A stretch of 64,000 bases of DNA from the NCBI GenBank assembly GCA_963726195.1, contig CAVSBO010000013.1, positions 32,001 to 96,000 on the forward strand, given 5' to 3'. The stretch's first letter is position 1, and every line of letters begins with the position of its first letter. Positions 1 through 64,000 of this stretch are shown one piece after another. A model generated the notes under the pieces. The model did not search any database, was not told where the DNA came from, and saw nothing but the letters and a program-made list of their open reading frames with translations. The DNA comes from Candidatus Thorarchaeota archaeon (GTDB lineage Archaea > Asgardarchaeota > Thorarchaeia > Thorarchaeales > Thorarchaeaceae). The translations under genes were made by a program, and so were the position numbers.

Positions 1-736
1 ATGACTTTCCTACTTCCGTGAATAGTCCGTAATGCTCTTGGATAACGCGTTCCATCCACACGTCAATCGGGAATGCTTCTAGGAATCCAAGCGAAAAAAG
101 GCACACACAGTCGGAGACCTTGTCCCCAACACCGTGAAGAATCTTCAGTTCTTCATGGGCGTTGTCATACCCCATTTTGACTAGCTCTTCGGGCTTGATA
201 TCGCCAGCAAGAATGGACGAGGTGGATCTGGCAATGAACGCAGCACGCCAATCAAGGCCGAGAGTCTTGAGTTCGTCAACGGTGACCCTCGATAGCTGCT
301 CGGGTGTCGGGAATCCATGGTACTCACGTCCTCTGAACTGATATTTGGGACCGTAACGATCTCTTATGCGCTGTACCATTCTGTGGATGTTTGGGATGTT
401 ATTGCGGATAGAGCACAGGAAAGAGACCAGGCATGGATAGAATGGGTCTCGGGCTATTCGAATGCCCGGAGCAAACATGATGCTTTTCTTCATGAGTTCA
501 TCCTTAGTGATTTCCTGCTGTATCTCATGAATCGGATCACTGAGTCCAAGCAGTCTGCCGATGTCGATATCGTCAACCGAGGTCTCATACTGGAGGGTGT
601 TTCCTTTCTGCACTACATAGATGGCTTGTCCGATATCTGCGTTGACGTACCCTTCGCCCTCTCTGGTCCAGCAGAACGTTTGCCCACATTCGAGAGTATC
701 GGTCAAGTCAAAGTCGGCAACTGCGACGGTTCTCAC
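1..736 (-). CDS. 8-oxoguanine DNA glycosylase (OGG1-like, HhH-GPD); 3' end runs off the window
   Basis: Not in the ORF track. Manual translation from GTG 736 gives MRTVAVADFDLTDTLECGQTFCW...FLCSIRNNIPNI...FPTPEQL...LHGVGDKVSDCVCLFSLGFLEAFPIDVWMER, i.e. the OGG N-terminus, the HhH motif with catalytic K, and PIDVW. The frame is open to position 1. Confidence 0.9.
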   Translation of the reverse strand, partial: MRTVAVADFDLTDTLECGQTFCWTREGEGYVNADIGQAIYVVQKGNTLQYETSVDDIDIGRLLGLSDPIHEIQQEITKDELMKKSIMFAPGIRIARDPFYPCLVSFLCSIRNNIPNIHRMVQRIRDRYGPKYQFRGREYHGFPTPEQLSRVTVDELKTLGLDWRAAFIARSTSSILAGDIKPEELVKMGYDNAHEELKILHGVGDKVSDCVCLFSLGFLEAFPIDVWMERVIQEHYGLFTEVGKS

Positions 737-899
737 AAGCCCATGCGTGACTTGATACCAAAGAAGAGCATTCCGATATTGCTTGTCCTTGGACAATCCT
801 CATATTCAGAGCAAGTTGAAGGCATATGTGGCGATGATGATATACCTATTAGTGATTGAGGAAGGATGAACGACCCTAGGGTATCTGAGCCATGCTGTT

Positions 900-2973
900 T
901 CAAGCCATGTTATGTTTGCTACCTGCCGGGGTTTCAGGCGCCGTGCTTGATTGTACCTGAACAACTGTTCCATCCCGCTTGTAGGCTCTTTGCTTGAGAA
1001 AGGCGTACACGACAAATAGCATGGCCGTGGTCAAGAGCGCAGCAGGAGCAACAGTCACTATCCAGTGTTCTCTAGGATTCCAGTCAATGCCATCGGGGAT
1101 TCCATCAAAGTCAGTATCGGGATTTGTAGGTGAAAGACAGTACTCCACCTCATACGCATCACTCAACCCGTCCCCGTCCGTATCGTTGCTCTTGGGGTTT
1201 AGTCCGTTGACCACTTCAAACATGTCACTCAACCCGTCTTTGTCCGTATCTGGCGAAAGAGGGTTGAGCCCAAGTGCGACTTCAACACCGTCGGGGAGTC
1301 CATCAGCGTCGGTATCGGCAATCAGCGGGTTTGTATGGTAAACATTCACTTCGAGCCCATCGTCAAGCCCATCACCGTCGGTATCACGCTTCGTGGGGTC
1401 TGTTTCCAAAATCATCTCAACCCCATCCGATAATCCGTCTCCATCGGTATCAGCGACCAAAGGATTGGATCCGTGCTTGGCCTCCCAACCGTCAGGGGCA
1501 CTGTCTCCGTCGGTATCAGGATTGGTCGGATTTGTGCCCATGCTGAGTTCGACATCGTCGGTCAGGCCATCCTGGTCCGTGTCAGCAGAGTATGGGCTTG
1601 TACCTTGGCTGTTCTCGAAGGTGTCTGATAATCCGTCAGCGTCAATATCATTCAGGAAAGTTGTAGTGACCTTGACTAACGCGGATCCTGCACCGATGTT
1701 ACTGATACTGAGATTGAATGGGCCAAAATACCTCGAGAGGTATCTAACAACGATAACGCCACTGTTCCCAGTGCGTTGATACAGAATACGGTGAGAGTAC
1801 GCATCAGCAATGGTGGAAACGATTGTCGTGTTTCCAGTCCAACTGACTGTCGCATTCACGAAACCATTGAACGTAAAGGTGAGCAGCTCCGAGATATTGC
1901 CCAGAGGGGTCAACGGGCTAGTCATATAGAACGACGCAGCACTCTCGCCAAGCATACCGATGTAGGCAACAACACAGGCCGCACAAGCGGCTATTTCTCT
2001 CGCCTTGTCATAGCTATACTCGCCGTTGCTCCATACATCGTTGGACGTATCGCGAATTGTGTCATACCAATATCCCTGCGACACATGGATTGCAGGTCGT
2101 CCTGCCTGCCAGAGCTCATATGCCATGGATTTCTGAGCGACTCCGTGGTCGGTAGCATACTGCACTCTACCAGCTCCTCTTGAGGCAGATAGCTCCATCA
2201 AGAGATCTCGAATCCAGTATGATTGTTGGTACTTGCTGGTACCCGAGTAGCTCCTGAGCATTATCTCTGTCCCGTAGAGGAAACCGATGTCGTCGAAAAG
2301 TATCCGTTCAAAAGACAGCGATGTGACAGTCACCGTCTTTGTCTGGTTCAGCCAAGAAACGAAAGCTTTCGCTCCGGTGTCCGTTGTGGGGTTGTTCGTG
2401 TCTCTATTTGTCAGCACATAGTAGACGTCGCAGTACAGCGTGTAATTCTGAAGTACTCGTGCAATTTCGAGAACAGCAGCCACACTCGAGCCGACATCAT
2501 TGGCACCGGGTGTTGGTCCTGAACTGATTACACCGGTGACGAGAATTGCCTGTCTAGGAGAAGGCCCCATGCCGCTCTTAATCGCGAGAAGCACCTTGTG
2601 GTCTGTCACTTGATGGAAAGCAAGCTGCCCTCCTGTATTGTTCTTCAGGGTCCCATTGGCCCATGCCCATGCATTCTGAAGAGGCACCGATGGGGTTTCA
2701 TCCAGTTCATTCCATGTTCTTCCAGGATAGTTTTGAGAACAGGTTCCGAGTATAGTTCAGTAGACTCTGTGTTGAAGCTGCATTCCATATGTCGCCCCAT
2801 AGATTGGTCGCATTGAAATCCGCAGATGGGTTGAGGTTGGCAGAATTCTGGACTTTGACGGGCTCGCTGGACACTGGGGCTGCCGAGACAGAAACACGTT
2901 GTCCGCTTCCACAGGAGCAAGCCAGTAGGTAAAAGATAAGGACCAATGCTGCGATAATCCGTAGTCGATTCAT
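900..2973 (-). CDS. Secreted membrane-anchored protein: degenerate M28 peptidase-like domain, Ca-binding DxDGDG repeats, C-terminal TM (one frameshift ~2738)
   Basis: The signal-peptide ORF 2707-2973 joins ORF 900-2687 when one base is removed near 2738 (NYTRNLSQNYPGRTWNE...; ~690 aa). Contains PGANDVGSSVAAVLEIAR (M28-like) and a hydrophobic C-terminal helix followed by KQRAYKR. Confidence 0.8.
1074..1649 (-). repeat. Nine tandem ~22-aa thrombospondin type-3-like Ca-binding repeats (DTDGDGLxDxxE...GTNP)
   Basis: Visible in the translation, from DIDADGLSD to DTDFDGIPD, with a period of about 66 bp. Confidence 0.9.
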
Positions 2974-3207
2974 GATATCCAGTGCTTCCTCTGTTCACTT
3001 TCCACACTCAATTGGCAATGCAGTATCCTGGGCACTCTTCATTATGAATGAGAACGATGAATTCAGTCCGTGTTCGTGGTGGAAGCTGGAATGTCATCTC
3101 GGCCGGGACCCGCGTCATGGGTTGGAGGGCCCGTTGAAATGGCTGTTATACTTTGCGAAGGCACGGCTTGTCAGGTGTCTAGTCCTGCTGCATCAGCGAT
3201 TTCCAGT

Positions 3208-3708
3208 TCAGATCTCAAGCGTCGATATGTCGGCTGATTGTTTCATTACTATTTCAGTGAGCTTCTCAATGTCGTTGATTCTGAGGACTGGCTTTCTCGC
3301 GCTCTTCAGGTCAATGGTCGACTCAGCCCAAGTAACAATGGCAACAGCCGTCGGGGGTATTTCTCTGGAGTCGACAGGTCTGCTTCCGACACACCAAACC
3401 TTCGGCAGATGTTCCTCTTTGAATCCCTCAATCAGGAGAAAGTCGATGTTCTGTCCTTTCAAAATGTCTTTCAGCCTTCGTCTTGTCGAGTATCTCACAC
3501 TCGTAGAGTGGGGTCCGAGAAGAATCACAGGGTCTGCTCCGGCCTTCTCGTGCCGCCCTGAGTCTGTGCCCTCTGGGCTCGAATGGTCCTCCTTAGAGCT
3601 CTTGACTGTTGCAACTGAATAGCCCTTTGACTTGAGAGCTTTCACGAGCTGCTCCATGAGCGTGGTCTTGCCTGTCCCCGAAAGCCCTGAGATTCCAAAC
3701 ACACGCAT
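3208..3708 (-). CDS. mobB: Molybdopterin-guanine dinucleotide biosynthesis protein B
   Basis: GLSGTGKTTL P-loop, VATVK, GTDSGRH..AGA and LLIEGFK motifs. Confidence 0.9.
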   Translation of the reverse strand: MRVFGISGLSGTGKTTLMEQLVKALKSKGYSVATVKSSKEDHSSPEGTDSGRHEKAGADPVILLGPHSTSVRYSTRRRLKDILKGQNIDFLLIEGFKEEHLPKVWCVGSRPVDSREIPPTAVAIVTWAESTIDLKSARKPVLRINDIEKLTEIVMKQSADISTLEI

Positions 3709-3865
3709 GTTGATTCAACCATGGGATTCTATTCTTGCTTTTGTCGTCTTCTGTTCACTGTAGACGTGAACAGTGAGAGTCTAGGATGGACCGACCTCCT
3801 GTTCTGGTGGCTTTTGCTCCAGTAGCAACCTTAAAAATCGGGTCAGTTCTCGGGCGGCTTGGAGA

Positions 3866-4645
3866 GTGCCTTTGGCCATCGAGAATAGCATAGCAGTGGA
3901 GTGTCGTGACCTGCACAGGGATTTTCAGGACGGTCCTCGGGTAATCCACGTGCTGAGAGGAACGAATCTGACCGTTCGCAGGGGCGAGTTTGTTGCAATA
4001 GTGGGCGCGTCAGGTTCCGGCAAGACCACTCTTCTGAACCTTATCGGCGGTCTTGATACTCCTACCAGCGGCACTATTCTCGTCGATGGCATTGACATAA
4101 CTTCTCTGCAGGACGAAGAGATCTCGAAGGTCAGGCGGAATAAGGTCGGAGTGCTCTTTCAGGACCAGCATTTGCTTCCCATATTCACTGCTCTGGAAAA
4201 CGTCGAGGTTCCTATGCTCTTGAACGAAGTGAGAGCCGAAAAACGCTACGAACGCGGTATGGAACTGCTGAAGGCAGTCGGCGTAGATCATAGGGCACAC
4301 CACATGCCGCATGAATTGTCGGGAGGCATGCGTTCCCGTGTAGCGCTGGCGCGTGCACTGGCAAACAGTCCTGCTGTGCTTCTGTGCGATGAACCGACAG
4401 GTGACCTCGATCACAAGACTGGCAGCGAGATAATCAAGCTCATGAAGGATCTCGCGAAGCAAGAGGGACGTGCGGTCATTGTTGTGACGCATGATCCTGA
4501 GGTCGCGAAAATGGCTGACAAGATTCTGCTTCTGCGTGACGGTGTCCTTGTAGAGGAACTTGTCAGTGCCTTCTTCAAGCCTAGCGGAGTGGACGTTGAT
4601 GCTTTGCGCCGGCAGGGCCCGAGTGACGATTCCTCTGCCGCCTAG
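3866..4645 (+). CDS. ABC transporter ATP-binding protein (LolD/MacB type)
   Basis: GASGSGKT, LSGG, LLCDEPTGDLD and VTHD motifs. Confidence 0.95.
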   Translation: MPLAIENSIAVECRDLHRDFQDGPRVIHVLRGTNLTVRRGEFVAIVGASGSGKTTLLNLIGGLDTPTSGTILVDGIDITSLQDEEISKVRRNKVGVLFQDQHLLPIFTALENVEVPMLLNEVRAEKRYERGMELLKAVGVDHRAHHMPHELSGGMRSRVALARALANSPAVLLCDEPTGDLDHKTGSEIIKLMKDLAKQEGRAVIVVTHDPEVAKMADKILLLRDGVLVEELVSAFFKPSGVDVDALRRQGPSDDSSAA

Positions 4646-4647
4646 GG

Positions 4648-7549
4648 GTGACGACTCTGGCCGAACATACAAGCGACAAGACTAATCTGCCCAAAGGTAA
4701 TCGTGCCTATCCTATCTCGTATGCTCTCCGCACGATGAGAGCGTATCCCTTCAGAGCTCTAAGTTTGGCGTTCACACTGAGTCTCGGGTTGTCGCTCATT
4801 GGTTCGGTGATGGTCTGGGCCGATACTGGAGTTCAGGTGAGCGTGAATTCCTATTTTGACCAGACAACATTCCAGATGCTCGTGCATAACCCGCCAGGGA
4901 TGACTGAGGCAGTCAACCTTGCCGAGAGCTATGCAAAGGAAAGCTCTCTCGTCGAAAGCACTGACCGAGTCTGCTCGACTGTGGGCCTCGTATTCGGGAC
5001 TAAGCTGCCTAACAGCGCTATCTATGGTCTTGATGAACCAGTATACACGCAGGGCATCAAAGATTGCGAGGTTGTCTTTGTCACAAACAATCTCCTTCAG
5101 CTCATGCAGCGTGACTTTCGCGTTCAGGGAGCATTCGAACTGAAGGAGGGCGAGGTCCTTGTCTCGATGCAATTCATAAACTACGTTTACGAAGTGTTTC
5201 ACCAGACCATTACAATAAACTCAACCATTGATATCGAGCTTCTGACCATACGTCCACAGACAAACTCTGGACCCATCGGTGAGCTTGGACGAACAAGCCT
5301 GAATTCTCTCGTGGTCGCAGGAATCTATGAACTTCAGAGCAGCGGTTCTATCATTGAGCAAGGCTTTCCATATCGAATGCGGTCGAACTACAATTACGTG
5401 AATTATGACACCGCGGTCCTTGGCATATTGGACAGCGTGATGGTCCTGTCAAGTTACACCAACATGAACACAATATCTGAGACCGGTTTCTTTGGTGCTC
5501 GGAGTTTCATTCGCGCATCAGCATCTGCCTTGATCACGGCGGGACCGGACAAGATTGCAGAGAACCTTCTTTCATTGAAATCGCGCATGCAAGAACGATT
5601 TGATGTGAGCATAGAAGGCCTCGGAGAGATACTTCACGTTCAGGACTTAGTCAATGCATATGTTTCATCGATGCCTCTATCGTTTCTCAATCTGCCAGTC
5701 TTCATCCTAGCATTATTCCTCTCTGTGTTCGCGGGCAGATACCTTCATGTCTGCGAGAGTCACGGAGGTAGGTGCGCTAAGGTCGAAGGGTGCCAACTCT
5801 GCACAGATCTATGGCGTGTTCATCTCAGAGTCCGTCTTCATGTCTCTGCTTAGTATAGTCGTTGGATTGGCAATGAGCATCCTGCTTGCACCACTGATAC
5901 CAAGCGCCCAAGGTTTTCTCGTCTTCGATTGGCAACGTTACGGTTTCTTCCTCTCCAAGACCGTACTCAAGCCGCAGGCGGTGGGATACTCGATTCTCGT
6001 GTGTATTGTGCCTCCGCTCCTGCTCATTCTGTATTCCGCAAGAAAAGCGGCACGCACAGAGATTGGGTCCGCTATGATAGAGTCATCCGAGCCGATAAGC
6101 CAACAAGGAGAAGCATATGGATTCACTCTGGGCGCGTCGCTGATTCTTTTAGCAATGGTTCTCGTGGCTGCAGTACTCTTTCCGCCACAGCCCATAATTC
6201 TGATACTAGAATTGACACTCGGTACCGCATCTTGGTTCTTCATGGCCTACAATGGTTCGAGGGCATTCAGAATGGGATTCGCCCGACTCTCTTCCAAGCT
6301 CACTTTTCTGTTGGGTGAGAAGAACCTTATTGCAGCAGGCAATCTTCGAATGCGGAAGGGGCAAGTTGTGCCTCTCATGGTCGTCCTAGTACTCACGCTC
6401 TCCTCAACGATTGCATTCACAGTGCAGGCACAGAGTTTTCACGCTGACCTACTGAAAGAGACAGACTATGCCATCGGGGCCGATTTGCGTATCTCCTGCG
6501 CTCCTAGACCCTTCAACTTCAGCAACGCGGTTGAAGGATATCCCGGCGTGGCCAAAGTCATGCCTGTCCTTCAAACATGGGGAAAGGTTGGGGGTGACAG
6601 AATCACAATCGAAGCACTCGATCCACTCAACTACTCGGTAATCGGTCATTTCGACCCCACAAGCTTTGGTGCAGAGAGCGCTACTGCTGTTCTCTCTACT
6701 CTCGCGCATACCAACAATGGGCTGATCATAAGCGAGTATCACGCTAATCGTTGGAACAAAACTATCGGGGACAACGTGACCATCGAGATAGGCACCAGAT
6801 TGGCTTCCGTTTTGGTGACCCTGACGATCGTGGGGTACGTCCGCAGCGCTCCCGGTTTCGGGTATGCCTCAAGTTCCTACGCGACAGGCATGAGCTTGGC
6901 GGATGCCTTTGGTTTCCAAGCAGGCTTCTCCGGGTTTGGTATAGCGAATATTGGGTACATGGCATCCATTACTCAGAAGTTGACCACCAGTCTCTTTCTA
7001 GGCAATCTTGTGTGTACAACCGACCAAAGCTATCTACTTGGAGCGCTTGATAGCATTCCGGGGCTCTCTGCCATAACACCGGAGACATTCAACCTGAGTC
7101 AGTGGTCTTTTTCTGCCACTCTGTTCCTGAGCACAGTTGAGGGCTTGTTCTCGACAGGTTTCGCAATGTCTCTAGTGCTCAGCATATTCGCAGTAACGCT
7201 GTTTCTGGGTTCAGTTGTTAGAGAGCGAAGACGTGATTATGCAATCCTGCGAGCAGTCGGTGGTTCAAAGAGCCAAGTCGTGACAACGGTATTCTCTGAG
7301 TTTACCGGGATTGTGCTTGCTTCTGTTGCATTGAGTCTGGTCCTCGGCTCTCTCTTCGGATATGTAATGAGCATCTTGGTCTTCTCCGCCAGTCCTTTCA
7401 CCAGAGTTCTGCCTGCGGTGCTAACCTTCCCAATCGGTTTCTTGACTATGGTGCTCTTGGGTGAGTTCCTGGCCATGTCTGCAGGATCGTATTTGCCAGC
7501 TCGAGAGGCCGCGAAGACTGATCCGGCTATCGTGCTCAGGAATCTGTAG
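4648..7549 (+). CDS. Large FtsX/MacB-type ABC permease 1 (one frameshift ~5734)
   Basis: ORFs 4648-5853 and 5747-7549 join when one G is removed from GGG 5733-35 (LSVFAADTFMSARVTEVGALRSKGA; ~966 aa). Two FtsX modules; C-terminus PAREAAKTDPAIVLRNL. Confidence 0.88.
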
Positions 7550-10458
7550 GGGGCCGAGAACACGAAAGAAGCACAGACCAAAGCGCGCGGTAACTCGTGG
7601 TGGGCATTAAGATATGCGTTCACATCTATGCGGAATGGCAAAGTGCGTAATGCGGGCATAGCGTTGGTGCTTGCAATCGGAGTCGCTTTGCCCACAACTG
7701 TGTTCGTATGGACCAGCACGGGCACGGGCTTAGCAATAGACGACTACTTCGCTGCTCATGCCTTTCAGATGGCAATCATGCCGGGTCCGGGCGAAAACTT
7801 GCAGTCGTCCGGTCTCCGTGATGCCCAAACGACAGTGACGCAAAGCCCGTTCACCGAGTCTGCAGATTTGGTCCCTTCTTCCGTGGGCATACTCATTGGC
7901 AGCTTCTTCCCTTCCTGGAGCCAATATTCGATGCAGGCCACCAATTATAGATTTGGCATCAAAGACACACGTGTCTTCCTTGTGACGAGTCACCTCATGA
8001 AGACTTGGTCACAGGAGTTCACGTGGCGTGGCACTTTCTCTCTCTCCGTAGGACATATTCTGGTCTCCGAAGGTTTTGTTCAGTACGCCAGTGAAGTCCA
8101 TAACATCACAATCGATGTGGGCAGTGTCATAAGCATAGACTTGCTCACTCACACAGGTAGAAGGTCGGTGGGTTCTCCATCCGATTTCGGCAGACTTGCC
8201 TTGAGCAATCTCACCGTATCAGCAGTCTACGACGTCGCTTCTCCATTATCGCTTCTTCGCCAGTGGTTTCCATCGATAAGCCGCAAGAACTGGGACTCGA
8301 TGAGCCCCTATGGGGCGTCTGTTCTAGGAATCGCTGATTCAGTGATGATTCTTCAGAGCCAAGCCGGACAGACAGCAACAGACGACGTTGGAAGTAGAGG
8401 TTTCTTTCCGCCAGTGTCACTAGTCAGGGCCTCGGCAGATGCACTATTTGCAGCAGGAGCAGAGAATGCAGGCACAAATCTGTTAGCTCTCAAGACACAA
8501 ATAGAAGAACAGTATCCGCGGGTGTTCGTCTCCGGCCTACAGGAGATTTCTCGTTTCGACGCAGAAATACAGACCTACCTCCAAAGCCAGGTTTTGACAA
8601 TCATTGCATTTCCAGTACTGGTCATGAGTCTCATGCTTAGCATATTCACTTCGGAGACATCAATTGCTCGGCGCAAGGGTGAGATCAGTGCTCTAAGGGC
8701 AAAGGGCGCGTCCTTCAATCAAGTGTTTGCCACGTTTATGTGGGAGTCCTTGTTCCTAGCCATACTGGGCTTCATCATTGGGGTCGGGCTTTCGTTTATC
8801 ATGGCCCCGCTTCTGGGAGCGTCAGTGGGGCTCTTTGTGTTCGATTTGAGCATTTATGCGAGATTCCTCGAGAACCTCAGTGTTCCTCCTCTTGCATTGG
8901 TCATTGCCGGCGTGATAACGCTGTATCTTCCGGGCTCTTACCTGCTACATGTCGCAAGAAAAATCGACGTCTCGGAGGTAGGGCAGCCCACAACTGCACC
9001 GACGGCTGAGGGCACGGAGCAAACAGGTGTCTTGCGATATGCGTTAGGTCTGACAGGGATTCTTCTTCTGCTCCTCCTGATGCCGATGATTGCAGCGCCG
9101 TCTAGGTTATGTTGCAGTGGCAGAGATACTTGGTGCGACTGTTTTGCTTTTCGTGTCATCATATCTTGGCTCAAGGATCATGCGGCTAGTCACTGCAAAG
9201 GCATCAAGTGGCACGGGCTTTCTAATTGGAGAAAGACGCCTCTACTTGACTCAAAGTCTGAGAAGACGCAAGGGTCAGTTCATTCTGCTTCTCGTAATCC
9301 TGACTCTAACACTCACGACTACAACAATGATGCTCATACAGGCCGTCTAGTTTCCAGGCAACAACACAGAATGAGAAACAATATGCAATAGGCTGTGACG
9401 TTCGCGTGAAGTGTGACCAAGAGCCTCTCATTTTCAACAAGACGATTCTGAGCTATCCATGCGTGACTGCTGTCACCCCTGTAGTTGAAACGTGGGCGCA
9501 AGTCGGAACCGAGTCATTCTTCTTGGAGGGCATCAATACGCAGAGTTACGCGCATATCGGCTACTTCTCATCGGATTCGTTTGTCGGCGAAGATGCCAAC
9601 ACAACCCTCGCGAAGCTGAACGCAAAGAGTGATGGCATCATTATTAGTGAATACTACTCGAAGCTATTGAAAAAGACCGTTGGAGAAAATATCTCGGTTA
9701 GCTTCGGATCGGTCAATGGGACTCTGGTCATGAGTTTCGAAATCGTCGGACTGATGAGAAGTGCGCCGGGTTTCGGTATGGCTGCTACTCATGACCTTGT
9801 GAGTGCCTCTCTGGGGACAGAGTTCGGATTCCAAGTGGGTCGAGGTGGTTTTGCTTTCGTGAATCTCCAGCTGCTGTCAGAGCTATCCTACATCAATACT
9901 TCCGATTTGTTTCTCGTCGCCATTGCACCTCACTCTAACACGACCTCAATGATTGATGGTCTCTCGGCTGAGAGGAATGTCAGTGTCTATACCCTCGGCA
10001 GCTTTGATACTTCACACTCCTCCACCAATCTCTTCCTATCTGGAATGCAAGGTCTCACCGTCGTTGCATTCCTTCTATGTGCAATGATGGGACTGTCGGC
10101 ACTAGCATTGTTTCTTGGCTCAGCAGTGAGGGACCGCAATTGGGAATATGCCGTGTTCAGAGCAGCTGGAGCAACGAAATCCCAAGTAGTATCAATGGTC
10201 TTCGGGGAGTTTGCAGGCTCTGTTGTTGCCGCGATTGGCGTCAGCCTCGTTCTCGGCGTCATCTTTGGCTACAGCATGACCATCCTAACCTTTGGCGTTT
10301 CGCCGTTTTCTGCAATCGTCGGAGAAGTACTAAGCTTCCCCATCGTCATGATGTTATTGCTGCTATCATTGGACGGCGTCGCTATGCTAGCTGCATGTTA
10401 CTTACCGGCAAGAAATGCTGGTGCTGTTGACCCTGCGACAGTGTTGAGGAACCTGTAG
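7550..10458 (+). CDS. Large FtsX/MacB-type ABC permease 2 (frameshifts ~9100 and ~9345; start uncertain)
   Basis: Paralog of permease 1. Segments 7628-, 9090- and 9406- join after removing one base at each CCGTCTAG site. Motifs RKGEISALRAKGAS and PARNAGAVDPATVLRNL. Confidence 0.85.
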
Positions 10459-10564
10459 AGACAAAGAGCACAGTTCTCGCTGAGGCATGAACACGCGATT
10501 CTCGATCGCGAAAGGGATGGTTCACCCAATAGACTTATGAGAGTCACACTCGGGCGAGTCTGTT

Positions 10565-11597
10565 GTGCCCCCAATGACTGCTGCGACTAGTGTTGAGCAG
10601 CTTGACATCTACAGCCAATATCCTGATGACGTGGTAGTCAGCGTTGAGAACTGCTACAAGATTTACAAGACAAATGAGCTTGAAGTAGTAGCACTGAGTG
10701 GTGTGTCACTCCAGATTCTTGAGGGCAAGATGATGTGTGTGGTGGGACCGAGTGGGTCCGGCAAGACCACACTGACCAACATAATTGGGGGAATAACTAG
10801 AGCCACTGTTGGCAAGGTATATTGGGCTAACCTGCGCACGGACATCACGAAACTCAGCGAAAGGGTCCTCACGGAGGCCAGACGGAACTTCATCGGATTT
10901 GTGTTCCAGGTCAACAACCTACTGCCCCACCTGAACGCAGAGCAGAACGTCGAGTTGGCTGCTCGGATTGCGGGTGTTCCTCGTCAAGTACGCCGCGAAC
11001 GCGTGGATAGACTGACCAAGCTCGTTGGACTCGAAGAACGAAGGCGCAGTAAGGCGACCACTCTTAGCGGAGGTGAGCGAGCAAGGGTAGCCATCGCGAG
11101 CGCGCTGGTGAACTTGATTGATACTCAAGGTAAAGGTCTTGTTCTATGTGATGAGCCGACGGGTGACCTAGATCCAGAGACTGCTGAAAGGATTCTCGAC
11201 CTGTTTCAGGAGCTGAACGAGACACTTGGTACCTCCTTCTTCATCGTGACGCATAGCCAACAGGTAGCGTCAAAGGCCAACATTACCGTGGAGATTCGTG
11301 ACGGCATAATATCGGGATTTCATCAGGCGGGGATAGACCTTGACACTCTGGACAACACCAGAGTCGTGAAGCTCGACAACAATCTGCGTCTCCCCATGCC
11401 ATTCGATTTGCTTCAGAAGGCGGGCAACCCATCCGAGTTCAGAATTAGCTGACGAAGATGGGAGATTCATTTTAGAGCCCCAGAAGGGCGGTGTTGTGGA
11501 CGCGATAAGAATGCAGAGAGCGCGCACATGCCGTGTATGTGGGACCGAGATACCTGCTGGAAAGTTCATCTGTCCAAACTGCGGCAGCACCGTCTGA
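10565..11597 (+). CDS. ABC ATP-binding protein with C-terminal AbrB-like segment and zinc ribbon (frameshift 11451)
   Basis: GPSGSGKT, LSGGE and DEPTGDLD motifs. Removing G11451 extends the C-terminus to ...SYEDGRFILEP...CRVCGTEIPAGKFICPNCGSTV*. Confidence 0.88.
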
Positions 11598-11647
11598 TTT
11601 GGACCAGTGACAAGTCACGATAGTGTCGTGAACCCATTGCCGTGGTT

Positions 11648-12148
11648 TTAGATTGCCATCTCCGGCGAATCATTTCTGCGGAACAACGCCTCAAGGTCCT
11701 CAATGCATCTTCTGTCTCCCATCAAGATGCGTATCTTCCTTCTCAGCCCTCTCAGCACCTTGACTTTGTGTAACTCCAATTCTCTCTGAAGAAAACCACT
11801 CACATCATTTCCTTCCCGATCGAAGTCAGTCAATATCAGCACTTGGCCTTCCTTTCGTGCGATACCTGCAATTTGATCCACGAGTTCGGCTCTACCCAGT
11901 CTCGTCTGTGTCCTCACCAACCGTGATTTCAGTCCGAAGTGCCTCAGTGCACGTTCGTCCTGTCGCCCTTCCACAACTACCAGCAAGTTCTCGTATTTCT
12001 GGTCGATGCTCGATAGCAGGTCAATCAGACTTCTTTCATCGTCCGTGAGATTCTTCTTGATTCTAATTGCTCGCCTTCTCTTGCTCTCTGCCGCCTTCTC
12101 CACTTTGCCATTGTCCCTCGCGGCATCCAACTGAGAATTCTCCTTCAA
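11648..12148 (-). CDS. Small TOPRIM-domain protein (RNase M5-like)
   Basis: VVVEGRQDERAL and LILTDFDREG TOPRIM motifs. Confidence 0.85.
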   Translation of the reverse strand: MKENSQLDAARDNGKVEKAAESKRRRAIRIKKNLTDDERSLIDLLSSIDQKYENLLVVVEGRQDERALRHFGLKSRLVRTQTRLGRAELVDQIAGIARKEGQVLILTDFDREGNDVSGFLQRELELHKVKVLRGLRRKIRILMGDRRCIEDLEALFRRNDSPEMAI

Positions 12149-12371
12149 ACTTTGGAATACTGACTTGCTCCACGCGGCTCCGGTACCTTCGTCATGTATG
12201 ATGGTAAGTCACCAAGTTCAGAAACAAGGTTGTGGGTGCTATCCTAGTACCCCTGTGGATGACTAGAGAGCACGCTGCGGCCATTAAAGTTAGTTGGACT
12301 GTCCGGTGATGAGAGCAATATCGGAACCTTTAACCAACCATAGACTCTCGAACCCCTTCTGGGCATCGAGA

Positions 12372-12863
12372 TTGAGAGTCAAATCACGTTACCCCGAATC
12401 TACAGAGTACAATGCTTCTGCTGTCTGGGACGGAGCGACAGGCGGCACGGCTTCGACAGGCGAGGGACAGAAAATCACTTTCGACACCCCGGTAGCATAC
12501 GGGGGAAAGGGCCAAGGACTATGCCCAGATGAGATTTTCATTTCATCGATTCTTGGTTGCCTCACCAATACGTTCCTAGACTTTCAACGACGGTTTGAGA
12601 TGGCATTAGTCTCGATGCATCTCGATGGAAGAGCATCTACGAAGTTTGATGGGTCCAGTTACAGAATCGACAGTGTCAGAGTTTCAGGCGGGGTTGTCGT
12701 CGGAGAAGGCGAACTGGAAACCGGTCAGCGCTGTCTGCAACTGATGAAGGAATATTGCCATCTTACCCGCTCGCTGAAGGATTGCATACCTATTGAGTAC
12801 GACATCATGGTAAGTGAGACCAAGGCCAACAAAAGCTCTGGGAAGCTGGGTCGCCCGCACTGA
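12372..12863 (+). CDS. OsmC/Ohr family protein
   Basis: D.PVAYGGKGQGLCPDEIFISSILGC...EYCHLTRSL, carrying both conserved Cys. TTG 12372 is preferred over 12294. Confidence 0.85.
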   Translation: MRVKSRYPESTEYNASAVWDGATGGTASTGEGQKITFDTPVAYGGKGQGLCPDEIFISSILGCLTNTFLDFQRRFEMALVSMHLDGRASTKFDGSSYRIDSVRVSGGVVVGEGELETGQRCLQLMKEYCHLTRSLKDCIPIEYDIMVSETKANKSSGKLGRPH

Positions 12864-12871
12864 GCACTCCT

Positions 12872-13364
12872 CTAAGGCGGTTGCTCCTCCACCAGTGACC
12901 TGATACGATCCATGTAGCTCCTGATGTTCTTCCAATGCCCTCCTTGGAAGTAGACGCTATTGCAGGTTGTGCAAAGCCAGAACTTATCGTAGTAGTTGTA
13001 GGTCTGCTCTAAGACGAGTCCCTTCACCCGTTCCTTCTCATCTTTGCCTATCTCGACGAGTAACCCATTGCACTTCGAGCAACGGGACTTTGAAGGGTCA
13101 ATACTAGGCTGTATGTTGAACTGTCGAAAGAGTATTGCAATCTCATCGTCGACCCCTCCTCTGAGTAGCATCGACGAGATCCCGCCTTTCTCAGCTCTCT
13201 CGTGAAGCAGCTCGTCCGATGTCAGCAGAACCCGATCTTCCGACTGAGTCTATCTCAAGCAGGCGGTCATCATCGTCCTTGGGCGAGTAAATCGTGTCGT
13301 AGCCAAGCAATCTGAGCCAGAGTGCAACCTTGCCCAGCATGCCATCGACTACGAAGCGTGTCAT
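12872..13364 (-). CDS. Mut7-C RNase / PIN-like protein with C-terminal zinc ribbon (frameshift 13249)
   Basis: MTRFVVDGMLGKVALWLRLLGYDT...RVLLTSD joins the ORF carrying SRCSKCNG...FWLCTTCNSVYFQGGHW after removal of one base. ATGA overlap with the upstream gene. Confidence 0.88.
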
Positions 13365-14266
13365 GGGTGTTCACCGAAGAACAGGCGGGCAGCATTTTTC
13401 CACATGCACTGTTGGATTTCGTCATCGGTAACCTGCTGATAACCGAGTTCGATGAGGCCGTTCGGCAATCTGAGGGTAGAGAAGAACTTGACCCAGTCTT
13501 TGAGAGGCATCGCGTACTCGAAGAGTGGAAAGTCACTGGCCCACACCAGCCGGCTTGGAAATATCCGAAGAAGCTTTGCCTCGGCTATCATCTGGTACAT
13601 CTTCATAGGAACCCTCCCGGCAAAAGCTTGCCACCCAGAAACATCAACAAACACGTTCGGATTCTTATATGCAACCATGAGCGTCTCATCAACCCAAGGG
13701 GTCCCAACGTGAGCAAGCACAATGTTCAGATCCGGGAAGTCAACTGCCACCTTGTCTACGAAAACAGGTCTCGCGTATTTCACATACTTGAACCGTGAAG
13801 TAAAGCCCTGATGAATCACCACGGGAATCTTGAGTTCCGTGCATAGCTCATAGTACGGGTAGAATTCGTCTTCATCAGGATAGAAGCCGTTGGGAGGATA
13901 TAGCTTCAGGCCGCGGCATCCCTTCTCTTTGACTGCTCTCTCAAGTTCGGCAAGTCCTTCCTCTCCTCTTCTGGGGTCCAGACCGACAAATGTGATCAGA
14001 GATGGGTCACCCTTTATCTCATCGACGTGCCAGTCGGTCTTCTCTCTCAATGAGAGTGGCATCCTTTGGTTGAGGCCGCTATCGATTGGCAGTATCACTG
14101 CTCTTTCGATACCTGCACCTTTCATCGCGGCCTTGAGCTTGCTTGCAGGGAACTCAAGTTGAGGCTCAATGCCCGCCTTCGCAGCAGCAATCCGCCGAGC
14201 CTCAATATCTGTCTCGCTAAGAATCGATTGCGACCAAGTATGAACGTGAGCATCGATGACTCTCAA
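13361..14266 (-). CDS. Amidohydrolase_2 family metallohydrolase
   Basis: IDAHVH, GLKLYP, VVIHQG, VLAHVG and WASDFP motifs. Confidence 0.9.
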   Translation of the reverse strand: MRVIDAHVHTWSQSILSETDIEARRIAAAKAGIEPQLEFPASKLKAAMKGAGIERAVILPIDSGLNQRMPLSLREKTDWHVDEIKGDPSLITFVGLDPRRGEEGLAELERAVKEKGCRGLKLYPPNGFYPDEDEFYPYYELCTELKIPVVIHQGFTSRFKYVKYARPVFVDKVAVDFPDLNIVLAHVGTPWVDETLMVAYKNPNVFVDVSGWQAFAGRVPMKMYQMIAEAKLLRIFPSRLVWASDFPLFEYAMPLKDWVKFFSTLRLPNGLIELGYQQVTDDEIQQCMWKNAARLFFGEHP

Positions 14267-14367
14267 GTGGAATCACAACCACCTCATGACTAATCCTCGC
14301 CTGATATGAATTATGCGTGAGTCACATGGTAGCCGTGTATTCATGTTGAGAGCCGTACACATGTACA

Positions 14368-15228
14368 CTAGCTTGTCTTCTTGTTTCTCAGAGATGTGGC
14401 GGCCTTTCTAAGGCAGTCAACTACACTGAGCGGTACTGTAACGTCACCCATGAAACTCCGAGAGGCGTCACCGTGATGATCACTGCCGCCTGTCTCAATC
14501 AGACCCAAACCCTCGGCGGCTTCGCTGACCTGACCGGGCGCTGCGGGAGTATACATGTGATCATAGGCATAGTTTACCTCTATGCCCAACAATCCAGCTT
14601 GTTGCAGTTGCTTGATGTCTCGTCTCAGGTCGCTTGAGCCTATGGTTAGAGGGTGAGCCAGCACAGGGACCGTCTCTTCAGCCCTCAGAAGTGCAATGGC
14701 TTCCTTGGCATCAATCATCTCCTTTTCAACATAGGCTGGCTTCCCATCGCCCAGATAGACTTCGAAGGCTTCCTTCTCGTCTCTCACTATGCCGTTCATG
14801 ACGAGCAACCGAGCAAGATGCGGTCGCCCGGGCGATTTCACACCCTCAAGGATACGTTGGAGGTCTTTCTTAGCTATCTTGACGCCCAGCTCATTTAGCT
14901 TTTGAACCATCTTTGGGAATCGTTCTTGCCTCTTCTTCTCAAGGTACGCGAGACGTTCTCTGAGTTTGTCAGCACTTTCGGGCACAAAGTACCCGAGTAT
15001 GTGAGTTTCGTGTCCGTTGTGTACGGTGCTAATCTCCACTCCCGGAATACGAACTAGCCAGTTTGGTGCTTTGGCCTTCATAAACTCGCTAATACCGTCT
15101 AGAGTGTCGTGATCTGTCAGAGCAATTGCTCCAAGTTCCTTCTGCACAGCCATCGCGACAAGCTGGCTGGGTGTGTTGATACCATCAGATACAGTGGAAT
15201 GCAAGTGCAGGTCAGCGAGAGTCCTCAC
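14368..15228 (-). CDS. PHP-domain phosphoesterase (TrpH/YciV-like)
   Basis: DLHLHSTVSDG, ALTDHD, GVEIS, GRPHLA, LAHP and TGGSDHHG motifs. Confidence 0.92.
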   Translation of the reverse strand: MRTLADLHLHSTVSDGINTPSQLVAMAVQKELGAIALTDHDTLDGISEFMKAKAPNWLVRIPGVEISTVHNGHETHILGYFVPESADKLRERLAYLEKKRQERFPKMVQKLNELGVKIAKKDLQRILEGVKSPGRPHLARLLVMNGIVRDEKEAFEVYLGDGKPAYVEKEMIDAKEAIALLRAEETVPVLAHPLTIGSSDLRRDIKQLQQAGLLGIEVNYAYDHMYTPAAPGQVSEAAEGLGLIETGGSDHHGDASRSFMGDVTVPLSVVDCLRKAATSLRNKKTS

Positions 15229-15706
15229 GCTTCTTTGCCTCTGTCATCAGTTTCTTTACGAGCTTCCTGACTTCAGGGCACGCTCTGTTAATCTCTTCCT
15301 TTGTGACGGTTTCTCTTGACGGGCAATCCTTGTCTACAACACACCTGTGTCGTCTGGCGTCATATATGATGGGATAGAACCTGCAACCGTCCGGTCTCTG
15401 TTCATAGATTCTGCATGTCTTCTTTTCAGAATCGTAAAAGCAGCAATAGTCGTCGAGGTCTCTCAGCTGGCAGAATGCATCCTTTGTCCTGACTACGTAC
15501 TCATTCCTCATGTGGCCCAAGGAGTCAATCCGCTCCATGTCCGACTCTGTCAGTGTCATTTCGGTCTTCACGCAACAGGCTTTGTCATCATCACAGTCTC
15601 CTGCGTGGTTGCAAACAAAGGGTGTCAAGCTTCGCTGCCCTCTCTCAAGTGTGGTTTGTTGGGCTGAGCAAAGACTAGCAGGGCTATGCAATATCTGGGA
15701 TATCAT
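15212..15706 (-). CDS. YkgJ family cysteine-cluster (CxxCxxCC) protein
   Basis: C....C....ACC...LTESD...CCFYD....CRIYEQRPDGCRFYP. The true start may be TTG 15628. Confidence 0.85.
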   Translation of the reverse strand: MISQILHSPASLCSAQQTTLERGQRSLTPFVCNHAGDCDDDKACCVKTEMTLTESDMERIDSLGHMRNEYVVRTKDAFCQLRDLDDYCCFYDSEKKTCRIYEQRPDGCRFYPIIYDARRHRCVVDKDCPSRETVTKEEINRACPEVRKLVKKLMTEAKKREDSR

Positions 15707-15757
15707 GGGGTCAATTGAGCACTATTGATAGCCGTGATGCGAGTGCACTGGTTGTAC

Positions 15758-16060
15758 CTAATCTCTTCTCAAACGTCTCAGAGGGGACAGTCTGGTCAAA
15801 TCATCGGTCGTAGAATCGACTGAATTCTGTCCGAGCAGGCTGGCCTCAGTCACGAGTTGTCTACCAGTGATTGCCAAGAAAACTCTGGCGCGAACGAGAG
15901 TCAAGAAGTGCATCATATCGCTCGGCTCCGCTCCGGCCTCACCACGGATGCGCCGTGCTCCGGTGAAGGTATCAAGCAGCCTATCTACAATCTTCATCTC
16001 GTTCGCCTCAAAGGAAAGCTCTCGGCTGAGCACAAAAGCCTTTGGAAGCTTGCATCTCAC
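15758..16060 (-). CDS. Hypothetical protein
   Basis: ORF fills the gap between the YkgJ gene and rli1; no recognised motif. Confidence 0.35.
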   Translation of the reverse strand: MRCKLPKAFVLSRELSFEANEMKIVDRLLDTFTGARRIRGEAGAEPSDMMHFLTLVRARVFLAITGRQLVTEASLLGQNSVDSTTDDLTRLSPLRRLRRD

Positions 16061-16130
16061 ACAGCCAAAGTGCTAAATACTGTGCCAGGAGTCGCAGTCC
16101 TAGTTTCTCCGTAGGTGTTGATAGACCGAT

Positions 16131-17948
16131 ATGCGTGTCGCCGTTCTGGATAGGGAGCGCTGCAGGGCCAAGGATTGTTCCCACGAATGTCAGAGGTTCT
16201 GTCCCAGGGTTAGGACCGGCGACGAGACTGTAGTTTTTCCCAATGGGCTCGAAAAGCCGCCTGTCATAGTTGAATCTCTCTGTTCAGGAGAGGCAATCTG
16301 CGTCAAGAAGTGCCCGTTTCACGTCATTAGCATCGTGAATCTACCGGAGGAACTTGAGACCGATACTAGCCACAGGTATGGTGTCAACGCGTTCAAGCTA
16401 TTTCGTCTACCGATTCCGAAGGAAGGAAAGGTTCTCGGTCTAATCGGTCCCAACGGTGTCGGGAAGACCACAGCCGTCCGGATACTCTCCGGTGAGCTGC
16501 AACCTAACCTTGGCCGCATCGAGTCTCCCCCAACATGGGATGAGATTATCCTGCAATATCGAGGATCTGAGCTTCAACCCTTCTTTGAGAAGATGCGCGC
16601 CGGTTCAATCAAGGCAGTTCACAAGCCTCAGAACATTACTGACCTTCCAAAGGTCAAGTCATTCGCTGAACGTCCCGTGAGCGAACTACTAGAGAGCGCA
16701 GATTCGTCAGGGCGACTCAAAGAGTTGAAGCAGGACCTAAGCTTGACAAACATCTGGACTCGCTCAGTGAAATTCCTTAGTGGAGGAGAGCTTCAGCGAG
16801 TAGCTATCACGGCGGCGATAGTACGCGAAGGTGACATATACTTCTTCGACGAACCTACAGCTTACCTAGACGTGAGAGAGCGCCTGCGTGTTGCTCGTGC
16901 AATAAGGCAGCTCTCCGAGAATGGAAAAACAGTTGTCGTAGTTGAACACGACCTCTCAATACTCGATTATGTGTCCGACTTGGTTTGCATGTTATACGGA
17001 AGCCCCGGAGTATACGGCATAGTGTCACATCCGCATGGCACTAGAGTCGGTATCAACATATTCCTCGACGGTTACATTCCGGACGAGAATATGCGATTCA
17101 GGGATACTGAGATTTCCTTCAAAGGGCAAACGACCGAGGACCAACAGTGGGCTGGTGCGGAAGCACTCTTGGAATATGGTGACATGACCAAGAGATTCGA
17201 AGACTTTGAGCTAAGAGTATCTGGGGGCCGTGTTGCAAAGGGCCAGGTGATCGGCATTCTCGGACCGAACGGTATAGGAAAGACGACCTTTGTGCGCTTG
17301 CTTGCCGGTGAACTTGAGCCAGATGAGGGCGAGGCACCGAAGAAGACAATGCTGGGTACCGACTTGAAGGTTAACTACAAGCCTCAGTACATAAGCGCAG
17401 ACTTCGAAGGCACGGTACGTCTGTATCTTCGTGAGGCCGGACATGACTTTGTCGAGACTGCGGAGTACAAGACGACTGTGGTGAAGAAGCTCGAGCTTGA
17501 ACACCTGATGGATCATGCTGTCTCAGAATTGAGCGGTGGCGAACTACAACGTGCGGCAATTGCTGCATGTCTTGCACGCGAGGCGGACATCTATCTCCTA
17601 GACGAGCCATCCGCATTCCTTGACATTGAACAGCGCCTAGCAGGGTCGCGAGCCATTCGCAGAATGATGCAAACGAGAATGAAGACGGCCTTTGTTGTTG
17701 AACACTCACTTCTCATGGCTGACTACTTGAGTGACAGCCTTGTGGTGTTCGACGGAATTCCAGGGAAATCCGGTCGTGCCTCTTCTGTTACTACTCTGAG
17801 AGCAGGGATGAACATGTTCCTGAAGCAAATGGGTGTAACATTCCGTCGCGATCCCCAAACAGGGCGTCCGAGAGTCAACAAAGACGGGTCTCAGCTTGAC
17901 GCCCAACAGAAGGCCGCCGGCGAGTATTACTACGTAGGCAAGATGTAG
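16131..17948 (+). CDS. rli1: Ribosome recycling ATPase ABCE1/Rli1
   Basis: N-terminal FeS Cys pattern (C...C...C...CP; C.G..IC.KKCP), two ABC NBDs, and C-terminal TFRRDP..GRPRVNK.GS..D..QK..GEYYY. Confidence 0.97.
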   Translation: MRVAVLDRERCRAKDCSHECQRFCPRVRTGDETVVFPNGLEKPPVIVESLCSGEAICVKKCPFHVISIVNLPEELETDTSHRYGVNAFKLFRLPIPKEGKVLGLIGPNGVGKTTAVRILSGELQPNLGRIESPPTWDEIILQYRGSELQPFFEKMRAGSIKAVHKPQNITDLPKVKSFAERPVSELLESADSSGRLKELKQDLSLTNIWTRSVKFLSGGELQRVAITAAIVREGDIYFFDEPTAYLDVRERLRVARAIRQLSENGKTVVVVEHDLSILDYVSDLVCMLYGSPGVYGIVSHPHGTRVGINIFLDGYIPDENMRFRDTEISFKGQTTEDQQWAGAEALLEYGDMTKRFEDFELRVSGGRVAKGQVIGILGPNGIGKTTFVRLLAGELEPDEGEAPKKTMLGTDLKVNYKPQYISADFEGTVRLYLREAGHDFVETAEYKTTVVKKLELEHLMDHAVSELSGGELQRAAIAACLAREADIYLLDEPSAFLDIEQRLAGSRAIRRMMQTRMKTAFVVEHSLLMADYLSDSLVVFDGIPGKSGRASSVTTLRAGMNMFLKQMGVTFRRDPQTGRPRVNKDGSQLDAQQKAAGEYYYVGKM

Positions 17949-17964
17949 CGGGGCTCAATCAAAG

Positions 17965-18798
17965 CTATTTTGAGACCGCCCTGGACCAAAACTTCCTGCC
18001 CTTGCTTTCTTTCTCACCATCCATTTCAGCAAGAACCCTAGCCGCTTCGTTGCCGCAGTCAATAGCAGCGTCTTCACCCTTAACTGCAAACTCGTCCCGT
18101 ATTCTGTTGGCATAGACTGCACAGACCGCTCCGGCTCTGAATCCGTATATGTTTGTCAAGGTGAACAAAGTGGCCGCTTCCATCTCAAAGCTCGCCACAT
18201 TCGCTCTTTGCAGCTCCTCAATCAAACCCTTGCTCCAGCTCTGTTCATAGCCACCGAACCCGGGTCGGGACTGGCCCAAGTAGAAGGAGTCAGTAGATGC
18301 TGAGATTCCAAGATGGTATCTTAGTCCAAGGTTCTCCGCAGCCTCAATCAATGCCAGCAGCAGTTCGTATGACGGCATGGCTGGATACTCCGGCCTGATG
18401 TACTGCTTGCTTGTGCCCTCAAGTCTCACAGCGCCTGTTGATATGATTAGGTCTCCAATCTCAATATCCTTCTTGAGGGCGGCACACGAACCGACTCGAA
18501 TGAAATCCCGGGCGCCAACATTCGCGAGCTCCTCTATTACGATCGCGGTCCCTGGTCCTCCGATACCTGTCGAACAAGCTGACACAGGGGTTCCCTTGTA
18601 GGTGCCTGTATGAGTTACGAACTGCCTATGTGTTGCTACTTTCTTGAATGAATCCCATCGCGCACTGATCTTCTCTACGCGTTGCGGATCGCCCGGAAGA
18701 ATGACCGTTCGGGCCACCTCGCCCTCTCGAACCTCTATATGGTACTGCTTACGGTCAGGTGTTTCCGGCTTTCGCGCTGATACTCTAGCTGAAGGCAT
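17965..18798 (-). CDS. udp: Uridine/nucleoside phosphorylase
   Basis: QYHI, LPGDPQRV, STGIGGP, IRVGSC, VRLEGTSKQY and FEMEAA motifs. Confidence 0.9.
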   Translation of the reverse strand: MPSARVSARKPETPDRKQYHIEVREGEVARTVILPGDPQRVEKISARWDSFKKVATHRQFVTHTGTYKGTPVSACSTGIGGPGTAIVIEELANVGARDFIRVGSCAALKKDIEIGDLIISTGAVRLEGTSKQYIRPEYPAMPSYELLLALIEAAENLGLRYHLGISASTDSFYLGQSRPGFGGYEQSWSKGLIEELQRANVASFEMEAATLFTLTNIYGFRAGAVCAVYANRIRDEFAVKGEDAAIDCGNEAARVLAEMDGEKESKGRKFWSRAVSK

Positions 18799-19075
18799 CG
18801 TTCTCCATCCCGCAGAAAGAGCAGCTACAACCGCCTATTCTCGTTTTTGGGACGCCTCGGACCATGCCTGAGCGAGGAGGGTCAGGCTGGTCTGCAATGA
18901 ACCGTTAGACTATTCTACGGCCATAAAACTCATATGCGGGCGTGATTCCCCCAGAAACGAAGCTCTGCAACTCTTTGCGGGCTCGAAAGACCTAATAGAA
19001 TGCTCTGCAGAGGCTATCCTTACTCTGAGTAGAGTGCTGGGAATTCGGTCCGTAGGGGAAAAGGAGAGAAACGCG

Positions 19076-20243
19076 ATGGTTGAAAGTACTCTTAGTGTGA
19101 TTAAAGCAGACGTCGGTTCTTTGGCTGGACACGTAATTGTACCTGATTTTATCATGGAGCTCGCTCGAAAGTGTCTGAAAGAGGGTGTTGACAAGAAAAT
19201 CATCAAAGACTTTCGAGTGGTGAACGCAGGTGACGATCTCGAGCTGATTATGACTCACCATCGCGGGGAGAACAGCGAGGATGTCCACAAGCTGAGCTTG
19301 GGATACCTTCATGAAATGCACTGAAAAAGCACGGGAGATGAAAATCTATGCAGCCGGGCAAGACATGCTTTCGGACTCATTCAGTGGCAACGTGAAGGGC
19401 ATGGGGCCCGGCTCTGCTGAGATGGCTGTAGAGGAAAGAAAGTCAGAGCCATTTGCAGTGTTCTGTGCTGACAAGACCGAGCCAGGTGCTTACAACCTTC
19501 CTCTATTCAGAATGTTTGCGGATCCGTTCAACACGGCCGGACTGGTAATCGACCCCAATCTTCACGAAGGTTTCAAGTTCGTCGTGCAGGACATCCTGAA
19601 ACAGGTTCCCACCTATGTGGAGTTGAAGTGCCCAGAAGAGATGTACGACCTTCTGGCTTTGATTGGGAGCACTGGTCATTATGTCATCAAGAGGATTTTC
19701 AGGCGTGACGGTATGATAGCCGCTTCCGTCAGCACCGACAAGCTGTCCCATATCGCTGGCAAGTATGTTGGCAAAGACGATCCAGTTGCGATTGTAAGAG
19801 CCCACTCAGGTCTGCCAGCAATGGGCGAGGTATTGGAAGCTTTCACTCTTCCGCACCTAGTATCGGGATGGATGCGAGGGTCCCATATAGGCCCACTTCT
19901 GCCAGTCGGCTTGAAAGACTCAAGGTGTACCAGGTTTGACGGTCCTCCGAGAGTAGTCTGTCTCGGCATTCAGGTCAGCAATGGTATGATTGTCGGCCCC
20001 GTGGATCTCTTCGACGATATTGCCTTCGACATCAGCAGGCGAAGAGGAATGGAAATCGCTGACTATCTGAGAAGGCACGGGCCGTTCATGCCACACAGAT
20101 TGAACGAGCACGACATGGAGTATACGACTCTGCCCAATGTACTGTCGAGGCTTGAGGGTCGTTTCACTGAGAATGATGGCATGGCTGGCAAAAGCACAAG
20201 CACAAAAAGCGCGAAGAAGCCGCACACAGACTCTGCCGAGTGA
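19076..20243 (+). CDS. fbp: Bifunctional fructose-1,6-bisphosphate aldolase/phosphatase (frameshift 19294)
   Basis: TLSVIKADVGS..GH, GDD.ELIMTH, YAAGQDMLSDSFSGNVKGMGPG, YVGKDDP, GWMRGSH and MEYTTLP motifs. Removing G19294 gives HKLAWDTFMKC (388 aa). Confidence 0.95.
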
Positions 20244-20341
20244 GTCCTTCGTGATGGCTCAAGTCACCCTTCAGCCACTATCCGATGTGCTCGACAAGAG
20301 AATCACTGAGCAGAGTCGTAGTTCCGAATGTCTGGAGCGGC

Positions 20342-20632
20342 TTAGCCTGTGCGCTTTATGATATGGTATCCGAACTTGGTCTTGACAGGTTCGGTAGTCA
20401 TTTGGCCAGGACCCAAGGCGAATGCAGCTCGCTCAAATTCCGGGACCATCTTGCCCCTCTCAAACCAGCCGAGGTCTCCGCCTTTGCTCTTCGAGGGACA
20501 AGTGCTGAACTGCTTTGCCATGTCCGCGAAGCTTGCACCTTCGTTTATCTTCCTGATGATTTCCAAAGCTTGGCTCTGTTTCTCTACCAAGATGTGGCTA
20601 GCTTTCACTTTTCCTGCAGTGCTCTTGCTCAC
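20342..20632 (-). CDS. Single-domain parvulin peptidyl-prolyl isomerase (PpiC-type)
   Basis: [13 protein letters not shown]...[18 protein letters not shown] and [10 protein letters not shown] motifs; GAGGTGA RBS upstream. Confidence 0.95.
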
Positions 20633-20645
20633 GAGTATTCACCTC

Positions 20646-20717
20646 GCCGTTCATTGTAGAATGGACAAATCTAGACATAAGTCCTTTGTCCTCTCAGGAA
20701 CGGCACTGAGATTGCCG
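20646..20717 (-). other. Nested hairpins over the 3' end of the TnpB-like gene (candidate omegaRNA / right end)
   Basis: GCCGTTC 20646-52 pairs with GAACGGC 20698-704 and encloses GGACAAA 20663-69 / TTTGTCC 20685-91. An alternative stem is CGGCA 20701-05 / TGCCG 20713-17. Confidence 0.4.
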
Positions 20718-22814
20718 GAGTGAATTATGTTACGTGCCGCATTTATGTCTGCATGAATGTGCAAACCGCAATGTGGACAGTAGAAGTATTCCCCACCCTT
20801 CTTCTCAGTCATGGATTCTTTGCCATGGACTCGGAGCCCTCTCTCTTTACACACATGGCAGGTCTGAGAGGTCCATGCGGGGTTTACTGTCCACACGCTA
20901 TGCGGCGAATGACCAAGTGCCTGCCGCATGTACCTGATTCTGTCAATGGTCTGTCCCCACATGTTTGCGGTGAGAGCCCATGAAAGACCTTTGTACCCAC
21001 TCGGGGCTTCGTCAGCTCCTCAGATCCTCAAGGTAGAGCGTTTTGACGTTGTGCTCTTCGCAGAACCAAACAGTGTGTGAGGCGACAACCCGAGAGACCT
21101 CGCGGTCGAGACGACGGACCTTGTGCCAAAGAGCATCTAGGTTCCTTTCCTTCTTGAGGAGGGACGATGGATGCGACTGCCCCGGCCTCTTTGTCTCCCA
21201 GTTATTCATTTTGTGTTTGACTTCTCCTTGGAGGAATGAGGCTTGCCTTCTAAGGCGTTGCCTCTTACTCAAGAGAGGCTCCATTCTTACCAGCTGATCA
21301 GAGTATGTTTGGTCTTGTAGAACCGATAAAGCGACAGAGACCCTGAGCCCTCTGTCTGCCCCCGCAAGCGAATCGTATGTTTTGTTCTCAAGTCTCGGGA
21401 GGGCTTTCGTGTCGGGTGCGTGGAATGGTATCTGGAGTGTCACTCTGTGCCCCCGAATGAGAAGCTTGGGGGGAGCAGACCTACGGAGCTTCTTCAACTG
21501 TGAGACTTCTTTCTTAAGTTCCACGAGCTTCTCGGACTCTGAATCGCCTTTGCGCCTGATGTGCAGCTCGTGCGCCTTGTGCTGAAATTGGATGGTATTC
21601 ATGAGCTGCTCGTGCATATCTCGAAAGACGCAAGCTCTAAACTCAAGTCTCTCTGCTCTGTAGGGCAGATTTGAAGCCCTTGCCTGGTCCGCTTTGACAG
21701 TGTCCCCACGCGATGCCTGTGGAAGCCAGTTCAGAAAGCGAAATGTCAACGTTCGACAATCGCGTGTGGAATCGTCGATCCTCGTCCCGGCCATGCCACG
21801 AGGGAGCTTGATATGCAAAAGGACTTCGTTGTTCTTTTCGGTGTCTGATTCGAACCAGTAGCCTTGCCCGGTACTGTTCTCAGTAGAAGCCGAATAGTCG
21901 AGACTCGGGCTCTTGAAGCGTGGCGTAGTAGACTTGTATCCGTTCTTAGACCAAGAGTCGACCTTGTTGATGATAAGCGCCCGAATAGCATCTTTCTTAG
22001 GAGAAGGCTTGCTGAGGCCTCGTCTGACTCTCAACCTTTGCCCTACTCTTGTTCCCATTGGTTGTTCTAATTCAGAAATCACAACTTGGTCAAGTGCGCT
22101 TCTGAGTTGTCGGAGGACCGAGAGTGCATAATGATAGCCTGCGCCATTCTTTCGGACTAGTTCGCAACTATCTCGGACCTTGCGGATCAATCTTGCCACG
22201 ATCCATTTCTCACTCAGCAGCTGAATAGCATCCTCTTGTGAATCACAGAGAAGGCGAATAGCAGACGTGGTCAGCTGCCTTCTGATGTATTGGGAGAGAA
22301 TGATGCGGCCGGCCTCTTCCAACGCGTCCCTGTGGAGACGCTCAAATATGAGATTCTGGAATTCCTTATTTCCTTGGTAGCAGAGGTCGGTTTCCTTGCG
22401 AAGTAGGTTGTATGCTTCTCCCCTGTACAGTGAAAGTTCGTGTCCGATTTGTTCAGCACGTTGAGGACTGGTGTAGACTCTCTCAAGAATCAGGTTGACG
22501 ACATCCACGTATCGTTTCATGTATGATTCAAGGGTGTTGAGGTCCACAGTACCGACTTTGTTTCCCGCGACTTTCGTCAGAAGTGAGAGCCGATGTAGAG
22601 ACCGGCGGCTGTGCTTCTTCGAGAACGAGGGGTTTGGGCAGGAGCCAGACCCTTTGCGTATTACGACTCGATCTCGAGAATTGAGAATGAATGATTCAGT
22701 CAGAAAACTCCGGGTCGCATGCTCAGCGACTGATGACTCATTTATGAAGTTGTCATCAATCGTCTCCTGCTTTGTAGGCAGCCTGTGATGACACTGGGTT
22801 GTTTCTGTTGCCAC
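20651..22814 (-). CDS. Large TnpB/Cas12-like RuvC nuclease with zinc finger (~720 aa; frameshift 21013)
   Basis: RuvC-I AGADRGLR, bridge-helix region, RuvC-II LYLEDL, VNPAWTSQTCHVC...FYCPHCG and RuvC-III HADINAARNI. Removing one base at 21013 joins the 600-aa and 103-aa ORFs (EDLRSYEAPSGYKGLSWALTANMWGQ). Confidence 0.88.
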
Positions 22815-22836
22815 ATGCCAGCACTCTCTAAGAGTC

Positions 22837-22856
22837 TATGCTCGAGCATATATCTC
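22837..22856 (-). promoter_or_regulatory. Putative TATA promoter of the TnpB-like gene overlapped by a perfect 14-bp palindrome
   Basis: Minus strand reads AGATATATGCT (22855-22845) about 30 bp before GTG 22814; the same 11-mer precedes the corrinoid gene leader at 48573. Palindrome TATGCTCGAGCATA at 22837-50. Confidence 0.5.
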
Positions 22857-23024
22857 CGTAAGTTATACAGACGTGCTGGGAACCTGCCATTAGACTATCT
22901 TTTCGACACCTACGACATGTAAAACAGTGACTGTGGACAGAATTGAGCGCATAATACGCAGATGAGCACCAGCGAATGACACCGGTTCTTTAGGACCTGA
23001 GCTTCCTTTGTTGTTCGGTGCAGA

Positions 23025-23261
23025 ATGAGAGTAGTCACGATATGCTTGCCAGAGTCCTATGTTGAAGGCATGGACGCTTTGATAAAGAAGGACATGTACC
23101 CAAGCCGATCAGAGGTCATTCGCATGGCCATAAGAGACATGTTGGTGGCAGAACTCTGGAAGGAGGAAAGGCCATCAGGTTTGCGTCCTATGCTAGGACG
23201 GGGCGAGCGGCCATCTGCAGTTCCCTTAGAGCGAGTATCTCCTATCGGGCAGTATAGGTAG
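23025..23261 (+). CDS. Ribbon-helix-helix (CopG/Arc/MetJ) transcriptional regulator
   Basis: MRVVTICLP...MDALI....YPSRSEVIRMAIRDML. Confidence 0.9.
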   Translation: MRVVTICLPESYVEGMDALIKKDMYPSRSEVIRMAIRDMLVAELWKEERPSGLRPMLGRGERPSAVPLERVSPIGQYR

Positions 23262-23339
23262 TCTGTACGACTCAATTAGCTTTTTCTTGGGAGCTTTCGT
23301 TCACTATTACCTGATATCCAAAGGCAGAGGAATGCGGAT

Positions 23340-23930
23340 ATGGTGCGCAAGATATTCGGACGCGGCAAGAAGGATACCGAAGAGGAAAAAGAGAAGTCAG
23401 TAGATGAGAAACTAGGTTCTCGGGAACTCGAAGAAACTTACATTCCGCCTCCTAGTGAGACTCACATCGAAGCCACTCCGACTGAGACTGAGGAATCATT
23501 GCCTGAGGCGAAGCAGTCTGAGCGAGGCGGAACCGTACCCTACCACAGTTCGTTGCCGGATCGTCTCAAATACTTCTTTGACGATACTTCTGCTGTCAAA
23601 GGAATAGAAAGCACGGACGCGTTCACGATCGGGTTCTTGGCCATGGGTGACAGATTCAAGGTCGAGAAGGAGTCCATGGGTCCGATTAAAGTGGATTCCG
23701 GAATGACGCACGACGAGGATGCATTCATACGGGTTTCCAATGATGCGGTCGCCGACCTCCTGTCTGCTGCCACGTTCAAAGAGTTCTCGGATGTCTACAT
23801 GCGTTACTACAGGAATGCGGGACCGGGCAAGTTCGTGAAAATCGAGCTTCGTGAGGACATCAGTACACTGAACAAGCGCGGTTTCGCCAGAGTTCCACTC
23901 CTCAAACTCCTGATTGGAACTGCGCGCTAG
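23340..23930 (+). CDS. Hypothetical protein with acidic N-terminal region and possible SCP2-like C-terminal domain
   Basis: Clean ORF. The segment F.V....G.IKV.SG...D.DAFIRVS.DA..DLL is reminiscent of the SCP2 lipid-binding fold (inference). Confidence 0.65.
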   Translation: MVRKIFGRGKKDTEEEKEKSVDEKLGSRELEETYIPPPSETHIEATPTETEESLPEAKQSERGGTVPYHSSLPDRLKYFFDDTSAVKGIESTDAFTIGFLAMGDRFKVEKESMGPIKVDSGMTHDEDAFIRVSNDAVADLLSAATFKEFSDVYMRYYRNAGPGKFVKIELREDISTLNKRGFARVPLLKLLIGTAR

Positions 23931-24060
23931 AAGAGAATCGCCGTTCATGCTCAAGCCCTCAGTTCCGCTCTATTTCGAGAACGAGTTGGAGCGCCATGTT
24001 AATAGGCAACTCCTCGCGTGCGGACTTTGTGGATGGTTGATTCAGTGAGGAGACTCTGCG

Positions 24061-24744
24061 ATGACTGACCTACGAACGCCAGTAGTGGTTGTCAATTTCA
24101 AGACTTACCCTCAGGCAACTGGTGACAAAGCAGTTAGCTTGGCCAAGATGTGCGAGAAGGTGGCTCGCGAGTACAACGTGTCAATCGTTGTGGCGCCCCA
24201 AATTGCAGACCTTTACAGGGTAAGCACCGCTGTCACAATACCTGTTTTCTCCCAGCATATGGATCCAGGGGAGCCCGGTCGATGCACGGGACACACCTTG
24301 GGCGAGACGCTTGTTGCATCCGGATGCAAGGGCACTCTCTTGAATCACTCTGAAAAGAGGATGCAGCTCGCTGATATCGAAGAAGCAGTCAGAATCGCAG
24401 AGAAGCTCAAGCTCTACACGATTGTGTGCACGAACAATCCATTCGTGAGCGTGGCCGCTGCATCCATTCATCCGTCGGCAATAGCAGTTGAGCCCCCGGA
24501 GCTGATTTCTTCTGGTATCTCGGTTTCAAAAGCTCAGCCGGAAATCATCACGGGTACTGTTGAAAAGATACGTGCAGTGAACCGCGAAGTCACGATACTC
24601 TGTGGTGCGGGTATCACAGTAGGTGAAGATGTGAGCGCTGCAATCAAGCTCGGCTCTCAAGGTGTTCTTCTGGCATCGGCAGTTGCGAAGTCGGACAAGC
24701 CTGAGGCCGCACTGAGGAACCTCGTAGCGCCTCTTAAGAAATAG
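24061..24744 (+). CDS. tpiA: Triosephosphate isomerase (archaeal type)
   Basis: VNFKTY, FSQHMD, LLNHSEKR, AVEPPELI, LCGAGI and GVLLAS motifs. Confidence 0.96.
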   Translation: MTDLRTPVVVVNFKTYPQATGDKAVSLAKMCEKVAREYNVSIVVAPQIADLYRVSTAVTIPVFSQHMDPGEPGRCTGHTLGETLVASGCKGTLLNHSEKRMQLADIEEAVRIAEKLKLYTIVCTNNPFVSVAAASIHPSAIAVEPPELISSGISVSKAQPEIITGTVEKIRAVNREVTILCGAGITVGEDVSAAIKLGSQGVLLASAVAKSDKPEAALRNLVAPLKK

Positions 24745-24775
24745 CAGCTTCCGCTCATCTTTTCAGAGTACCAGT

Positions 24776-25681
24776 ATGGTAGTGAGATGGCAATCCGAAT
24801 TGAAAGTCACTCCTTACTGTGCCGAGTGTTTGTTGGAACGCGCAGTGAAACAAGTGCGTCTTGCCACGTCCGATGCAGATCTACAGGCACGGGTAATCGC
24901 TGCAATGACAGAGCTCCTTGAGAGAGAGTTTACCGCAGACTCAGTGCCATGCTACATTGGAACGGACCGGGACCTGCTGGTACAGAGGATGACAGGAGTC
25001 GATCCGTACAAGGAGCTGAAAGCAAGGTCAAATGAAATGGCCCTCCGCATTCTGCCCGAACTAGAGTCATCCATAGGCAGGATGAGGAGTCCTGTTCAGA
25101 AGTTCAGGAGGGCAGCTCTCATTGCGGCTGCGGCCAATGCCATCGAATTCGATGTTGCTGGTCGCGATTTCAGCCTCGACGACTTCAAGGACATTGTAAG
25201 CCGTGTTGAGGCTGACTTGGTTGTCGACCACATAGAGCCCTTCAGGCGTCTCTGCAAGGAAGTCCGCAACGTGACCTATCTAGTTGACAATGCAGGAGAA
25301 GTCGCGCTCGACATCGTGCTGATTTCTCAAATGAAGCACCTTGGCCCACGTGTGACGGCCGTTGTGAAGAGCAGCCCAATTCTCAACGATGCAACATTAG
25401 AAGACGCCGAGGAGGTCGGCCTCACAAGTATCGCAGACAGAGTGATGGATACGGGCCCGCCGACTATCGGCATCATCTTGAATCGCGCGTCAGAAGAGTT
25501 CAAGCAGGTCCTGTTTTCGTCAGAACTGATTGTCGCTAAGGGTATGGGCCACTATGAGTCCCTTACTGAACTTGACTTGCCATGTCCAGTTGTTCACATT
25601 CTGCGGACGAAATGCAATCCTGTCGCAGATCACATTGGTGTGCCGCGCAACAAGAACGTGGTTCTGCTCAGACGACCATAG
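24776..25681 (+). CDS. DUF89/ARMT1-like damage-control phosphatase
   Basis: CAEC, DPYKELK..SN, YLVDNAGE, PILNDAT, AKGMGHYESL and KC..VA motifs. Confidence 0.9.
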   Translation: MVVRWQSELKVTPYCAECLLERAVKQVRLATSDADLQARVIAAMTELLEREFTADSVPCYIGTDRDLLVQRMTGVDPYKELKARSNEMALRILPELESSIGRMRSPVQKFRRAALIAAAANAIEFDVAGRDFSLDDFKDIVSRVEADLVVDHIEPFRRLCKEVRNVTYLVDNAGEVALDIVLISQMKHLGPRVTAVVKSSPILNDATLEDAEEVGLTSIADRVMDTGPPTIGIILNRASEEFKQVLFSSELIVAKGMGHYESLTELDLPCPVVHILRTKCNPVADHIGVPRNKNVVLLRRP

Positions 25682-25707
25682 CGAACGCTTTGACATTCGA
25701 ATTTGTC

Positions 25708-26538
25708 TCACGCCATATCCTGAGAGTACGGCCTAAGGGTTTTGGACAGTGGTGGTGAGTCAACGAAATCCAGCTTGAGCTCTGGGAATTCGAGGCTCAA
25801 CTGATACTTGAGACGTTTCATACCCGGCTCTTCACTGAGAAATGACCCAATCTCGATTGTGTTGACACCCTCTTCGACAGCAATCATCCGAGATTCAGGA
25901 ACCAGCTCACCAGTGACGAGTGTTTCTATATCTTGTTTCTTCGCTTCAGAAATCTCCGGAAGGTCGATCAGGTCTCCCGCACTGACCAAGATCGGTCCCA
26001 GTTCGTCGTCCAGTTCGCCGCCAAACAGAATCCCCTCGAGTCCCATCTTGCTTGAGACATAGTTTGCGAAGCCTGAATGGTTCATTACTCCTGGTGGCTC
26101 ACATATTCTGCCTATTGGGACAGTCTCCGAATAGGTACCGACGGTTCTAAACTCCTTGAGCTTCTTCAATTCGAGAGTCTCGACCAAGGCATCAGTGAGT
26201 CCGCCGTTGGTGCATGCCCATGCGCTCCCGACAGTGCATGCAGAAATGTAGTTCTTTGTCAGGAGTCTCACACGGATGAGGTCGAAGCCATACAGCCTGT
26301 CAAGAGCAAACGGAAAGAGAGGCCTGTACGTGATTAGGAGGTTGGCCTTGTCTTGAGATGCTTTTGTCACAGCTCTTGCCGAAGGGTATGTGGCCACTAG
26401 TACTCTGTTCACGGTCGTCTTTGCCTGCTCACTCTCTGTTTGAGGACCGATTTCCACCCTTGGCTCGATGTCTCTGACAGTCAATTCGCGTGGGGCGACA
26501 CTCTGTAGGAACTTTGTTATGTCAAGAAGAGTCGTCAT
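25708..26538 (-). CDS. Nif3/YbgI-like protein with metal-binding His residues lost
   Basis: Overall Nif3 layout (V.RVLVA, A...ANLLIT..PLF, LVTGEL, IEIG..LSEEPGM), but TYRP replaces THHP and GSF replaces GHY. Confidence 0.8.
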   Translation of the reverse strand: MTTLLDITKFLQSVAPRELTVRDIEPRVEIGPQTESEQAKTTVNRVLVATYPSARAVTKASQDKANLLITYRPLFPFALDRLYGFDLIRVRLLTKNYISACTVGSAWACTNGGLTDALVETLELKKLKEFRTVGTYSETVPIGRICEPPGVMNHSGFANYVSSKMGLEGILFGGELDDELGPILVSAGDLIDLPEISEAKKQDIETLVTGELVPESRMIAVEEGVNTIEIGSFLSEEPGMKRLKYQLSLEFPELKLDFVDSPPLSKTLRPYSQDMA

Positions 26539-26708
26539 GATCGGCTATCTCGCATGAAGGGATTGGACCTAGACCGAATTTTGGTATGTCATGTGTGCTT
26601 GTGAAATCGCTGAGCGAATGTGTCATTGAAATCTATCTTATGCTTTTTGTTCATGAGATGTGGCTAAGACCGAGCTCCTGGTGATATGACTCCCGAGTTG
26701 CTCCTGCT

Positions 26709-29123
26709 TCAGGTCTTCTTTCTGAAGTGGAGGACAACCACGATTATAAGTATCACTCCAACCGCACCAATTCCGATAATCAAAGCCCACTCCAACATGG
26801 CCGGTCCAGTTGCGGCCGGGATCTGATAGGTTCCTCCGATGACGAACGAATTGTCCAGCGCATCATGAATTAGTATCTGGAAGGTCACATTGACGCCCGG
26901 CGCATAAGGACCCAGCGTTATACCATATCCCTCGCCATCGTCAGTAAGGTCCGCTGTATGTGCGGTACCGTTGTTGTAACTTATCTGGGCGGAACTAATC
27001 ATTGAGCTATCTCCGCGACGAACCAGAAGCTTGATGGAGAGTTCTGTTCCTGCAGCGATATTCGTTGCTTGCACAGTGACGTTGGATATGATTCCGCCTA
27101 CTTGGAGGACTATGGGGCTCAGCTTTTCTGTCGTGTTGAAATCGTGGAGGTTCAGCAAGACTCTCGTGTAACCAAACGAAGTCGCAGTGCCGGTCAGGCT
27201 GGCAATATGTGTCGATGAGGGACCAGCTAGGATTTCGGTTGATGCAGCGTCAAACGTCATGGCTGTATTCAGAAAAGGAGTCGCGTTGAGAGATACTCCG
27301 TAAGCATGCCTGTTCTCAAGCTTTATTGACAGCGAAATGCTACTCTTGGGCGTTATCACACCCAAGTTTGGCGCAGTTGTGTTTAGATCTAGTCCCGTTA
27401 CGGTTGGCAGTACCGCATCATTTGCCGCTTTGAGGGCTCGCGATGGGTTCCACCAGTCCATTGCTGACTCCGCCTTCTGAAGGTACAATCTGGAGAGTCC
27501 GGCGTTCAGTCCTCCGCCCTCAAGGGCCTCGATTTCGCTTTGAGCGTTGTTGATTGCAGTTTCCGCTTGGCTCCAGACTTCCAAGAACTTATCGACCCAG
27601 ACTCCTTGCCCGAATATCACTCCATTGGTTAAGTCGAGCACAACTACTCTCCGGTTGATCACCGCATTAGCGATATCCGCGCCTGAAACCGTACCGTTCG
27701 GCCCGGTTGGGTTCTTAACGAATACCACATCCCTTGTGTATCCCAAAGCGCTCGCACTATGAGCGTCCGAAGCTCCGTAGAAGGACCTGAAGTAGCATGA
27801 CTCCCCGAGTCCTTGGAAGTAACCGGAATTAATCACCTCAAAGGCATCAAATCCATAGGTGTTGAATGCTTCCCAAACAAGCACCTCTGAGTAATCCATT
27901 GTAGGATGTGCCATGCCTGCGAATCCTCCCTGAGCGTGGATTGCATCGATGCCAGTCTTCTGGTCTTCTGTGTATATGTTGCTGGTCAGGGGGAACCCTA
28001 TCGTGTGCTCAATGGCGGACAGCTCTGCGCCGATGATGATCGGACAGTCCAGTCCGAATGTTTGAACATAGCTTCTCGCCTCGAGAGCACCGTAGATGCC
28101 GTCGGGGGATACGATCATGTGACTGTGGTCAGTCACGACAAAGTAGTCGAGGCTCGTAAGGAGGGCAGCTTGGACCATGGTGTCTGCTGTGTCAGAACCG
28201 TCACTATGGGTAGTGTGGGCATGGATGACTCCATTGAATATCGTATAGTTATCTACCTCACTGCTGTTGAGAGATGGTCCTGACCCGATCCTGAATATGG
28301 CCTTCTCAGGCGGTTGCGCGAGTCGGTGCGGATTGCCCACCAGCCAATCGATTATGTTCAAGCTGAGCTGAAAATGATCATTTGGGTTCACTTGCCAACC
28401 GACATCATTGCGATATACGATGAAAGGTGCAGGAGAGCCTACAGCAACTATCCTTCCGCTTCCGTTCTGAGCGACTGCTAGAGCGCTCTTGCTCATCATG
28501 ACAGCCAAGCTAATTGCCGGGCTCGTAACAGTGAGTGAGCAGCCATAGACCTGGTCACAATAACTGTGAAACGACTGGACGTCTTGTGTTACGGCATGGT
28601 CTGAGATTTGGCCGCCACTGCGCAATGATACACCCGTGAGGACGTCCTTATTGAATGTGATTCCATAAGTCTGGGAGACCGGGTTTAGATTAGCAGGTGT
28701 ATACATCCATCCGGCGGTTGTATAGTCGATACCCACCAGAAGCAGTCCACCACCGGAACTTACGAAATTCCAGACTGCGGTCACTTCGCCCGGTGTCAAG
28801 GCCACCATCGGAAAGAACAGACAGAGGACCTTGCAGCCGACTAGGATTCCGCTGTCTAGCGAGGAGTTCCAGTTAGTAGTGACATTGTATCCGTACTCCT
28901 CAAGAAGCCAACCGAACATGGATGCATTGCCCGGAGTCCACATGTCCGAGCCGCCGCCAACGTGCGACTCGTCATAGAGCACTTTACCTCCTATGAAACC
29001 CGCAACTTGGTTAATCGCCTGTGGTGTCCCACATGACAAAGGAACACCAGCTGGCACAACTGGCCAAAGGCTCAACGTTGATATCAAAAACAGAACAACG
29101 ACAGGGACTCCGATTCTCTTCAT
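26709..29123 (-). CDS. Secreted membrane-anchored protein: GIFT/DUF4350-like domain, PHP metallophosphoesterase domain, Ig-like region and TM
   Basis: Signal peptide MKRIGVPVVVLFL; VLYDESH...FVSSGGGLLLVG...GRIVAVG..IIDWL; PHP motifs HAHTTHSDG, VTDH, GAEL, AHP, FEVIN, GASDAH; C-terminal TM followed by RKKT. Confidence 0.85.
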   Translation of the reverse strand: MKRIGVPVVVLFLISTLSLWPVVPAGVPLSCGTPQAINQVAGFIGGKVLYDESHVGGGSDMWTPGNASMFGWLLEEYGYNVTTNWNSSLDSGILVGCKVLCLFFPMVALTPGEVTAVWNFVSSGGGLLLVGIDYTTAGWMYTPANLNPVSQTYGITFNKDVLTGVSLRSGGQISDHAVTQDVQSFHSYCDQVYGCSLTVTSPAISLAVMMSKSALAVAQNGSGRIVAVGSPAPFIVYRNDVGWQVNPNDHFQLSLNIIDWLVGNPHRLAQPPEKAIFRIGSGPSLNSSEVDNYTIFNGVIHAHTTHSDGSDTADTMVQAALLTSLDYFVVTDHSHMIVSPDGIYGALEARSYVQTFGLDCPIIIGAELSAIEHTIGFPLTSNIYTEDQKTGIDAIHAQGGFAGMAHPTMDYSEVLVWEAFNTYGFDAFEVINSGYFQGLGESCYFRSFYGASDAHSASALGYTRDVVFVKNPTGPNGTVSGADIANAVINRRVVVLDLTNGVIFGQGVWVDKFLEVWSQAETAINNAQSEIEALEGGGLNAGLSRLYLQKAESAMDWWNPSRALKAANDAVLPTVTGLDLNTTAPNLGVITPKSSISLSIKLENRHAYGVSLNATPFLNTAMTFDAASTEILAGPSSTHIASLTGTATSFGYTRVLLNLHDFNTTEKLSPIVLQVGGIISNVTVQATNIAAGTELSIKLLVRRGDSSMISSAQISYNNGTAHTADLTDDGEGYGITLGPYAPGVNVTFQILIHDALDNSFVIGGTYQIPAATGPAMLEWALIIGIGAVGVILIIVVVLHFRKKT

Positions 29124-29254
29124 AGAGCCATACCCTTCTGCCTTTGACGGATGGACAACCAAGAGATAAGCAATTCCCTTCATGGGACGCATCCCTGATG
29201 AAGAACCACGGATGCAAAGTGATGCTGGCAGAGAAGTTACTTTGATTCGTTCCT

Positions 29255-29545
29255 TCAGGATTCCGGTTCTTCTTCCTCTGCGGCTTCTTCTTCAATCTCT
29301 TCAGGTTCTGGTTCTTCAGCCTTCTTTGGCTTCACTCTTGTCTCTTTCTCCTCCGGGGCTTCCGTTGGAGTAACGACGGTCTTTTTCTTGATCGCCCTGT
29401 ACTCAGTCTTGGCCTCGCGAAGATTCCGCTTGCGCTTGAGGTCGGTCTGCTGGGGGTTTTGCACTTTTCTAAGGCGGGTGATATCGCGTTTTGCGGCTTT
29501 GAGCTTGTTGACCATTGCCTAGCCACCGTCGTCGACGTCTGCCAT
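29255..29545 (-). CDS. Small basic/acidic helical hypothetical protein (5' end disrupted by in-frame TAG 29519-21)
   Basis: GGTGA/AGGAG RBS before ATG 29545, which is in frame with ORF 29255-29515. Lys/Arg-rich N-half and Glu-rich tail. Confidence 0.6.
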
Positions 29546-29679
29546 GCTCCTGCGGTCACCTGTTATAACTATGTCGGACATTCAATGCCTATGACTGGGA
29601 GGAAGGCTTTTCCTTCAGGATGCTCTAGTCAAATCAGAGATTTGCTCTTGGATAGTACATCCGAGGTGCCACCCAGTAG

Positions 29680-30204
29680 ATGAGCAAGACTGCAAAACGG
29701 AAGGAAATCAGCATCCGTGTCCGCTTAGCAAAGGAGACACTCGAACGGATTGATCTGCTCGTCGGCAGTAACGGGCGTCAGAAGTTCATAGCAGATGCTA
29801 TCGCATGGAGGCTTGACCAAGACGTCCCGCCAGTCATGCTTGAGATGATTGACGATATTGACGCCCTGAAAGACCGAGTAACTCATCTTGAGAAAATCCA
29901 GTCGACAAGCTACTACATCGGCCGTCTCAGTGACGAGGTGAAAAGCAAAGTCTGTCGTGATGATCTCGACAGGAGACTCTTGGCTTATCTCCTTCAGCAC
30001 GAAGGGGCTACGACACCAGAACTTGCACGGTCTCTGCTCAGGAGCAATGGGAAACGTCGGACCGTACTCGGTAGAATAGACAAGCTCAATCAGCGAGCAC
30101 GCACCGTTCTGGGTGTGCGCATACTAGAGCATGAGCGAGGAATAGTGAAAGGGAAACGAGGTGCTTGGTGGCTCGTCAATACGGAGAAGATAGTCCAAGC
30201 TTGA
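29680..30204 (+). CDS. Putative DNA-binding protein (N-terminal RHH, coiled coil, winged HTH)
   Basis: ISIRVRLAKETLERIDLLVG...RQKFIADAI.WRL (RHH-like) and DRRLLAYLLQHEGATTPELA...GKRGAWW (wHTH-like). Confidence 0.7.
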   Translation: MSKTAKRKEISIRVRLAKETLERIDLLVGSNGRQKFIADAIAWRLDQDVPPVMLEMIDDIDALKDRVTHLEKIQSTSYYIGRLSDEVKSKVCRDDLDRRLLAYLLQHEGATTPELARSLLRSNGKRRTVLGRIDKLNQRARTVLGVRILEHERGIVKGKRGAWWLVNTEKIVQA

Positions 30205-30253
30205 AGAGCCCGATACTTCCGTTGAGCCTCTCGCCGGATTGAGGGCGAGGAAT

Positions 30254-30267
30254 AAAAGTCCTTAAGG
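30254..30267 (+). promoter_or_regulatory. BRE/TATA promoter of tRNA-Arg(CCG)
   Basis: AAAAGTCCTTAAGG about 30 bp upstream of the tRNA; a similar motif lies at similar spacing before the second tRNA. Confidence 0.6.
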
Positions 30268-30292
30268 AAACAAGTCATCCTCGGTCGTCAAC

Positions 30293-30370
30293 GGGCGCGT
30301 AGTCTAGCTTGGACAAGGCACGAGCCTCCGGAGTTCGATGTCGCCGGTTCAAATCCGGCCGCGCCCGCCA
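30293..30370 (+). tRNA. tRNA-Arg (anticodon CCG), intronless, CCA encoded
   Basis: Acceptor stem GGGCGCG/CGCGCCC, D-arm, anticodon loop CT-CCG-GA (30328-30), T-arm GCCGG TTCAAAT CCGGC, ending GCCA. Confidence 0.97.
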
Positions 30371-30460
30371 TGTCTCGTAGTGCAAGCGTCATTCTCGTTT
30401 TCTATGGGAGTTTATATTCCATACACAGGATGACACTAGATTAACTAAGAGGTATTAGTC

Positions 30461-30667
30461 ATGAGTGCAGTTCAAGAAACCCTCAATCCCGACGAAGTGC
30501 TAGTCAGAAGATTCACACAGTATCTGAATGGCCCGATGGGGAAAGTAGTCTTGCAGGCACTGGATGAGGGTGAGAGTTTCCTGTTGCAAACGTCTGACCA
30601 CACACTCAAAGTGACGAAGAGCAAGGGTCGTGCGGTCGTCAATCTTCTCAGCTCGCATCGATTCTGA
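30461..30667 (+). CDS. Small hypothetical protein between the two tRNA-Arg genes
   Basis: GAGGT RBS, TTTATA box upstream (~30411) and a clean 68-aa ORF. Confidence 0.7.
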   Translation: MSAVQETLNPDEVLVRRFTQYLNGPMGKVVLQALDEGESFLLQTSDHTLKVTKSKGRAVVNLLSSHRF

Positions 30668-30710
30668 CCGATTGCTAGTGTGTTGGGTCCACTCATTCTC
30701 TATCTACTGC

Positions 30711-30724
30711 GAAGAGTCTATAAG
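30711..30724 (+). promoter_or_regulatory. BRE/TATA promoter of tRNA-Arg(GCG)
   Basis: GAAGAGTCTATAAG about 28 bp upstream of the tRNA. Confidence 0.6.
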
Positions 30725-30748
30725 TCAGACCCATCCCGGCTGTCGTTG

Positions 30749-30856
30749 GGGCGCGTAGTCTAGCTTGGACAAGGCACCAGCCTGCGGAGTTGGATGTCGT
30801 CGGTTCGCATGAGCCGACTTGTAGCTCATGGCCGAGAAATCCGACCGCGCCCGCCA
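30749..30856 (+). tRNA. tRNA-Arg (anticodon GCG) with a 30-nt intron at position 56/57 (30807-30836)
   Basis: Near-copy of the 30293 tRNA with anticodon GCG at 30784-86. Removing 30807-36 restores GTCGG TTCAAAT CCGAC. A BHB-like motif is present at the junctions. Confidence 0.93.
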
Positions 30857-31038
30857 TCTCGTCATCGACTGAATTGCTGTGAGTCTCGTTGCACGTCCTG
30901 ATCGACGTTACGGACTCCTATGGACCCAGAATCGAGCATTGTCTGTTCCGAGGAGCTTAAATGTGGCACAACGTAGAGATAGAGAAAGGCTCCTGACCGG
31001 CTCCATTATATCCCCTTGAACCGACCAACCCACTTCCG

Positions 31039-32178
31039 GTGAAACAACAAATGCAGTCGACATCACAGAGAATTGAAAGGGTTCACCGTACGATGCAACG
31101 GGAGGGTGTCGACGCGCTTCTCGTCACACGTAGAACTGACGTACACTACCTAACTGGCTACGAAGGCGTAGCTGAGAGTATTCCAGTAGGATGTGTGGTA
31201 GTCGACGGACAGCCACCGCATCTCATTATGCCCGAACTTCAAAGGGAAGCAATGGGCCAAGATTCGACGATGGCAAGGGTGCATTCCTTTGCCGACGAAC
31301 AGTCAGAGCACTGGTATCCCAACCACGGGCCCGGGTTCTGGGAATGCGTTGATAGTGTCCTGCGAGAGGCGGGTGTTCGCAGAGGCATGATCGGACTGCA
31401 GTACGACTGGCTGTCCATTGGAGAATTCGAATCTCTCAAGTCTGCATTTCCGGACGCGGGTTTCAAGGACTTCTCGAAGGCTCTGTGGCGTCTAAGGCAA
31501 ATCAAGGACGCGGCGGAGATAGATGCCATAAGGCAGGCTGTGAAAATCGCGGAGATAGGGGTCAGGACGGCACTCGAGACCGTATCAGCAGGAAAGACAG
31601 AAGCACAGTGCTCTGTTGACATTGAGGCTGCGATGAGAGCTGCAGGAGGAGAGCTGAGAGGCATCAGGGCTGCGGTACTAGCAGGTGATCACGCGCGCTT
31701 TCCATTTGCACAACCAACGACGATAAGGGTAGGCAGCAATGAGCTGGTCTTGGTTGATGTCACGGTCAGTCATTCGGGATATTTGGCCGAGGTAGCTCGG
31801 ACTGTGCATGCCGGGAGCCCGTCGGCGGCTCAGCGGAAGCTGTTCGGTTCGGTCTTGGCCACAAACAGCGCACTCCAGAGCGTAATGACGCCGGAAACCA
31901 AGATATCGGAGGCAGCCGCTCAGGCGCTCAAGATTGCTGGAAATGGTTCCCAGATTCGCGGAGTGATACAGCCCTTGGGCAGTTCAATTGGCCTCGACAT
32001 TAGAGAGCCGCCGTTCATATGTCAAGAGAGCAAGTCCACTTTTCGAGAGGGCATGGTATTCTCGATTCACCCTACCATTCATGAATCGGGAGCAGGATGT
32101 GCCAAGATTGCAGACGTTCTAATGATTACTGGCGACGGATCAGAAAGCCTTACAACAATTTCGAAGGAAACACTTTAG
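31039..32178 (+). CDS. M24 (Xaa-Pro peptidase/creatinase) family protein with degenerate metal ligands
   Basis: Creatinase-N region (DVHYLTGY) and LRQIKDAAEI; GSSIGLDIRE replaces GHGIGLEVHE, SIHP replaces TIEP, and KIAD replaces RIED. Confidence 0.85.
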   Translation: MKQQMQSTSQRIERVHRTMQREGVDALLVTRRTDVHYLTGYEGVAESIPVGCVVVDGQPPHLIMPELQREAMGQDSTMARVHSFADEQSEHWYPNHGPGFWECVDSVLREAGVRRGMIGLQYDWLSIGEFESLKSAFPDAGFKDFSKALWRLRQIKDAAEIDAIRQAVKIAEIGVRTALETVSAGKTEAQCSVDIEAAMRAAGGELRGIRAAVLAGDHARFPFAQPTTIRVGSNELVLVDVTVSHSGYLAEVARTVHAGSPSAAQRKLFGSVLATNSALQSVMTPETKISEAAAQALKIAGNGSQIRGVIQPLGSSIGLDIREPPFICQESKSTFREGMVFSIHPTIHESGAGCAKIADVLMITGDGSESLTTISKETL

Positions 32179-32179
32179 T

Positions 32180-32704
32180 TCAGGTCCCAGACTGCCACTT
32201 TCTGAGTTTCTGGAAGACTTGAGCGATTGTCTCTGCTCTTGTGGAGTGCTTGCTCACTTCTTCTCTTGAGACCTCTCGTATCTGAGCGGCAGGTGCACCA
32301 GAATTCATACTTCTTGGAGGGATAACCACATGAGCTGGCACAATACTCCCCGGTGCAAGCATCACTCCCTCTCCCAGCGTGGCCCCGTCGAAGATTACGC
32401 ACCCTTCCCCGATGTTTGTATTATCTCCGATGTAAACACCATGGATTACTGACGCAGTGCCAATGATGGTGAAGTTGCCGATTATGGCCGGATTGTCTTT
32501 CGTGTGAGCATGGATCACCACGCTGTCTTGAACGCACGTGCTCTCTCCGATTCTGACAGAAGCCAGATCGCCACGGACTACTGCACCCGGCCAAATGCTT
32601 GCTTTCGGTCCGATCTCCACATTACCAACGATTGTAGCTTGAGGGCTAACGAAAGCTGTTGCATCGATCTTTGGCAGTCTATCTCCAAAAGGAAGGATTG
32701 GCAT
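32180..32704 (-). CDS. Gamma-carbonic anhydrase-like (YrdA/PaaY) hexapeptide protein
   Basis: AFVSPQATIVGNV.IG...SIWPGAVVRGD, VQD.VVIH and GAPA motifs; one Zn His is replaced (IGTASVIHG). Confidence 0.9.
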   Translation of the reverse strand: MPILPFGDRLPKIDATAFVSPQATIVGNVEIGPKASIWPGAVVRGDLASVRIGESTCVQDSVVIHAHTKDNPAIIGNFTIIGTASVIHGVYIGDNTNIGEGCVIFDGATLGEGVMLAPGSIVPAHVVIPPRSMNSGAPAAQIREVSREEVSKHSTRAETIAQVFQKLRKWQSGT

Positions 32705-32782
32705 TACGTCACCCCATTCGTCATTCGCAAATGAGGTTTAGGATTCTAATAAACAAAGCTCATGTCGTCATGCTGCTGCATT

Positions 32783-33151
32783 TCATTTGAGGAGAGCATG
32801 AATCACTTCCTCGTAATGCTCAGCAGGTCGAAGCCCAATCAGCCTGTTCACGATGATAGGTTTCTTGCTTTTGGGGCCTGGTGGCTCGAATCGAGCAGGC
32901 TTGCCTTCGAAATAGACTAAGACACAGGGTATCGCGTTTATCCCATGCTTCATGGCGAACTGAGGATATTCCTGAGTGTTGAGCTTGACAAACTTGACGT
33001 CAGGGTTGTCAGCGTATTTCTCAGCGAGTTCTTCAAGCACTGGTCCTAAAGCCAAACATGGACCACACCACGGCGCCCATGAATCGACAAAAAGGAGTCT
33101 TGATTCCTGTATCTCGTCCTCTAAGGTCTCAGGGTTTACTTCCTTGACCAC
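32783..33151 (-). CDS. Thioredoxin
   Basis: VDSWAPWCGPC active site and GINAIP cis-Pro loop. Confidence 0.95.
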   Translation of the reverse strand: MVKEVNPETLEDEIQESRLLFVDSWAPWCGPCLALGPVLEELAEKYADNPDVKFVKLNTQEYPQFAMKHGINAIPCVLVYFEGKPARFEPPGPKSKKPIIVNRLIGLRPAEHYEEVIHALLK

Positions 33152-33304
33152 CCTTCATCACTCGGTTCTAGTCTCGCTGGGAGACACATTATGAACGTTG
33201 CTGTCTAGTACCATGGACCGAACATGCTCGAAGAAGAAAAAGACCGCTTTGTTGTATAGGTGCATCCAGTGCGCCATGTCGCGTTACAACTCGGCCGCCC
33301 AGTT

Positions 33305-33351
33305 GTGCAGGCCCCCGTCAAATCAGATTAACCAGACGAGGGGGCCTGCAC
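33305..33351 (-). terminator. Strong hairpin immediately after the ABC permease stop codon
   Basis: Perfect 12-bp stem GTGCAGGCCCCC (33305-16) / GGGGGCCTGCAC (33340-51). Confidence 0.6.
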
Positions 33352-33359
33352 CGGGTTTT

Positions 33360-34657
33360 CTACTCGTACCTGAGTGCATCGACTGGCCTAAGTCTTGATG
33401 CGCGCCAAGCAGGGTATAGCCCGAACACTACGCTGACGACCACTCCAAAGGAGAGTGCCATCAAGATGAGCTGAGGTGTAAGCAGAGGAGTTATCGAAAT
33501 CGATGAGGTTCCTGAAGATGTAGTGCCTGCCCTGAACCCGGCCCGACCGCCGCCAAGCTAAACATGCCTGACACACTGCCGGAGAACACATAGGCGATGG
33601 CCCAGCCAGCTACGATTCCGATGATTCCACCAAGAAGCCCTATGATCAGGGCTTCGCTCAGGAACATCGACAGTACAGTGCGGCTTTTTGCACCAACTGC
33701 CTTTAGGATGCCTATCTCTCTAGTCCGCTCCATCAGTGACACAATCATGATGTTCATTATCCCGACTCCGGCGACAATCAAAGAGATGCTGGCGATTCCT
33801 GCAAGGAGCAGATCCGCGGTGCCCAGAGTGGTTGAGATTGTCTGAAGCATTGCTGTCGGTGATGTCACTGAGACCTTGTCGCTGAACAGATTTTGGATAA
33901 CTGTTGTGGCGGTGTCGATTGTGGTTTGAGAGTCGTCCGTCAGTTTAACGAGAATGTAGTTGGCCTCTTTCGTTTCAAAGAAATCAACTGCCAGACTGAG
34001 TGGGATGTAGACGCCGTTGTCACTGGGACCCATGAAGCTTGTACCAATCTTCGCAAGAACGCCGACAACAGTCAGCGTGATGTTCTTGGTCCGAGTTTCT
34101 GTTCCGTTGCGAATAGTGATTGAGAGAGTCATCTGGTCGCCAACCTTAGCGAAGATAGTCCCATTGTCCCAAGGCTCGTAGATTGAGTGACCTATCACAA
34201 CACTCTGGTTGTCCGGTGATGCCGGAATCGTGCCGTTCGCCGCGACAAAGGTGGTGGTAAACATCGACGCATACGCTGCATAGTCCGCGCCCGTAATGCT
34301 CATTGACATCTCGTATCCAGAAGCATTGACATTGGCCTGCTTGGTCATAATTGCTGTCGCTGTCTTGACCGAGTCAAGATCGGTTATTGCCTCTGTGTCA
34401 TTCGTGTATAGTGTAAAATTGGACGGTTCTCCCTGACTCTGACCGGGAGTAAACCTCTGCGTACTGACGGTCAATGTATCAGTGGAGAACCCCTGCGTCA
34501 ACTGCGATGTTATCGTGGCCTGAAAGCCTTGGGTGTAGGACAACAGGGCGACGATGGCCGCAATGCCAATCACTATTCCAAGTGTCGTGAGCCCTGAACG
34601 CAGCTTCCTCAGGCGAATTGCGCCGTAAGAGAATGAAACGACATCACGTGCCTTCAT
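33360..34657 (-). CDS. MacB/FtsX-type ABC permease (frameshift ~33555)
   Basis: RKLRSGLTTLGIVIGIAAI and GIMNIMIVSLMERTREIGILKAVGA. Adding one base near 33555 restores the canonical C-terminus VFGLYPAWRASRLRPVDALRYE*. Confidence 0.92.
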
Positions 34658-35341
34658 CTAGTTCACCCCATCCGAAACAACGAGTCCGTCGATAATGCTG
34701 ATCCTACGTCTTGCTGCAGATGCTACAGAAGAGTCGTGTGTCACCACTATCACAGTGACTCCCAAGTCCCTATTCACACCCTTCACGAGCTCCATAATTT
34801 CGGCTGCGGTCTTGCTGTCGAGATTGCCAGTGGGTTCGTCGAGGAGTAGAAAGGTTGGTTCGCCAATCAGCGCACGAGCGATTGCGACCCGCTGCCTCTC
34901 TCCTCCGGAGAGCTCCGACGGCTTGTGTTCCATTCTGCTTTCGAGGCCGACCTTGGTCAGAACATCCTCTGCTTTCGACCGCCGTTCTGTCTTCGAAATG
35001 CCTGCGACTGCAAGTGGAAGTTCTACGTTCTCGCGCGCATTGAGCCGAGGAATTAGGTTGAAGAACTGGAAGACGAACCCCACTCTCCGTCGTACCTCTG
35101 CGAGGTGATTGTCGTCTAGCTTTTCGATATCAGTTCCTTCGATGGCAATGGTGCCGTCTGTAGGCCTATCTAGTGCACCTATCATATTCAGTAGCGTCGA
35201 CTTTCCAGAACCCGACGGACCCTGGATGGCTAGGAATTCCCCGTGGTCAACGCTGAAGCTGACGCCTCGAAGCGCTTCAACGGGGACTTTGCCTAGCTGA
35301 TAGGTCTTTTTCACGTCTTTGACTTCTAGTACTGTACTCAT
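34658..35341 (-). CDS. ABC transporter ATP-binding protein (LolD/MacB type)
   Basis: GPSGSGKS, LSGGERQRVAIARAL, LLDEPTGNLD and VTHD motifs. Confidence 0.96.
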   Translation of the reverse strand: MSTVLEVKDVKKTYQLGKVPVEALRGVSFSVDHGEFLAIQGPSGSGKSTLLNMIGALDRPTDGTIAIEGTDIEKLDDNHLAEVRRRVGFVFQFFNLIPRLNARENVELPLAVAGISKTERRSKAEDVLTKVGLESRMEHKPSELSGGERQRVAIARALIGEPTFLLLDEPTGNLDSKTAAEIMELVKGVNRDLGVTVIVVTHDSSVASAARRRISIIDGLVVSDGVN

Positions 35342-35561
35342 AGTCTAACACACACTCTTGTTGTGCAGAGAGATGTGGTCTCTCGTTACATGAGGCGCGT
35401 TAGGGTTAGTATATACGGTTAGACCGACAATCTGCCAGAAAGAGACCCAAATTACTTCCAGATTACACGCCAAGAGACGAGACATGAGACCAGTCTAAGT
35501 GTCGCAGTTGATGAATCCATAATCACTTATTAAGAGGAAAAGAAAACGCGGATGGAATAAG

Positions 35562-35861
35562 ATGGACACGAGAAGGCTTCTCTGGTGGTTGTTGGCAGGA
35601 TCCAGAGGCGGTATCAACAGGGCTCGTATCTTGCTTGCCCTGCATGATATGCCGTCAAATGCAAACCAGCTAGCAGAGCAGCTTGGTCTTGACTACAAGA
35701 CGATACGGTATCATCTTGACCTTCTCTTGAAGCATGAGGCGATTGTTCCACAGGGCGAGGGGTACGGGACGGTCTACTTCATTTCCGATGACATTGAAGA
35801 AAACTTCAATGATTTCCGTGAGATTTGGGACAGAATCGGGCAAAAGAGGATAAAGCAATAG
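35562..35861 (+). CDS. ArsR-like winged-helix transcriptional regulator
   Basis: LWWLLAGSRGG.NRARIL..L...PSNANQLA..LGLDYKTIRYHL..L...YG..YF. Confidence 0.9.
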   Translation: MDTRRLLWWLLAGSRGGINRARILLALHDMPSNANQLAEQLGLDYKTIRYHLDLLLKHEAIVPQGEGYGTVYFISDDIEENFNDFREIWDRIGQKRIKQ

Positions 35862-35868
35862 ACAGAGC

Positions 35869-36312
35869 GTGAAGCACAACATGATGAGCAAGCGAACTCT
35901 AATTGCAGTATTCACTGTGACCGTAACACTAGCCGCACTACTCGGTATCATCTTATCATGGGCCTTCATTACAAACCATCTTGCCGGTCACTATCCCTTC
36001 GATATCCCCGTTCAGTTCCTGCCGACTATTGCGCTATTCTCGACAGTGAAGACTGTGGTCTCTTCTATCAATATGGCTCTGATTCTGCTCACACTGGCAG
36101 TGTACGTAGGCATCTACAGGAGGATCAGATCCAAGTTCACAATCGGACTAATTCTCATGTTGCTGGTTCTTCTCATGCACGCACTGACATCTAACCCTCT
36201 TCTACAGTTCGGGTTCGGTTACCAATTCATCGGTCTGGGACCGCTGTCAATAATGCCTGACATCTTTACCACGATTGCACTAGTAGTGCTGTTCTACCTT
36301 AGCCTTGAATAG
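35869..36312 (+). CDS. Membrane protein (about 4 TM) co-transcribed with the regulator
   Basis: Four hydrophobic segments; YRRIRSKFTIGL loop. Confidence 0.8.
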   Translation: MKHNMMSKRTLIAVFTVTVTLAALLGIILSWAFITNHLAGHYPFDIPVQFLPTIALFSTVKTVVSSINMALILLTLAVYVGIYRRIRSKFTIGLILMLLVLLMHALTSNPLLQFGFGYQFIGLGPLSIMPDIFTTIALVVLFYLSLE

Positions 36313-36508
36313 TACAACAAATCCGAAAGCGACTGCTCAACGGCTAGGTATTCCCTGATAAAGACACGATGAAATCTTGAACCGGCGTTGTGCCTGCTTG
36401 ACAGGTACTCTCACGCTTTCGGAGCATCGATTCGAATCAGTTATGACAACCTAGATCGAGTTTCGCCGGATTGCCTGAGAAAACGTAGCGTACCGGTCGC
36501 AGTAAGCA

Positions 36509-36869
36509 CTATGCGTCCGAGGCTAGCAGGCTCTCGATAAGCCCAGAATAGACTTCCTCTGGCATTACGCCAACGAGTCTGTCCATTTTCTTGCCGCTCC
36601 CATCGTCAAAGACGACGCGTCTGCCATCACTGAATACTAAGACCGAAGGTACACCACTAATTCTGTTCTTCATGCTGAATTCTCTGTTATTATCAACGTC
36701 TATCTTGACGACTTTGAATCCTTTGTCCCCGTACTTCTCAGCTCAGCTCTTCCAAGATGGGACTCAGGACTTTGCAAGGATGGCACCAAGTTGCAAAACA
36801 GTCCACAAAGACTAGCTTGTTGTCATTAACGACGTTCTCAAGCTGGTCCGACATGATTTCGTCAACCAA
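36509..36869 (-). CDS. Thioredoxin paralog with WCHPC site (frameshift 36744; absent from the ORF track)
   Basis: Manual translation: MVDEIMSDQLENVVNDNKLVFVDCFATWCHPCKVLSPILEEL/AEKYGDKGFKVVKIDVD...ISGVPSVLVF...DRLVGVMPEEVY (119 aa). Confidence 0.88.
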
Positions 36870-37033
36870 TTACCGCTGTCTCCGTTTGTCGGTTGTGCAC
36901 GATTTACGCACAACCCTTTTAATGCTTGCGATATAACATCAAGAAAACTTCAGGCAATATAACTATCAGTTTCGGACGGCCGTTGACTGCCAAACTTTGA
37001 TAAGGGCTGGACCGCCGTGCTGTCAGGTCCTAG

Positions 37034-39693
37034 GTGATTGCCGTGCCTGTGCTGCATTGTCCCAAGTGTGGTTCCAAGTTGGAAATCTACAAGGGGGGCC
37101 AGATATGGACAGTTCGATGTTACACATGCAACGCACAGGTCGAAATCGGAGGCCGAAACAAAGACCTTCTCGATGCTTACGAGGCGTATATTCAAGCTGT
37201 CAATAGCGGCACAGTAGGAACAGGCACTGGCCCGCAACCAGCCAAGACTACTCGACCCAGAAGCACACTGGTTGAGGAAGAGGGAACCGGCAAGAGAAGA
37301 GTTCACCGCGGCGGTGAGAAGAAGCAGTCCCGCGAAGACATAGCAAAGGCAGTTGCGGCCGGTGGCTCCAGCATCGATGAATTGCCAGATGCCTTACGAC
37401 CTCTGATTGAGAGCGGAAAGGACTACTTGGTCACCTATCACTACAATACTGCCACGGATGCAGAATACGGATGCAGTACTGACGAATTGAAGATACCATC
37501 GAGGCTGAAGGCACTGCTCCAAAAGAGGGGGATATCTCGTCTGTACAGATTTCAGGAGCAGGCTTTCAAGGAGATTCAGAATGGGAAGGACGTTGTGCTC
37601 GCGGCGCCGACCGGCCAAGGTAAGACTGAGGCGTTTGTACTGCCGATTTTCAGCAAGTTGCTTGCGACAACTGAAGATGTGTTTGGCAATCCTGGGATTA
37701 GAGCCCTTCTCGTCTATCCCACCAAGGCTCTTGCAAGGGATCAGTATGACAAGCTTGAGCAGATGTGTGCAGCGTCAAGTTTGAGTCTGGGAATCTTTGA
37801 TGGTGATGTCCCTGCCAACCAGAGAGAGAGCTGTATGCGAGCCCGCCGGATATTCTTCTGACTAACCCTGATGTGCTGCACTATCACTTAGGTTGGGACC
37901 GGTCTCGCTTGGTGCCTTTGCTGCGGTCGGTCAAGTATGTTGTCCTTGACGAGATACACCTCTACACAGGATCCATGGGCGCGAACGTGTACTACATCCT
38001 GAAACGGCTGGAGATGGAGTCGGGCAAGCTCCAAGTTGTAGGAGCTTCGGCGACCATATCCAACCCGGTCGAGTTCGCTCAGCAGCTTTTTGACAGACCC
38101 GTCGAGCTCATCGAGTCAACCTCCGCACGACGTGGTCCGTTTCACTTTTGCATGTACTATCCAGCTGAACGCAGCAAGTATAGCATGATTGTCGATCTCG
38201 TTCAGATGCTCCGGAGGGGTCAGTACAAGACTTTGGTCTTTGGCAACACTCACACTGAAGCGGAACTGCTGAACCTACTACTAAGAGACGCAGGTGTGAA
38301 ATCCGAGATTCACAGGGCAGGCTTGTCGAAAGCCCATAGGACTCAAGTAGAAAACGAATTCAAGTCGGGGCAACTACCCGTGCTTGTCTCCACACCCACC
38401 CTTGAACTTGGCATAGATATCGGAGACCTGGACAGCGTGGTGAGCATGATTGTTTCAATAACGAGGCTGACTCAGAGAATTGGAAGGGCTGGAAGAAAGG
38501 GTCAGGAAAGTGTCGCGATTCTTGCTCTTCGCGAAAACGACCCGATTTCATCCTACTATCGAATGAGGCCTGACAAGTATTTCACTGACATAGACTCTGC
38601 CTACATGGAACCAGAGAACGAAGTCGTCGGACGTTACCAGCTGATGGCCGCAGCCTTAAGCGGGAAGATGGACCTATCTCAGTTTCCAAGGCAGCGCAAG
38701 ATTATCGACTCGTTGGTTGCTGAAGGTCTTCTCAAAGTGCTTGCGAGTGGAGAGGTCAGAGTGGCTGAGGCTAACAAGGTTCGTAGGGAACTGAGGAACT
38801 ACAATGTTCGTGGGATAGGCGCGACAATCGAAATCAAGAGCGGAATGAAGACACTCGGAGAACGTTCGATGCCGATGGCTGCTCAAGAGCTTCATCCAGG
38901 AGCAATATACCTACACGGAGGCAAGAACTATCAATCTATGGAGTTCAAGTACGTTCCTCCGATTGGAAGAGCAATAGCAGCTCCTCTTCAGGAGCGGAGC
39001 TATTACACCCGTCCGTTATACATGACAATGCCCAAGATAATCGAGAAGCATGAAGAACGACAGATGCTAGGCCTCAGCGCCTTGTACTGCACTCTTGAGA
39101 TGACCCAAACTGTAACAGGCTTTGTCAAGAAGGAAACGCTCTCTGGAAGAACCATAAGCAAATCGGAACTGCCTCAACCCTTGGATTATACGTATCCGAC
39201 CCGTGGGTTTGTTTTCTCAGTGCCAGGACCTGAGCACGCAATCGATGACTACGCTCACGGGAAGTACAACAGTCTCGGCGGCCCGAAAATGGATCCGGTT
39301 GAGCTCTATGGAGGGACATTCCATGCTGTGGAGCACGTCATCATCGAATCGAGCGACATGCTGACTGGTGGTGGAACAAGGGAGATAGGCGGAGTCTCAA
39401 TGGGTGACTCAGGCATAATATTCGTGTATGACGGCAGCCCCGGCGGCAATGGAGCATCGAAGCTGCTGTTCGGAAGACTTGAGGAAGCGTTTCACAGGGC
39501 AGAAACCATTCTGGCAGATTGCGATTGCAAGACCACCGATGGTTGTCCTCTTTGTACATATTCCTACCAATGCGGAAACAACAACCGTCCTTTGTTCAAG
39601 CTCGGCGCACTCGAGAGCATAAGACAGGTTCTGAACAAAGCGGAGACAAAGGTCGATGTAGTCGGATACTCGACCTATCAGCCGGTGGTGTAG
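37034..39693 (+). CDS. DEAD/DEAH SF2 helicase with DUF1998 (MrfA/Hrq1/SftH-like) and N-terminal zinc ribbon (frameshift ~37828)
   Basis: APTGQGKT, YPTKALARDQ, LTNPDVLH, LDEIH, SAT, TLELGIDIG and QRIGRAGR motifs; C-terminal YDG.PGGNG and CDC...GCPLC...QC. Confidence 0.92.
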
Positions 39694-39707
39694 GGGCGTG
39701 AACGTGC

Positions 39708-41651
39708 GTGACTGAGTTCCTTATCAATCGAGGCCATGACGGTCCTGCTCGCTTCGGTACCCTTAGGCTGGGGTCATCGACGGTCTTGACACCTGCTTTG
39801 GTTGGAGGGACTGGTGCTACTGATCCAGTTCTGAGATACTGGACTCTGGACCGCGATCCCCGGCCCGTGTCAGCCCTTGGCATTCTGGCGCTACCTCCTC
39901 TCTCAAGCTACAGCGATAGTGTCTTGGGACTGGTCCAAGATGATGATGCGATTCTATTGCCATCTCTGCCTTCTGCGTCGACCTTGGGCGCGGACTTTGC
40001 AGCGGCGCTTCTGAATCAGCAGCTAGTTCTTCTCCGGAATTCAGGAGACAAGATTCAACCATCGAGAGCAATAGTGAGAATACCTTCTCTGCTTAACCCT
40101 GACCTTCTTGACTCGATTGTCGGCGAGTTCAGCGAGCTGGGCGTTCGCAGTGCGGCGTTCGTGTTCAACGGGGAGCTTGGCCCCAATGATCGAGACTCGA
40201 TACTGCTTCGCGCGAGAATTCCTCGCAACTGGCTGACCTTAGCACTCGGAAGAATAGAACCGTATTCTGTTCCTTTGTTCCACTACCTAGGTTTTGACGT
40301 AATCGACGCAGGGAGGGCATTGGGCGCAGCGGCTCAGGCAGTACGACTTTGGCCTAGAGGATACGAAAGTATTCCGCAGTCTGAAGAGCTGAGGTATTGT
40401 CCTTGTCATGCATGCTCGTCACAGACGAATCTAGCAAGTCTTGACAGAGAAACACTTGGGGCCGTTTTGGTGGCACACAACATCGCTCTCTATAGATCAT
40501 TTCTCTCAGAGAGCATGAACGCGGCACGGTTGGGTCAGCTACGGTACCTCGTTGAATCTATGACCCACTCAAGCGTGGCATCTGCAGCTTTCCTGAGAAT
40601 CGTTGACAGAGAACTCTACAACTATGTCGAAGAATTCACTAACACAACCGGGAGCGGTGCCTTGGCGCTCATTGGTCCAGAGTCTTACAACTCCCCTGTC
40701 GTGAAGCGATTTCGCGAATACGTTGCTTCAAGATATGTGCCACCTCCCTACAAGAAGCTCATTCTAGTCCTTCCGTGTTCAGCCCGCAAACCGTATTCCG
40801 ACTCGAAATCGCATAAGCTGTTCAGAGAGGTCATTGATGCAAGCTTGGGAGCATCGAGGTTCGCAGTTGCGGAGACCATTCTCACATCGCCGCTTGGAGT
40901 TGTCCCGAGAGAGCTTGAACGCACATACCCAGCATCGGTCTACGATCTTCCAGTGACCGGTGATTGGGACGCAGAGGAAACTGGGATTGCTTCTGATGCG
41001 CTTGTCACGCACTTGGCGAAGTTCGACAAATCTGCTGTGGTAGTCGCGCATGTTTCCGGAGGGTACGAGGATGCTGTCAAGGGTGCTGAATCCAGAACCG
41101 AACAAAGCATCATCTACACCACAAGTGGCCAACCAGTGACGAGCAAGGAATCGTTGGAGTCTCTGAGGGAGACTCTCGAGGAAATGGTCGACGTTCTCTC
41201 TCTGAAAGCAGGACACAATCTTGAGAACAGAGAGATTCTTCGGACAACTGCTGACTTCCAGTTTGGACCAGGCACTGGCGAAGTGCTGATTCCAGATGAT
41301 GCATCAGTGTGGGGCAAGCCATACAGAATGATTGTCAGCAGGATCAAGGGAGAACAAACCTGTGCCTATGTGGCTGATTCGGGCGCAATCTCTCTCACTC
41401 TCGCAGGTGGACGACTTCTAGCTCCTCTTGACCGGTACTGGGTACGGTTTGATGGGAGCCGAATCAAAGGAGGGTCTGTGTTCGCTGTAGCTGTGCTAGG
41501 AGCAGATTCGAAGATACGGCCGGGCGATGAGGTCGTGGTCATCGGAACAAATGACGAAGTTCTGGGAGTAGGTCGTAGTGATATGTCTGGCATTGAGATG
41601 TGCGAGTTCGAGAAGGGCTGCGCAGTGTCTGTAAGACATAAGGTGGATTGA
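39708..41651 (+). CDS. arcS: Archaeosine synthase subunit alpha (degenerate TGT, DUF5591 and PUA domains)
   Basis: HDGPARFG, CPCHAC, HN, LPCSARKPYS.SKSH, TSPLGVVPRELE..YP...YD.PVTG.W and C-terminal PUA (IRPGDEVV). Confidence 0.92.
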   Translation: MTEFLINRGHDGPARFGTLRLGSSTVLTPALVGGTGATDPVLRYWTLDRDPRPVSALGILALPPLSSYSDSVLGLVQDDDAILLPSLPSASTLGADFAAALLNQQLVLLRNSGDKIQPSRAIVRIPSLLNPDLLDSIVGEFSELGVRSAAFVFNGELGPNDRDSILLRARIPRNWLTLALGRIEPYSVPLFHYLGFDVIDAGRALGAAAQAVRLWPRGYESIPQSEELRYCPCHACSSQTNLASLDRETLGAVLVAHNIALYRSFLSESMNAARLGQLRYLVESMTHSSVASAAFLRIVDRELYNYVEEFTNTTGSGALALIGPESYNSPVVKRFREYVASRYVPPPYKKLILVLPCSARKPYSDSKSHKLFREVIDASLGASRFAVAETILTSPLGVVPRELERTYPASVYDLPVTGDWDAEETGIASDALVTHLAKFDKSAVVVAHVSGGYEDAVKGAESRTEQSIIYTTSGQPVTSKESLESLRETLEEMVDVLSLKAGHNLENREILRTTADFQFGPGTGEVLIPDDASVWGKPYRMIVSRIKGEQTCAYVADSGAISLTLAGGRLLAPLDRYWVRFDGSRIKGGSVFAVAVLGADSKIRPGDEVVVIGTNDEVLGVGRSDMSGIEMCEFEKGCAVSVRHKVD

Positions 41652-41660
41652 GACTGGTCC

Positions 41661-42761
41661 ATGAGCGATTTTGCGAATGAATTGCATAGGCTCGTTATTG
41701 CGGAGACAAGGAGTGCAAGAGAGGCCTCGATTCACAAGCGCCCTGTTAGACCTGCCATCGTGCCCTCTTCTGCATGGACGACAGAGACTCGTATTTCGTC
41801 TGAAACTGGAAAGGCTTTGTCTATCGTGTTTTCCACTATAGGATGCGCTCATGCCCGGGGTGCTTTAGGGGGTTGCACTATGTGCAGCTACCTTCTGGAC
41901 GGTACTCAAAGGTCACCGTCGTCTGAAGAGCTACAACAGCAATTCATGAATGCAATGTCGAAACTGGACGCAGAGCACGGCCCGGTCTCTGTGAAGCTCT
42001 ACACGAGTGGTAGCTTCTTGGACCCGGGTGAGGTTCCGGTCTCTGCCAGGTCTGCGATACTGGAAATGCTTGCTAGTGACAGCAGAGTACGTGAGGTAGT
42101 GCTGGAATCACGCCCTGAGTATGTGTCTCAAGAGGTCATGGTCGAGTTGAGAAGGTCTCTAGGAGACATTGAGATTGAACTTGGCATTGGCTTGGAGAGC
42201 AGTAACGATCTGATTAGGTCCATATGTGTCAACAAAGGTTTCTCAGGGGAGGACTTTCATAATGCGGTCGAGATCGCACGGTCAGAAGGCATCGGTGTAC
42301 GGGCTTATGTTTTGGTAAAGCCTCCTTTCCTGACAGAGAGGGATGCTCTTCTTGATGCTACACAGACGATTCAGGATGCGGCCTCAATGGGTGTCACAAC
42401 GATATCCATCAACCCGGTCAATGTGCAGAGCTATACTCTGGTCGAGAGGCTGTGGTCCAGAGGCGAGTACAGGCCTCCTTGGTTATGGACTGTTGTCGAA
42501 GTTCTCAAAAGGTCAAGCAGTTCCATAGGAGATTCAATCAGAATCGTATGCGACCCTGTTGCAGCAGGAAGGCTGCGCGGAACACACAACTGCGGGGCTT
42601 GTGATGAAAGCATCTCGCATGCTATCAGCAAGTTCTCTCTGATTCAGGACGCATCTGTTCTTGACGGTCTCAACTGTGGTTGCTTGTCTGTCTGGCATCA
42701 CGTGCTAGAGCATGAAGACTCATCACTACTGGTTCATGACCACACCTCTCTAGGCAAGTGA
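41661..42761 (+). CDS. Archaeosine biosynthesis radical SAM protein RaSEA
   Basis: GC......GGCTMC (CX7CX2C-type), KLYTSGSFLD, ESRPEY, IGLES, YVLVKPPFLTE, YRPPWLW and RGTHNCG motifs; directly downstream of arcS. Confidence 0.92.
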   Translation: MSDFANELHRLVIAETRSAREASIHKRPVRPAIVPSSAWTTETRISSETGKALSIVFSTIGCAHARGALGGCTMCSYLLDGTQRSPSSEELQQQFMNAMSKLDAEHGPVSVKLYTSGSFLDPGEVPVSARSAILEMLASDSRVREVVLESRPEYVSQEVMVELRRSLGDIEIELGIGLESSNDLIRSICVNKGFSGEDFHNAVEIARSEGIGVRAYVLVKPPFLTERDALLDATQTIQDAASMGVTTISINPVNVQSYTLVERLWSRGEYRPPWLWTVVEVLKRSSSSIGDSIRIVCDPVAAGRLRGTHNCGACDESISHAISKFSLIQDASVLDGLNCGCLSVWHHVLEHEDSSLLVHDHTSLGK

Positions 42762-42825
42762 CACGGAAAGTGTTATAGGAACAGAAGGGGAATGTGTCCC
42801 GTTCCTGATATGCGAGGTCTGCAAA

Positions 42826-43182
42826 ATGGCAAGATACGTCACTCGAGTTTCTGTGTGGTTCAACAGCGAAGGTGCAAGCCCTTCAGTGGTCATAAAGAAG
42901 CTTGTGAGTCTTGGATTCATTCCAGTGCGTGGTGCGTATGACTTCATCTACAAGCACGAATCGCCTGAGGACATGACGGAATCAGAACTCGGTACCGCCA
43001 TAATCGAGATTTCTAACGCTCTTCACAAGACTCTTGCAGGGTTCAAGGTTCTTTATACACTAGACACACACACATTGGACGACGAAGCCGACTACGTCCC
43101 TCTCGAGGACATAGATGCAGAACTTGAAGCCACAAGAAAGGAAATCCAAGAACTGGAAAGGGAAACATCAGAATTGGATTAG
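42826..43182 (+). CDS. Conserved archaeal hypothetical protein with acidic coiled-coil tail
   Basis: FNSEGASPS...KL..LGF.P..G.YDF.Y pattern; GAGGT RBS. Confidence 0.75.
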   Translation: MARYVTRVSVWFNSEGASPSVVIKKLVSLGFIPVRGAYDFIYKHESPEDMTESELGTAIIEISNALHKTLAGFKVLYTLDTHTLDDEADYVPLEDIDAELEATRKEIQELERETSELD

Positions 43183-43183
43183 A

Positions 43184-43217
43184 ATGAGCGAGGGGGCAGG
43201 AATGCCCCGTCACTCAT
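43184..43217. terminator. Hairpin between convergent genes
   Basis: ATGAG..GGGGCA / TGCCCC..CTCAT stems. Confidence 0.5.
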
Positions 43218-43229
43218 CATGGAATTGTA

Positions 43230-45014
43230 CTAGTCAGAAGTCACTTCTGGTTCGCGACGCTGGTACTCGCCTTCTCCTTTGACTACAATGCGGAGAGACT
43301 TCTTATCGTTTGGATTCATGCGAGCCCATGTCCAAACCAAATCAGTGCCTTCCTTCGCCGGATTCCGCTGTGGCTCTTCCTCTCGAGGCTCAGTCGATAC
43401 GTAGGTGAAGCCGGTTGGCAGCCAGTCCACGAGCTTCACGTTCTCGGTAGTGACTTCACCTTTGTTCTCAACGGCCAAGGTAATTATGTATTCGCCGGTC
43501 TTGGAGCCCTTGCTGATTGCCTTCTTCGCTGAGATGCGGCGCTTGCGATATATCACACCAATCTTGTGGGCAAAGGGCGTACTCATGACCTCGGTGGTCA
43601 GTCCTGCGGGGTGAGTGTTGGCCCAGCAGTGAATGGGACTGGGGTATTCCTTCTCAGGTCTGTTCCGCCACGCCATAACTGCGTAATTGATTTTCACGCT
43701 GTCGCCGGGCTTCAGTTCGCCTATGCTATCCCTCATGTCAGCGAACTTGAATCTGATTTTATGCGGCTTCTCAGGGTTCTGGTCGTCAGGGGTAATTGTG
43801 GCACTGTAGTCTCCAGTGAACTCCTTTCCAGCGATCCAGACTGTGATATGTTCCTTCTTGGGAGGCATCACATCATCAGGCAGACTATCTTCAACCTCCA
43901 GCTGGTCGAGGCGCGCCGAACCGCTGTTCGTAACCTCGATTGTCACTTCGACAGGTGTCTTGTCAAGACTGCTGACCTCAGGCGGATCGAATGCCTTCGT
44001 GTAGGTGATTCTGTAGACCGGGACAGTCTGTGGCAATTTGCTCGATGTCCCGATTATCCTCTTCTTGATTGTGCGAATAGGAGTGTACGCAACATCGGGT
44101 GCGCATTTCGGGGGGGACTTGCTTTCAACTTGGAACGCAGATTTCCACACCTCTCTCGGCTTCATTTCAAGACGGGGTGCGGCATCGATCATCTTTTGTC
44201 TGTCACCGCCCCGCTCCGGGGTGAGAAACACTACGGCCTTGTCAAGACGGACTATCAAGTCTGTCTCGTTTGAACACTCAAGAGTGCATTCCCAACGGTT
44301 GGGTTCATTCTCAGCTGTCTCTATGCTGCTTTGGAATTCTGTGAGTGCGCTTATGTCAGGATTCAGAGCTGATCTTTGCTGATCCTCAGATTTGTAGCTG
44401 ATGGCGACTTCGCCCGCGTTTTTCTCAGTCACGTCATCAACATGACCTACGGCCGAAAGTATCAGCGTAGACTCCTCTTTGGGATAAATCACGAAGTCCT
44501 TCCACACAACTTGACGGGTTCCTTCATCAAACTTGGCTGTGCCAGATTTGACGCTTTCTACTTTCACCTTCGTAAGCTCTGGAGAGATTGTTTTGTTGAA
44601 CACAATACTGTCAATCTGACCATCTGTTTCGTTCTTGATGTGCAGTGTGATCTTGACTGGGTTATCCTTACCATACACGTAAGCCCAGTGCGGGCTCTCA
44701 GCGGCCACGCTGCTGCATGTGTCATATGTCTCGCTGATTGTGAGGATAGGCGCGTCAACTGTTATGCCATAGCCTGTAGTCCACTTTGCACCAGCATCAA
44801 TCTCACCGGCTGACAACATCGCGTCCTTGACAGTCGTGCCGCCTTTGCTGTCGCCCAGGTTGATTCTCACGTTCCATATTCGAGTTTCTGCTGAAACATT
44901 CTTTACAGTCAGTACCCCTGATGCTTCCGCTGACTCAAGTTCGCTCAGCTCACCGAAGCGGCTCTTTTCGCTTTCTTCCAAGTCTATTATCACAGTCTTG
45001 CGCTCGCTCATCAA
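43230..45014 (-). CDS. Cytoplasmic multi-beta-sandwich protein: N-terminal mu-homology-like domain plus DUF11-like Ig domains
   Basis: No signal peptide or TM. Motifs VIIDLEES...SAEASGVLTVK and GTAKFD.....VVWK......ES.L, plus repeats I..V.N.G.......V.D.LP..F. Confidence 0.65.
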   Translation of the reverse strand: MMSERKTVIIDLEESEKSRFGELSELESAEASGVLTVKNVSAETRIWNVRINLGDSKGGTTVKDAMLSAGEIDAGAKWTTGYGITVDAPILTISETYDTCSSVAAESPHWAYVYGKDNPVKITLHIKNETDGQIDSIVFNKTISPELTKVKVESVKSGTAKFDEGTRQVVWKDFVIYPKEESTLILSAVGHVDDVTEKNAGEVAISYKSEDQQRSALNPDISALTEFQSSIETAENEPNRWECTLECSNETDLIVRLDKAVVFLTPERGGDRQKMIDAAPRLEMKPREVWKSAFQVESKSPPKCAPDVAYTPIRTIKKRIIGTSSKLPQTVPVYRITYTKAFDPPEVSSLDKTPVEVTIEVTNSGSARLDQLEVEDSLPDDVMPPKKEHITVWIAGKEFTGDYSATITPDDQNPEKPHKIRFKFADMRDSIGELKPGDSVKINYAVMAWRNRPEKEYPSPIHCWANTHPAGLTTEVMSTPFAHKIGVIYRKRRISAKKAISKGSKTGEYIITLAVENKGEVTTENVKLVDWLPTGFTYVSTEPREEEPQRNPAKEGTDLVWTWARMNPNDKKSLRIVVKGEGEYQRREPEVTSD

Positions 45015-45034
45015 CAGCTCACCTGCCTACATAC

Positions 45035-45730
45035 TCATGTTAGTTTGTACCTGAATTCATTGCCTGCGGCCCAATCAATTTCGAGAACTTGTCTCGGTTC
45101 CATAAGCATCGGAATGGTAGTACTCGCGAACTGCTCCAAGTACTTCCGAAACTTCGTATTCTGCTCTGGTGTGGTCGACCTTACCGGAATCCCTATTCTC
45201 GGTTTTGCGTCTATGCAGAGGCTGACCGCATCCTTGACTCCAAATACCTGACCTTCGCCTATCGGAACTATCATTACATCAGAGTCAATCTGCCCAAACG
45301 GGCCTCGAACAACTGTGTCACCTAGGTAGGCGACCTTCATCCCTGACATTTCAATGTACAATCCTAAGTTCTCTGCCCTTTCTCCTGACTTAGGGTCTGC
45401 TCTCTGAAGAGAGTAGGGAATAATCTTCAAACCCGGGATTTGATAGGACTCTTCTGGTTTCAACACACGAAGAAGCCAGGGCTTTCCTCCCTGTGACTTT
45501 GCCTTTTCAATCGTCTGCTCGTTTCCCAAAATCCAAGCCTTGGCTCTTGTCGCAATAGCAGTAGCATTACCCATTGCGTCATCGAAGTGGTTAGTTGCCA
45601 CTACAATCTTCACATCGCTATCTTCGGGCACCGCGGGTTTGCCGTCCCATATGCCCGGGTTCAGCAGCACGGATGTGTCTTTGGAATCAAGTCTGAACGA
45701 AGTGCGACCGAGGTATGTAATCTTGAGCAA
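45035..45730 (-). CDS. Metallo-beta-lactamase-fold protein (UPF0173-like) with metal ligands lost
   Basis: ITYLGRTSFRL, TNHFDDAMG (in place of THxHxDH), YLGDT, VPIG and KPRIGIP. Confidence 0.8.
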   Translation of the reverse strand: MLKITYLGRTSFRLDSKDTSVLLNPGIWDGKPAVPEDSDVKIVVATNHFDDAMGNATAIATRAKAWILGNEQTIEKAKSQGGKPWLLRVLKPEESYQIPGLKIIPYSLQRADPKSGERAENLGLYIEMSGMKVAYLGDTVVRGPFGQIDSDVMIVPIGEGQVFGVKDAVSLCIDAKPRIGIPVRSTTPEQNTKFRKYLEQFASTTIPMLMEPRQVLEIDWAAGNEFRYKLT

Positions 45731-45967
45731 CTGGCCACTTCCATTAGTACTGTTACTTGCTGCAAGGTTGGAACTCCTGCAGCTAATGATACTCTAGTTC
45801 CTAATCCTTAAAAACAAAATTCGCATTGGTGCTCATTTCGAAGCACCAGCGGCATACTATGAGATTACTTCACAGTCGTGTGCAAAGGTTATTGAGTGCA
45901 TTGGATTGCGAAGCGACGAGTGCCCCGTTAGCATCAACATAATGAATGGATTCCGGAGACCTGCAAC

Positions 45968-46873
45968 ATGTACGAGTACAAATCGCAACAACGTACGATT
46001 GAATTCGGGGGCGTGAAGATTGGAGGGATACCGGGCCTTGCGCCAACAGTCCTGATAGGTTCCATCTTCTATTCGAAAGACAAGTTGGTGCTTGACCCAA
46101 AGACTGGTGAAATAGACAAGCCTCAGGCAGATAGAATTCTTCTCGAGCTCTCAGACATATCAACCAAGACCGGGCTGCCCAGTATGTTGGATGTTGTAGC
46201 TTCGTCATCACCTGCAATGGGGCAATACCTTTCATACCTGGCCGACAAAACCAGCATGCCTCTGCTAATCGATGGTTCCGGCTCCCAGGAAGTGAACCTA
46301 GCTGGGATAGAGATGGCTCGCGAGAACGGACTGCTTGACAGGGTCATGCTTAATTCACTGACACCTGAGACCAGTGACGAAATGTACACGAAGCTGCAGG
46401 AGTCTGGGCTAAAGGGCGCAGTCATCCTCACGTTTTCGAAGGATGCTATGTCCTCGGTCGCAAGGAGAACTGAGCTTGCCGAACAAATCTTGGCCAAGGC
46501 CACAAACGCAGGGCTCAGCAATTTGATAATCGATACCGGAGTAGTAGACCTGCTCACGCTAGGGCTTGCCTGCAAGGCAATGCAGTCAATCAAAGATAGG
46601 TTCGGGTACCCAGTAGGTTGCGGTGCGCACAATGCAGTAAACATGTGGGCTGGCTTGGTTCCGAAATTCGGGAAGGATGCGAAGAACCCAGCCCTTGTAG
46701 GGGCAAGTCTTATGCCTGTGGTTCTAGGCGCTGATTTCGTTCTTTACGGACCCGTGAAACATGCGCCCATTGTCTTTCCATCAGTGGCAATGATTGACAC
46801 CGCTCTCTCAGGCGTGCTGCTGGAAAAGAAAATCCGACCAGACCGACAACATCCTCGCTTCAAGATTGGCTAG
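45968..46873 (+). CDS. MtrH-like tetrahydromethanopterin/pterin methyltransferase
   Basis: GVKIGG.PG..PTVLIGSIFY..DK.V.D...G..DK, PLLID, LNSL, IDTGV, GYPVGCGAHNA and GADFVLYGP motifs. Confidence 0.9.
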   Translation: MYEYKSQQRTIEFGGVKIGGIPGLAPTVLIGSIFYSKDKLVLDPKTGEIDKPQADRILLELSDISTKTGLPSMLDVVASSSPAMGQYLSYLADKTSMPLLIDGSGSQEVNLAGIEMARENGLLDRVMLNSLTPETSDEMYTKLQESGLKGAVILTFSKDAMSSVARRTELAEQILAKATNAGLSNLIIDTGVVDLLTLGLACKAMQSIKDRFGYPVGCGAHNAVNMWAGLVPKFGKDAKNPALVGASLMPVVLGADFVLYGPVKHAPIVFPSVAMIDTALSGVLLEKKIRPDRQHPRFKIG

Positions 46874-46884
46874 GTGAACTGCAA

Positions 46885-48480
46885 TTGCCAAGACCTGTCC
46901 TAATGTTTGAACCATCAGGACAAAGAATCTCCATATCACAATCCACGACGGTCCTTGATGCTGCACGCAGTCTTGGTCTTCCTGTTGCCACAGATTGCGG
47001 GGGTCGCGGCACCTGTGGAAAATGCAGAGTTAAGTTTCAACCGGCACCTCCTCCGACTCAAAGCGATTTTCAACATCTCTCGAACGACGAAATCGCAGAG
47101 GGCATTCGTCTGGCCTGTCAGCATGTGATAGAGACAGACACAAGAGTTGTCGTTCCCTATCCAGAAGCACAGGCCAAGATTCTGGTCGGGGGATCCTCCA
47201 GGGCCGCGATGCAGAGGTTGGACAAGGGCCGTGCAGGACAGTTGGGAGTTGCAATAGACCTGGGGACGACAACAATAGTAGCGTACCTGCTGGACCTTGG
47301 AAACGGCGTTCAGATTGAGCAGCAGGCGATGCTCAACCCCGAGGTTGCCTATGGGGAGGACGTAATGTCACGCATTGCTTATGCCATGAGTTTGCGGGGA
47401 GGGGGCGAGACACTACGCCGATGTGTGCTTCGCGGTATCGATGAGCTTGTGGTTCGGCTTCTATCTGCGGGAGGAGTTCAGCCAGACATCGTATCGCGTG
47501 TCTCGCTTGTGGGAAACACTGCCATGCACCATCTTCTCCTAGGATTGAATATCCGCAGTCTCGGTCTTGCACCATACAAGCCAGCAATGCGAAACTCACT
47601 CACGAAATCATCGCGAGAAATCGGGCTGCAGTCCGTTCCTAAGGCCCAGGTATACATTGCACCGAATATTGAAGGCTTCATAGGCAGTGATACGGTTGGT
47701 CTGATAGTATCACAGGGTCTCAACTCGGTTGAGGGCACCGTACTGGCAATAGACATCGGAACCAATGCGGAGATAGTTCTTTCAGTTCATGGGCGTCTCA
47801 TGTGTTGTTCAGCAGCGGCCGGTCCTGCGTTTGAGGGAGCAAGAATCAAGCATGGCATGAGGGGCGAGGAGGGCGCGATAGAGCATGTACATATCAACAA
47901 TCCCTCGGAGCCTCCGGAACTTTCTGTGATAGGCCTAGCTCCTCCTCGAGGGGTTTGCGGGTCCGCAATTGTAGACGTTGCTGCAGAACTGTTGAGAACA
48001 GGTTTGATTGATCGCACTGGCCGAATGCAAGAATCGAGAAGGGTTGTCCGTGATGGCGAACATGGTCTTTGCTACATTGTAGCAGAGCCGGGCGAGTCTG
48101 GCGCAGACCGGCGTGTTGTGTTCACTCAGGAAGACGTGAGGCAGGTCCAGCTGGCTAAGGCGGCGATATCTGCTGGTGCCGAGGTTTTGATGGACGAGTA
48201 TGGCATTACTTCATCTGACATTGATGCACTTCTATTGGCAGGCGCATTTGGTAACTTCATCCGTCCCGAGAGTGCTCTTGCAATTGGTCTGCTGCCTCCT
48301 GTTGCCCTTGAAAGAATAGTACCAGTTGGAAATGCCGCAGGCGAAGGGGCAAAGAGGCTTCTGTTGTCTTCTAGAGAGAGGACCTTGGCGGAAAAGGTAA
48401 GCGCCTCCGCCAAGTATGTCAACCTTGCTGCTCATCCAGCCTTCGCTCAGAAGTTCTTGGAAGCCACGGTGATAGGCTAG
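46885..48480 (+). CDS. ATP-dependent corrinoid reductive activator (RACo/RamA-like; 2Fe-2S plus ASKHA/DUF4445)
   Basis: CGGRGTCGKC..RLACQ, AIDLGTTT, YGEDVMSRI, GNTAMHH, IDIGTNAE, AAGPAFEG, GVCGS, QLAKAAI, LAGAFG and GNAA motifs. Confidence 0.93.
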   Translation: MPRPVLMFEPSGQRISISQSTTVLDAARSLGLPVATDCGGRGTCGKCRVKFQPAPPPTQSDFQHLSNDEIAEGIRLACQHVIETDTRVVVPYPEAQAKILVGGSSRAAMQRLDKGRAGQLGVAIDLGTTTIVAYLLDLGNGVQIEQQAMLNPEVAYGEDVMSRIAYAMSLRGGGETLRRCVLRGIDELVVRLLSAGGVQPDIVSRVSLVGNTAMHHLLLGLNIRSLGLAPYKPAMRNSLTKSSREIGLQSVPKAQVYIAPNIEGFIGSDTVGLIVSQGLNSVEGTVLAIDIGTNAEIVLSVHGRLMCCSAAAGPAFEGARIKHGMRGEEGAIEHVHINNPSEPPELSVIGLAPPRGVCGSAIVDVAAELLRTGLIDRTGRMQESRRVVRDGEHGLCYIVAEPGESGADRRVVFTQEDVRQVQLAKAAISAGAEVLMDEYGITSSDIDALLLAGAFGNFIRPESALAIGLLPPVALERIVPVGNAAGEGAKRLLLSSRERTLAEKVSASAKYVNLAAHPAFAQKFLEATVIG

Positions 48481-48485
48481 GTTGG

Positions 48486-48549
48486 AGACCGCCAGAACCC
48501 GCTTTCGTCTGCGATTCTGACGTAAGGTACTAGTCTTCTTGGCGGGTCT
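48486..48549 (+). terminator. Hairpin downstream of the activator gene
   Basis: AGACCGCCAGAA pairs imperfectly with TTCTTGGCGGGTCT. Confidence 0.4.
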
Positions 48550-48567
48550 TTGAAGCAGGTATCCACA

Positions 48568-48730
48568 ATGAAAGATATATGCTGCTCAGCTTGCTGAGAC
48601 TTCCAGTTCAATTAGCGGACAGCCACACAATCAGCTGGAAACTGCCTTGTCCTCGTTGTGGTGGGCCAGCACAAATGAATCCGGCCCGGGGCTTGGCTAG
48701 TCATACTTCGAATACTGAGGCAAGAACGAA
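48568..48730 (+). promoter_or_regulatory. Promoter, inverted repeat and ~130-nt structured leader of the corrinoid protein gene
   Basis: AAAGATATAT at 48571-80; CTCAGC-TT-GCTGAG at 48585-98; leader stems TTCCAG/CTGGAA, GGGCC/GGCCC and CTTGTCCTC/GAGGCAAG. Confidence 0.45.
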
Positions 48731-49357
48731 ATGACCGACTTGACAGATGCGATGGCAGACCTTGACGAACAAAAAGTGCTCAAGATTGTGAATGAGCAGA
48801 TTCGTACGAAGCAGCCCATTCAGATTCTTGATGATCTAAGACGAGGCTTGGATGTCGTAGGTGACAAATTCTCAAAGAATGAGTATTTTCTGGTTGAGTT
48901 GGTGATGTCGGCCGACATATTCAAGAAAGCGATGACGATTGTTGAGCCGAAGCTACTAGCAAATCAGCGTGCGGGTGCGAAGGGAAAGGTTGTAATCGGG
49001 ACTCCCCAAGGCGACATTCACTACATAGGCAAGAACCTTGTCGTAGCATTCCTCAAGTCCAACGGATTCGAGGTTTACGATTTGGGTGAAGATGTGCCGC
49101 CTGACAAGTTTGTTAGCAAGCTCAAGGAGACTGGAGCGACCATTCTTGCGCTTAGCGGTCTAATCACCACTACACATGACGTCATGCGCACGACGATTGA
49201 GGCACTCAAGACCGCGGGCATCAGAAAGAAGGTCAAAGTAATGATTGGTGGCGGCGACATTAACGAGGAGATAGTGAAATACACAGGTGCCGATGCATTT
49301 GGGAAAGATGCCCTTAGCGCCGTAGAGCTCGCGAAAAAGTTTGCTGCAGGAAAGTGA
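48731..49357 (+). CDS. Corrinoid (B12-binding) methyl-carrier protein, MtaC/MtbC/MttC-like
   Basis: Cap domain plus GDIHYIGKNLV (DxHxxG), DLGEDVP, LSGL and VMIGG motifs. Confidence 0.95.
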   Translation: MTDLTDAMADLDEQKVLKIVNEQIRTKQPIQILDDLRRGLDVVGDKFSKNEYFLVELVMSADIFKKAMTIVEPKLLANQRAGAKGKVVIGTPQGDIHYIGKNLVVAFLKSNGFEVYDLGEDVPPDKFVSKLKETGATILALSGLITTTHDVMRTTIEALKTAGIRKKVKVMIGGGDINEEIVKYTGADAFGKDALSAVELAKKFAAGK

Positions 49358-49482
49358 TCACTGGTCTGTTCTTTCACGATGGTGATTGGCCGCCGAGTGT
49401 TACCTTTTTATGAGCAAGGCCGGACTAGAACTCTGTAGTTGCATATCCGCGGCCAGAGAGCCATTTGCGCAAGAGGGGTCTC

Positions 49483-50781
49483 ATGCTCGAAAGGATTCTT
49501 ACCGATGAATTCAGGAACCAGCTGAAAGCCACCTTCATGGATATTCATAACACTCAGGAGAAGAAGGACGAAGACGAGCTGGCAAAAGACGAGGGAAGAC
49601 TAAGGCACGAGCTAATTGACACCGTAGAACCATACCGGTCCAATGTCGTCTTCGACACAGATTATCTGGTCTCTGCAGTCGATGGTTCTGGCTCCAGTGA
49701 GCTCGCGACTCTCAATGATGTGAGGGTTCACCTGCTAAGCACATCGACCGTTGTACTTGATACGAATACGAGAAATGGTGCACCTTTCATATCGATGGAC
49801 AGAGCGGAGCTGGAGACTGCTCTTGGCCGAGCTCAGCCACACATGGACTCCTACTGGCACTCTGGCGTGAGAGGAGATGCCAGACAGAAGATGGCGGAGA
49901 CGCTCGCAGAGATCTACCCTGTCAGTGACATATCCGAGCTTGTGCTTCCCTTCTTCAGAGACGCGACAAACGGACAGATACAGTCCATCGAGGATCTGTC
50001 AGACTCTCGATACAGCAAGCACGCTGAAATGCTACAAACCATGGAATCGCTCATTTTCTACGAGCAGTTCCTCACAAATACCCTCGTGCACGACGAACTG
50101 CGCAAGGCCTCTGAGTATGCCGCAGCTCGAGCTATCCTAGCCAGTGAAATCAAGCCGAAGTATGTGTTGTTGGATGGCGCAATGTCCATCTTCTTGCATC
50201 AAGTGCGCCAATATCCTTCGCTGCCAACCGGTTTCATGTTAAGGGAGTTGTGTTCGCTTGCGCGTGACAAAGATGCCGTGCTGTCCGCTGTGAGCAAAAG
50301 CCATACGATACCGGGTGCTCATCGAATTGCGGCGTTGGCCGAAGATGAGCTCGGCAAAGGTACTAAGTGGTTCTGTCTTCTTCCGGGCCAAGATGATCCT
50401 GGAGGAGCTCTGAATATTCTGAAGGATAGGACCTATATCCCGCCGTACTTGGCAGTGCCGTATTTGTTCAGTTTCTCTCAGGAGAACCGGCCATCAAGGA
50501 TTGACTTCGACAGGGTTTGGTGGCTCCAGAACATATTCGTGGCAGGGAACCCGAAGAAGACGAGACAGAATGAAAAAGCGCTCTTTCGAGATATTGAGTT
50601 CATGTCAAGAGATGCACGATGGTATGGTTACCCTGTCGCTCTCGCGTTGGCACACGAGGAGTGCAAGATAAGCTACGAGGATCTAAGGATTGCTAAGGAG
50701 GTAGCTGACGATGTTCTTCAGGAACTGGGAATGGGTTCTCGTCGAACAGTGTCCTTCAGAGCAGACTACGATTTACTATAG
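49483..50781 (+). CDS. nurA: NurA 5'-3' nuclease
   Basis: SAVDGS, VLLDGA, AVSKS and GYPVALALAHEECKI motifs; first gene of the herA-mre11-rad50 cluster. Confidence 0.85.
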   Translation: MLERILTDEFRNQLKATFMDIHNTQEKKDEDELAKDEGRLRHELIDTVEPYRSNVVFDTDYLVSAVDGSGSSELATLNDVRVHLLSTSTVVLDTNTRNGAPFISMDRAELETALGRAQPHMDSYWHSGVRGDARQKMAETLAEIYPVSDISELVLPFFRDATNGQIQSIEDLSDSRYSKHAEMLQTMESLIFYEQFLTNTLVHDELRKASEYAAARAILASEIKPKYVLLDGAMSIFLHQVRQYPSLPTGFMLRELCSLARDKDAVLSAVSKSHTIPGAHRIAALAEDELGKGTKWFCLLPGQDDPGGALNILKDRTYIPPYLAVPYLFSFSQENRPSRIDFDRVWWLQNIFVAGNPKKTRQNEKALFRDIEFMSRDARWYGYPVALALAHEECKISYEDLRIAKEVADDVLQELGMGSRRTVSFRADYDLL

Positions 50782-50800
50782 ATAGTTCGAGTGATGTGAT

Positions 50801-52564
50801 ATGACTCTGGACGTGAAAAATCTCGGTGAACTCTATGGCAAGGTTGCCATAGGAAATCAGGCCATGCTTGGAATAATGGGAAACAACCGCGACGTCAGCG
50901 TCGGTGAAATCTTCATGGTATACTCCCAGAGGGACGGACATGAGCGAGTGTTCTTCTTCCGTGTCTCGGCTCTCCAGAATTATCTACGACATGTGGACGA
51001 CATGGCACGCGTAGCTGGTACATTGATGATTGAGGGTGACGCATACCTATCGGGCATCAAAAGAGACATGCTGCTTGAAGTTGAAGGAAAGATGCTTGGA
51101 TACGCAGAAGAGAAGGACGGAAAATACATCTTCAAATCGCCACGCCGCCTTCCTGACCATCTTGCTGATGTTTACCGACCTGTCCCCGGTGTTTCTGACA
51201 AGACCGTAAGGGACATGCTGTCTAGTCAGACAGGAGGCGAAGTATTCATTGGAGATTTACAAGTCGGCGAGGCAACACTAGACGTCCCAGTGGCGATACC
51301 CGCGAAGTTCCTTCCGATGCACATGGGAATCTATGGGTCTACCGGTTCTGGAAAAAGCAACCTCATGATGGTGATGATTAAGTCCATCTTGGACTCGAAT
51401 CTTGAAGGAATTCGCAATCCAAATGAAGCTCGTACGCGTATCTCGGCTTTCTGCATAGACCCCCACGACGAGTTTGCTAAGGGTGTCACAAAGTATGGAA
51501 TCCAGAACATAGTAGAGGCGATGGATCAAGAAACGAGGTCGGCAGTCATAGGTGACTTCTACTACCTCACAACGCATCTGAAAGCAACACCGCGGGAAAT
51601 TCAGCGCTATGCTAGGGAGATTCGTATCCTCTGGGAAGAGATCCTACCGCATGACCTCTACACAATCATGGACTTCACTCCACAAATGGTGGCCTTCATC
51701 GAAGGTCAGCACGCAATGAACGGAGAAAACTGGATATCGGCCATCCTCGACATGGTAGACGATCCTGACAACACGCCCAAAGGAACTCTGAATGCTGTCC
51801 AGCGCCGTCTCCGTTTCATAGAGCGTTCGCCAATCTTTGTTCGAAGTGGTTCGTCTATCTTGGATGATGTCTTCGTGGCCATGGAAAGCGGCCGCGTACT
51901 GGTGGTCAATACCAGCTTGATGAACGACACGGAGCAGTTTCTCCTAACGACTGTAGTTGCTCGTTCGGTTTCCGATCTCAGAAGAGCTGCGAAAAGCAGC
52001 GGAACGCTGGGCGACTTTGAGACTCAGGGCCAGCTTAGACTCCCCGGTCCTTTTTTCAACCGTATCAAAGTCAAGGCGAGATCCTTCTACACAAAAGGTG
52101 GACAAGGGGACGATTCTGGAGTGCGCGATCCGCGCGACATGCCTGTGATTCTCGTGACCGTTGAAGAAGCTCCTTCAATTCTCAACCCCGAACTCATGCA
52201 AGGGCAATCAGTATTCAAAGACATCTCTCGTCAAGGGAGGAAGTTCAACATAGGCCTCGTTGTAGTAAGTCAACAGGTAAGTGTTCTCGACAATGTCATA
52301 TTGAGTCAAATGAACACTCAGGTCAATCTCAGACTTGGTAACGAGCATGAGATTCAAGCATGTGTTGACAACGCGAGCATCAACATTTCGGGTATGGAGA
52401 ATGAGTTCCGTGTCATGGCCAGAGGAGAGGCAATACTCACAGCATCTTATCGTGAGCTTCCTTTGCCGGTCCGAGTGCCTCTCTTCGATACTGTGTTCGA
52501 ACGCGACAAGGGCAGGTACAAATCATCGAGGACCGCACGTTCGAGCGAGAAACACACACTCTGA
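50801..52564 (+). CDS. herA: HerA helicase/ATPase
   Basis: HAS barrel N-terminus, HMGIYGSTGSGKSN, IDPHDEF, VEEA, ISRQGRKFNIGLVVVSQ and LSQMNT motifs. Confidence 0.92.
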   Translation: MTLDVKNLGELYGKVAIGNQAMLGIMGNNRDVSVGEIFMVYSQRDGHERVFFFRVSALQNYLRHVDDMARVAGTLMIEGDAYLSGIKRDMLLEVEGKMLGYAEEKDGKYIFKSPRRLPDHLADVYRPVPGVSDKTVRDMLSSQTGGEVFIGDLQVGEATLDVPVAIPAKFLPMHMGIYGSTGSGKSNLMMVMIKSILDSNLEGIRNPNEARTRISAFCIDPHDEFAKGVTKYGIQNIVEAMDQETRSAVIGDFYYLTTHLKATPREIQRYAREIRILWEEILPHDLYTIMDFTPQMVAFIEGQHAMNGENWISAILDMVDDPDNTPKGTLNAVQRRLRFIERSPIFVRSGSSILDDVFVAMESGRVLVVNTSLMNDTEQFLLTTVVARSVSDLRRAAKSSGTLGDFETQGQLRLPGPFFNRIKVKARSFYTKGGQGDDSGVRDPRDMPVILVTVEEAPSILNPELMQGQSVFKDISRQGRKFNIGLVVVSQQVSVLDNVILSQMNTQVNLRLGNEHEIQACVDNASINISGMENEFRVMARGEAILTASYRELPLPVRVPLFDTVFERDKGRYKSSRTARSSEKHTL

Positions 52565-52575
52565 GGCACTCCTTC

Positions 52576-53886
52576 ATGACGGCACGCATTGCCCACATAT
52601 CGGACACCCATCTCGGCACGAGACCAAGAGAAGGTGTCAGGTCAGATATCTGGGCCGTGGAGATGCGGACGCGGGTCATCGAGAATGATTTCTATGAACG
52701 CTTCGCAGAGGTCTTTGACAGGATTGCTTCGCTCAATCCCCCAGTCGACTTAGTCATTCACTCTGGTGACCTCTATGACTCGCCGTCAGAAGAAAACCCC
52801 TCGCAGCCGCCGGTGGTGGCTCAGGAAACCGCACTATTAGTTCTAAAGAGCTTCACAGAAAAGACCGGAATCCCTGTTCTGATAATAGAGGGCAACCATG
52901 GACTCTACAGGTCGATGGATGTGTCGTTGCTTGATTCTCTCAGAATGTCGATCTCAGGTCTCAATGTTGCCACACACGTCGACCTCAAGCGAGCGTTCAA
53001 CAAGAAAGAGCCTCTGAAGTACTCTTACGACAAACTGGACGTTTTCTGTTTTCCATACATGAGCGCGAGTCTGCTGGAATCCTCTGGTTTGGTGGCCGAA
53101 TTCAATGATTGGATAATGACAAACCAAGCCCCTAGTAGTCGGAGACCGTCGGTTGCGGTGGTTCATGGAATGGACAGTGATCGGACGCTCCCTCCTTCTA
53201 TCCTTAGCATGGGGTACAGCTATGTCGCTCTCGGTCACGACCACAAGCAGCACAAGCATTCTGAAAATGCCTGGTACGCCGGATCGACCGAAAGATGGAG
53301 GTTTGACGAGGCAGGACATAAGAAGGGTTTCCTCGTAGTCGACGTGGCAGCAGGCGAACTTCCATCGGTGACCCCTGAGTACATTCAGTTCATTCGTCCA
53401 GTATTCAACCGCAGGATGACCACTGAAGACATCGGGAGCACTGATTCTCTGATTGAGAAAATCGATGCCTGGTTCTCCGAAAAAGGTATGAAAGCTGCCT
53501 GGGATTCAACAACTGCAGCAAGGGTTCGATTGGACTTTCGCGGCTCTTCTCGCGTTGGCAATCTTGACATCATGAATGCAATGGAAGCATACAGGACGAA
53601 CGTCTTGCAACCGGGGTCCAAGTACAACGTAGTTCAACTTACATGGCATACAGGCCTAATGAAATCCGAACAGGGTCTTGTCTCTTATCCTGAAATAGAG
53701 TCCGAGTACTTGATTGAAAACCCGGAGGAGGACTTTCGCACATACTTGGATACAGTGAAGGGGATTGACACGCAGTTCGACCCCGCTCTCCTGACGAAGG
53801 TTGCTGTGCGCGCCTTGAAGATGTCTGTAAAGAAGAGCGATGAGAAACTGACACTTGAGACTCTGTCGGAGGACGAGGGAAAATGA
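52576..53886 (+). CDS. mre11: Mre11/SbcD nuclease
   Basis: HISDTHLG, HSGDLYD, IEGNH, VHG, LGHDH and YAGSTERW.FDE...KGF motifs. Confidence 0.92.
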   Translation: MTARIAHISDTHLGTRPREGVRSDIWAVEMRTRVIENDFYERFAEVFDRIASLNPPVDLVIHSGDLYDSPSEENPSQPPVVAQETALLVLKSFTEKTGIPVLIIEGNHGLYRSMDVSLLDSLRMSISGLNVATHVDLKRAFNKKEPLKYSYDKLDVFCFPYMSASLLESSGLVAEFNDWIMTNQAPSSRRPSVAVVHGMDSDRTLPPSILSMGYSYVALGHDHKQHKHSENAWYAGSTERWRFDEAGHKKGFLVVDVAAGELPSVTPEYIQFIRPVFNRRMTTEDIGSTDSLIEKIDAWFSEKGMKAAWDSTTAARVRLDFRGSSRVGNLDIMNAMEAYRTNVLQPGSKYNVVQLTWHTGLMKSEQGLVSYPEIESEYLIENPEEDFRTYLDTVKGIDTQFDPALLTKVAVRALKMSVKKSDEKLTLETLSEDEGK

Positions 53887-55980
53887 AGATACTGAGCATC
53901 AAACTCAGGAGCTTCAAGCCGTTTCGTAGTCTCGTTCTCCCTGACGATGCAAGTGATCTTCCGGAAGGATTGATTCTGGTTCGAGGACAGAATTCTACAG
54001 GCAAGTCTTCGCTGTTTGAAGCGATACTCTGGGGTCTATGGGGAGCAGACGCAGTCAAACTCAACAATGATGAGCTCGTAAGCTTCGGGTCGGCATCGTG
54101 CGAAGTCGTTCTCGTTTTCGAGGTCGGTAGCAATCAGTACAAGATTGTCCGGTCATACGGTCTAGATAAGCGGCTATCTGTCACGCTGTTCGAGAAAGTC
54201 AACAGCACTTGGAAACCCATAGCGGACAAGAGCAGTTCCGTGTCTACGAAGATGGAGGAAATCCTCAACCTACAGCTGAACCAAGCTCTGAACACCCTGC
54301 TGGTTCGACAAGGGGAAGTCGCCACGATTGCCAGTGCCACTCCCTCTGAGCCTGAGGGAGCTTCTCGTCAAGGTGTACAACATCGAGCTTCTGGACAAGA
54401 TGGAGACCCATCTGGAGAACCTTGAGTCGGATGTTACATCGAAGGTCGAGGCCTTAAGCCAAGACTATGAGCCGCCTGAAAGAATCGAGGAGAGAATCAA
54501 TGATTGGCAATCGCGAATCAGCGAACGAGAAGAAAGACTTGAGGCCAAGAACAGCGAACACGCCGCTTTGTTCTCGCAGGTAGAGTCTTTTCCTGATTCA
54601 ACTACTCTGTCAGAGGTCCTTGAGCTCAATTCCGAGGTGGCTGAAAAAGAACGCGAGCATGAGTATGCCATAAGCAGCAGAGATAGGGAGCTTGCTGATG
54701 CAGGACTGGTTGACTCGACAGACGTGGTAATCCGGGCCCGACAAGAGGAGCTTGCAAAGGAATTTGATCGTTTGACTGAACAGCGCAGCAAGATTGAGTC
54801 AGAGATCACAGATGCAGATCGAGAGATTGGTGGACTGACCCGGGTCGACAAAGACCTCCTCAAGCAGGTGGACACGCTTCAGGGTACTGTGGAGTCCAGT
54901 GGGCAAGCAATGAAATGTCCTACATGTGGAAAGCCTCTGTCAGTGAAAGAGCGCGATCAGTTAGTGTTGCAGTACAGAGCGACATTGAACAAAGATGCAT
55001 CTCGACGCGATGACTTATCGAAGATGAGGACAAAGCTGGCCGCGACGATGAGAGCCACCGACGAGAGACTCAATTCCATACCCCGCGCTAGAGAGGCAAT
55101 GAAACGTCTTTCAGACCGGCAGGCAGCTGTAGATGAGGCGAAGAGGGCGCTGGAGGAGTCTCAGGGACGGCTGGAAACGTTTCTCAAGGAGCATGATATG
55201 CCTCCTCTGGACGATCTTCTCAGCCAGTTCGATGTGAACGACTTGCCTGAGCTGCAACGCATCGCGGATGCACGAAGGGCTCAGCTCGAATCTCTGAGTC
55301 AAGTGATCGATTCAGAGAAGGCGAATATCGATACCATGCTCAGAGACAAGCAAGACCTCGAAACGAGGGCTGCTCGTATGAAAGAGATTGGTGCCGAGAT
55401 TACAGACTTGAAGAAGCTAGTAGAGCACACGAAGTACGTGAGAAGGAATCTTGTAAAGGGATTCATTTCTGACTACGTTGTTCAGAAGCGACTGATTGGG
55501 ATAATCAGGGCGGCCACCAATCAATACGTTCAGTCATTCACCAATGGTCAGTATACTCGTATTGACTTGGTACCAACCCCAGCAATGGCGAAGTCCGGCG
55601 CGGGTCTCATGCTGAAGGTTCATGACGATCGCGACAATCAGGAGAAGAAGGCTAGCCAGCTCAGCTACGGAGACCGGACCGCTGTAAGTCTTGCGCTGAG
55701 ACTCGGAATCAGTCGAACCATGAGTAGAATCCGACCGTTGAAGGACAGTCCCGCATTCTCTCCTCGTGTTCAATGCGTTCTTCTAGATGAACCTCTTGGA
55801 GGTCTTGATAGAGAGCGAAGGGCCTCGGTTGTCAAGAATCTCACGAGCGAACAAGGCTTCAAGCAGATATTCCTGATTACACACACCGACGTTCAGGGCT
55901 TGGAGGGCGTGTCGGTTATCGATGTTGCAAAGAGCGGACTTGGGAGCACGGCAACACTCCATACCGCATCGGAGTCGTAG
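53883..55980 (+). CDS. rad50: Rad50/SbcC ATPase (frameshift ~54351; ~698 aa)
   Basis: GQNSTGKSS, Q-loop VRQGE, coiled coil with CPTC hook, LSYGD, LLDEP.GGLD and LITH. Removing one C gives PSELRELL. Confidence 0.92.
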
Positions 55981-56031
55981 GAAAGCATTCGGAGAACAAG
56001 TATATGAGAGAGCTCAGATGACCGCGTATCT

Positions 56032-57801
56032 ATGCGCTTGGCGGAACTCGCACCGCGTCTTCTGAAAGCCCTTCTTGTTCAAGTCATTGTATTCGGTGTT
56101 CTTTACGCCTCTGCAGTAGCCTGGGCACTGGTCTTCGGTGTTGCTGCGCAAGCATATGTTCCTCAGGCAATCGTTCTCTACGTGGGCTTTGCTGTTTTGA
56201 CTCTCTTCTTCAGGCGTTCTGTGGCCGAGTATTTGCCGCTACTACTGGTGCTCCATTTCGGCATGCTAGTATGGGCCACCGTCTTCAATGCTGCAGTGGT
56301 CGACTATCTTTCCGGCGGGGCATGGAACAGCAGAGGCGTGTGGCTGGGCGACCAATCGATTGACTTCTTCGGCCTCACAGCTCAGCTTCGGTTCGAAGGA
56401 TACACCGATTACAGCTTCTTCTATGTCCATTGGGGTCACAATATGCTGAATGGGGTAATGCCCTACTGTGATGCATTCGGTTACCTAGGTCTGCATGGAA
56501 TCGTGAACAGAAATGGACTGTACATATTTCCCCCGCTGTATGCGTATCTCTATGCGGCTGGCATAGCGATTCCTGTCGATGATTGGGGAATTGGATTGTT
56601 GATTGCTTGTTTTGGGTACTTGACTGCGCTGCCTGTCTATGGTCTTGGGCGCGAGTTATCGAACAACAGACATATCGGAGAAGTCGCGGCTCTGACCTAC
56701 CTACTGAGCCCCTCTGTCCTTTATCACATTGATTATGTCTGGTTGAACCCGTCACCGTTCTATTTCTTCTTCTTTGCAGGGTTCTACATGTTGGTACGAG
56801 GCAAACGGCATACCGGCACGATTCTAATTGTGACTGCCGCCTTGTTCAAGCAGACGGCTTGGTTCTTCGGAATTCCGCTAGTTGTGTACCTGCTTGTAAG
56901 ACCTCGAGGTACCATGCAAGTCAATTCTCCTGACCAGAGGCGTCTTCTAGACTCTCTTCGCAGGATACCAAGGAGAATCCTCGAGGCACTCGATTTGCAC
57001 GGCTTCTTGTTCAGCGTTGTGATAGTTGTCGTGTTCGTCGCAGCCGTGATGTTTCCTTTTCTCTTGGCTCAGCCGTATACTCTGCTATACATTGGTCTCG
57101 CCTCTGGAGGGTTCAAACTGGAATCTTACACTAGTCTACCGATGTACGGGAGTCCCATGCGGCTGCAGGTCTTGCCCTTGGTAGCCTATCTTTCCCTGCC
57201 CGCAGCCAACCAGTCTGAGCCACTAGGCATTTTTCTCTTGTGGCTGACCCAGACTCTTGACAACCTTGTCTTCAATGATTTTCTTCTGATTCTTGGAGTA
57301 GTGACTTTCGGTGGCCTGATGTTGCTCGAACCTAGGCGTATCGGACGCGAAAAGCAGTACCTCAGGCGTCTGCTCTACCTAACAATGCTGATGATGCTCT
57401 GGGTAAATCTCGCTGGTCCCCGAGGAGTGTACAAGTACTACTTCACTATATTCGCGCCATTCTTCTCGCTCTTCTCTTCTACCCGGATTGTTGAGAGTAA
57501 GGAAGAGCATGTACCATTCTCGTGGTCAATGCTCTGGCTACCAGCCTCGATGAGTGCCATGATCCTCATTCCAAGCCGCGATGTGTACCTGTTCGCGGTT
57601 ATTCTGATCTTCGTAGGATATCTGCTTGTTCATCACATCGGAACGTTTTGGTACATGTTCACAGCCCCTGTCCGGTACGTTTCGAACAGAGTTGGCCGAA
57701 AGATGCATCCGATAGTCTCTAGAGCATCCTCTTTGCTCAGCAGACTTAGAAACCGCGGTGCAGAATCGGAACTCAGCGGAGGAATCTCCCATGATGTCTG
57801 A
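56032..57801 (+). CDS. GT-C superfamily polytopic membrane glycosyltransferase (GT87/PIG-M-like) 1
   Basis: Many TM segments; EGYTDY..FY, GVMPY, YIFPPLY, ALFKQ and PRGVYKYY motifs. Confidence 0.75.
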   Translation: MRLAELAPRLLKALLVQVIVFGVLYASAVAWALVFGVAAQAYVPQAIVLYVGFAVLTLFFRRSVAEYLPLLLVLHFGMLVWATVFNAAVVDYLSGGAWNSRGVWLGDQSIDFFGLTAQLRFEGYTDYSFFYVHWGHNMLNGVMPYCDAFGYLGLHGIVNRNGLYIFPPLYAYLYAAGIAIPVDDWGIGLLIACFGYLTALPVYGLGRELSNNRHIGEVAALTYLLSPSVLYHIDYVWLNPSPFYFFFFAGFYMLVRGKRHTGTILIVTAALFKQTAWFFGIPLVVYLLVRPRGTMQVNSPDQRRLLDSLRRIPRRILEALDLHGFLFSVVIVVVFVAAVMFPFLLAQPYTLLYIGLASGGFKLESYTSLPMYGSPMRLQVLPLVAYLSLPAANQSEPLGIFLLWLTQTLDNLVFNDFLLILGVVTFGGLMLLEPRRIGREKQYLRRLLYLTMLMMLWVNLAGPRGVYKYYFTIFAPFFSLFSSTRIVESKEEHVPFSWSMLWLPASMSAMILIPSRDVYLFAVILIFVGYLLVHHIGTFWYMFTAPVRYVSNRVGRKMHPIVSRASSLLSRLRNRGAESELSGGISHDV

Positions 57802-59311
57802 ACGTGTCAGCCAGGTTCCACGTAAGCTTGCCTCACTCTTACTTAGTTACAAGATTTTTCTCGTAATACTAATCTCAGCATTCCTTGTTTGGGCTTGGCT
57901 ATTCAATCTGGCCACTATGGATTTCCTAGCAAATGGGCTCAGGCCTTTTCGATCGGCGTGGAATGGATACGGGCAGCTCAACATAGGGGGATTGACAATC
58001 CCCTTGAACTTCGAAGGTTGGGCTGATTACGACTACTACTACGTCAGTTGGGCCAACCAGTTTCTCACAGGGATTCAGCCCTATACAGTCGCATTTGAGT
58101 ATCAAAACATCGGGGGAACAGTATACGACATTCCGTACTTCTTTCCCCCGCTCTTTGTGTACCTATGCGTGCTTGGCAGGATGTTACCTATTCAACCGTT
58201 TGGCATCGGGTTTGTCATCGCCGCGTTTGGCTATCTGACAGCTTTGCCAGTCTATGGGATTGGAAAGAATCTTGCCGACAACGCGCACGTAGGCGAAATT
58301 GCGGCAGCAACGTATCTGTTCAACCCAATAATCCTGTATCACACTGTAATGGATTGGTTGAACCCTGCCCCGTTCGTTTTCTTTGTCGTGCTTTCCTTCT
58401 ATCTCATAATTACTGGTCACAGGATTTCAGGTGTTCTCGCAATGGTGACAGCAGCGCTGTTCAAACAGACGGCGTTCGTGCTGGCCCTTCCTCTCATCTG
58501 CTTTTTCCTAAGGAGACCTCCTCAGGAGGGTACAGCCGCTGAAGTCCAGAGCAATGAGGATGAAAAGAAGTCTCTTCTTAGCGATAAGCTCGATTTGCGA
58601 AGCCTCGCAAGAATCATTGCCATTGTTCTCATCTATGCGACGGCCCTTTCCATTCCCTACCTGCTGAATCCTCTGAACTACGTATACTACATCTTTCAGC
58701 GCCCCGGAGCTTTCCTACTAACTGACCTAACCACGCCACCCGGCGACGGACTGCCGATGACTCTGGCAGTTGTTCTCATCGTGATGCATGCTCCACAGTG
58801 GTTAATCCAAGGAGTAAATCTCATGACGTACTACTCTGTCGGTCTCATTCTGGGGCTACTGCCCATTTTCGTGCAGATGCTAATTGAGGTGAAGGACGAC
58901 CGCAATCTCAAAGGATATTGGCGCAGGATGCTATTCCTCACATTGCTCCTTATGTTGTGGGTCCACTTATTCTCGCCGAGAGGAATCTACAAGTACTACT
59001 TGGTCGCATTGGTGCCCTTCTTCTCAATCCTTTCCTCGACGAGTATGTGCACGAGAGAGTCTGGTCGAATTCACATCTCACTTCCGATGCTGGTGAACCC
59101 GTTCTTGCTGAGTGTCCTGATTATTGTACCAGACAGAACCGTGTACATGCTTTTCCTAGTTTTCATTTTCCTAGGATACCTTTTCTATCGGCAGTTGGGC
59201 TTCGCTTATGGGCATGTTGCAGGAACCTTCAGACGCGGCGTTGGTTCCTTAATGCATGTGCGCGGGCATTCGGAGCCTCCAATTCTCCCGCGAACTCAAG
59301 GAGGCAGTTGA
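57791..59311 (+). CDS. GT-C superfamily polytopic membrane glycosyltransferase 2 (tandem paralog)
   Basis: EGWADYDYYY, GIQPY, YFFPPLF, ALFKQ and PRGIYKYY motifs; overlaps the upstream paralog. Confidence 0.75.
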   Translation: MMSERVSQVPRKLASLLLSYKIFLVILISAFLVWAWLFNLATMDFLANGLRPFRSAWNGYGQLNIGGLTIPLNFEGWADYDYYYVSWANQFLTGIQPYTVAFEYQNIGGTVYDIPYFFPPLFVYLCVLGRMLPIQPFGIGFVIAAFGYLTALPVYGIGKNLADNAHVGEIAAATYLFNPIILYHTVMDWLNPAPFVFFVVLSFYLIITGHRISGVLAMVTAALFKQTAFVLALPLICFFLRRPPQEGTAAEVQSNEDEKKSLLSDKLDLRSLARIIAIVLIYATALSIPYLLNPLNYVYYIFQRPGAFLLTDLTTPPGDGLPMTLAVVLIVMHAPQWLIQGVNLMTYYSVGLILGLLPIFVQMLIEVKDDRNLKGYWRRMLFLTLLLMLWVHLFSPRGIYKYYLVALVPFFSILSSTSMCTRESGRIHISLPMLVNPFLLSVLIIVPDRTVYMLFLVFIFLGYLFYRQLGFAYGHVAGTFRRGVGSLMHVRGHSEPPILPRTQGGS

Positions 59312-60502
59312 CTAGGAAAGGGCCTTGTCTAGTTCCTCTTTCTTCTCAGCAAGTCTTCTATCTAGGCTAGCGAGGCGTTCATCTAGTTTCCCAACCTGCT
59401 CGTCATAGCTCTCTTTCGACATAGTACCTGAGGCAAGTTTCTGTTCTATGTAATCCCTCAGCTGCTTTACGGAGTTAGTCTCCTTCTGAATGGAATCAAT
59501 GTCTGCTGTGATCTCGTCGATTCTGTTCTCTTCTTCGGACTGGAACTGCTTAGTTGGCACCATGAGACCGAGCTGTTGTTGTGTCTTCCCGGCGAAATCC
59601 TGGAACTGGCCCCTCAAACCCTCAATGCTCTTTTCAATTCTAGCCGTGTTCTCAGCCAGTCTTGCTATATCCTTTTGCAGGTCGATCACTGCGTTTGCAA
59701 GCCGTCGGAGCGTCGTGTTAGTCTCGGTTTCAAAAGCGGCCTGTGCGCCTTCCGCAACTACCGGGCTTTCTTCTTCTGCCTTGGCTTGTGCAGCCACGAC
59801 ATCGCTGGGCTTTGTCAAACGATCTTGTCTGCTAAGCCAATTGAAACAGTTGAGCGCAAAAGCAGTGTTTCCCTCGTTCTTCAGGCCCCCTCCCCTCCGA
59901 AACACCTCGTAGCTTCCGATGCCGATGACTCTGCCTCTTTCGTAATCTGCAACGGCTATGACCGGTTGGTTTGTCGGCTCTGCAGCTCCAGACGTCGTTG
60001 CTACAGCTTCTGCTTTTCCCGAGAGTCTTAGGGTGCATGAAGAAGGCAGCAGGATGTTGCCAACGTTTTCAGTCAAGGGATGTGATACAAGTCCTGTTAT
60101 GACAAGCAGCGTTGGAAGACCCGCGTTGTCTCTTTCATCCTTCACTGCCGTATTTTCGAATTCGATTCCGAAGTTCTTTGACAACAAGCTCATGTTATTC
60201 ATGAGCCCCTTGTCGCCGCCGGAAAGCGAGAGTAGCATCAATCCACCCCCATCCTGAACGAACTTCTTGAGCGCGTCAATCTCAGCGGGTCTGAGCTTGG
60301 ACCCGTTAGGGCAGGCAAATACAAGAGCGTCGATCCCTTCCAGCTTCTTCGCCATTATCATGTACTCAGTATATGGCTCAACGTCATAGTCGTTATCTTT
60401 GAGAAGCTGACCAAGCTGTGAATAAGTTGTATCTAAGCGCCCTCTCTCATTTTGAGTCTGGTCAAATGCGATTCGCTTTCTTCTGTTGCTCAAGTTGTAC
60501 AC
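59312..60502 (-). CDS. Cytoplasmic GIFT (IFT52-N/DUF4350-like) domain plus coiled-coil protein
   Basis: IAFDQTQNE, P..SKL..AEIDALKKFVQDGGGLMLL..SGGD....NN...L.K.FGI.F.N.AV and GRVIGIGS..VF...N..F..N.FNWL; long heptad C-terminus; no signal peptide. Confidence 0.8.
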   Translation of the reverse strand: MYNLSNRRKRIAFDQTQNERGRLDTTYSQLGQLLKDNDYDVEPYTEYMIMAKKLEGIDALVFACPNGSKLRPAEIDALKKFVQDGGGLMLLSLSGGDKGLMNNMSLLSKNFGIEFENTAVKDERDNAGLPTLLVITGLVSHPLTENVGNILLPSSCTLRLSGKAEAVATTSGAAEPTNQPVIAVADYERGRVIGIGSYEVFRRGGGLKNEGNTAFALNCFNWLSRQDRLTKPSDVVAAQAKAEEESPVVAEGAQAAFETETNTTLRRLANAVIDLQKDIARLAENTARIEKSIEGLRGQFQDFAGKTQQQLGLMVPTKQFQSEEENRIDEITADIDSIQKETNSVKQLRDYIEQKLASGTMSKESYDEQVGKLDERLASLDRRLAEKKEELDKALS

Positions 60503-60613
60503 CTCGCACTGCTGTCCGTATCGATTACGATGGCCAATGACTAATGAGACTTGTGCTGGTGGGCTGACACTAGTGCGAACAGTTTATCATTCGGTTTGGG
60601 CAAATTCGCTCCC

Positions 60614-61045
60614 ATGAGTAGTCCAAAGGACTGTCTGTTCTGCAAGATTGTCAAAGGGGAAGTCCCCGCATCTATCGTCTTTCAGGATGAGGTTTGTCTT
60701 GCCTTCATGGACATATATCCAGTCAGTCGAGGGCACTGTCTGTTGATTCCCAAGAAGCATTTCACGAACTTGCTAGATGTCGATTTGGACGTGCTCTCAC
60801 ATCTTGCTCGACGGCTGGCTGAGTTGACTCGCAAGGTTCAGTCAGGTTTGAAGCCAGAGGGCATATTGAACGCGGCTGCCAATGGCCCGGGTGCAGGTCA
60901 GGATATTCCGCACCTCCATTTTCACATAATACCACGCAACAAGGGTGACGAATTCGGATTCCATTTCCCTGAAGGTTACAGGGAGAAGATGGCTGACAGG
61001 GCACAACTCGACAAGCTGGCAAAGACTATCCGCGATGCCAAATGA
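60614..61045 (+). CDS. HIT family nucleotide hydrolase
   Basis: DCLFCKIVKGE.P, AFMDIYP..RGHCL.IPK.H and AGQ.IPHLHFHIIPR motifs. Confidence 0.96.
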   Translation: MSSPKDCLFCKIVKGEVPASIVFQDEVCLAFMDIYPVSRGHCLLIPKKHFTNLLDVDLDVLSHLARRLAELTRKVQSGLKPEGILNAAANGPGAGQDIPHLHFHIIPRNKGDEFGFHFPEGYREKMADRAQLDKLAKTIRDAK

Positions 61046-61077
61046 GTCATCTGCTACGATATTCGCGAATTCACTCA

Positions 61078-61509
61078 TCAGATATTCATCAGATTCAGTC
61101 CAGTCGCGCTGTCCTTCTCCTTCGTGACATCTTCAGCCGCTTCAATGAGAAAGAGCTCCATTGTAATGGATATCTGACATCCCTTGCGCACATGCCCGCC
61201 ATAGCAGTTCCCGCTATCATCTGCGACACTCATGTGCAAGTGAACCATGGGCTTTCCTTCGTTCATGCACACATTGCCTATGCATGATACGATCTCGAGG
61301 TCCTTGTCGATGCTCATTTCTTTGTAAGTGCGTGTAGCTCTGTCAAAGAATGCTAGTCTGGCCTTAGACAATGCACCAACGGCGCTCAATGATGCAGTTC
61401 TGATTCCGTGGCTTGCGGCCACCTTCTCGACGGTTTCAAGGACATCCTCGCCGGGTTCGAGGCGTGCAATCAACATCCGTCTTGGCTTAGTAGGCAGCGA
61501 TCGAACCAT
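61078..61509 (-). CDS. DUF296 / PPC-domain protein
   Basis: ARLEPGED, AVGAL, EIVSCIGN, VHLHMSVAD..G..YGGH and TMELF motifs. Confidence 0.92.
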   Translation of the reverse strand: MVRSLPTKPRRMLIARLEPGEDVLETVEKVAASHGIRTASLSAVGALSKARLAFFDRATRTYKEMSIDKDLEIVSCIGNVCMNEGKPMVHLHMSVADDSGNCYGGHVRKGCQISITMELFLIEAAEDVTKEKDSATGLNLMNI

Positions 61510-61620
61510 GCTTTTGCGATAGTCCGTGAGTCTTTTGAAGGACTCGGCTCGGCGAATCAAGCCGCCTTGAGAAGCGCTTATCAATGGCGTTCAATCAATG
61601 AGTCATGCGAGAGAACGAAG

Positions 61621-64000
61621 TTGGTTAAGGAAAAGAAGCCAGCTTGCGGAGACCAGTCCTCCGTCGAGGATTTTCTCGGCTCCGAACCAGAATGCCAACG
61701 GACCGAAGACCCGAAGCCAGAGCCTTCAAGGCAGGAGTCTCAAGTCACGGATGATGACCCGCCAGCTCGTCAGAAGCCTATTGCCAGTGCACCTTTGGCC
61801 GAAGATGAGATCGAGTCCGAGGAAGAAAAATACGCCGAAGCTGTGGAACAGCCCGAAGTGGAGACTGCTGAGGAAACAGAAGTTGTCGTTGAGATAAAGG
61901 TCGGCGATCGAGACACACCTCGAGACCTGCCGCCATCATTCCTGCTATCAATAGACTATGCTGGTCAGCAGAAGAAAGCCGTGGCGCGCTTGTACGAAAG
62001 CAACTCGAAGCAGTTGTTCTTCTGGTTTGACAATAGGGGCCACTTGCCCTACTGCTATACGGATCTTCCCCGCCAAGCAGTGAATAGGATGGATCGTGTC
62101 GGCAAGAGCCCTGGCTTCGTTCGAACTGAATCTGTCCAGATGCTCGATTTGCTTCAAGATCAGCCAAGGGATATGACGAAGGTAATTGCTGACGACCCAC
62201 TCAGCATTGGTGGTCGGCCTGGCTCCATAAGAGAACAGCTCGTGAAAGACGGGGTAAGTCATGCTTGGGAAGCAAACATACGTTATCGGAACTGTTACAC
62301 CTATGATACTCGCGTTGTGCCGGGGCTTGTCTACAAGATTGAGAACAGCGACCTAATCCCCTGTCCGCCCAAGATGGACAGCAAACTGATTGACGAGTAC
62401 AAGAGAATTGTTCAGGATGAGAAAGGCCTTGACGCCATGATTTCCGAATATGCTCCAATGTTCTTCACTGAGGTACCTGATATCAAGCGTGTGGCAGTAG
62501 ATATCGAGGTATACACTCCAGTCAAGAACAGGGTTCCTGACGCGGCGACTGCACGTTACGAAATCATAGCAATTAGCTTCTCAGACAACGAGGGTTACAG
62601 CAAATGCTTCCTGTTGAACCGCAAGGATCACCCGGAAGGAACGAAGGACAAAGACTTCCCGGCGAAGCTGGATGTAGTCCCCTTCGACAGAGAAGTCGAT
62701 ATGCTCATGGAAGCTTTCAAGATGATTGATACCTATCCTATCGTTCTGACATTCGTAGGCGATGCCTTTGACCTCAATTACATGTACCATCGAGCCGAGC
62801 GTCTTGGTATTGACGTGAAGAGACAGTGCCCCATAACACTAGGCAAGGACGTGGCTTTGCTCAAGAGGGGCATCCATGTTGACCTCTATCGGTTCCTAAA
62901 GAACCCATCAATCAGGCTATACGCGCTATCGGGAGCCTACGAACAGAACAATCTTGACTCAGTAGCAAAGGGATTGCTCGGCGTGGGGAAGTCAGCCTAA
63001 GTGCCGATATATCGAGCATCCCATACTATGAGCTGGCTCACTACTGCTGGCAAGATGCCGATGTCACTCTGAGGATTACACAGTACGAGAACAACCTCTT
63101 GCTAAGACTGATTGTGCTACTGATGCGTATTTCACGTCTTTCGATGGAAGATGTAACTCGACAGGGAATATCCTCGTGGATTCAATCGCTCTTCAGACAG
63201 GAACACAGGAGCAGAGGATGTTCTCATTCCCCGCCAAATCGATATCGAACAGGCGAAGTCATCCGAAGCGCAGACTGCGGCAGTCATCAAGGACAAGAGG
63301 TTCAAGGGCGCGATTGTTATCGACCCAGTCGCTGGGGTTCACTTCAACACAGTGGTGCTTGACTTTGCCAGTCTATATCCTACGATAATGAAGTACCACA
63401 ATATCAGCTATGAAACCGTGGATTGCCCCCATGAGGAATGCAAGAACGCGACTGACAACAGAGTTCCGGAGACCAACCACTGGATTTGCAAGAAGCGTCG
63501 CGGAATGATTAGTCAGACGATAGGCTTCTTCAGGGATACCAGAGTGAAGTGGTTCAAGGCCAGAAGTAAAGACAAGACCATCGATGAGAAAACGAGAAAC
63601 TGGTATTCGGTGGTCGAGAAGGCTCTGAAAGTATTCGTTAACGCCTCGTACGGAGTAACAGGAGCTGAGCATTTCGAATTATTCTGTATGCCAGCGGCAG
63701 AGAGCGTTACGGCATATGGCCGCGATGCAATAATGAGGACGAAGGCGAAGGCGGAGTCGATGGGAATCAACGTGCTCTACGGTGATACCGACTCTCTTTT
63801 CATGGACAACCCAACCAAGGAACAGCAGGAGCAGCTAATTCAATGGTCTCGCAAGGAGCTAGGCATTGACCTCGAAGTTGACAAGACGTACAAGTATGTG
63901 GCCCTCTCGGGACGAAAGAAGAATTACATCGGCGTTTTCAAGTCAGGCGCCGTTGAGGTCAAGGGTCTTACCGGCAAGAAGCGCAACACACCCGATTTTG
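61621..64000 (+). CDS. polB: Family B DNA polymerase, PolB1 type (frameshifts ~62992 and ~63216; runs off the window)
   Basis: KRVAVDIEVYTP (ExoI), TFVGDAFDL (ExoII), YCWQDA (ExoIII), LDFASLYP (A), KALKVFVNASYG (B), YGDTDSLF (C), KKNYIG and VKGLTGKKRNTP; acidic N-terminal extension. Confidence 0.95.

Follow-up and report, generated by a model that had tools for sequence, protein, structure and literature searches.

An enlarged TnpB-type nuclease gene in a Thorarchaeota genome probably belongs to a tnpB-only derivative of the IS607 family

The window, by which we mean the whole analyzed stretch of 64 kb, contains a TnpB-like coding sequence on the minus strand (20651..22814), which runs from a GTG start codon at 22814 to a TGA stop codon at 20651-20653 and encodes 720 aa once a spurious base at 21013 is left out. 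About 486 aa lie N-terminal of the RuvC-I motif GADRG (D487, 21348..21362), which is followed by the RuvC-II motif LEDL (E596, 21024..21035), a CxxC...CxxC zinc finger (CHVC...CPHC, 20768..20860) and the RuvC-III motif HADINAARN (20729..20755), all on the minus strand. The acidic residues of the D-E-D triad are invariant across the family in alignments of 18 and 55 sequences. A TATA/BRE-like box (GGAGATATATGC, 22846-22857, minus) is predicted about 35 nt upstream of the GTG and aligns with the sequence GAGnTTATAT of the family. The gene is flanked by two host genes, a parvulin-type PPIase (20342..20632, minus; PF00639, 4.2e-25) starting 18 nt past the tnpB stop codon and an RHH (CopG-type) protein (23025..23261, plus; PF01402, 5.3e-6), and these two genes adjoin each other in relatives. 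The initial annotation had described the gene in this setting, with a TATA box and about 480 aa in front of RuvC-I, and all of this agrees with our analysis.

In the assembly, the coding sequence is split into ORF A (21012..22814, minus, 600 aa, ending ...YLEDLRS*) and ORF B (20651..20962, minus, 103 aa), which is offset by +1 from ORF A. The junction reads AGG AGC T GAC GAA, and removal of one base results in EDLRS-DEAPSGYKGLSW with the 17-residue spacing that is also present in intact paralogs. Contigs from three public runs of two studies (X1, X2 and X3) each omit exactly one base at 21013 on the minus strand, and one of them is otherwise identical to the window over 20845-21047. Therefore, the apparent frameshift with its in-frame TGA is an assembly error and the gene is intact at 720 aa, as had been supposed from the one-base repair proposed earlier. 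A programmed +1 frameshift at AGC UGA C was considered and rejected, as the site is not slippery and the public sequences lack the base.

Alternatively, the junction could hold a genuine frameshift, which would make the copy a dead insertion-sequence relic. The in-frame stop of the window assembly, the frameshifted appearance of three of the four family copies in this assembly and a degenerate 5' regulatory region would fit such a decaying pseudogene, but the base is missing from the public contigs, every catalytic and zinc ligand is intact, and the open reading frame remains open in a strain that is ~96% identical, where one contig covers 20502-23000. The differences to this strain also show an excess of synonymous changes: among the 32 listed substitutions, out of ~90 differences at ~3.6% divergence, 17 are synonymous and 15 non-synonymous, which suggests that the gene evolves under purifying selection. 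Taken together, we regard decay as very improbable.

The identity of the protein was addressed by profile searches and structure comparison. The zinc-finger TNB domain is recognized in ORF B by PF07282 (Cas12f1-like TNB; 1.6e-16, 60.7 bits, cut-off 26.3), and no other gene with a TNB domain was found in the 64 kb. The Pfam model OrfB_IS605 scores 17-25 bits (17 on ORF B), under its cut-off of 30.5, the best NCBIfam match, guided_TnpB (3e-19, 69.6 bits), stays below the cut-off of 100, and NCBIfam IS607_TnpB reaches 15.9 bits compared to a cut-off of 350. These sub-threshold scores with curated TnpB models suggest a divergent branch. The family comprises more than 260 clusters of 690-725 aa, nearly all from Thorarchaeota, with several copies per genome; sequence relatives of its N-terminal 470 aa are confined to the family itself. 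Within its genome the window copy is the only member of its subfamily, and the nearest paralog is 53% identical. All fold comparisons rest on an AlphaFold model of this paralog (pLDDT 80.6), which stands in for the window protein. The best structural match of the model is AsCas12f (Z 18.4, rmsd 4.0, 382/416 residues, covering model residues 11-687), and further matches are ISFba1 TnpB (PDB 8iaz, Z 15.1), Fanzor2 (PDB 9b0l, Z 14.7, 368 residues) and ISDra2 TnpB (Z 14.3). The WED-REC-RuvC-TNB fold of solved TnpB and Cas12f proteins is found in the model, and its secondary structure places inserted helical segments at model residues 71-273, 346-426 and 496-571. The predicted family fold is thus that of Cas12f/TnpB with ~300 inserted, mostly helical residues. 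Judged by its sequence, the window protein appears to be a catalytically intact, enlarged TnpB/Cas12f-like nuclease, and the earlier proposals of such a nuclease and of an expanded Asgard clade are both borne out by the conserved triad, the zinc finger, the fold and a long N-terminal region that is kept in a clade almost confined to Thorarchaeota.

The gene had been described as stand-alone, but it lies in an insertion of ~2,242 bp (20647..22888, minus) that ends in the right-end module of the family. The borders are defined by the breaks of homology to two genomes of the same genus, G002 and G003: the homology ends at ...TCTAAT (22889 upward) and restarts at the Shine-Dalgarno (SD) sequence GAGGTGA of the parvulin gene (20645 downward), and as GGC occurs at both junctions, either border can be shifted by as much as 3 nt. 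G002, G003 and at least eight other relatives, which include same-genus and same-family genomes, have no such insertion between the parvulin and RHH genes, and it therefore seems to be a young insertion in the lineage of the source species. The sister species carry 95-115 unrelated bases at the insertion site and none of them provides a clean empty site, so the original target and TAM of the window copy are unreadable. The right end reads ...ACGG|C and the left flank ...AATGG|C. No serine-recombinase TnpA is present in the window copy, which makes it at best a non-autonomous member of the IS607 family.

The right end contains an omegaRNA-like module (20646..20712, minus), which spans the stop codon of tnpB and ends with ...ACGG. 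It consists of a hairpin P1 (CUCAG/CUGAG), a second helix P2/P3 (GGACA...UGUCC) and a pseudoknot between the loop GCCGUUC and GAACGGC, and in the family it is kept wherever the stop codon falls. In the alignment of the module 96.1% of the cells are paired, compared to 27-47% in slid controls, compensatory changes occur in 10 of the 17 pairs, and P1, P2 and the pseudoknot covary across the family. The covariance model R1 scores the window copy with 72.5 bits and the folding z-score of the module is -3.4; a search for Rfam families in 20300-23300 gave no match at E up to 1. We infer that the module is the putative 3' part of an omegaRNA scaffold. As the similarity between loci stops sharply after ...ACGG(T/C) and in line with the IS607 paradigm (bioRxiv 10.1101/2023.11.20.567912), the flank past the scaffold (20626..20646, minus) is the predicted guide segment, which in this case would contain the SD sequence GAGGTGA and the GTG start codon of the parvulin gene.

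Relatives of the window copy connect this module to IS607 elements. A serine-recombinase TnpA of the IS607 type (NF033518, 174-176 bits) is found in the relatives L027, L045, L049, L053, L057, L059, L065 and L089, and the genome itself has one IS607 tnpA (C3:855067-855624) on a contig separate from the window, in an element with the order LE-tnpA-giant-tnpB-RE whose TnpB is a paralog ~40% identical to that of the window. The absence of TnpA and Y1 genes from the 64 kb, as noted initially, holds for the window, and Pfam Y1_Tnp has no match in the assembly (88.9% complete). In total, 24 right-end modules were detected in this genome, ~17 of them within 190-nt MITEs that bear their own TATA box, and dozens more in two sister species. 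Hairpin and pseudoknot of the MITEs are closely like those of the window copy. The C3 element and the MITEs share a subterminal repeat (AGTTGGACAATCTTGGACA left, its reverse complement AGTTGGACAAAGTTGGACA right). The left flanks of the MITEs read AGGG(T/C), and for one MITE a scarless empty site (...AAAAAGGG|T...) exists in G002 at AGGG, which fits elements with a CGG right end that enter the GG core of a GGG-type target without leaving a scar. In the characterized IS607 system, the TAM/target is TGGG and the scaffold ends with UCGG (bioRxiv 10.1101/2023.11.20.567912); by analogy, the AGGG empty site and the ACGG end appear to mirror this published rule, and the TnpB family seems to travel on IS607-type elements.

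Taking these results together, we consider it likely, with a probability of roughly 75%, that 20647-22888 is a non-autonomous, tnpB-only derivative of the IS607 family, which carries an intact 720-aa TnpB-type nuclease together with a 3' omegaRNA scaffold. On this reading, the tnpB of the window belongs to a known type of selfish gene on mobile elements, although its family has unstudied features. Some observations fit less well to this assignment. There is no TnpA in the window and the only one in the 88.9%-complete genome belongs to the ~40%-identical paralog. A subterminal repeat of the TGGACA type, as present in the MITEs and the C3 element, is missing from the left end, the left flank is ATGG compared to AGGG at the MITEs, and there is no clean empty site; the right end carries TGGACAAATCTAGACA, for which no convincing partner is present upstream of the TATA box. 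The curated TnpB models score below their cut-offs. With its degenerate left end, the window copy may be immobile.

Based on characterized IS607/IS605 TnpBs, the element would work as follows. The tnpB gene would be transcribed from its own TATA box, and the 3' end of the transcript would form P1, P2/P3 and the pseudoknot, ending with ...ACGG, so that the next 16-20 nt of the flank, here the SD sequence and start codon of the parvulin gene, could serve as guide. If a serine-recombinase TnpA excised the element in trans, TnpB with its RNA would cleave the resealed empty site at a GGG-type TAM beside the guide match, and homologous repair would restore the element.

The initial annotation had considered a possible domestication, and this idea is weakened by the absence of the insertion from relatives and by kin that carry IS607 TnpA and spawn MITEs. 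In this scenario, the copy is stranded and the host keeps an RNA-guided DNA binder or nuclease, which could act at or near the parvulin promoter or serve the many MITE-encoded guide RNAs. It would be in accordance with the degenerate left end (no subterminal repeat, loss of the ATGs, a hairpin mismatch and no upstream X, see below), with the position as sole subfamily copy at 53% identity to its nearest paralog, with the excess of synonymous changes, with a predicted guide that spans the SD sequence and start codon of the parvulin gene, and with the close resemblance of the MITE hairpin and pseudoknot to those of the window copy. However, the insertion is young and missing in same-genus species, selection over merely 3.6% divergence equally fits a selfish element, and the guide match adjoins the element's own ...ACGG end, a motif that marks 'self' and remains uncut in the characterized IS607 system (bioRxiv 10.1101/2023.11.20.567912). 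Taking the resemblances and these objections together, we judge domestication to be unlikely. An intact nuclease triad is also contrary to the known domesticated TnpB repressors, in which the triad is not intact.

That the gene encodes a small Cas12-like effector of a type V CRISPR system, with an array and adaptation genes that are located elsewhere or were missed, is hardly conceivable in our opinion. The top structural matches are Cas12f proteins and the size lies within the range of small Cas12 variants, but a direct-repeat search revealed no CRISPR-like repeat array in the 64-kb window, as already stated in the initial annotation, and Pfam Cas1 has no match in the assembly (88.9% complete). 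Moreover, the guide-like module forms the right end of a transposon, for which MITE copies and empty sites exist, and the relatives are tied to the IS607 TnpA.

In most family members, the scaffold end occurs once more inside the first ~27 codons; this 5' copy consists of a hairpin and a 7-nt pseudoknot arm and covaries strongly. In the window this copy is degenerate (22752..22798, minus): the hairpin CCAG..CAGG has one mismatch, the loop is GUCAUCA with the arm UGAUGAC, the two ATGs that the family otherwise retains have been lost, and the upstream X repeat is absent. X denotes a variable word of 12-16 nt after the 5' scaffold copy, which is followed by (G)TTCATCA and occurs again abutting the TATA box of the gene, 118-150 nt upstream. 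The word differs from locus to locus, and even two paralogs of this genome that are 88% identical differ in the word at both sites. It is a tentative and rather doubtful idea, which concerns the family but not the window copy, that catalytically intact, enlarged TnpBs use the 5' end of their own mRNA as a short guide to bind and repress the tnpB promoter and perhaps also the promoter of the giant gene described below. The upstream X is preceded by TTGNT or ATGAT, whereas the flanks of the MITEs and their empty site imply AGGG as TAM, and this weakens its role as an ordinary TnpB target. Pairing of X with the mRNA of the giant gene was also considered and is unlikely, since the TATA-like box of this gene lies only ~35 nt ahead of the ATG, a long way from the upstream X, so that the transcript should be free of X. 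A self-matching guide-like word may be a built-in regulatory circuit.

The giant gene encodes a protein of 1,600-1,900 aa and is paired divergently with tnpB in most copies, namely in the other three of this genome and in ~35 of 58 related loci; in the window copy, the RHH gene takes its place. Sequence-based searches of the giant partner in Pfam, PADLOC, NCBIfam, PDB sequences (profile) and ESM Atlas features gave no match, and a Foldseek search of PDB had no match with E <= 1e-3. In the VIA-wide comparison, however, residues 1-257 show a Cas1-like fold (Z 12.8), with all of the best eight matches being Cas1 or casposase, and a RecA-like domain was also found; E99, H189 and D196/D199 are candidates for the residues of a Cas1 active site. 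Aloposons are characterized by tandem genes of 3,000-6,000 aa, integration at tRNA sites and a MinD/ParA operon (Wu et al., 2022); none of these hallmarks is present here and this assignment was rejected.

Cas12 and Fanzor descend from TnpB, and the Asgard family bears on how TnpB grew from ~400 aa to the size of these effectors. It could represent a natural intermediate, a transposon-borne and apparently active nuclease with ~300 extra residues, and it joins three actors of recombination and DNA cleavage: IS607 TnpA, the giant Cas1-like protein and TnpB. The clearly delimited guide module and the many MITE-encoded guides make it tractable for biochemistry and genome-editing screens. For the window itself the result is more sober: a selfish element that inserted recently, and a frameshift that is an assembly error.

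Among known systems, Cas12f (type V-F; AsCas12f, PDB 8dzj) is the best structural match and has the identical domain order, but sequence similarity is restricted to the TNB/RuvC-III stretch, CRISPR array and adaptation genes are lacking here, and the guide would be derived from a transposon end. Fanzor2, one of the TnpB homologs of eukaryotes and viruses, shares the enlargement of a TnpB-type nuclease; the structure match places the family at least as near to ordinary TnpB or Cas12f as to Fanzor.

A literature search for TnpB together with Thorarchaeota gave no match, but a survey lists Asgard TnpB groups associated with aCas1 (Cas1H-Asgard-1/-2), reports a guide-like stretch that is hypervariable and bordered by a conserved T and a motif of the GTTCAC type, and proposes aCas1 as transposase (Altae-Tran et al., 2023, PNAS, PMC10691335). 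Compared by the published description, the family probably corresponds to these TnpBs: in both cases an Asgard-restricted TnpB is located beside an unusual Cas1 homolog in repeat-flanked loci, and the family has a partner with a Cas1-like N-terminus and the word X followed by (G)TTCATCA. The claim of an undescribed system is therefore doubtful. Here, we find no target duplication, a GG core and a co-located IS607 TnpA, and the window copy has no Cas1-like neighbor; the insertion signature and the IS607 TnpA point to a serine recombinase rather than aCas1 as mobilizer.

The IS607 TnpBs (CboIStron, ISFba1) differ in their size of ~400 aa compared to ~720 aa here, with ~300 extra, mostly helical residues, in the N-terminal 470 aa without relatives and the curated TnpB models scoring below their cut-offs, and in the divergent 1,600-1,900-aa partner and the 5' scaffold-end copy of most copies here; the comparison takes the Thorarchaeota family as known from sequence and models. 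Nevertheless, both have the D-E-D RuvC triad and the zinc-finger TNB domain, and a scaffold, predicted in the case of this family, that reaches across the 3' end of tnpB and stops with ...CGG at the exact right end. Going by the MITEs of this family, both also appear to share scarless insertion and a GGG-type target that differs by one base from their own end (AGGG/ACGG here, TGGG/TCGG there). In both, autonomous copies carry a serine-recombinase TnpA with a MerR-like HTH, and tnpB-only and mini (MITE) derivatives occur.

The studied gene encodes an enlarged TnpB, is intact and resides on a non-autonomous element of IS607 type. In the assembled sequence it appears as two minus-strand reading frames, ORF A (21012..22814, 600 aa, ending in ...YLEDLRS*) and ORF B (20651..20962, 103 aa), which are offset by one base at the junction AGG AGC T GAC GAA. 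Dropping one base there yields EDLRS-DEAPSGYKGLSW with a spacing of 17 residues, which an intact own-genome paralog and database homologs share. In public data, contigs of three runs from two studies lack exactly one base, 21013, and one such contig otherwise matches the window fully over 20845-21047. Therefore, the gene is intact and encodes 720 aa, which settles the indel suspected in the initial annotation. The three RuvC acidic motifs and the CxxC..CxxC finger described there were all recovered (GADRG with D487, LEDL with E596, HADINAARNI; CHVC...CPHC), and the acidic residues are invariant in the family alignments. The C-terminal piece matches the Cas12f1-like TNB domain of Pfam (1.6e-16), OrfB_IS605 stays below the Pfam threshold, and the best NCBIfam match is the generic guided_TnpB with 69.6 bits, under the 100-bit cut-off.

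The gene had been regarded as stand-alone, a view that did not hold, and it is no orphan. Using the 600-aa piece as query we found more than 260 clusters (at 90% identity) of 690-725-aa proteins with 43-54% identity, nearly all from Thorarchaeota metagenome bins and at best named 'zinc ribbon domain-containing' or 'transposase'; species-representative genomes contain 58 family loci, often 5-7 per genome. The own genome contains four full copies (on contigs C13, the window copy, C16, C3 and C8), a partial one whose 3' end is broken (C13:118358) and two right-end fragments of smaller size, together with about 30 TnpB genes of ordinary size (350-490 aa). When 1.8 billion representatives were searched exhaustively with a profile, full-length matches were confined to this tight family and matches outside it cover only profile positions ~480-700 (RuvC/TNB), so the N-terminal ~470 aa are conserved yet family-specific at the sequence level. 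The AlphaFold model of an intact own-genome paralog of the window protein (pLDDT 80.6, pTM 0.73) matches Cas12f and TnpB structures over its whole length (AsCas12f, Z 18.4, 382 of 416 residues aligned with model residues 11-687; ISFba1 TnpB, 15.1; Fanzor2, 14.7; ISDra2 TnpB, 14.3). The protein therefore consists of a TnpB/Cas12f core and about 300 residues inserted into it; judged by secondary structure, these are mainly helical blocks at 71-273, 346-426 and 496-571.

A giant gene for a protein of 1,600-1,900 aa lies divergently 180-230 bp upstream of tnpB in three of the four own-genome copies (e.g. L066:14490-19616 on C16), in L085-L089 and, among the 58 related loci, in about 35 that lie within L008-L065. 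The protein is restricted to Thorarchaeota and had no match in Pfam, NCBIfam or PADLOC. When the first 800 residues were modelled (pLDDT 82), residues 1-257 formed a helical catalytic domain resembling that of Cas1 (A. fulgidus Cas1, Z 12.8, 195 aligned), for which the top eight structural matches are throughout Cas1 or casposase, and residues 591-800 form a RecA/KaiC-like domain (Z about 10). A PD-(D/E)xK-like D..ExK motif is located near residue 420. The giant gene was also considered as an aloposon gene, which was rejected. A 2023 survey of TnpB and Cas12 (PMC10691335) described two Asgard groups of 'aCas1-associated TnpBs', one of which is probably our family. The large TnpB is of a known kind and its Asgard branch probably already catalogued, and the earlier proposal of an undescribed system is doubtful.

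Frameshift-like breaks occur in three of the four own large-TnpB copies and in the C3 and C8 giant genes (C3:861004-862745; C8:106955-108669; giant-gene fragments in loci L067 and L068), and almost never in copies of other genomes. Given that the window frameshift stems from the assembly, the other breaks may likewise be artefacts, in which case an indel problem in the assembly could split other genes. About 1.7 kb of L068 (6122-7931; about 114,720-116,530 on C8) are open in all six frames, which suggests an unusual composition or a repeat.

A nucleotide block at the right end is kept in about 50 loci independent of the stop-codon position. It consists of CCAGTGCCGTTCCTGG, GGACA...TGTCC and ACAATGAACGG(T), directly after which the similarity between loci ends. 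In an alignment of 44 sequences, 96.1% of cells pair in hairpin P1, helix P2 and the pseudoknot that joins the P1 loop to the terminal GAACGG(Y), with compensatory changes in 10 of 17 pairs, compared with just 27-47% pairing in controls with partners slid by 1-3 columns. Many G-U pairs mark the sense strand as the folding strand. In the window this RNA module spans 20646-20712 (minus), followed on its 3' side by the parvulin SD GAGGTGA and the parvulin GTG start. A covariance model detects 24 copies in the own genome, four or five of them after tnpB genes. Furthermore, the scaffold end recurs in most family members as a second copy within the first ~27 codons, made up of a hairpin and, after ACAAT, an arm of 7 nt (96.9% of cells pair; 89 double-sided changes). 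The 12-16 nt past this arm, termed X, recur 118-150 nt upstream, adjoining the TATA box (5' regions of L002-L063, e.g. L014:4280-4440; own genome C16:26941 and 27062), with an identity of about 1.0 over positions 1-11 and background level beyond position 16. X varies by locus, differs at both sites when the C16 and C8 paralogs (88% identical) are compared, and has no further occurrence elsewhere in the own genome. That X serves as a guide for RNA-guided self-repression seems doubtful, since the upstream word is preceded by TTGNT or ATGAT rather than by the GGG-type TAM inferred from the MITE flanks and an empty site.

The parvulin and RHH genes flanking tnpB are adjacent, 130-200 bp apart, in the same-genus genomes G002 and G003 as well as in at least eight further relatives, all of which lack the insertion. 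Homology of G002 and G003 to the window ends at ...TCTAAT (22889) and restarts at the parvulin SD (20645), so the window holds a 2,242-bp insertion; sister species have 95-115 unrelated bases at this site. The insertion is lineage-specific rather than part of a conserved synteny, which argues against an old domestication. The window copy lacks tnpA, the giant gene and the upstream X word, and the right-end repeat has no clear partner at its 5' side. Both family-conserved ATGs are gone, leaving the GTG at 22814 as sole start, and the 5' hairpin has one mismatch. With such a degenerate 5' region the copy may be immobile, which would fit a copy stranded and co-opted by the host. The same insertion is present, on a single contig spanning 20502-23000, in a related strain of about 96% identity, and the 32 listed ORF differences (17 synonymous, 15 non-synonymous) correspond to a roughly threefold deficit of amino-acid changes and hence to purifying selection, which also fits co-option; we assign this explanation a low probability.

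The absence of a transposase holds for the window copy but not for the family. Nine related loci and L089 encode proteins of about 200 aa that combine a MerR-like HTH with a resolvase domain and match NCBIfam 'IS607 family transposase' at 176 bits. Exactly one IS607 tnpA is present in the own genome (C3:855067-855624), in an element ordered LE-tnpA-(giant gene, opposite strand)-tnpB-RE between left (LE) and right (RE) ends, and the own assembly (88.9% complete) has no match to Y1 TnpA. Therefore, nearly all TnpB elements of this genome are non-autonomous. As initially stated, the 64-kb window has no CRISPR-like array, and Pfam Cas1 has no match in the own assembly. Four 40-nt direct repeats at 1145-1451 (61-80% identical to the reference copy, 66- and 135-nt spacing) have diverged too far for such an array and are probably a repeat within a coding region.

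About 17 of the 24 own-genome modules, none of them in the window, sit in MITEs of roughly 190 nt (C16:77205-77462; C4:111560-111819; C8:162251-162587; C3:337130-337717; about 13 more), and the sister species G001 and G003 have dozens. The MITE left end, shared by the C3 element, bears AGTTGGACAATCTTGGACA, the inverted repeat of the right-end TGTCCAACTTTGTCCAACT; besides this left end, the MITEs consist of their own TATA box (GGCTTAAATAGC), a hairpin of 7 bp and the RNA module of the right end. Each MITE is predicted to yield a stand-alone guide RNA with its own, differing flank as guide. At a clean empty site in G002, ...AAAAAGGGT directly adjoins TCTGCAC..., and in the filled own-genome counterpart the element, ending in ...ACAATGAACGGT, lies between the two; a target duplication is absent and GG(T) is common to target and element end. 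At three related loci (L008:6977-7060, L010:7883-7960, L011:6567-6600) a stretch C(A/G)GTGGCT(T/A)AG... that resembles the start of a tRNA-like sequence directly follows the element end, with a tRNA 3' end (GGATTCGAACC) nearby on the opposite strand, which may represent a preferred insertion site. Scarless MITE insertion with GG(T) and MITE left flanks of AGGG(T/C) agrees with an experimentally characterized IS607-family element, for which target and TAM are TGGG with a strict GG core, the omegaRNA scaffold ends in UCGG and position -3 separates self from non-self (bioRxiv 10.1101/2023.11.20.567912).
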